Of a stretch of 39,836 nt of DNA, positions 1-39,836 are shown one piece after another (positions within the stretch are counted from its first letter, which is position 1; each line of letters starts with the position of its first letter). This DNA comes from Fonticula alba ATCC 38817 (Eukaryota > Protista > Nucleariida), in NCBI GenBank assembly GCA_000388065.2, contig KB932202.1. One strand, 5' to 3'. The notes beneath the pieces are model-generated. The model did no database searches, was not told the origin of the DNA, and saw only the letters and a list, made by a program, of their open reading frames with translations. A program made the position numbers and the translations under genes.

Positions 1-338
1 GGGGGGCGTGGATACATCACCGGGGAGGGCACTGGCTACCTTACTATCCAGTGTCCGAGCTTGCTTCCCATGTGGTTGGGGGGGGGGAGCCGGCCTGGAG
101 GGGGGTGACACCGATCGGCTGCCGCCCGCGAGGACATGGCTCCGAAAGTGCTGCTGGCGAGGACGACTGATCGGCGGCTGTAGTCTGGACTATCGGGCCC
201 CCACTCCCGGTACTGGCCACTCCCTGTGTTCCTCCCTCCCTCCCTCCCTCCCTCTCTCCGCTCAACCCCGCTCTTCCCACCACTTCCACTTTTCCCACTC
301 CCCATCCCGGAGCTCCGCCACGTGTCAAGTTCGCGAGG

Positions 339-753
339 ATGTCTGATAAGCAGCTCCTCCCTTCCCGGGCTGTCGCCGCTCCCGCCGCCCCAACGAGTGA
401 CGATACCCACGCCTCTTCTGAGGCCGCTCGCCAGCCGCGTGACGTCAAGGGCCTCCTCCAGTGGTCCATGCAGTATGTTGAGGATGGCTTCGACCCGAAT
501 GTCCAGCCGGCGGTCATCGATGAGGAGCGTCTGCGCTTCCTCGAGCGGGCCATCGCCGAGGTGTCGATCGACGTTGTGACGGCCATGCGCAACTGGACCG
601 TTGTGGCCCTGGGCGAGGCGGTCATCCCGGCGACTGATGCCAAGGCGTCCACCCTGGTGGAGGGCACCCCTTCGGAGGACGATCGTCTCGATGCCCTGGA
701 GAGCCTGATGAACACGGTTGACAAGCTGGACGATGCGCGTGGTGCGTGTGATC

Positions 754-792
<39 letters not shown>

Positions 793-2139
793 GGGTCTGA
801 CTAATGCCGATCCTTTTGCCCACTTCCTCTAACACCTCTGCCCTCCCTCGCTCTCCCTCGCTCTTCCTGATTCTCTTCCCCTCTGGCTCTTCTCTCTTCG
901 CCTCCCTCTTTCGTACCTCTCCTCCCTCATTTCCCACGTTCTCCGCGCAGACTTCATCACCATCGGCTGCTGGGACCGTCTGCTCCATGGCGTCCTGCAG
1001 GCGGATTCCGACGCGCCTGCTGCCGTTCGCGTGGCTGCTGCCGAGGTCCTGGCCACTGCCAGCCAAAATGACCCGGTTTGCCAGGCGTATGCTCTGAAGC
1101 CCACGGCTTCGCCCCTTGCCGATGCCAATGCCGATGTCCCGACCACCGGTGAATGGTCCGCTCTCGATGCATTCGTCCACATGGCCTTCGACCAGGCGGA
1201 CGCCGAATGCCGGAAGAAGGGTCTCCTCGGCATTTCGGGTATGTGTCCCCTTGATGCTCCTCTTGCTGTGTGCTCATCTCGTCGCGTGCAAGCCTCCGTC
1301 CTGCCTCCCCGACTCACTTCGAGCCATGTGTCCCGACATTCCCCCGATGCGCCATGCGCCGCTGCTCCGATCTCCTTGCGACTGTCCTCCTCAGCGGTTG
1401 TGCGCGACTACGAGCCCGGGCTCGAGGCCTTCATCACGTACCAGCTGCCCGCGGCCCTGGCTGGCCCTGGCGGGAGCTCCCTCCCCAGCGGCGCGACAAT
1501 TCTGCACGAATTGATCCGGCCTCATGAGCTCAACTCCACCAGCGTCCGTGCCAAGGCCCTCTTCCTCCTTCGGCACCTGATCTTTTCGCGGCCGGCGTCC
1601 ATGATTCCGGCCGGTATGTTACACTCCCTGCTCGGGTCTGCCACTTGCTCTTCGGCCCCAGTTCCTCTAATCCCTCCCCCCCTCTCTCTCTCTCTCCCTC
1701 TCTCCCTCGATGCCATTCCACAGTGGCCCAGTGTGGGCTTCTGGACGAACTCCTGGCCATTGCCACCAGCCTCGAGGGCACGTATGCCGAGATGGCCTCC
1801 ACCAAGGAGCCCTCCGAGCCGGCGGTGGCCCAGCTGCGCGAGCACACGTTCATGGTGCTCGCGCAGATCTGCAACCCGCAGGCCGATCACCTCCCAGGCG
1901 ATGCCGGGGTGGCATTCCCCTCGTCAGCCGAGGTGGCCGCCCTCTTTGACCAGGGTGGCGAGGGGTCGCGGCGCGCGCGCCTGGATGGGATCCTGACCGC
2001 GCGCGAGGCGGCGGTGGCCCCTCTGCCGACCGACCTGCAGGAGTCCATTCGCGATGAGTCGGCCTTCGCGGCCACGCTCCGGCGCTTCGTCGACACCAAG
2101 CTGCATGGCGCTGGTGGGTCCTCTCTCTCAGCTGCCTGA
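339..2139 (+). CDS. HSPBP1: Hsp70 nucleotide-exchange factor, HspBP1/Fes1 family (armadillo repeat), 4 exons
   Basis: Exons 339-741, 951-1238, 1395-1613, 1724-2139, joined by GT-AG introns that keep frame. N-terminal PRDVKGLLQWSM...DEERLRFLERAI matches the HspBP1/Fes1 N-terminal motif. The ARM core shows DALESL...VDKLDDARDFITIGCW, AAEVLATASQNDPVCQ and KKGLLGISAVVRDYEPG. No signal peptide or ER-retention signal is visible, so it is cytosolic rather than SIL1. Confidence 0.88.
757..788 (+). repeat. (CT)16 intronic microsatellite, representative of many
   Basis: Read directly in HSPBP1 intron 1. Similar CT, CA or GT runs occur at about 11110-11157, 13180-13216, 27516-27540, 33676-33722 and 34221-34260. 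Confidence 0.95.
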
Positions 2140-2164
2140 GTGGCTGTTTGTTGTAGGTGTTTGT

Positions 2165-2191
2165 GGGTGTGGGTGTGGGTGTGGGTGTGGG
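2165..2191 (+). repeat. (GGGTGT)n repeat with five G3 tracts in the HSPBP1 3' UTR
   Basis: GGGTGTGGGTGTGGGTGTGGGTGTGGG read directly, starting 26 nt after the stop codon. Confidence 0.85.
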
Positions 2192-2660
2192 TGTGTGTGT
2201 CTTTTTTTTTGTTCCCCCTCGTGTGCCGATGTACCTCCAGCCACTACGCCACACCACCCCTGATGCTTTCCTTCGCCCTCGCCTCGATGGTTGCGACACG
2301 CATGCCTCTGTCCACTTGCACAGTGTATCCCACCAAAGCCACAGCATTGGGCAGCAATAGAAATCCTCCATACTACATCACCCACCAAAGGAACGAAGGC
2401 AAGTGCACCGGGGGGGGGAGGGGGGCATTTGTGTGTATAACTATATTGCTTTTGCCGGTGAGGACACACTGGGGCAGGTCGGGGGGGGGGGGGGTGTGGT
2501 GGTGGTGATGAAAAAAAAAGAAGAGTACAGGTGCACGGGAAAGGGGGCTGGGCAGCTATCGCTCGACGCAGGATGGAAGAAAAATCCCACGCCAAGTATT
2601 TGCTCGGCCGGAGTGGTGGCCAGGTGCGCTATCCCCCTCCCCTTCCTGTCTCTCATCCTC

Positions 2661-5600
2661 TCACTCAAGGTACTCCTCGACGGAGATGGACTTCATGGAG
2701 GCGGGCTGCTTGAAGGTGGCCAGATCCGATTCAGAGGTGTGGCTGACGGTGTGCAGGTACTTGATGATGCGGTTGAAGTGCTGCTTACTGGTGGCGGCCT
2801 TCTGCAGGCAGTAGATGGACTCCTCGTAGGTGTCCGCGTGGTCATCCTGGTCATCCTCCACCAGAGAGGTCGGCGAGTTGAACTGGTCACGGATCATCTT
2901 GATGAGAGTGGAGATCTTGGACTCATCCGTCTGGGAGGCGGACCACGCGCACCCGGGGAGGGAAGACGAGCAGGAAGCACGAGTCTAAGTCAGTGAATGC
3001 CGAGAGGAAAGAGACAGGGCAAGGGCGGGCGAGAGGGACGAAGAAGAGGAAGAAGCAGCACGGCGACAGGGCACAAAAACGTACATCCGGGAACTCGGTC
3101 TGCGCGTAGTACACATAGCGATCCAGAATGCGAACCAGCGGGGTGATGTTGACGCTGAGGTTGCTGGACTCCACGTGCGACTGGACCGTCTCGTTGAGGA
3201 TCTTGCGGCAGCCGGCCGAGTCGTGCACGCGGTTGGACTTGAAGTCCAGCTTCGGCACGGCCGGGGTGTCCTCCTGCTGCCAGGCCAGGTGCGATGAGAG
3301 CATCAGGCAGAGGGTGCGGTTGGAGGACTGAAGCATGCCGGAGGCCTGGTTCTTGAAGAAGCGGATGAGCTTGGTGTAGTTGCTGCTGCTCAGGGACCGG
3401 GTGGCCTGCAGGGTGGACACCATGCTGACCAGGGTGGACACCTGGATCTGCGAGTCGGAGATGGCCTTCTCATAAATGGAGCCCACCTGGGTGAACACCT
3501 CGTAGACATAATCCTCCAGCGAGCAGCGGTCCGCCATCAGGGCAATCTGCAGGTAGAGGTTGATGGTCTGGCTGTGGTAGCGCATCACCTGGGCCGGGGT
3601 AATGGAGGACCGGTCGACGGAGCCCATATCACGCACGGCGGTGCTAATGGCCTTGGTGCAGGAGACGGCGAACTTGAGGAAAACAATGCACTGGTTCTCC
3701 CACTCGTCATCCTGTGCGTGTATGCACGAGCATGCGTGGGGGGTGGATGCGCGCGCACAGGGTGTGAAGAGGACGAAGGGGCCAAACAAAAAGAAGAGGG
3801 GAGGAGAGAAGGTGTCAGAGCAGGGGATAGACACAAAGGCATGCACAGGAGAGTCGCCCACTCGTCGTTAGCCCGGGGGGGGGGGGGGGGGGGGGGGCAC
3901 AGGACGGGCACAAACGTACGTTCGACCGGTTGGCGAAGATGCCATGGATGACCGACAGCGAGGCAAAGACAAAGGACGGCAGGATGCGGTTGATCTGCTC
4001 GAAGCAGGCGTCGGCAAGGAACTTGCGGGTCTGGTTCAGCAGAGCGTAGTGCACGCGGAAGTTGTCGGACTTCAGCAGCAGGACCAGGCGGGCCAGCAGG
4101 TTGGACGCATACTCCACATCCTCGGCATCGAAGTCGTCGTCGTCCTCCTCGTCGGCAGGGGGGTGGCCCTCGGCGACGCGGGCGGCGGCGGCGGCAGCCG
4201 GCTTCAGCTTGATCAGCGGCTCCAGGAAGGTGAACACATGGCCGGCGGTCTGCTTGGTGGTGATGGCCTCAATCGGAGCGGCATCGTGGCTGCGCAGGCG
4301 GTGCCCGGCCGGGAGGAAGGTCTCGGCAAAGCGAGTGGCAAGCTTCCGGCGGTTGGCCATCGGCAGGAAGGCAAACAGGGTGTGCAGATTCTCGACCGAC
4401 ACCAGATCCAGCGGCGAGGAGGCCAGCTCGAAGCACGTGGACAGCAGGGTGTGCAGCTCGGAGGTGGCCTGGCGGTCGGCCTTCAGCGAGGTGAGCTCAT
4501 CGACCTTCAGCTTGGCCAGGGCCAGCTGGAAGATGTGGTCCACCTGGGTCAGGTCGCCAGGGGCCAGGGCCAGGGCCAGCTTGGCCAGCGAGCCGAGGAT
4601 GGAGAAGATGTCGCTCGGGGGGAGCTCCTGGCGGGACTCGATCAGCAGGCGGATGTTGGTCAGGAAGATGTCGAAGATCGGCACATCCAGCCCGGCCAGC
4701 TGGGCCTTGTCGGCCGAAGAGGTGAAGGCCGCCAGGCGATCGATCATGGCCGTGATCAGGTGGCGCAGGTCCACCTGCAGGGTCAGCATCGGGCAGGTCT
4801 TCATGAACTCCTCCAGGGTCTGGAGGTGCAGCTCATCCGGGAAGACCCGGGTCACCACCTCCATCAGGTACTCCTGGGCGATGGGGTCGCGGCAGTCGAC
4901 CACCTGCTTCAGCACCTGCGGCAGGACCTTCTCCTTGTAGAGGGGCAAGTTGAGGCCCTCCAGGCGCGAGAGGCACTCCAGGTTGAAGCCCACCAGCACG
5001 CGGAGCTTGCTGCGCTCGGCCTCGATGCGCTCACGGTCCTATGTGTGCATGTGTTTGTGTTTGTGTGTGTGTGTGCAGCGGGCAGTGGGGAGGACAATGA
5101 GGAGAGGGGCACATGGGCAGGGGAGACGATCAGTATCCGGGATGGGGAGGGGCGCCAGTGGCACAAAAAAAAAGCCCCCGAACAAACACCAGGCAGCAGA
5201 CGTACACGCGTGTGGCCCTGGAACTGCATGCGGACCCACAGCTTGTTCATCTCAACGAGGTTGATCAGGATAAACTGGATGGAGTCCTCCACGGTGGCCG
5301 AGGTGTTGGAGTCGATGTCGGGCAGCTCGTTCTTGGTGCGCTGGAGGAGGTAGTTGCGCAGGAAGAGCCCACGAGTGGGGTGCTGCACACCACGGCACAT
5401 CTCCACCATGTCGGTGAGGATCTCCTTGGCCACGGTCTTGTTGGTCTTGAGGAAGGCAGTGCCGACTGGTGTGGGGATGTCAGAAGGGGTGCGCTTGGGC
5501 GTGCATATACTCCGGTGTCTTTTTTTTCCCGGGGAGTCGGGGATGATCGACAGCCGGAAGGCGAGAAGGACAACGCACCGGTCACCAGCAGATACAGACG

Positions 5601-6356
5601 AGGGACAATGTTACCACAGTATTGGACAATCTCGTAGAGGTTCTCCAGCGGGGTGCGGTTGTCCTGGTTCAGCAGGTAAATCTCGAGGTAGGCCAGCTGC
5701 TCGTTGGTGAGGAGGGCTGGCGGGGGGAGCCAAGGGAGACGGGCGGGGAGGGGTGTGTGTGGGTGTGTGAGGAGGGGGGGGGGCGGGGGGAAGTGGGTTA
5801 GTTTTCCTTCGGTCTCGGGAGAGGATGGCGGGGGCGAAGTTGTGGAGAGAAGAGAGGCCCGCGTCGAGGGGAGAGAGAGAGAGAGGAGTGCGCACAGAGT
5901 TCGTAGTACTGGTCGGGGGTGAGCTTGTCGGTGTGGAGCTCCTGAAGCATCTTGATGCTGTGCTCCAGGGCCTCGCGCCACTGGTTCTCATCCTATAGGC
6001 CGGTGAAAAGAGAGGTGAGTGAGAGGCGGAGTGGGTGGCAGGGCAAGCGGCCGGCGGGGGNNNNNNNNNNNNNNNNNNNNNNNNNNNNNNNNNNNNNNNN
6101 NNNNNNNNNNNNNNNNNNNNNNNNNNNNNNNNNNNNNNNNNNNNNNNNNNNNNNNNNNNNNNNNNNNNNNNNNNNNNNNNNNNNNNNNNNNNNNNNNNNN
6201 NNNNNGCGAGCGGGGGCCAGGGAAAAGGGGGAGGCGCACCAGAGAGCGCTTCATGCGAATGGAATGCTCGCGGACATTGTTGATGGCGATGGCCAGGAGT
6301 TTCTGCTGGTTCTCCTTGGACAGGGGGGCGGCGGAGGGCCGGGCAGTGGAGGACAT
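2661..6356 (-). CDS. VPS35: Retromer subunit VPS35, 7 exons
   Basis: Exons on the minus strand: 6356-6240, 5992-5896, 5716-5579, 5465-5206, 5038-3920, 3711-3085, 2930-2661. Hallmark motifs are [20 protein letters not shown] (PRLYL), [42 protein letters not shown] and [31 protein letters not shown]. Intron 1 contains the N gap 6061-6205. Confidence 0.96.
6061..6205. other. Assembly gap (N run)
   Basis: N run. The other gaps are 16408-16548, 18419-18435, 21980-22179, 31234-31322 and 37492-37547. Most abut G or C homopolymers. Confidence 1.
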
Positions 6357-8382
6357 GACGGCGGCTCGGCTCGACGGGCTCTGGAAGAGGGACCAGCGCG
6401 CGTGTGGACGGGGGCAGGGTGAGGGGGGAGGGGAGGGGGGGGGGAAGAAGAGGCGGGGGGTAGGAAAGGGGGAGGAGGGAGGCCGGGAGCTGTCTGCTTC
6501 GAGTGTCTGGGCCAAGTTGGGGCCGATCTGCGGCCTCTTCACGAGGAGGCAGGCGCTTTTGCCTGCGCCTTGGGAACAAATGTGGAGGGTCATGGACCTT
6601 GGGCTCTGTCCCCCCCACCCACCCACCCACCCACCCCCCGGGGGGGTTCACCTGACGGAGGGACCCCTCCCCCGGGGTGTGGATAGGACCCGGCGCATAT
6701 GTGCGTAAAAGTGTGCGCGTGTGGGCGTACGTCCCTGTCCCCCCCTGCCAGAGGTGAAGCTGTCCTGTGAGTCCGTAAATGGGCGGGGGGGGGGGAGTTG
6801 GGGGGGGGGGGGGGGCTGAGGCGTGCACACCAATGACCCTGGGGGACGGGACGCCGCGGACAAATAATAACACTGCGCGGGGTATGGGGCTGGCAGGTGC
6901 GGTCCTCCTGTGGCTCGACGGTACCCCTCCCCCAAAAGGGGGCGCGACCAGGCTGCATGCGCAGCAGGTTCACGCCCCCCCCCCCTTCCCCAAGTAACAA
7001 CAAAGAAAAACACCACCACCAGGGGGACGGTCTCTTGCTCTGTGCCCAAACATTGGCTCGTGGGAGTGACAACGAGGCAGAGGGGGGGGACAGAGCGAGG
7101 GACGCGCCCGGGCCGAGTCTGGTCCCTGCCCTCTCTCCCTCCGGCTGCCCTGATGCCCTTCCCGGTCTGGACACACTCACGGCCAGTCCGCTGCCCAAGT
7201 GGGACCCGAGAGGGGGGGGGGGAGCCTGGTGCTATCATGGAGCCAGATGCAACTGCGCGGGGAGGGGGGGGGGAAGGAACATGAGCATGGAAAATCACCC
7301 CGGGGGGTAGGAGGGCCGGACGAAAGAACGAATTGAGGACAGGACAAGGGGGGGGGGGGAAGGCTGGACGCGGGCTACCTACCGAACAGCGCGGGAAGGG
7401 GGTCACGGGCGTTGCCGCGGGTCACGGGTTATCCTCTCTGAGGGGGTGAGATCGAGACAAACGGTGCCGGATACTTGAAGACCCTCTAAGTGTGCCCGGA
7501 CTTGTGGCCTCCTTGCCCCAAATGGACGTTAGAACAACCAAAACAAGGCAACTTTAGTTGACAATTGTGTATCAAATCGCAAGCTGTCCGTTCCCGTTGC
7601 CAAGAGCCAACCCGCTGGGGCCCGCTATGTTCTGAGGACCCACTCCCATGGTCTCCTGAACACGAAGCCTCCGTACATGCCTCTCCATGTTCCTCTTTCT
7701 CTCTCCCTTCTTCACGCTTCCGCCTCTCTCTCTCGCCCCTCTATATATGCTTAAAACAACAACCCCATTAAATAATCGAAGTTCCAGCCTTTTTCTTGAT
7801 CCGCTGCACCGAGCTGCCGCCGCAGCCCCGGCAATTGCCCACGCACGTGCCAGAACGTCATTACCTGGCCGTTACGGCGCGGCGGTGCGGCCGACGCCAA
7901 GATGAATTTGAGTGGCCACCGGCCGGGGACGGGGGGAGAGGGGGTGGTGCGTGGAACAGAAAGGAAGCTACCGGTCCATGCAATCTGCCGGTCCTGATGG
8001 TGCGAGGAGACGGCGAGCCGGGCAAGGCTGCTTCCTGGGATCTGTAACGGCCGTGCCTCTGTGCTTGCGTGTGTGCCCTCGCTGGCGAGCGTGCATCACC
8101 CCGTTCGCCCTGACGGGGTGGCCCCAGATCGGCGTGCCTATTACCTGCTGGACGATCATACCCGCACCCAGGGGGGGGAGGTGGGGTGGGGGGGGGACAG
8201 TCCCATGCGTGTACGTCTGTGCACACAGGCGCATATCTGTCGGGATGGCCGGGGTGCATTCAAACAAGAAGCGATCATAGCCTCGGAGGTTTGTCGCTGC
8301 CTGGCCGAGCGCGCGCGCGCGCCCCCCGACACGTGAACCGAAATGCATGAGCCAAGAGACGGGGTGCCATTGGGCCGGGGCC

Positions 8383-8396
8383 TCCCGCCGCGGGAA
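8383..8396. promoter_or_regulatory. Possible E2F-like near-palindromic element upstream of MCM6
   Basis: TCCCGCCGCGGGAA lies about 120 nt upstream of the MCM6 ATG and contains TTCCCGC on the minus strand. The motif is short and the DNA is GC-rich, so it may be chance. Confidence 0.2.
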
Positions 8397-8513
8397 CCAC
8401 AATACGCCACGCTCCCCATCCTTCCCCTCCTCTCTCTCTCTCTCTCTCGATCCTCTTTCCTCCCTCCACACCCCCTCCTCCATCCTCCTCGCTAGTGCTC
8501 CACTGTTCGCGCC

Positions 8514-12408
<3,895 letters not shown>

Positions 12409-13077
12409 GTCTGACTATGCCCGTGCTCATAGGTAGCTCGGCCCATCCCTGTCCTTGTTTGGGAGGCAAGAAGGAGCAAGCAAGCGAGCGATCGGGCGGG
12501 GCAGGTGCGGAGAGGAGGGCGGGCCCCCGCCATGGCCCCTTGCCGCATGGATATCTGGACGCACGCATGATGTCATCTGTGCGCATTTTCAGCGGCACAC
12601 ATGCACATCTGCCTTCGCCTCTCCTCCCTCTTCCCCTCTCTCTCCCTCCCGCCCTTTCTCTCCTTCTCCTCCTTTCCCCTCTTCCCGTGCCTCCGTCCTT
12701 GTCACTCTTCCTCGTCTTTCCTCTCCCCTGGCACAATCCGCTGCCCTCTTGCGCGGCGACCAGCACACCTGTGCCTGCGCACGCGCGAATCGATGAGATA
12801 CAAAATACAATCCCCTCACACATTTCGCCCCCGCGCCTCGATCACTCCTTCCACGCGTGTTTTCTCCAGATCGCCTCTCTCTTCATAGGCGCTTTTGCAC
12901 ATGATAGCGCATCAAGTTTATGGTACATTTGGTAAGGGTCCGCCCGGTGTTGGGCATCTACTGTGGAGGGGGATGTGCACGACTACTCCCTCCTTGCTCT
13001 CACGCAGGGGGCACAACACAACGCAGTGGGGGGGAGGATGCCTGGAAGGCTAATGGTGGCCCAGAAATGGCTGCCTT

Positions 13078-13178
13078 CTAGTGCCCCCCATGGCCGTGGC
13101 CGCCCACGGTTTGCATAAGGACCGGCGAGAAAAGCCCAACGGCGAAGTAAAACAATTGTGCCTGGGCACAGGGGGAGG

Positions 13179-13220
<42 letters not shown>

Positions 13221-15063
13221 TACAGGTGAGAAAGGGAGGGGTAGTGGGGGCATGAGGCCAGGGCCGGGAGAAGGCAATTGGCGCATCGGTACTCGAAGCG
13301 ACTGAAAACGTACAAGGTTTAGACGACCATGCGAAAGTGGTTGCTCTTCCTGGGGGCCCCCGGCACGGTCGGAGCCCTCGACAAGCATTGCTTTCCCCGA
13401 TGCCCTGGCCGCCTCGGCCCCCAGCAATGCAACCGCCGCCTGGTGGGGGTCATTCGCGGCGCCGGTGGCCGTCAGGGCCGGCAGCACGTGCGTGGCTGCC
13501 ACATAGATGAATGTCCTGCGAACAAGCGACAGCAAGCCCGAGTCAATAAAGATATCACATAGGCGGGGGAGCCTCGCCACGCGCATGAGGGATTCTCCAC
13601 AAAAAGGACGAGTGCACGTACCCCGCGCTGAAGGTCAAAATGTTGCCAGTCCACCAGCCATTGAGGCCGGCCTCGGCTCCTGGCTGACCACCTCCACCCG
13701 TGGTGAGACTGCGGCCGATCAGGAACACCAGCCGAATGACCAGAAAAGTCATCAGGGTGGAGAGGGGCACGGCCGCCGAGAAGATCAACAGCCGCAGGCG
13801 AGTCACGGTACGTGAGGCACCGCCCCGCAGGAAGACCGATGTCATGGCAAAGGACGACGGGGCCTTGTGAATCATGAGCGCCAGGAATACCAACATCGGA
13901 AGGGCCGCAGAGGATCCCTGCCCCAGGGAAAAGGCCTCCGACAGGGACTTCGAGCTCGCGGCCAGGGTCGATCCCAGGGCCAGGCCATCAGCCATGGAGT
14001 GGATCAAAATCCCGAGGAAGGCCGAGCTCTTGAAGACACTGGCGCCGCTGGCCCCGCCGCTGCTGTTGAACACCCGCCCGGAGGAGGGCGGCGTCGGCGA
14101 GAGAAGAGTGTCCAGACTAGCAAGACTGGTCCCGGGCCGGGTCCCGGACTGGGTGGCTGCCAACATGCCTGGCGGCAAGGCCCCGGGCGGGCTATGCAAG
14201 TCGCTCACGCCCTCGTCGACCGTGTGGCGCCGAGTCCACGGGGTGACATCAGCCGCGGTGGCATCAGAGCCCGGCACGGCTGGCTGGGTGTGTGCCCGGA
14301 GGACGGCTGGTGGCTGCCAGGAAATCGGGTCGGAAGCGACCGGAAGACCAGTCGCATGTTGATCGGAGGAAGAGAATCCCTGATCGTGGGTGTGGCTGTG
14401 GCCGTGGCCGTGGCCGTGGCCGTGGCCGTGGCCGTGGCCGTGGCCGTGGCCGTGGCCGTGGCCGTGGCTATGGCCGTGGCCATCTGCCGAGGGGCTGAAT
14501 TGCTCCACGAGAATCATCACGAAGAAGCCCAGTGCCAGGGCCAGGCCAAGGGCCAAGCTCGGGGAAGAAGACACAGAGGTGACGGCCTCGCCGGCATGGT
14601 GATGCTGCTGGCTCGAGTGGTACAGCACATCGGCCCCCTCGGGCAGGATGATGATGAGCGCCGTGCCGAGAAGGATCCCAGCGCTCAGGGCATTCAGGTG
14701 ATCCAAAACCACCGGGCTCAAGGGCATTACCAGTGGCAAGGCCCCACACAAGTAGGTGGAGATGAACATCAGCGTGCAAATGATCAACAGAACAAGCCAA
14801 TCCGAGGGCGAGGCGAGGAAGAGGACCCGGCCACCGGCAGCCGTAGCTGTCCCCGTGGCCGTGGCCATGGCCGTGGCCGCCTCGAGGGCAGTATTCAACC
14901 CCGGCACAAGCGCCCCACTCGGCGACTCGGGAGCCGAAGCGTGGTGGGCTGCTGTGGCGACCGCGACGTTGCCATGCGCAATTGCCGCGTCAATGATGAG
15001 GCTCAACGTCAGAAGGGCGAGCCATTGAGTACGACCCAGGCAATGCACTGCCCGGCCGAACAT
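13078..15063 (-). CDS. ZIP (SLC39) zinc/metal transporter, ZIP9/Atx2-like, 3 exons
   Basis: Exons 15063-13622, 13515-13314, 13161-13078. The first true ATG is at 15063; the track start at 15105 is GTG. TM2 is LSAGILLGTALIIILPEG, TM4 is GILIHSMADGLALG, TM5 is ALMIHKAPSSFAM, followed by TFSAGTFIYVAATHVLP. The last exon reads AQLFYFAVGLFSPVLMQTVGGHGHGGH*. There is a His-rich loop between TM3 and TM4. Confidence 0.92.
14398..14463 (-). repeat. Perfect coding hexanucleotide repeat (GGCCAC)11 encoding (Gly-His)n
   Basis: (GTGGCC)11 on the plus strand, with degenerate flanks from about 14386 to 14481, in frame in the ZIP loop. Confidence 0.95.
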
Positions 15064-15129
15064 ATTGATCGGGGGCCAAATAAGAGGGAAAGAACTCCCG
15101 GGCACAGGACACCGGGTGCACGCGTGTGG

Positions 15130-15315
15130 TCACAATGAAAGAGGCCCTGGTATGGAGACGTGGGCCAGCGAGAGGCTGCTCAGAGCGTGGAATGGGACAC
15201 GCAGAGCGGGCGGGACAGTGGCGGCGGCAGCGGCGGCGGCGGCAGCGGCGGCGGCAGCGGCAGCGGCGACGACGGTTGGAGCAGCAATCAAGCACACAGC
15301 TAGGAAGTGGCTCAT
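15130..15315 (-). other. Candidate 61-aa upstream ORF (poly-Ala) in the ZIP transporter leader
   Basis: ATG at 15315 sits 3 nt after an acceptor-like site (pyrimidine tract plus CAG, AG at 15320-15319). It reads MSHFLAVCLIAAPTVVA15TVPPALRVPF...PLSL* and stops 67 nt before the ZIP ATG. Confidence 0.3.
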
Positions 15316-18024
15316 AGTCTGGTGGGAAGGCAAAGGCAAGGACGGGGGGGGAGGAGGGCAATGAGTGCCCGATGTACGGTGGTGCATCGGAGGCTGGGTG
15401 CGACGTCTCTTTAGATCCCAGCGAGGCGCTCTCGTTCCCTGGGGGATCTCCCTTCGGTGGATGGTGTGACCGGCAGGATTGCAGCTCTCTGCTCCCCCCC
15501 CCCCCCCCCCCCCCCAGCAGCGGAGGTTATTTCGGCGGCAAGTTATGTGCCCCCGCTGGGAGACGAAAAGGCGAGCAGAGCGGATCAGCCACCGAGGGCA
15601 GGTCCGGTCTCGCCCCCGCCCTCGTTCTCCCCTCCCCCAGCACTCGCCGAAAGCCAGCAGATCGGTCCAGGGGCTGGAGGCATTGGCCCGCGGCGTAGGA
15701 TCTCTCGCTCCTCGGCCAGCGGTTTCAGGGCGCGGAAAGGTGTGCACAAAGTTCCGAAAGACCGATCAGACGGCAGGGCGGAGGAGAGACAACTGGCCTG
15801 CAGTCTCTGTCAGCGGGTGTTACACGGAGACGCATCCGTGATAATGCAAACATACCAGCCGGCACAGGAATAATGATGAAATAAAAAAACAAAATACATA
15901 AGCCACAACAGATGCCCACCGAAGAGACCGACGACTCAATGTGCCTGTTCAACGGCCCCTCGCTTGGCCACCGGAGTCGGCCCTGGCCGGCAGACTGAAG
16001 GGGGGCGGGGAGGGTCGTGGCTAACATCGCCGCGGGGTAGTCGAGGGGGGTGACTCAGCCAATGGTGTATGCCCACCAGAACTGACGCCAATGGAATGAC
16101 TGGTACATGCTGAAGAAGCGGAATAGCGGCACCGGACCCAATCCTTGTCATGATCACGGGAGACGGAGGCGTGTTCTGGCCGTTTTGGAGCCGGTCCCCC
16201 GCAGGTCGACCGCGAACGACGCACATGCGCTTGGACGCGTGTGAGCGTGTCCCCCGCCCCGTCCAGCGTCAGGCCGTCGGCTCGTACGTCTCAGGGTGCC
16301 CGGCTTTGGGAAAGAACAACCACGCCTGTAGGGTCCCTCTCTCTCCAGGGAGTCGGTCCCGCCACAATTGGACGAGCGCCGCTCTGCCCCCTTCTCCAAC
16401 AGGGCGGNNNNNNNNNNNNNNNNNNNNNNNNNNNNNNNNNNNNNNNNNNNNNNNNNNNNNNNNNNNNNNNNNNNNNNNNNNNNNNNNNNNNNNNNNNNNN
16501 NNNNNNNNNNNNNNNNNNNNNNNNNNNNNNNNNNNNNNNNNNNNNNNNCGATCAACCTCTTTCACTGCCCCCCCCCCCCCCCCCACCCACTCTCTATCCA
16601 GTCCACATCCCCTCGCACTCCCTTTGCTCCCCTCCTCCCTCCCCTCCTTCTCTGGCCAGTCACAGGCGTACGCACACGCGCACGCACGTCGGCCTGCTTC
16701 GCCCAGCTGGCGGTCCATTCCGACGCGTCCCGAAAAAAAAAAACAAAAACAAGCACGCCCCGATCCCTGGCCCCGTTAAACTTCCTCCCCCTGTGGCGTT
16801 CTCCCCCTTATACTCATCTCGCCCTACACGCATCCGTACGTCTTTGTCTTTCCCTCTCCTTCCGCCTCTCTCCCTCCCCCCATTTTTGCTCCTTTTCAAG
16901 CGGCCAGCCTGTTTCCGGGCCGCTCGCACTCCCCCTCCTCCTCTCCTCTGCCTCCTCCTCCTTCTCCTGCCCCGATTCGCGCGACATCAGGCGCGCGCGC
17001 GCACATGTGTCAGCATTGTCCCCTGCACTCGAATGGCCATCGAGCATGCTCTCCCGTGCTTATCGCTCGTACCATGGCCAGCTTCTGCTCGGACTCTCGA
17101 AGGATGTGCATGCTGTCTCATTCGACACTCTCCACACGCCCGGGAGGATTTGCAGATGCCCATGAGCGCAGGGACCTCGCGAGTAGGGGGAGGGGATGGA
17201 GGAGGATGGACAGTCAGGCGTATGAACCACGTGCCAGGGTGGACTCCGCCAGCCTCCTCCTACGACCTCCATCTTCCTCGCATGTCTCTCTCTCTCTCTT
17301 TCTCCCTCTCCCTTGTTCTCTCCTGGCCGTGGAAAAAAGAAAGGAACTATCAAAAAAAAATCGAAGAAAACCACGAATATCTGCCCAAAAAGATACACAT
17401 TTACACGCCCTAGAACATGCGGAAGAAACCCCCCGTTCCAACTTACATGGCAAGGGTGCCTCTTTGGCCGGCCGGAGTTCCCTCTCCCTCTCGATGCTCT
17501 CTCCCTCTCCCCCCACCCCCTCTCTCTCTCTCTCCTGCTCCCTTCAAGTACCAGCATAGACAATATATCCACCAAGAACATGTGTCCACGCATGCTGCGA
17601 ACAAGGGACCAGCAGCGCACCGCCGTTTCTCCCAGTGGTACAGGCGCGTGTCGTGATTGGTGCCTCCCTTGTTTAGGCAGACTCTTGCTCTGCGCATCGA
17701 GCGAAGTGATCTACCCCTCGGGTGGCTCTCATGCTATTTGGTGCTCCCGCCGCCGGGCTCCTGCTCCCTTTCCATGGCTTCCACCTGGCCCCTCCCGGGT
17801 GACTCACTCCTGTGCTTGCTTAAGCCTACTCCTGATGTCTCTACCGGCCTATGCCCCTGCCACCTCGGCCCGAGGGGGAAATGAGTGGAGCATGCTGGAT
17901 CTCGGGGTGTGCTGTGCCCGCGCGGCGTTGCCGACATCCCAAGGAGCATGGTGACAGCCTGGACATGAGCCAGCCGGAGAGCGCTGAAGCGAGCTTGCGA
18001 AAGCTTAAGAGAGTCGAAGAGAGC

Positions 18025-18078
<54 letters not shown>

Positions 18079-18111
18079 GAAGATAGCCGAGCAGGGAGAG
18101 AGCGCCCGCGC

Positions 18112-18166
<55 letters not shown>
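18025..18166. repeat. Compound (GA)n/(CT)n microsatellite block
   Basis: Several long GA dinucleotide runs read directly. Confidence 0.9.
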
Positions 18167-18170
<4 letters not shown>

Positions 18171-18504
18171 GGCGAGAGACAGAGACAGAGACAGAGAGAA
18201 ACACAGATACAAGCACAATTTGACGCCCGTACACAAGCCAAAGCCACCTTGTGTTGAATAATAGAGCCCCCCCCCCCCCCCCCCCCCCCCCAGCCCCTGC
18301 TTGGCAGCCCATACGCTGTTCCCCCTCCTCTCCTCCTCTCCTGCATATGTGAACTCCTCCAGCCACTGATTGGCAAAGCCCGTCACGGGCCATTGACCAA
18401 GAGCCCCACTAACCCCCCNNNNNNNNNNNNNNNNNTCCCCCCCCCCCTCCTCCCTCTCCCCCTTCGATTCCTCCCCCGTCCCCTACGCTAGGTGATATCG
18501 CACC

Positions 18505-21328
18505 ATGGCGGTGGTTTACTACCGGTTCCGCTCGGCTGACCGCGGGCGTGCGGTTCAATTCGAGGGCACGCGCATTCAGCTTGATGAGCTGAAGCGCCGG
18601 ATCATGGAGGCAGAGCGCATCACGCCTGGCGTCGAGTATTTGCGCTTGTACAATGAGGAGAACGATACCGGTACGTGGTGACTGAGCCTTTGGGGGATGG
18701 CTCCTTTTCCCCCCACCCTTCCTGTGGACTTCCCTCTGACCCCGCCCCGTCCCCTGCGGTCTGCGTAAATTGCAGAAATTACCGGCCCATTTGTAAATGG
18801 AAACTCATCCGTGCTGGTGAGCCGCGCGCCGGTGTCGCGGTCCTTCGCCGGGCAGTATGGTGCCCCGGCATACCAGCAGCGGCGAACCATTGTCAACCCG
18901 GTCCCCCAGGCAGCACCGGTGCTTGGGGCCACCTCCCTGGCTGGGATTGATGCTCGGCCGATTGGCATGTCGGCCGATGAGGCTCGCTTCCTGCGAGGGA
19001 CTCCATCCTCCGGGCCCGAGGCCGCAAACCCGGCGGGCCCAGCGGCGGCTGCCGGGTCTGAGCCCGGCGATTCGGCCACCCCTTCCGGCGAGCCTGGTGC
19101 CGCCTCGCTGGATCTGCTCAAGCTCCAGGCCATGCAGGAGTCGTCCCTGCAAAATGCCCAGCAGGCGCCCCTGGGCTTGCCACAGCCTCGACACGGGCCG
19201 ATGATGGGTCCGGGGGGTGGGATGCGCCCAGGCGGGCCGGGCGGCATGGGACCCATGCCTGGGCAGCCGGGCTTCACCCCGCGCCCGGAGCCCACTCGCG
19301 CCGTGTACGGCATTCCTCGAGCGCAGTTGAAGTCCGACGATGCTTCCGGCACCTTCCGAGTGGTCCCCAATGAGTATGTCCCCACATTTGATCTGCCCCT
19401 CCCTCCCGGCTTCTTGCTGTCCCTTTCCATGGCATCGCTATCGGGCTCGAATGCTGACCTCCCCTCCTCGGGCATCTTGCAGCAAGCAATTTAACAAGCA
19501 CACGCGCGTGCTGGCCGTGGCCAATACCGCCTCTTCGGTGGATGAGGTTGCCCCGCCTGAGCAATTTGCCTGCCCCATCTGCCATAAACTCCTGCGGGAG
19601 GCCTCAACCGTGGACTGCTGCTTTACCAGCTTCTGTGACTCATGTGCGTACCCATGTGTGGACCTCCCTTCCCTTTGTCCCTCCTTTCCATGTCCCCCTC
19701 CTCCGGTCCCACGCTGACATGTTGGCGATTTGTGTTAGGCATTCGCGACTATCTGGTGGACGATGATCGCCTGCAGTGCTTCCACTGCAAGCGACCGGGC
19801 GTTCATCCAGACATGATCCAGCCGAATCCTGCTCTGCGGAGTAAGGTCGAGGCGTATCGGGCGTCGGTGATCGAATCGGCCGCGGCCACCGGCGGGTCGC
19901 CACACTCCGGGTCCTCGAGCCCGCATGTGCACTCGCCCTCCTCGGTGGAGACTGCTCCAGCCCCGGGCGGTCCTGGCATCAGCATTTCCAAAAACCCCGC
20001 CTCATCGGTGAATATTAGCTCACTGCCGGCCCATGGCGCTGGTTCGCGGCACCGGGGCGGCTCAGGCAGTGAGGCACAGCAGCACCACCAACACCACCAC
20101 CACCAGCAGCAGCAGCAGCAGCAGCATCAGCAGCATCAACAGCACCAGCAGCACCATCAACACCAGCAGCACCATCAACACCACCAACACCACCAACAGC
20201 ACCAACAGCAGCATTCGCAGCAGCGCCCCCCACCACGCTCGGACCGCATGCATGCCTCTTCCCAGCCCATGGTTCCCCGGCAGGGCCCCTCCACATCGAC
20301 TCTTTCAATCAAGCCGCTGGCGACGGCCGGCAGCGGTGGTGGTGGTGGCGGCGGTGGCGGCGGCGGCGCCCATACCGCACCATTTGCTGGCACCAGACCG
20401 CGCGGGCTGACGGAACCCATGGAAGCGACGCATGGCCATGACAGTGCCATGCCACCATTGGTGCGTCTCTTCCTTCTCCTTCTTTTAGCCCCTAGTCAAG
20501 CTACTGCATGGCCCCTCCTGTCTGGGTCATTTTCCATGCAACTACGACGCAGAGCCCTCCTTCTGACCCTCTTCCCATTCCCCCCCCCCCCCGGGTCTCG
20601 GCAAACAGGCTGTCCCGGTTCGAAACTACAGTCAGGCCTACATTGTGGGAGCGCTCGAGTCTCTTGTGCAGAACTACCAGCAACAGGGACAGGAAACCTC
20701 GGTCCAGAGTCTCTTCTTGCTGATGGATGATGCGGTATTGGACAGCATCGTCGGGGCCTACTGCGCGGCTGGTGGCCAGCCTTCAACCAGCAACATTGTC
20801 CTTCCGCGGCGGCCGCTCCCGACCGAGGGCGGTGCGCCTCGGCGGCCCGATCACCCTCCCCGGCCGTCATCGCCACGCCAGTCGCCACACGACTTGGGCC
20901 GTAGCGAGGAGGGCCATCCCTCGCGTGGGTCATCCTCACGCTCGCGCTCTCGGTCGCGCTCTCGATCTCGATCCCGCGGTGGCGACCCGCACCGGTCATC
21001 GCGCGATCGGTCCGGGCGCCCGCCGATTGACCAGCGCTGGCGGTCGGACTCCCGATCGGACTCCCGCTCTCAGGACTGGGAACACGACCGTCGGAGGCGC
21101 GCCCGCGGGGGGGATCACCATCCCGCTGGGAAGGCCGATCACCGAGACAAGCGCGCCCGTAATGGTGAGCCCGGCTCTGCGTCGCCCTCAGGCGACAGGG
21201 CCCGCGGGGAGCCTTCGAGGCACTCCAGCCGGAGTGGTGGTGGTGGTGGTGACGGCAGCGCCTCTTCGCGGTCCGGCTCGTCTAAGTCCCAGACTACGGC
21301 AGCTGTGGCGGCTTCCAGCGCCAACTAG
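18505..21328 (+). CDS. RBBP6: RBBP6/Mpe1-like mRNA 3'-end processing factor (DWNN ubiquitin-like domain, RING, RS-rich tail), 5 exons
   Basis: Exons 18505-18670, 18776-19373, 19483-19643, 19739-20460, 20609-21328. The N-terminal DWNN domain (MAVVYYRFRSADRGRAVQFEGTRIQLDELKRRIM...SVLVSRAP) is missed by the ORF track. The RING reads CPICHKLLREASTVDCCFTSFCDSCIRDYLVDDDRLQCFHC...IQPNPALRSKV, and there is an SRSRSRSRSRSR tail. Confidence 0.9.
20077..20223 (+). repeat. Coding CAG/CAC/CAA repeat encoding a Gln/His tract of about 49 aa
   Basis: QQHHQHHHHQQQQQQQHQQHQQHQQHHQHQQHHQHHQHHQQHQQQHSQQ in RBBP6 exon 4. Confidence 0.92.
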
Positions 21329-22564
21329 CCAGAGCTGCGGGCTGGCGGCCCGCCCTTTCCCCCAGGGCCTCACTGCCCCCCCCCCACCCCTCCCCCCCCC
21401 CCCCCCCGCCTCCCTCTCTCTTGTCCTTCCCCATGTTGAAGCATACTTGCGGAGCGTGTGTAAATATTCGCACAAGCGAGCTGTGCCCGGGTGACAATAC
21501 ACTCAAGTACATATTCTTCTCGGGGAGCACCCGGACCTCTCTGTTGCTGTGAGAAAAGCCCTCACCTCATGAAGTTCGAGGACAAAAAGACGGACGCCCA
21601 GCCGGAGGTCCTGTCCGGAAATGATGGGTCCTTGGCCGGAGCGCGGGTGTGTGGGTGGGGCGGGCTGGGAGAGGGGAGGGGGGGGACTCGCAGGGTGTTC
21701 TCGATCAAGGGGGGCCTGACCGGGGGGGAAACTGCCTGTTTTGACAGAAGCAGATGTCAAATCGGCCCAACTGCCCACTGAGGCATTTTTGAGGGTGGCC
21801 GGACTGTTATCCCGCCCGCCATCTCGTCCTCCCATGACCAGGACCAGGGGTGACGATCGGCCGGGGGAAGGGGGGGGAGGGGGGGGACACTTGGCTCCCT
21901 GCCCGCCGAATGTGGCCCCAGCGACGCCGATCCATGCCCACGCCACCATGGTCTTCTCGTTGGACCTGAGGGAGATCAGNNNNNNNNNNNNNNNNNNNNN
22001 NNNNNNNNNNNNNNNNNNNNNNNNNNNNNNNNNNNNNNNNNNNNNNNNNNNNNNNNNNNNNNNNNNNNNNNNNNNNNNNNNNNNNNNNNNNNNNNNNNNN
22101 NNNNNNNNNNNNNNNNNNNNNNNNNNNNNNNNNNNNNNNNNNNNNNNNNNNNNNNNNNNNNNNNNNNNNNNNNNNNNNNGGGGGGGGGGGGAACCTTTTT
22201 CCGAGGCTCACACCAATCTGCTCCTGGGCCACGTCTCATGTAAACCCCCGCCGCCGTTGTCGCCCCTCGCTCTTCCCCTCCCCTTCTCTCTCCTTCCTTC
22301 CGTCACCTCGTACCCTTCTCTTCGGTGTATCCCTCCCCACGCACGCACGCGTGCGCTCCTCACTGGACGAGGCCCACCCTGTTGCCAATGGTGTCGAGCA
22401 CTCCCTCTCCCTCTCCCTCCTTTTCTGACACCGGCTTGGATGAACCCCTCCCTCCCCATGTGTGCGCCACTCCCCTTTGGGACAAGTGAAGAAGCTTGCA
22501 CTGCATCCCGCCCTCCTTCCACCACAAAGCCTGCGCGCACCTTTTTTTTTTTTTTTATTGACAG

Positions 22565-25556
22565 CCACCTTGCCCGAAGCCCGGTTGGCATCTTCAACAA
22601 GGGCCTCACCTGCCACCTGAGTGCCCTCCTACAAACTCTCTTCAGCATCCCACGGCTTATGCAGCCGATCTTGCAGAATACCGCGCGCATCCATCCGAGC
22701 ACCACCAACCACTCTGAGCGGGGTGCGTTTGGCCCCCCCCCCCCCTCATGGCCCAGCTGCTTTCCGCTTCTCTCCCATCCCCTTCTTCTTTCCCCCCTTC
22801 CACACTAACCGTCGACCTATCCCCTTGCCTTGTCTTGCTGTGGGCGGACATTCAGTGCTCCTGGAACTATGTCGGATGTATCTTCGCAAGGTGTCGAAGA
22901 TAGTCTACACTCAGATTGACCCGGCAGCACTGATTGCCGCCCTGGAGGCCCATCCGCTCTTCCATGGCATCAATCTCAACTCTGAACAGGACCCATCTGA
23001 GGTTCTGTCCAAGCTGATGGAGATCGTCGAAGAGGTGGCCACAGCCATGAGGGCCCCGAGCCCTGGGAGCCTGGCAGGGTCGCCAGCCACCCCGAGCCCA
23101 CCAAAGACCAGGTACCTACAGTGTGCTGCATTTTACCTTTCCCCCCTCTTCCTTGGATCTATACATGCACACACACACACACACACACACATACATACAT
23201 ACATACACATACTCTTCCTTGTCCAGAGTTGCTCGGGCTCTCTCACACCCAGTACTGCATTAGCATGCCCGATCTGTTCCGCTTCACCGAGAACCATGTC
23301 AGCTTCCAGGAGCACCTGGAATTGAATCACACCGAGGTCGATCGTCTACTGAAGACGGCATCCATTTCCCCGCAGGACAGTACAACCATGGTTCGTCCCT
23401 TTGACACGGTCCCCCTTCCTGGTCCCTCCAGTTCCCCCCCCTCCCCCCCCCCCCCACACACACACACACGCGCGCGCATGCACACCCCGGTCCCCCTTAC
23501 TCGGCCCCATTTGGTCTCACATGTCCCCCGCGCTTCGGATCCGGCCCTTGTTATCCTCCTTGCCGCAGTTTATCATCCCCCCCGGAGCCGGGGTTTCGCA
23601 CCTGGAAGATCTGCTCCTCCAACAGATGTTCCCCTTTTGCGACTTTTCCCTGGCGCGAACGGTCCTGTCCAGTGGCGAGCCAGCTACCGAGGAGCAAATC
23701 CGCCAGATCATGCCAAGCAGCCTGGAGGAGTTCCAGCGCCCATGGATGCTGAAATCCACGGCCGAGGTCATGTGCTTCCACATCAGTCAAACCAGCCGGG
23801 ACAATTTGAGCCAGGTGGTTTTCCCCGAGCGACTGAACTTGGGGCCCTTTCACCAAGAAAACCTGGCGCAAACCTTCAAGTGCATTTTCGACCTGAGGCA
23901 AACCTTGCATGAGGATCGCCACAAGCGCGACCTATCCGCGGCCTTGTCCCACTTCCAGGATGCATTCAACAGTTGGGTTGATTGCTCAAGTCCGAGTGCA
24001 TCCCTGACACTTCGGTACCCGAACGGGGAGGTTGCCTCTCACACTGTGGCAGAACGTGCGTCAGCCGGTCGCGCCTTGGCCATTGCTCTCCCTCCAGCCA
24101 ACCTCCCCGCCTAACCCCCTGTCTTTGCGGATCTCCCGCAGATGTCACTGCCCTGTCGAAGATCTTCCAGCCGGTGAACGACCATGCTTCCTGGGTCAAG
24201 CAGGTCATCTCCCAGCAGTATGAGGCCATCAATGCCGTGGGCTCGGACCCCTTTGTCCTGCATGCCCTTGTGATGTTCAAGCGCCAGGACAACGACGGCG
24301 GTCACTACTACATGATGCTCAATCGGCACGAGCTGTCGGCGGACGGCCAGGCTCTTTGGTGGCTTTGTGATGACCTGAAGATCTCGGAGCTCACTTTCGC
24401 CGAGGTGACGCAGCGCTTCGATGCCGTGAACAATGCCGGCTATTTGGCCTTCTACATCAAGGAGGGGTCGTCTCTGCTTGGCAACAGCTTCTTGGATTAT
24501 GCCCTCATTCGCGATGCCAACTCCCGGTCCATCCATCTGATTGTGCGTGCTTCTGCATGGTGCTACTGCTCTGAGGCGAGGCAATTGCGGGTGGCATCTT
24601 CTGCGAGATGTCTCTTTGCATTCCCCATTGCCATACCGCTTGTTGATGTCATGCTGATGTCGGATGTTCCCCCCTCCTCTCCCGTCAATGTCTTCCACTC
24701 CGGCTCCAGGATGAGATCATCCGAGAAAATACCGCACATGTGGAGGTGGTGCGTTTGCTTTCGCCGCTGTTCTGCCTGAGTTGCGACCGCCCTCCTGACA
24801 TCCCCCTTGTGTTTTTTTTTCCCTTTCCCCGGAATATCACCAGGCCGAGCCTCAGGCTCATCCTGGGTTCCTCTTCCTCGAAGAGGGTCTTCCCCTGACA
24901 CTGGGACGTGCTTTGGCCTATTTGGGCCTGGGGCATGTCTTCGGGGCAGATCATTGCCAGACGGTCGAGGAGTTCTATGTTCGGGCTGTGTGGGACATCG
25001 TCACTGGAGTATGACCTACCCCCCCTGTCAAATGCCCTTTCTGCTGCCGTTTGCCCTCTACTCGCTGCTTACTCACCGACAATCCCTCCCCTCCCGCCTC
25101 TTCCCTTCGCCCTGTCTGTCAACCGCTCGTGCATCCATCCATCAGCTCTGTCTTACTCCCCCGGCCTCTCGGAAACTATCATCCTCGACGAATTCCTTCA
25201 TCAAGCTTCACATCTCGATGGCCTCCCTGCATGAAACCATTCGTAACTTTGGATTTCGCCTCTTTTTCTTTGTGGCCTTCGGCACGGTGTATGACCTCTA
25301 TAATAAGGTTCCCGAAACGGTGGTCAGCCACTGCCAGTTCCTGGTGAAGGCCATGACCCACTTGGGCGTGAAGCCATTTATCCCACACCGGTCGGTTGAG
25401 GCCCTCCTGGCATACCACACCCTCGGCATTGGTCTTCCGCCGGAACAGGGCTCCGTTGTGACTTTCATGTGTCCGCGCGACAATGAGCCGGGCTTCCCTC
25501 TTGACATTTTGTCGATGCTGGAAGTTCCCCTTCAGCCGCTGGCGTCTCTGAAATAG
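22565..25556 (+). CDS. Ubiquitin-specific protease (peptidase C19), USP25/USP28/Ubp2-like; 5' end unresolved
   Basis: Exons after the gap: 22565-22722, 22856-23111, 23264-23390, 23569-24055, 24142-24542, 24710-24748, 24844-25008, 25146-25556. Cys box is GIFNKGLTCHLSALLQTLF, followed by EQDPSEVL and FPERLNLGPF; His box is LHALVMFKRQDNDGGHYY...WWLCDD...GYLAFY. Upstream exons probably start near 21569 or 21835 but are obscured by N gap 21980-22179. The 23111/23264 junction and the last three exons are less certain. Confidence 0.8.
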
Positions 25557-25912
25557 ACACCTGGGGGACGAGACGATCCCGCTTCTCTTTTCCGAGAGAC
25601 AAGTCGAGAGCCGTAGAGGGAGCTAAAGAGAGGGGGCGAGAGAGGGGGCGAGAGAGGGGGCGAGAGAGAGGGATAGGGAGGGAGAGACAGGCAAGGCGCC
25701 AAATGCAAATCAGCAAAAAAAAAATGAAGATTTATTTCACGGTGCACTGGCTGACGAGCCGGGACTGGCTATACTCAAATGGAAAATCACTCTAGGCGAG
25801 CAACATTTCTGAGAGATTGGCGAGAAAAGGGAGAAAGAGAGACGGAGAGAAAGAGAGACGGAGAGAGAGAGAGAGAGAGAGAGAGGTAAGGCGGTAATGT
25901 GGAACACTACAG

Positions 25913-28900
25913 TCACCGCGGGGTGCCCGGGGACGGCCCTGGCCGAGGCCGGCGCTTTCCAGTAGCCACAGACAGGTTCTGCCCCTCAGATGCAGCACCC
26001 GTCCGACTATCAGTGCTGATTTCCTGGCGGACCTTACGGAGATGCTTCTCGGCCTTGTTCTTGCTGGACGTATGTCCGTGGAACTTGTGCGACAGCTCCT
26101 TGAAGGCCTCACGCGGAGTCATCTCTCGGCCGAAGGCATCCGTGTAGCGAATGTTGACCGTCGGATCATAGTTCCGGTAGAGCGCCGTCACTTGGTTCAG
26201 ATGCTCATGCTCAATGCGTGCCCGCTCGGCTTGGATGGCCTCCTCCGAGCGGGGACGATCCAGGGCCGCCGTGGCCACGGACACCGTGGCCGAGCGGTTG
26301 CGCGCGGCCTGGTTCGACCCACGAAGCTGACGCAGGCGCTCGGCCGTCCGGCGCTCTAGCAGCATCGACTGCGCCGCCCAAACGCTCTGTCGCTCGGACC
26401 CCGGAGCCATTGGGGCCTCTAGATGGCCCTTATTCTGGACAAAACGCAAGGCACTGGCGATGCCAGCTGCCACGACCGGCTCATCGAATACCTCCAGGGC
26501 CGCTGGTTGGGGTTCGGCCGCGGTCGCACGGTGCCGGGCCCCGCGCCGGGAGCTCACCGTGTCCGGACGTGGCGGCAAATCCGGGTCATCGGAAATGGCG
26601 CCCTCCTCCTCATCGTCATCGGCGCCGGTTGAGACGCGCATCGATGCGCCACCGGCACCATCGTCGTCGCTGGAATCGGCATCACCGACGGTGGCCCCGC
26701 GGCCCTGGCCCGCCGCCGCGCCTTCGCCTGCCTCCTCCTCCGCCAAAAGAGCCTCCTCTTCGGCGGTGGCGTTGGCAACCACCTGCCGGGCGAACTCACT
26801 GGCGAAGGACAGGGTAACGCCCGTGGTGTTGGCTTGGTCCTGGTCCGGGGCCGTGGCACGGACTGGAGAAATCGAAATAACAGCCGGGCAGGCACGCGCG
26901 TGCACGCGCAGGAGCGGCGCGGAAGGTGAGTACATGATGTCCAAAAAGAGGTGAGGAGGAAGTCGGCAGAGTCATGCCGCATACAACGCACCCGCTTGGA
27001 TCGACTCATCAAGTGAGCGAATGTTTGACCGGATCTTCTTCCGCCGGGACCGAGCCAAGGAGGCCTGGAGGTCGTCATCATCCACAAAGTTGGTGTCGTC
27101 AAGACGCCGGCGGTTGCTGGAGTAACTTGCGACCGGGGCCTCATCGAGGACCGTGCTCGCAGGTGCAGCTGGCATTTCGGCGGTGGCTGATGCCGCGCCA
27201 AGGAAGAGCTCGGCTTCCTCCTGGGCAATTAAGTCGCTCACCGGCACGCGGGGGGCTCGCCGGGCCTAGGCAAGGTAAGGAAAGCGAGGGGGCATGGTCA
27301 GAGGACGACTAAGGATTAGTGGTGAGAAGCAACTCAGAGGAACACACCGCAGAACGCGCGGTCTTCTTGAAGCGAACGACCTCCTCAGCCGGAGCGAAAT
27401 CCGACTGCTGGTGTTGCTCTGACGGCAGTGGGGAATGCGGGGAAATGGAGGGGCGGGAGAGGCGACAGTCAATATGTGCCATGCAATCTTTGAGACCTTG
27501 GCATTCAAGGGAGATGAGAGAGAGAGAGAGAGAGAGAGAGAAGCACAAGACGCTGCGTGGCAACATACTAACGGCCTTGAGAGAGATGGACTCGGCCGCG
27601 CGAAGTCGCTGGGCCACATCATCGGCGGTGACCGACCTCCCGCTGGCGGCCTCAGCATTTTTCTGGGCGAAGCCGGACTCGTCAAAGTAGAAGGCCTTAC
27701 GCTCGGCACCATCACCAGCAATGTCGTCATACTTGTCGAGGATGTTGCCAGGCTTGTAGGAGTCTGAGCAGGCACAGGGGGGGGGGGGGGGGACAGGGCA
27801 CCAAGGTGAAGGAAGCATGGGGGTGAGCCAGGGAAGTGGACGTGAGAGCAGGAGGAACAGGCCAGGGAACAAGGGGCAGGAGGGGGAGAACGGTCGTAGA
27901 AACGCACCGGTGAACTCGCGATCGTCATAGGCGGTGTAGCCCTTGCGCGAGCGCTCAATGGCCTCCTTGCGCTTGGCGATCTTCTCGTTTTCCCTGAGAT
28001 CCAGGGACTCCAGCTCGTCTTCGGAGTTCTCGTCTTTATCCAAGCGGGGTGGGGGTAGTGGCAGAGGAGGATGTAAATGCACATGCAGGAAGGTATGGGG
28101 GAGGAAGGAGGCAGGCCATGGGACGGGGCAGATCGTCAGGCGGGGAGAGGCTTACCCAGGACATGCTTGTCGGCAAAGGTGAGGATGTATTCTCGGCCGG
28201 TTTCCAGATTGCCAAGATCATGGGCAACACGCAAGCCGGCCAGAGAGGCCTCCGCTGGCTCGGCGGCGGTGGCGGATTTGGCCTGGGCCTGAACCAGATC
28301 ATCCTCCTCATCGTAGCGGGAACTGGCGCGCTTGCGCATGCTGGGCAAGCAGACGTTTGAGGAGCGGTCGGCGGGATGGCACCGGGAGGAGCACGATGTT
28401 AGGGAAGTGTGTGGAGGCTGACTGGGGAGATGGCCATCCTGCGTCGGCCTTGCCCCTCCCTCAGGCACACGAGGCAGCGCACCGTTGACGATGCTTGGAA
28501 ATCCAGGACGACGTGTCGGCAGGGTCGTCCTCATCGAAATCGGCCTCGCCCAGAGACTTGGTCGGGCCAGCGGGCACGGCCGGTACCGTACTGGCCTTTC
28601 GCGTGGCGCGCTGGCTGTAGAAAGGAGATCAGTGGCCGGGGAAGGGAGTGAAAGGGGGCAGATGGGTGGTGGGCCAGGGGGGGAGGGGGGGGGGGCATTT
28701 TGTTGGGCCCATGCTCAGTGGGGGGGACATGCGCGAACCTTTCGATGCGCTCGCGCATGCGGGAGATCTCATCTTCGCTGGGGCCTGATGCCGGAGCAGG
28801 TGTCGGTGGTGTCGGGGCGCTGTCGCTTGGCTTGAGCAGCGGGAAGCCCAACTGAGCGCGAAGACGGCTGGAGAGACATGTTAGAAAATCTTGCGCCCCA

Positions 28901-28999
28901 GAAGACCAAGGAGTCGGGGAGGGAGGAGCAGGCAGAAGGGAAGAGCGCTACGACGCACTTGGTCTCCTCGAGGCTCAGAGATTCCTCATTGCCGGACAT
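25913..28999 (-). CDS. SART1: U4/U6.U5 tri-snRNP protein SART1/Snu66, 9 exons
   Basis: Exons 28999-28959, 28867-28739, 28614-28483, 28340-28156, 28033-27908, 27763-27569, 27418-27348, 27265-26992, 26862-25913. The HIND motif is SLSLEETNRLRAQLG. Other motifs are LAGLRVAHD...YILTFADKHVL, ILDKYDD, DDDDLQASLARSRR, EPVVAAGIASALRFVQNKG and YTDAFGREMTPREAFKELSHKFHG. Confidence 0.93.
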
Positions 29000-30362
29000 G
29001 GGGGGGGGGACGGCAGCGAAGAAGCGCGCTGTAGCGTGCAGAGGAGTTCAAGGGCGAGGGCGGGAGAGGGTGGCGAGTGTGGGGGGCGGAAAGGGAGCGA
29101 GGGAAGGAAGTAAGGGAGGATGGGAGGAGCTGGGAGGAGGAATTTGCTCGGAAGTCGGCCACCGACGTTGCTGCGCAATACCCCCAATTGAGAGGATGAG
29201 AGACGAAGAAAGAGAGGGAGAGAGAGAAAAAGAAGAAAGGCAGCCGGGGAGGCCCCTCCCTCCAAGACCCGGAATCTGGGAGAAGTTAAAGCCCAAGCGA
29301 GATCGGCTATGCGTGACGGAGGATCTGATGACATGTGATCATCTGTGTGAGATTAATCGACGGGCCCCTGCGCCGCTGACTCAGTTAGAGTCGAGGGCTC
29401 ACTGACATTTCCTCGTCCATCGCCATTTCGGGCAGCGTGTCGTGCTGCCGCAGCAGCATGGGCTTGCTGCTTCAACACATCCCTCAGTTGCGCCTCTCTT
29501 GGGAGGGCCTTGCGCGCGGGGCACACACATCGTCAGCTGCTTCAAGGCAAGGGGAAAGAGAGAGAGAGAGAAAGAGAGAGACCCCGAGTCGCATGCATGG
29601 GAATGCGTCCAGACACAGCCCCGCAGCCAGCTCGTCATGCACCCTCCATTCGGCAAAATAATCGCCAGCCCCGTCTGCACCGCCACCGGGGAATGTGTCT
29701 TCCGGGACCGCCCCCCTCCCCAGAGCACCCCCCCGTCCCCTTCCTCCTCCGCTGTCAACGATAATGTGCACATGGGAGCGAATCCCCACACCGAGGGTCT
29801 GAAAAAGGCATGTGTGGTGCGCGCCGCTGCAGAGCATGTGGGACGACCCTTGGCAGAGATGCGAAAATGACAGAAAGGGAGAGGGAGAGAGAGAGAGAGA
29901 GAGAGGCGCAAAGATGGAGGTATATTCATGTTGTATTTGGTTTTGGGGATGATTTTGACACAAAACGACAAGGGAGGATATGCGCGCGCACGCGACACGA
30001 CAACACCACACACCACCAACCCCCGATATTCGCGCGGGCACATCATAGATGGACGCGGAGAGGGGGGGGGGGAAGGGGGAGGGACAGGAGGGAGCAGCGC
30101 GACCTCCAATCTTGTACGCAAGGGGGGGAAGGGAGGGGGAGGGAGGGGGGAAAGGAGGTGCGCGGGGCACATGCACACACATACACACACGTATGGGAGG
30201 CAAAACTAAGCGGCTCCTTTCACCTCGCCCTGTCGCCCTGTCGCTCCTCGCCAGGGGGGGCGGAGGAGAGAGAGAGAGAGAGAGGAAGGAGGAACAGCCA
30301 GGACACGGACATGCACATCGGCACATGTGGCGATTGGCCACGCTCGCCCCGCCCCGCCCTGC

Positions 30363-31233
30363 TTAGCACTTCTTGCCCCAGAGGGTCTCAACCCAGGCGG
30401 GGTAGTCGATGAAGGGGTTGCGGTTGCCCTGCCAGCTGTAGATGACGTTGTTGCGCTGGCGCTCGAGGGCGTTGACCGGCTCGGCACGGTGCCAGGCGAG
30501 CAGACGGCAGAGGTAACCAAGGCGGGGCTGACCGGAGGAAGTGCCGGAGTTGACGATGGTGAGGGCCGGGGTGTTGGAAGACTGGCCGGTGTAACGGGCC
30601 TCCATGTAGAAGATCATACGAGCGACCTCACCGCGGCTGCCCTTGGGCGGGCCGAAGGTGCCGGAAGCGGAGGTACCGATGGCCTTGCAGCCGGAGAGGG
30701 AGCCCTTGTAGGGGTTCAGGCAAATCTGGCTACCCTGGTCGTGGAAGTCACGGTCGCCGCGGTAGGAGTTGACGTTCTTCTCGCAGGCACGCAGGTGGTG
30801 GGCATCAGTGTAGGCGACCATGCTCTCGGAGGGGAAGCCGTGGCTCTTGGCCCAGACGTGCTCGCGGTTCCAGTAGGAGCCGGAACCACCGGTGTCCTTC
30901 TGGGACTTGGGGAAGGACTGCTGGGAGTAGATCAGGTTGACGTGGCTGGGGCTGCCGGCGACCTGGTCAGCCTGGTCGAGGATGTCCCACACGCAGGAGT
31001 AGCTGTGCTTGTAGGTGCCCTTGTGCAGGAGGCTGGACAGGGTGGCGCGCAGGCGGTTGGCGTCCTTCTGGACGGCCAGGGCGTCCTTGTAGTAGGTGGC
31101 CGAGTTGAAGGGGGGGATGCTGGGCTTCTTGCAGGCGGTAACCTCGATGACATCGGAGTTGTCGACCGGCAGAGCGACGATGGCCTGCAGGGAAGAGGCC
31201 AGCATCGCCGCCAGGAGGGCGAGAGAGAGGAGG
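30363..31233 (-). CDS. Secreted Endonuclease I / Bsn-type non-specific nuclease (His-Me finger); start codon probably in the N gap
   Basis: Uninterrupted ORF with a hydrophobic signal-like LLSLALLAAMLASSLQAIVA. It shows WNREHVWAKSHGF, TDAHHLRACEKNVNSYRGDRDF, RGEVARMIFYMEARY and LLAWHRAEPVNALERQRNNVIYSWQGNRNPFIDYPAWV, the ordered motif set of bacterial extracellular ribonuclease/endonuclease I proteins. Third codon positions are strongly G/C. Confidence 0.92.
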
Positions 31234-31322
31234 NNNNNNNNNNNNNNNNNNNNNNNNNNNNNNNNNNNNNNNNNNNNNNNNNNNNNNNNNNNNNNNNNNN
31301 NNNNNNNNNNNNNNNNNNNNNN

Positions 31323-31637
31323 GGGGGGGGGCACCGGGGAACGGTGGGAGAGGGGGGCCTGGGGGCTCGGTCGAGTGGGAAATATGGGCCAGCACTGTGC
31401 CGCGCCCCTTCCCAGGGTCCTGCCCTCAACTTTAGAAGTATTTTTTCTTCTATCTGAGTCCCTTCCCTCCCTTCGCCAGTCCGTTTCTCTCATCGCCCGC
31501 CCCGCTCTCTTGTTGTCTCCCCCCTCCCCTCACACTCGGCCCCTGTTATCTCCCTCCCCCGATCCCCCGCTGTCCGCAATCGCGACCTCCTGCTCTCTCT
31601 CTCTCTCCCCCTTCTTCTCCTCTTCCTGCCCACAGAG
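31323..31637. promoter_or_regulatory. Short divergent intergenic region (probable bidirectional promoter) between the nuclease and cold-shock genes
   Basis: The two genes are head-to-head, about 320-400 nt apart. An AT-rich island (AACTTTAGAAGTATTTTTTCTTCTATCT, 31428-31455) stands out in otherwise GC-rich DNA. Confidence 0.5.
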
Positions 31638-32191
31638 ATGCTCTCCATCGTTCGTTCCCTCCGCCCCACCGCCGTCACCCAGATGGTTGCCGCCCGCGGC
31701 TACGCCACCGGCACTGTCAAGTGGTTCAACATGACCCGTGGCTTCGGCTTCATCACCAACGAGGAGGATGACAAGGAGTACTTCGTCCACCAGACCAGCA
31801 TCAACATGATCGGCTTCCGCGGCCTGATCGAGGGTGAGCGCGTCCAGTTCGACATCACCGAGAACGACAAGGGTCCCTTCGCCACCAACATCTCTGCCCC
31901 CGATGGCCGTCCCCTGCACACCGTCCCCGGCCGTGAGCTCCGCCCCCCCGGTATGCACCGCATCCTCCCCCCCTCTCCCCCGCCCCGCCCCGCCTCACGC
32001 ATGCGTCGGTTGTGGCCCGCTTTTGGCCCTCCTTCCCATCCAAGCTCTTCTTCTCACTCATTTACGCTTCCTTTCCCGCCTCCCCCCCTCTCTCTCTCTC
32101 TCCCCCCCATCTTCCTTGTCCTCTAGTTCCCCGTGACGAGGGCCGCTTCGGCTCCCGCCGCCCCCGCCGCTTCGACGAGGACCGCGAGTAA
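31638..32191 (+). CDS. Cold-shock-domain nucleic-acid-binding protein with predicted mitochondrial presequence, 2 exons
   Basis: Exons 31638-31950 and 32127-32191 (GTATGC...TAG). The CSD has RNP1 (GTVKWFNMTRGFGFI) and RNP2 (YFVHQTSI), then GFRGLIEGERVQFDI and ATNISAPDGRPL. The tail is VPRDEGRFGSRRPRRFDEDRE*. The leader MLSIVRSLRPTAVTQMVAARGY has no acidic residues. Confidence 0.93.
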
Positions 32192-33676
32192 ATTGTGCGC
32201 CATAGCCGTTTCCCTATGCATTCCCCTCTTTCTCTCTCTCTCTCTCTGCTCCATTTCCTTCTCCCGCCTTCTCCCCGGCATCGCATGCTTACCTTCGCCT
32301 CGCCTGGTGTTCCCCCGTTTCCTCCCCTCCCGGTGTCGGTGTTGCTTCTGTCACGTCAGCTCCATGCCCTCATCTGGACGAATGGCCCACCCTGGTGTTG
32401 GGCCCCGCCTCATGCGGTAAGAGAATGGCCCGTGAGAGATGCAGGGAGGGGGATGAGAGCGGCATCTCCATGGCGCCATCTCTCTCTCTCTGTCCCCCCT
32501 CCTCCCTGCTGATCCCCTGTCCTTGCTTTCTCAGCCTTCCCCCCGCGCGGGCGCCCGACCGCCGCGCGCACCTCCTTCCTTGTCCCTCGCGCTGCGCGCG
32601 GGCCCTCACGCGTGTGTGGTTTGATCTGCCAAGAGAGGCGCGCCTCCCTTCGTAAGAGGGGGGTGGACCGCACACATGTAGGGGAGAGAAACAGAGGTAG
32701 GGGTCCGGGCGGACGGTCTGGTGAAGAGGGGAAGGAGCGAATGCGGGCTTCTTCTCATTACTCGTGAGTGTTTTCATGGGAAGTCGTCGCGCGCCCCCAC
32801 AGGGCATGTCCCTCACCCTTCTTTCTGCAGATATATACGCGCATGCATTCTCGTGCCCCCTCTCCCCTTCTCTCCTCCGTCCAGCCCTCCCTCTCTCTCT
32901 CTCTCTCCTCTTCCCCCCTCTTGGCCTGCTTCTCCCCTCTCCCGTTCACATTCGCCCCAATAAAATATATATAGTAGCCCAGCCCCCCCTCCCACGCAAG
33001 GGGCGTACGCCCATGTCATTACAAGGCACACACACACACACACACACTATAGGGCGCGCGCGGCGCCTCCTCTGCATTCCCCCCTGAAAGGAGGGCCCCA
33101 GTTGGGGGGGGGGGGAGGAGCAGGCTAAGAGGAGGGACGGGTGCGCTGTCATTCTGTTTGGTGCTTTTTTGTCTCTCGTAAATCCACATGTGCCTTTGTG
33201 TGTGGCTCTCCCCGTGTGTAGATACCGGCCACAACAACGGTATCATCTTCATGAGCGGACATGGCCCGAGCGCGGGAGCGAGAGAGGGAGAGAGATATCC
33301 CGACCGAAGGTGTGAGGACCAACAACCCCTCCGGCTCTACATGGGGGGGGGGGGGGGGGGGGGGGGGCCAGGGGGTGGGGGGGCCTGTCCCCCCCCCCCC
33401 CCCCCCGTTGACACTTGGGAATCCGGACGGGGGTGGCTGGGCCCCGCGCCACATGCGGACACATTCACGCCAGGGAGGGTGGTCGCGCGCCAGGGCCACG
33501 TTGCTCGCCGGTCCTTCACGTCTTCTTCCCAGGCGAGGCCCAGCGCTGGGATCAGGGTGCGAGGCATGCGCTACTTTGACTTGTCCCTTGTCCCCGGTGC
33601 CGCGCGCATGCGGCCCGTGCCCGCCGTCCGCCCTTAGTCCCCCTGGGCGCCCTTCGGGTGTTGGCCCCTCTTTCTT

Positions 33677-33726
<50 letters not shown>

Positions 33727-33971
33727 GGACGGATCTCGGAAAAATCACTGTTCCGATGAACGCCGACGCCTCGTGATCAGGACCGGCAGTTCGGTCACAC
33801 GTTCAGGCCCGATCGGGGCGCGGATCGGCGAAAATGTCCACGCCCATTTTTTGAGGGACAAAGCGGCGCGGAGGGGGGGGGGGGGGGGGAGACAGCGGAG
33901 CTGTGGACACCATCTTTCGGATCTCTCGCCACATCCTTGGGCCCTGTGCCAAGTCGGGGCGGCGTGCGGGT

Positions 33972-34219
33972 CTATTCCTCCCCGGCTGGCAGGGTCTCCT
34001 CGCCGGTCTGGTCGGCCTCAAGGCCGCCATTGCAGCAGAGAGGTCGCCGGAACTTGGCCTGGATGAAGAGGCGCTTGAAAAGCATGCCGGTCTTTCGGTT
34101 GGTATACTCCCGTGGGACGACCTCCAGCTCGAGGATCTCAAAGCCGGCTTCGGTGAACAGACGCTGCACGAGCTCTTTGGGGGGCGCCCACCCCCGGGGG
34201 ACAGGGGGGAGGGAGCAGT

Positions 34220-34264
<45 letters not shown>

Positions 34265-35788
34265 AGGCGCCAGCCGGGTTTGGGGTCGTGTGGATGTGTG
34301 AGTGCCCATCAAGGGGACGCGGCGGGCGCCGGGGGCCGGGAGGAGGAAATGCGAGTGGGAGTGAGGCGGCGTACCCTGGGAGAAGTAGTATGCCAGAGTG
34401 CCATCATGCCGGGCATACAGGTTGTCGTCCACCTTGCTTGATGGCTTGAAACGAAGCTGCGCCTGATCATACTGGGCATAGTCGCGGAAGAGAAGGGTCC
34501 CACTGCCCGGACGCAGGATCCGGTGGATATTGCGCAGCATTGCAGGCATGGCCTCCACCGGCAGGGCCGACAGGACAAACACCAGGACGCAAAAGTCCAC
34601 TGCACCACGGTCAGCGGGTTGGAGGTGGCGCGCCAGGGTGCCGAAGGGCATGGCCCCGGCTGGCCCGGGCGAGTGTGGCCCCGGGCAGGCCGCGGCATGG
34701 ACGCGCTGCCGTGCCTGCGACACATCCACCTCCGGCCGGAAGCCGGCCCCCACAAGGTCGCCGCACCGGCAGGTCAGGTGCGGCGGGGGGCTGGTATCGC
34801 ACGCGCGGGCCAGATTGCCGGCTTCCTCCGGGCCGATGGGCAGCTCCTCGGCCTGCGAGGCATCGGCCACAAAGGCCGTCACCCGATCCGCCCGAAAGGC
34901 CGCATGCTGCTGGACAAAGTTCACCGCCCGGGGGGAAATGTCACAGGCATACGCCCGGAGGTGGGGATTCAGCGACAGCATGGGGAAAAGGAAGTTCCCG
35001 ACACCACAGCCAACCTCCAGCAAAAGGGCATGCTGTGCAGCCGGGTCAAATGCATGGCCCAGGTCATCCAGATCGCCCGGGGTCACGGTCGCCAGGTCAT
35101 CGGTGTCAGGCGCAGCATGGGCCACCTCCGCAGGTTCGGGAGCTGTGGGTTCGGCCATGGCCGGACCATCATCGGCATCCGGGTGGTGCCGCGCGCGCTT
35201 GGCCACCGGGGCCTCCGGATCGGGGCAGTCTGTGCGTTGATGCACGGGACAGGGGGTGGCCAAATAGAGCTCGTGGAATTCGCGCCGCGTCCAATGCCGG
35301 TCCCGGAAGAAGTTTGTCTGATTGCGCATGTAGAACTTGTCCCAATTGCGGCCGATCTGTCTCGTGTGCGAGACGAGGCAATGGCGGGGAGGAGATCGAA
35401 GCAGGTCAGACAGATGGGCCGGGCGCGCGCGCGCGCGCGCGGGGGGGAGGGGGGGGGAGGCCGCAGATGGGGGAGGCAAATGGGGGAGGGCGCATACCTC
35501 GCGGCGAAGTTTGTCGACCTTCTCCGGCGCCATGGACACCGGATCCGTGTTGACGCGGGCGATGGCCGCCTGGCGCCAGTCGTCAAAGTCCGCGGACATG
35601 GCCTGGGCGAGATCAGATCCGGCTGCACCGTGGGTGGTGCCGGGCTCGGTGTCGTCGGCTTCGGTGGCGCGAGGGCCATCGACGCTCGCCGCGTCGGGAC
35701 TGACCAGCGAGGCCGATTGGGCGCCTTCCGAGGTGGCGGAGATCGTGGCGGCCTCCGAGGCGGGGGTGAGGGGATCGAGGCCGCCCAT
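33972..35788 (-). CDS. METTL6: tRNA N3-methylcytidine (m3C32) methyltransferase, METTL6-like, 3 exons
   Basis: Exons 35788-35498, 35356-34375, 34174-33972. NWDKFYMRNQTNFFRDRHWTRREF is the METTL6-type motif. It also has the SAM motif LLEVGCGVGNFLFP, AYACDISPRAV, VFVLSAL, LLFRDYAQYDQAQLRFK, DGTLAYYFS and FIQAKFRRP. The first true ATG is at 35788. Confidence 0.9.
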
Positions 35789-38700
35789 TCCAGCAGTCGT
35801 GACGGGAACCAAGCGCACAAAGGGGGCGCGCGCTCACGGTGTGCGTGTCTATGTGTATGCAGGTGGAAGGGGGGTGCGTCCGGATGGGCGATGGGGAGAG
35901 GGAAAGGCAGAGGGGCAAAGACAGGCAGGGAGGAAAAGGGGAGGGCGAGCGGGGGAGGGGGGGTGTTGCGAAAAGGCCGCCTCAGAAAGGTGGCAGCGTG
36001 TTTCAACCGCCCTGGCCTTGCCCCCCTCCTGCCTTGTGAGCGGCACCAGCAAGGGAAAAGGGGGCCAAGTGCGTGTGCCAAATCCGACCTACCAACGCTC
36101 TCGTCGTCCAGGTGCTTGATCGGGCCATGCAGGCTCTGCGATTGCAACGCACCGAATCTACAACAGCAATCTGGAATCCGACGAGAACCTTCGGGAGAAT
36201 GCCATTACGAACACAATTCAGACCCTAGCGACTGGCCCGCGCCAGCCCGCGGGTCTCGGGGCCTTGTGGTTGGTATGCGCGGCGGGGTGCGGCAAGGCGA
36301 GGCGACGGTCCGCCGGGCAGGCAACCTGCAGGCTCGACGCAGGTCCGTTTTCCGGTACAACCTGGGAGCGACGCGAAGTGTGGCTCCAGGCGCACACGTC
36401 CTAGGTCCAGGACCAGCGCGATCGACCGACGTGCCTTGTTATCACCTCGCCAGCCTTTGTCGTCCCCTCGCCCGCCCCCGCGCGCCTTTGTCCCTTCGCC
36501 CCTCTAGGCCTCGTGTGGCCACCCCTGGGCGGCTTTCTGCCAACGTGGATCTGGTACTGTTTTTGCGGCTGTGAACCCTGCACCCGGAGGCCAGTCCACG
36601 CGCGGGGGTACCTGCGCACAAAGGGCGCACAAAAGGGCGGGGCCCGGGGGCCGGCCTTAGCTTTAGAAGGGGCCGTTATGTGCCATGTGGCCCGGGTGGT
36701 TTGTATGGCCATCCGCGAACATTGTTCTCATCCGAGGCAATGGGGGGGGGGGGGGGGCTTGGACGCCCGGGTGCGTCTCCTCTCCGGGGCCCGACCTGGC
36801 ATCCGACTGACAACGTGTTTGGCCTGCGGGTTCTGGGAGGCAGGGAGGGCGGGAAGCGTGCCCTGTATTCGGTGGAGGGGGGGGGGGGGCCTTGTTGTGA
36901 GTGTCCGGGGTGGGGTGGTTGGGCACCCGGAGGGCCCGCAAGAGACCGGGCGGTGTTGGATCTTGCCATGCGGGCGCCCCTGGCCCCGAGGAGGCGCAGG
37001 TGGTCTCTGCCTCATCGTCTGGCTTTCCTCCGCCCCGACCCCGTCCAAAGGAGGGGCCTGTGTGGTGGCCTCCTCCGTGGTGCGCAGAGAGGGGGGGGGG
37101 GGGGGGGCTGGCCGAGGGCCGGGGCCATGCGTCCGAGAGCATGACGGTCGGGAGCCACGCGTGTGGCCGGCTGTGCGCGGTTGAGGGGTCGGTCCAAACT
37201 CGCGCGTATGAGTTTGTCCCCCCCCCCCCCCACACATACACGCAGACCACAAGTGCGCACATGCGCACGCGCACATGCGTAGGCCTGTCGGGCAGTCTCC
37301 TGGTTCGGCTCGGTAAAACTGTCCGTGTCTCGGGGATGAGCCATTTCCGGCCTGGCACTTGCCTCCCCCTCCCCCTCTCGGAGGACGCATGGGGCAGCCG
37401 GGGGAACGGAAGGGTATTGGCGGAACACACGGCAGACGGGACTGGGGCGGAGCAGGGCGGGTGGCCAAGTGGCTGGGTGGTCGGCTGGGGGNNNNNNNNN
37501 NNNNNNNNNNNNNNNNNNNNNNNNNNNNNNNNNNNNNNNNNNNNNNNTAGCGGGGGAGGGGGGGGGCGCGGCAGGGAGAGAGGGAAGGGGGAGGGGAGGA
37601 CCGGGGCAAAAGGAGACGCACAGTACAACACAAAGTGTCGATGTCGGCCTCCCCAGCGGAAGAGCCCCCACGACGGGGCCTAATAAGTCCAGGCCGGTGC
37701 GCGGGCGAGGACCGTGCACCAGGCGCACGGGCGCGCGCACGCGCGCCCACCAGACGGACCCGTCGGTTGCCGCAGTCTGGGAGTAAACAAACCACTCGAC
37801 CGGAAAGAGGGGGGGCGTACCCGGGCGTGAGAGCGGCCAAGACGGGAGCGGGGCCTGCACAGAGGCCCGACGAGACGGGCGCCGTCCGGGGGGGAGAGGG
37901 GGGGGGGGTGCCTTGCCCGGGCGGCGAGGGCAGGGCAGGTGGCGGCAACCTGAGGGGCCCGGGGGCCTCCGACCAAGGGAACAGGCCCGGCAGACTCCGC
38001 GCCCCGGGACCGGACCGCCCGACCGACACGCCGGCCCCCGCCCCCGCCCCAGCCGCGCCCCCCGCCCCCCGTGCTCCCCCCGCCGCCAGACGGCGCTGGG
38101 CGGGAATTCCCCCCCCCCTTCCGGCATCCCGCCCGCGGGGAGAGGGGGGGGGGGGGGAACGGGGTTGTTATTGTTCCCGGAGACGGAAAAGCCCCGGCCA
38201 GGCCCCGGCCCCGGCTCCCGGCCGCGCGCACCCGGCCGGCCACCGGGGCCTTTTTCGGAGCCTGGATGACCGGACACAACTGACGCCGGAACGCATACCT
38301 GCGCTCCTACATCCCCCCCTCCCACACACAAGGGTCACAGACGCCACGGCCATCCGGGGAGCCCGGCGCAGGAGGAGCATTTCTGGGGCCGCATAAAAAA
38401 GACCGGAACTCAAGCCATGCTACGGGGCGGCCCCCGCGCGTGGCCCGCTCTCCCTCGCCCGCCGACCGCCAGCTGCTCGTGGAAGAGCGCCAGCCCACGA
38501 GGGAGGAGGATCGCCCACGCTTACTGGGCCCCGAAAAGATCACAGTGTCCAGGCTATCTAGGCCCGTCTCCCCCCCCCCCCCCTCGCCGGCACATTCACG
38601 ACGTCCGCTCCCCCGGGGGCCCCTCTCTCCGCCCGGCCTGTTGTCGGGTGAAAAGACCGTCCGAGCTGGTATTCGCCCGCTCTCAATGTGGCCGCGAAAT

Positions 38701-39836
38701 ATCAATAGCCCGATTTTCCTGGCATTCATTCGACAAAGCTCGGCCTCGGGCTGGATTTGGGCTCCTTTTGTGCACGTTCCAAATCCCCCCCTCCCCCTCC
38801 GCCGCACTGTCACCCTCCCCCGGGGCCGGCCCCCATTCCGCATGACTACCGGGGGGGGGGGACGGAATAGGCGATTTTGAGCCATTTCCCGGCTCGCCAG
38901 CCGAGCCGCACAGGCCTGGAGCACAAGTGGGTGCGCTTTTCGCACCCCCCCCCCGGACACCCCCTCCCATATCTCGGTACACGATCGCACGTCCTCCCCC
39001 TGCGAGAGAGAGAGTCTTTGCCGCCTCTCTTTCCCCGTCTTCCCCCCCCCCCGCCCGGGAGGGCGACAGCGGCAGCTGCTCGTCCCCCCTCAGGCCATGC
39101 GCATTTTTTAAAGGGGCGCCCGCGCGGCCCGCGCTCATTACCGCCCCGTGAACTTGGGGCGCTTGCATGCCGAACCCCGGGGTCCGGCGGGCTGGCGGGT
39201 CTTTTCGCACACACACTCACGCCCATATTTCGCAGGCCGTGTCTCATCCGCCCAGCAGACGAAGTCGGGTGCCTCCCCTCGCCGGTGCCCCCCCCCCTAA
39301 GCAACCCTCCTCGGCGGGGCTCGCACCCCGGGAGGCAGAGCACGGCTCGAAGAGGGGACACGCATGGTCAACCCTAGAGCGGACGAGCCCTGGGCCGTTA
39401 TGTTGTTTATCACCCACGGACCCGTGCGACCACCGCCCGGAAGCGGGCGTCCCGAAGACAGCCGCCAGCCTGCTGTCCGCCCCCTGGTGCGCCCTGCTGG
39501 GCAGCGCGCATCCGCCCCCGCCCCCCCCCCCTGTGCACTTCCCGCCGGCCCCGAGGGCGGACCCATGACCGGCCGGTTTCCCCGCCCCAGTCCCCAGAAC
39601 AGGGGTGGGACCACCCTCGCCCGGAACCCACGCTAGGCGCACACGAAAGGTCGGGTGGCCCCGCGCTCTTTTTTCCGCCAGTCACCCCGGCACGCCTCGG
39701 CCGATTCCCAGCGACCATCTCCCGTGAAGGGGACGGAGGAGAGGGCAGCCAGCGCGCTTGGGCGCTGTCCTCAAGTGGAGACAATCCTCAATTGATGGCG
39801 CATACATGCTGGGGTCGCCTGTCCCCCCCCCCCCCC

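What the first reader, a model, noticed from the sequence alone, without database searches (positions are those of the whole stretch)
30363..31233. Intronless bacterial-type secreted nuclease embedded in an intron-rich eukaryotic locus: HGT candidate
Seen: an 870-nt visible coding stretch with no intron, whereas all nine neighbours have introns. It carries a signal-like leader, the complete Endonuclease I/Bsn motif series including the catalytic His (NREHVW) and metal-binding Asn (VNSYRG), and several extra Cys. Its 3' side runs without a gap into host-type CT/CA-repeat DNA and on to SART1, which argues against contamination. Codon usage is as G/C-ending as the host's biased genes. Established: this family is typical of bacteria (Bacillus Bsn, Vibrio/E. 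coli EndA-type) and I do not know it as a core opisthokont gene. Inference: an ameliorated, probably well-expressed horizontal acquisition used to digest prey or biofilm nucleic acid, or to scavenge phosphate.
Basis: partly seen in the sequence, partly recalled or inferred. Interest (0 to 1): 0.8.

Follow-up and report, generated by a model that had tools for sequence, protein, structure and literature searches.

The report
Secreted bacterial-type nuclease gene, expressed
This is a real, transcribed, intron-free gene for a secreted DNA/RNA-cutting enzyme of a type best known from bacteria. Its closest relatives are unnamed protist-like sequences and a giant-virus-like sequence, so it is an old borrowing shared with others, not a recent theft from prey.

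Summary
On the minus strand, 30363-31233 is an unspliced reading frame for a complete Endonuclease I domain (Pfam PF04231, E 9e-37).

- **Closest studied proteins:** the Bacillus secreted RNase Bsn (35-37% identity), then Vibrio Vvn and Endonuclease I by fold.
- **Expression and start:** a 2012 RNA run holds a 1005-nt unspliced contig over the gene. It runs 26 nt into the N gap and supplies the start, MSLKL, joined in frame. The protein is therefore 294 aa with a classic signal peptide. The public 280-aa model starts 14 residues too late.
- **Codon use:** as strongly C-ending as in the neighbouring spliced gene.

The horizontal-transfer reading is only partly supported. The gene sits in a well-supported clade (100/98) with eight environmental sequences at 41-53% identity. 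All nine share an 8-9-residue Cys-bearing insert that bacterial copies lack. One lies on a giant-virus-like contig and one is a polyadenylated transcript. This clade is nested among Pseudomonadota-type sequences, beside copies from the holozoan Syssomonas and from Enterovibrio. Bacterial ancestry is likely, but the transfer is old and not private to this organism. A single origin for all eukaryotic copies is not rejected (AU p 0.25).

Earlier scan notes name the genome Fonticula alba. One of them (s1-065519) reached a similar verdict for another intronless "bacterial" gene on another piece of this genome.

Function is untested. Interest is modest.

The parts
30363..31233 (-). Visible part of the single-exon coding sequence of the nuclease (stop codon 30363-30365). 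The first 14 nt of the CDS lie in the assembly gap.
   Evidence: ORF list. Pfam PF04231 E 9e-37. Unspliced RNA contig colinear with 30297-31233.
31234..31322 (.). Assembly gap (89 N) hiding the start codon and 5' UTR. The real missing stretch may be only about 21 nt.
   Evidence: The RNA contig runs 26 letters past 31233. Read on the minus strand, these give 12 nt of UTR and then ATG TCT CTC AAG CT in frame. Its 5' C-run matches the G-run that follows the gap at 31323; this last point is inference.
31170..31233 (-). Visible part of the signal peptide: residues 5 (last codon base only) to 26 of the 294-aa protein, hydrophobic core LLLSLALLAAMLA. The cleavage site is not predicted with a tool.
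   Evidence: Translation. Relatives carry hydrophobic leaders at the same place.
30858..30872 (-). WNREH motif. The His (30858-30860) is the presumed general base at the end of the first strand of the beta-beta-alpha-metal core.
   Evidence: Invariant in 40 aligned sequences. Residues 121-125 of the 289-aa model are a strand, followed by strand 147-151 and helix 152-158.
30768..30770 (-). Asn of VNSYRG, the presumed Mg2+ ligand on the core helix.
   Evidence: Invariant. Aligns to the Asn of EVNGDRS in Vvn and E. coli EndA.
30687..30722 (-). Clade-specific insert C-L-N-P-Y-K-G-S-L-S-G-C with an extra Cys. All nine members of the protist/giant-virus clade share it. Bacterial, diatom and Syssomonas copies lack it.
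   Evidence: Alignment A3.
30297..30362 (-). 3' UTR covered by the RNA contig. The contig has 42 more letters that the tool did not lay, because it skips the CT/GA repeat at 30121-30296.
   Evidence: table 8.
31638..32400 (+). Neighbouring cold-shock-domain gene, divergently oriented and spliced. It serves as the host-gene control.
   Evidence: RNA contig with GT..AG joints 31949>32126 and 32194>32360.
25916..26944 (-). C-terminal exon(s) of a SART-1 family gene, downstream on the same strand.
   Evidence: Pfam PF03343 E 3.7e-38, model positions 332-585 of 585.

Best explanation
The locus is a genuine, transcribed, single-exon nuclear gene of a GC-rich amoeboid protist. Earlier scan notes call it Fonticula alba; I did not verify that independently.

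**Product.** A 294-residue secretory-pathway protein: a cleavable signal peptide followed by one Endonuclease I (His-Me finger, beta-beta-alpha-metal) domain of the Bsn-like branch.

**Inferred mechanism, from the family.** A Mg2+-dependent, sequence-nonspecific nuclease. The His of WNREH activates water, the Asn of VNSYRG holds the metal, and disulfides make the enzyme competent only after export. It most likely degrades nucleic acid released from bacterial prey, either outside the cell or in the phagosome. The products would feed nucleotide and phosphate uptake.

**Evolution.** It belongs to a distinct clade shared by unnamed protist-like sequences and at least one giant-virus-like sequence, marked by an extra Cys-bearing loop. 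That clade descends from Pseudomonadota-type bacterial nucleases through an old transfer. It is not a recent capture from prey.
For: **Shown**
- Family membership: Pfam E 9e-37 with full model coverage.
- AF2 model with pLDDT 91.5. Best solved folds are Vvn and Vibrio Endonuclease I (probability 1.00, TM by target 0.59-0.65). Best reviewed proteins are Bacillus Bsn (35-37% identity, TM 0.75).
- Catalytic His and Asn are invariant.
- An unspliced RNA contig covers the gene, while the neighbouring gene's contig in the same run is spliced.
- Start codon and signal peptide are recovered from that RNA contig.
- Codon usage is host-like: GC3 0.90, r = 0.86.
- An independent 2025 DNA run holds 30311-31221 without mismatch.
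- The clade of nine has support 100/98 and 99/99 and a shared insert.
- One member lies on a 10.3-kb contig with DUF5759, DUF5856, DUF5672, DNA polymerase X, patatin and thioredoxin genes packed tightly. DUF5759 clusters in the Atlas are 100% Nucleocytoviricota.
- One member's contig ends in poly(A).
- The clade sits inside a 78-row group otherwise made of Pseudomonadota-type proteins (92/96). The next row out has a bacterioferritin/Bfd neighbourhood.

**Inferred**
- Activity, metal dependence, destination and physiological role.
Against: - No enzymatic, localisation or secretome data exist here.
- Bsn is an RNase while Vvn and EndA cut DNA and RNA, so substrate preference is open.
- Family members studied so far work at neutral to alkaline pH (from memory). 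This fits the outside of the cell better than an acid phagolysosome.
- The tree is unrooted. Relationships inside the clade are unresolved, so the direction of exchange between protists and virus cannot be read.
- One origin for all eukaryotic copies is not rejected (AU p 0.246), so several transfers are not demonstrated.
- Most clade members come from contigs of about 1 kb whose organisms are unknown.
- The restored N-terminus rests on a single assembled RNA contig.
- The mature protein has seven Cys, an odd number, so one is unpaired or the pairing differs from Vvn.
Confidence: 0.6

Rival explanations
1. Recent transfer private to this organism: the amoeba captured the gene from bacteria it eats.
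For: The family is mostly bacterial (PMC5714182). The gene is intronless beside a spliced neighbour. The organism is said to feed on bacteria (earlier notes; own knowledge).
Against: The best bacterial matches are only 44-50% identical. Codon use is indistinguishable from a strongly biased host gene. The closest kin are a non-bacterial clade with a shared insert. An Enterobacter copy is far away in the tree.
Confidence: 0.04
2. Vertical inheritance: the nuclease was already present in an early eukaryote or early opisthokont and was lost many times. No transfer into this lineage is needed.
For: Another opisthokont, Syssomonas multiformis, has a copy that falls next to the clade (96/86 for the 12-row set). 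A single clade of all named eukaryotic copies is not rejected (AU p 0.246).
Against: No copy from fungi, animals, choanoflagellates or nucleariids appeared among the 120 best hits of three searches of a collection that includes EukProt. Diatom copies form a separate clade (100/99) among bacterial rows. Enterovibrio nigricans groups with Syssomonas rather than with other bacteria.
Confidence: 0.15
3. Giant-virus route: the gene moved between protists through Nucleocytoviricota, and this copy was left in the host genome by a virus (or the virus took it from such a host).
For: A clade member lies on a compact 10.3-kb contig with giant-virus marker families. Named giant viruses carry more distant Endonuclease I folds.
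Against: The window shows no other viral gene near the nuclease. The flanks are spliced host genes within 0.4-3.5 kb. The viral branch is not the window's sister in any supported way. The viral nature of the contig rests on Pfam DUFs and gene packing, not on a capsid or polymerase B hallmark.
Confidence: 0.2
4. Contaminant or assembly artefact: a bacterial contig was scaffolded into a eukaryotic assembly across the N gap.
For: An N gap touches the 5' end of the gene. The 2025 DNA contigs break at the flanking repeats and bridge nothing.
Against: Codon bias is host-type. The 3' side is continuous with host repeat DNA and the SART-1 gene. RNA of the organism holds the gene. In the one run laid, the neighbour's contig is spliced. 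The nearest relatives are not bacterial.
Confidence: 0.01

Closest known systems
Bsn, the extracellular Mg2+-activated ribonuclease of Bacillus subtilis / B. amyloliquefaciens (UniProt O32150, Q03091)
   Same: Same Pfam family and same length class (288-289 aa). Signal peptide plus a single domain. 35-37% identity and TM 0.75 over residues 22-285.
   Different: The Bacillus enzymes lack the Cys-bearing insert (the Bacillus-type rows sit far away in the tree). Bsn is described as an RNase (PMC5714182). The substrate here is unknown.
Vvn of Vibrio vulnificus and Endonuclease I of Vibrio cholerae / V. salmonicida / E. coli EndA (PDB 1OUO, 1OUP, 2G7E, 2PU3, 2VND)
   Same: Same fold (Foldseek probability 1.00, TM by target 0.59-0.65). 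The metal-binding Asn segment and the C-terminal helical part align. All are exported, disulfide-dependent enzymes (PMC5714182).
   Different: Only 17-19% identity. The N-terminal half, including the His strand, does not align by sequence profile. This protein is about 60 residues longer.
Single-domain Endonuclease I proteins of marine and freshwater Pseudomonadota (MAGs of Oleiphilaceae, Methylomonas, Kiloniellaceae, Betaproteobacteria)
   Same: 42-46% identity for these named MAGs and up to 50% for the best unnamed hits. They share the N-terminal Cys-x-K-P motif, the catalytic motifs and the C-terminal Cys, and form the surrounding part of the tree.
   Different: They have C-x2-C where this clade has the longer Cys loop. 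Many carry C-terminal extensions.
Eukaryotic Endonuclease I copies: diatoms (Proboscia and other MMETSP transcripts) and Syssomonas multiformis
   Same: Same family, secreted or membrane-anchored, 39-44% identity.
   Different: They lack the insert and carry C-terminal tails with a membrane anchor. The diatom copies form their own clade.

Membership tests
Endonuclease I (Pfam PF04231; His-Me finger group 9) | Match to the family model above the curated threshold over its whole length | tested here: met
   127.5 bits against a cutoff of 25, E 9e-37, model positions 4-234 of 235.
Endonuclease I (Pfam PF04231; His-Me finger group 9) | Beta-beta-alpha-metal core with a catalytic His at the end of the first strand | tested here: met
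   WNREH is invariant in 40 sequences. The AF2 model has strand 121-125, strand 147-151 and helix 152-158. Equivalence to the catalytic His of Vvn comes through the Pfam model and the fold match, not a direct residue alignment (searches did not align this part).
Endonuclease I (Pfam PF04231; His-Me finger group 9) | Metal-binding Asn on the core helix (the E-V-N-G-D-R-S segment of Vvn and EndA) | tested here: met
   The profile alignment to 1OUP/1OUO and hhalign to E. coli EndA both pair K-N-V-N-S-Y-R-G with E-V-N-G-D-R-S/G. The Asn is invariant.
Endonuclease I (Pfam PF04231; His-Me finger group 9) | Fold like the solved members | tested here: met
   The seven best PDB matches are all Vvn or Vibrio Endonuclease I, with probability 1.00 and TM by target 0.59-0.65.
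Endonuclease I (Pfam PF04231; His-Me finger group 9) | Export signal and conserved Cys for disulfides | tested here: met
   N-terminus MSLK followed by a 13-residue hydrophobic core, from RNA plus window. Four Cys columns are conserved in at least 90% of 40 sequences. Actual cleavage and disulfide pairing are not testable here.
Endonuclease I (Pfam PF04231; His-Me finger group 9) | Mg2+-dependent nonspecific nuclease activity | not testable with these tools
   Needs recombinant enzyme.
Bsn-like branch of PF04231 | Full-length similarity to Bacillus Bsn rather than to EndA/Vvn | tested here: met
   35-37% identity and TM 0.75 to O32150 and Q03091, against 18-21% to the EndA, Dns and NucM proteins.
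Bsn-like branch of PF04231 | Preference for RNA | not testable with these tools
   No assay.
Recent bacterium-to-eukaryote transfer | Sister to a defined bacterial lineage at high identity, with foreign composition | tested here: not met
   Best bacterial identity is 44-50%. The sisters are non-bacterial or mixed. Codon use is host-like.
Ancient transfer of bacterial origin | Clade nested within bacterial diversity with support | tested here: inconclusive
   It is nested in a Pseudomonadota-rich group (92/96 and 98 local support). But the trees are unrooted, most rows are unlabelled, and one eukaryotic origin is not rejected.

The most novel reading that the evidence does not exclude
A previously undescribed branch of Bsn-like nucleases, marked by an extra disulfide loop, circulates among heterotrophic protists and their giant viruses. 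This cultured amoeba is the only sequenced cellular organism known to carry it, and uses it as an abundantly expressed secreted enzyme to liquefy and harvest nucleic acid while it feeds collectively on bacterial lawns.
Probability: 0.25. Interest if true: 0.45.

Novelty: new member of a known kind. Interest (0 to 1): 0.3.

Why it matters
- **Annotation fix.** It corrects a public gene model: the real start and signal peptide sit in an assembly gap.
- **Interpretation.** A tempting "stolen from prey" story becomes a more ordinary one: an old, domesticated, bacterial-type digestive enzyme shared with other protist-like sequences and at least one giant-virus-like sequence.
- **Possible use.** If the enzyme is secreted during feeding, it would be a handy marker and reagent for studying how this relative of fungi digests bacteria.
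- **Open thread.** The protist/giant-virus clade is a small example of gene traffic that could be followed with labelled genomes.
- **Limit.** It does not open a new kind of biology.

Tried and rejected
1. **Vvn comparison.** A single-sequence search of solved structures found Vvn only weakly (E 0.009), below a spurious hit at E 0.002. A profile of the His-strand region alone found nothing. hhalign to E. coli EndA aligned only the C-terminal half. The catalytic His is therefore assigned through Pfam, invariance and the model, not by residue alignment to Vvn.
2. **Withdrawn intron.** I first read a 95-nt GT..AG intron in the gene beside the nuclease on contig L092 and took it as proof of a eukaryotic genome. 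The longer sister contig L179 showed tightly packed genes with giant-virus families. I withdraw the intron reading.
3. **Collection scans.** The viral collection gave only two distant loci at 35% and 32%.
4. **Reads.** Raw RNA reads of two 2026 runs labelled organism B gave no reads on 2.8 kb, which is no test. DNA contigs break at the repeats, so physical linkage across the gap could not be shown from reads.
5. **Papers.** Searches for this gene in Fonticula, and for eukaryotic members of the family, found nothing specific. The Vvn structure paper is not held.
6. **NCBIfam.** It gave only a sub-threshold match to the enterobacterial deoxyribonuclease I model (26.7 bits against 372). The gene is not an EndA equivalog.
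7. **Species name.** I did not verify the organism's name myself. It comes from earlier agents' notes.

Full report
**What is in the sequence**

Between 30363 and 31233 the minus strand carries an open frame that ends at a TAA (30363-30365). At its 5' end it runs into 89 N (31234-31322). The 289 visible residues match Pfam Endonuclease_1 (PF04231) at E 9e-37 over model positions 4-234 of 235. NCBIfam gives only a sub-threshold match to the enterobacterial deoxyribonuclease I model, so the gene is not an EndA equivalog.

In a 40-sequence alignment, W-N-R-E-H, D-x-H, the Asn of V-N-S-Y-R and the following Arg are invariant. Four Cys columns are at least 90% conserved.

An AlphaFold2 model built on that alignment has mean pLDDT 91.5. 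It shows strand 121-125 (WNREH), strand 147-151 and helix 152-158 (holding the Asn). That is the beta-beta-alpha-metal arrangement.

- The best solved folds are Vvn and the Vibrio Endonuclease I structures (probability 1.00, TM by target 0.59-0.65, 17-19% identity).
- The best reviewed proteins are the extracellular ribonuclease Bsn of Bacillus amyloliquefaciens and B. subtilis (35-37% identity, TM 0.75 over residues 22-285).
- Profile alignments to Vvn and to E. coli EndA pair the local K-N-V-N-S-Y-R-G with their E-V-N-G-D-R segment.
- The His strand could not be aligned to them by sequence.

**Expression, intron status and the missing start**

Runs from 2012 labelled as RNA hold 95-100% of the gene's sampled words. 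When laid on 29600-32400, one of them gives a 1005-nt contig (word depth 648) that is colinear with 30297-31233. It has no mismatch and no joint. The contig for the divergent cold-shock-domain gene in the same run shows two GT..AG joints, 31949>32126 and 32194>32360. The run therefore holds processed mRNA, and the nuclease message is unspliced.

The contig runs 26 letters into the gap. On the coding strand these read as 12 nt of leader, then ATG TCT CTC AAG CT, which joins base 31233 in frame. The protein therefore starts MSLKLLLSLALLAAMLASSLQAIVALPVD and has 294 residues. The leader has a short charged head, a 13-residue hydrophobic core and small residues after it, which is a classic signal peptide.

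The public model of this gene (280 aa; present in NCBI, UniRef and EukProt) starts at an internal Met, 14 residues too late. The contig's 5' C-run matches the G-run just after the gap, so the true gap is probably about 21 nt. That last point is inference.

A 2025 DNA run holds 30311-31221 without mismatch, but its contigs stop at the flanking repeats and bridge nothing.

**Host character**

Third-position GC is 0.90, with 67% C-ending and 0% A-ending codons. This is the same extreme pattern as the cold-shock exon (0.88; 69% C). The correlation of codon fractions with four host ORFs is 0.86. The 3' UTR runs into a CT repeat. On the same strand further on lies a SART-1 family ORF (25916-26944, E 3.7e-38). 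Contamination can be dismissed.

**Relatives**

Three word-indexed searches and one exhaustive search found thousands of homologues. Nearly all those with a name are bacterial. Named genomes at 42-46% identity are mostly Gammaproteobacteria (Rheinheimera, Shewanella, Marinomonas, Psychromonas, an Oleiphilaceae MAG), plus Alpha- and Betaproteobacteria, then Actinomycetota and Bacillota.

The closest sequences are not on bacterial contigs. Eight environmental proteins stand out: P0002, P0003, P0266-P0269, P0029 and P0130.

- They are 41-53% identical to the window protein. The six of them that rank directly after the query rows in the profile search score 391-546 bits, against 320 or less for everything else.
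- They share with the window protein an 8-9-residue insert, C-x-x-P-Y...C. Bacterial, diatom and Syssomonas copies have a short C-x2-C there instead.
- The nine form a clade with support 100/98 in a 91-row IQ-TREE analysis and 99/99 in a focused 24-row one. Nothing inside the clade is resolved.
- Most lie on contigs of about 1 kb holding one gene with short flanks, recovered in many samples. One ends in poly(A).
- A near-identical copy of P0029 lies on a 10.3-kb contig with closely packed genes on both strands. These include DUF5759, DUF5856, DUF5672, a family X DNA polymerase, patatin, thioredoxin and an HMG-box protein.
- The DUF5759 clusters of the Atlas are 100% Nucleocytoviricota. I read that contig as a giant-virus fragment, and I withdraw an intron I had inferred on its shorter twin.

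**Position of the clade**

In the careful tree the clade's sister side holds three rows, and the set of twelve has support 96/86:

- P0154, which the cluster table identifies as Syssomonas multiformis, a holozoan;
- the Enterovibrio nigricans protein;
- an unnamed sequence.

Next out is a protein with a bacterioferritin/Bfd neighbourhood. All of this is nested in a 78-row group of Pseudomonadota-type single-domain proteins (92/96). That group also contains a separate clade (100/99) with the diatom transcripts.

Forcing the nine, the three diatom-type sequences and Syssomonas into one clade against the named bacteria costs 21 log-likelihood units. The AU test does not reject it (p 0.246).

The 2017 survey of His-Me finger nucleases counted 5245 bacterial and 79 eukaryotic members of this Pfam family (PMC5714182). 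Named giant viruses have more distant members of the fold.

**Reading**

The family is bacterial in the main, and this clade is embedded among proteobacterial sequences, so bacterial ancestry is the likeliest origin. Four things show that the event is old and not private to this organism:

- the depth of the clade;
- its derived insert;
- its mixed protist-like and virus-like membership;
- the fully host-like codon usage.

Whether the gene reached this lineage directly, from another eukaryote or through a giant virus cannot be told from these data. Descent from an early opisthokont is a minority possibility kept alive by the Syssomonas copy.

**Function**

By homology the product is an exported, disulfide-stabilised, Mg2+-dependent nonspecific nuclease. 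PMC5714182 describes the family's dependence on oxidising conditions. Its nearest characterised relative is an RNase, and its structural relatives cut DNA and RNA, so the substrate is open.

The protein has a signal peptide, no membrane anchor and no retention signal. I infer that it digests nucleic acid from bacterial prey, outside the cell or in the phagosome. None of this was tested.

- The transfer hypothesis is partly supported: bacterial type and probably bacterial ancestry, but not an isolated or recent acquisition.
- The family is not unknown in opisthokonts or other eukaryotes.
- An earlier follow-up in this scan (s1-065519) reached a similar conclusion for another intronless "bacterial" gene of the same genome. 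The organism's name, Fonticula alba, comes from such notes, and I did not verify it.

**Verdict**

This is a real gene that is already in public databases (with a truncated start), and a new member of a known family. It has a mildly interesting protist/giant-virus sub-clade. Interest 0.3.

Noticed in passing
window 31234-31322 and 31197-31233: The public 280-aa protein model starts at an internal Met because the true ATG lies in the N gap. One RNA contig supplies it and suggests the gap is about 21 nt rather than 89.
   Followed up: yes
window 31638-32400: The cold-shock-domain gene next door is transcribed and spliced at 31949>32126 and 32194>32360 (both GT..AG). Its first exon has the same extreme C-ending codon bias as the nuclease.
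   Followed up: partly
L179:1-10319 (and L180, L181, L092): An environmental contig carries a Bsn-like nuclease of the same clade among tightly packed genes: DUF5672, HMG box, DUF5856, DUF5759, patatin, thioredoxin, family X DNA polymerase. It is probably a giant-virus fragment. No capsid or B-family polymerase lies on the piece.
   Followed up: partly
P0020/P0339 (Enterovibrio nigricans) with P0154 (Syssomonas multiformis): A Vibrionaceae endonuclease groups with a holozoan transcript and next to the protist/virus clade, away from other Gammaproteobacteria (94/77 and 96/86). This could be long-branch attraction, or a transfer in the other direction.
   Followed up: no
runs X6, X10, X12, X13 against X18-X24: DNA runs of 2025 labelled 'organism B' hold the gene at 72-100% of words. 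Two large 2026 RNA runs with the same label gave no read on 2.8 kb that includes two expressed genes. Either the label covers something other than this organism, or the DNA runs are mixed cultures.
   Followed up: no
runs X11, X14, X15: Sediment, soil and sludge metagenomes hold 14-83% of the gene's 31-mers. The organism or very close strains therefore occur in such habitats.
   Followed up: no
L002:340-470: A tandem repeat with a unit of about 11 nt (aacaattcggc and variants) lies upstream of the P0003 nuclease gene on an environmental contig of unknown origin.
   Followed up: no
L182 (IMG/VR UViG 2791354993_000002): A 28.7-kb viral-collection contig encodes a full-length relative at 35% identity. 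The type of virus was not examined.
   Followed up: no
window, whole: The window holds 648 N in several gaps (first at 6061, last at 37547). Other gene models here may be truncated in the same way.
   Followed up: no
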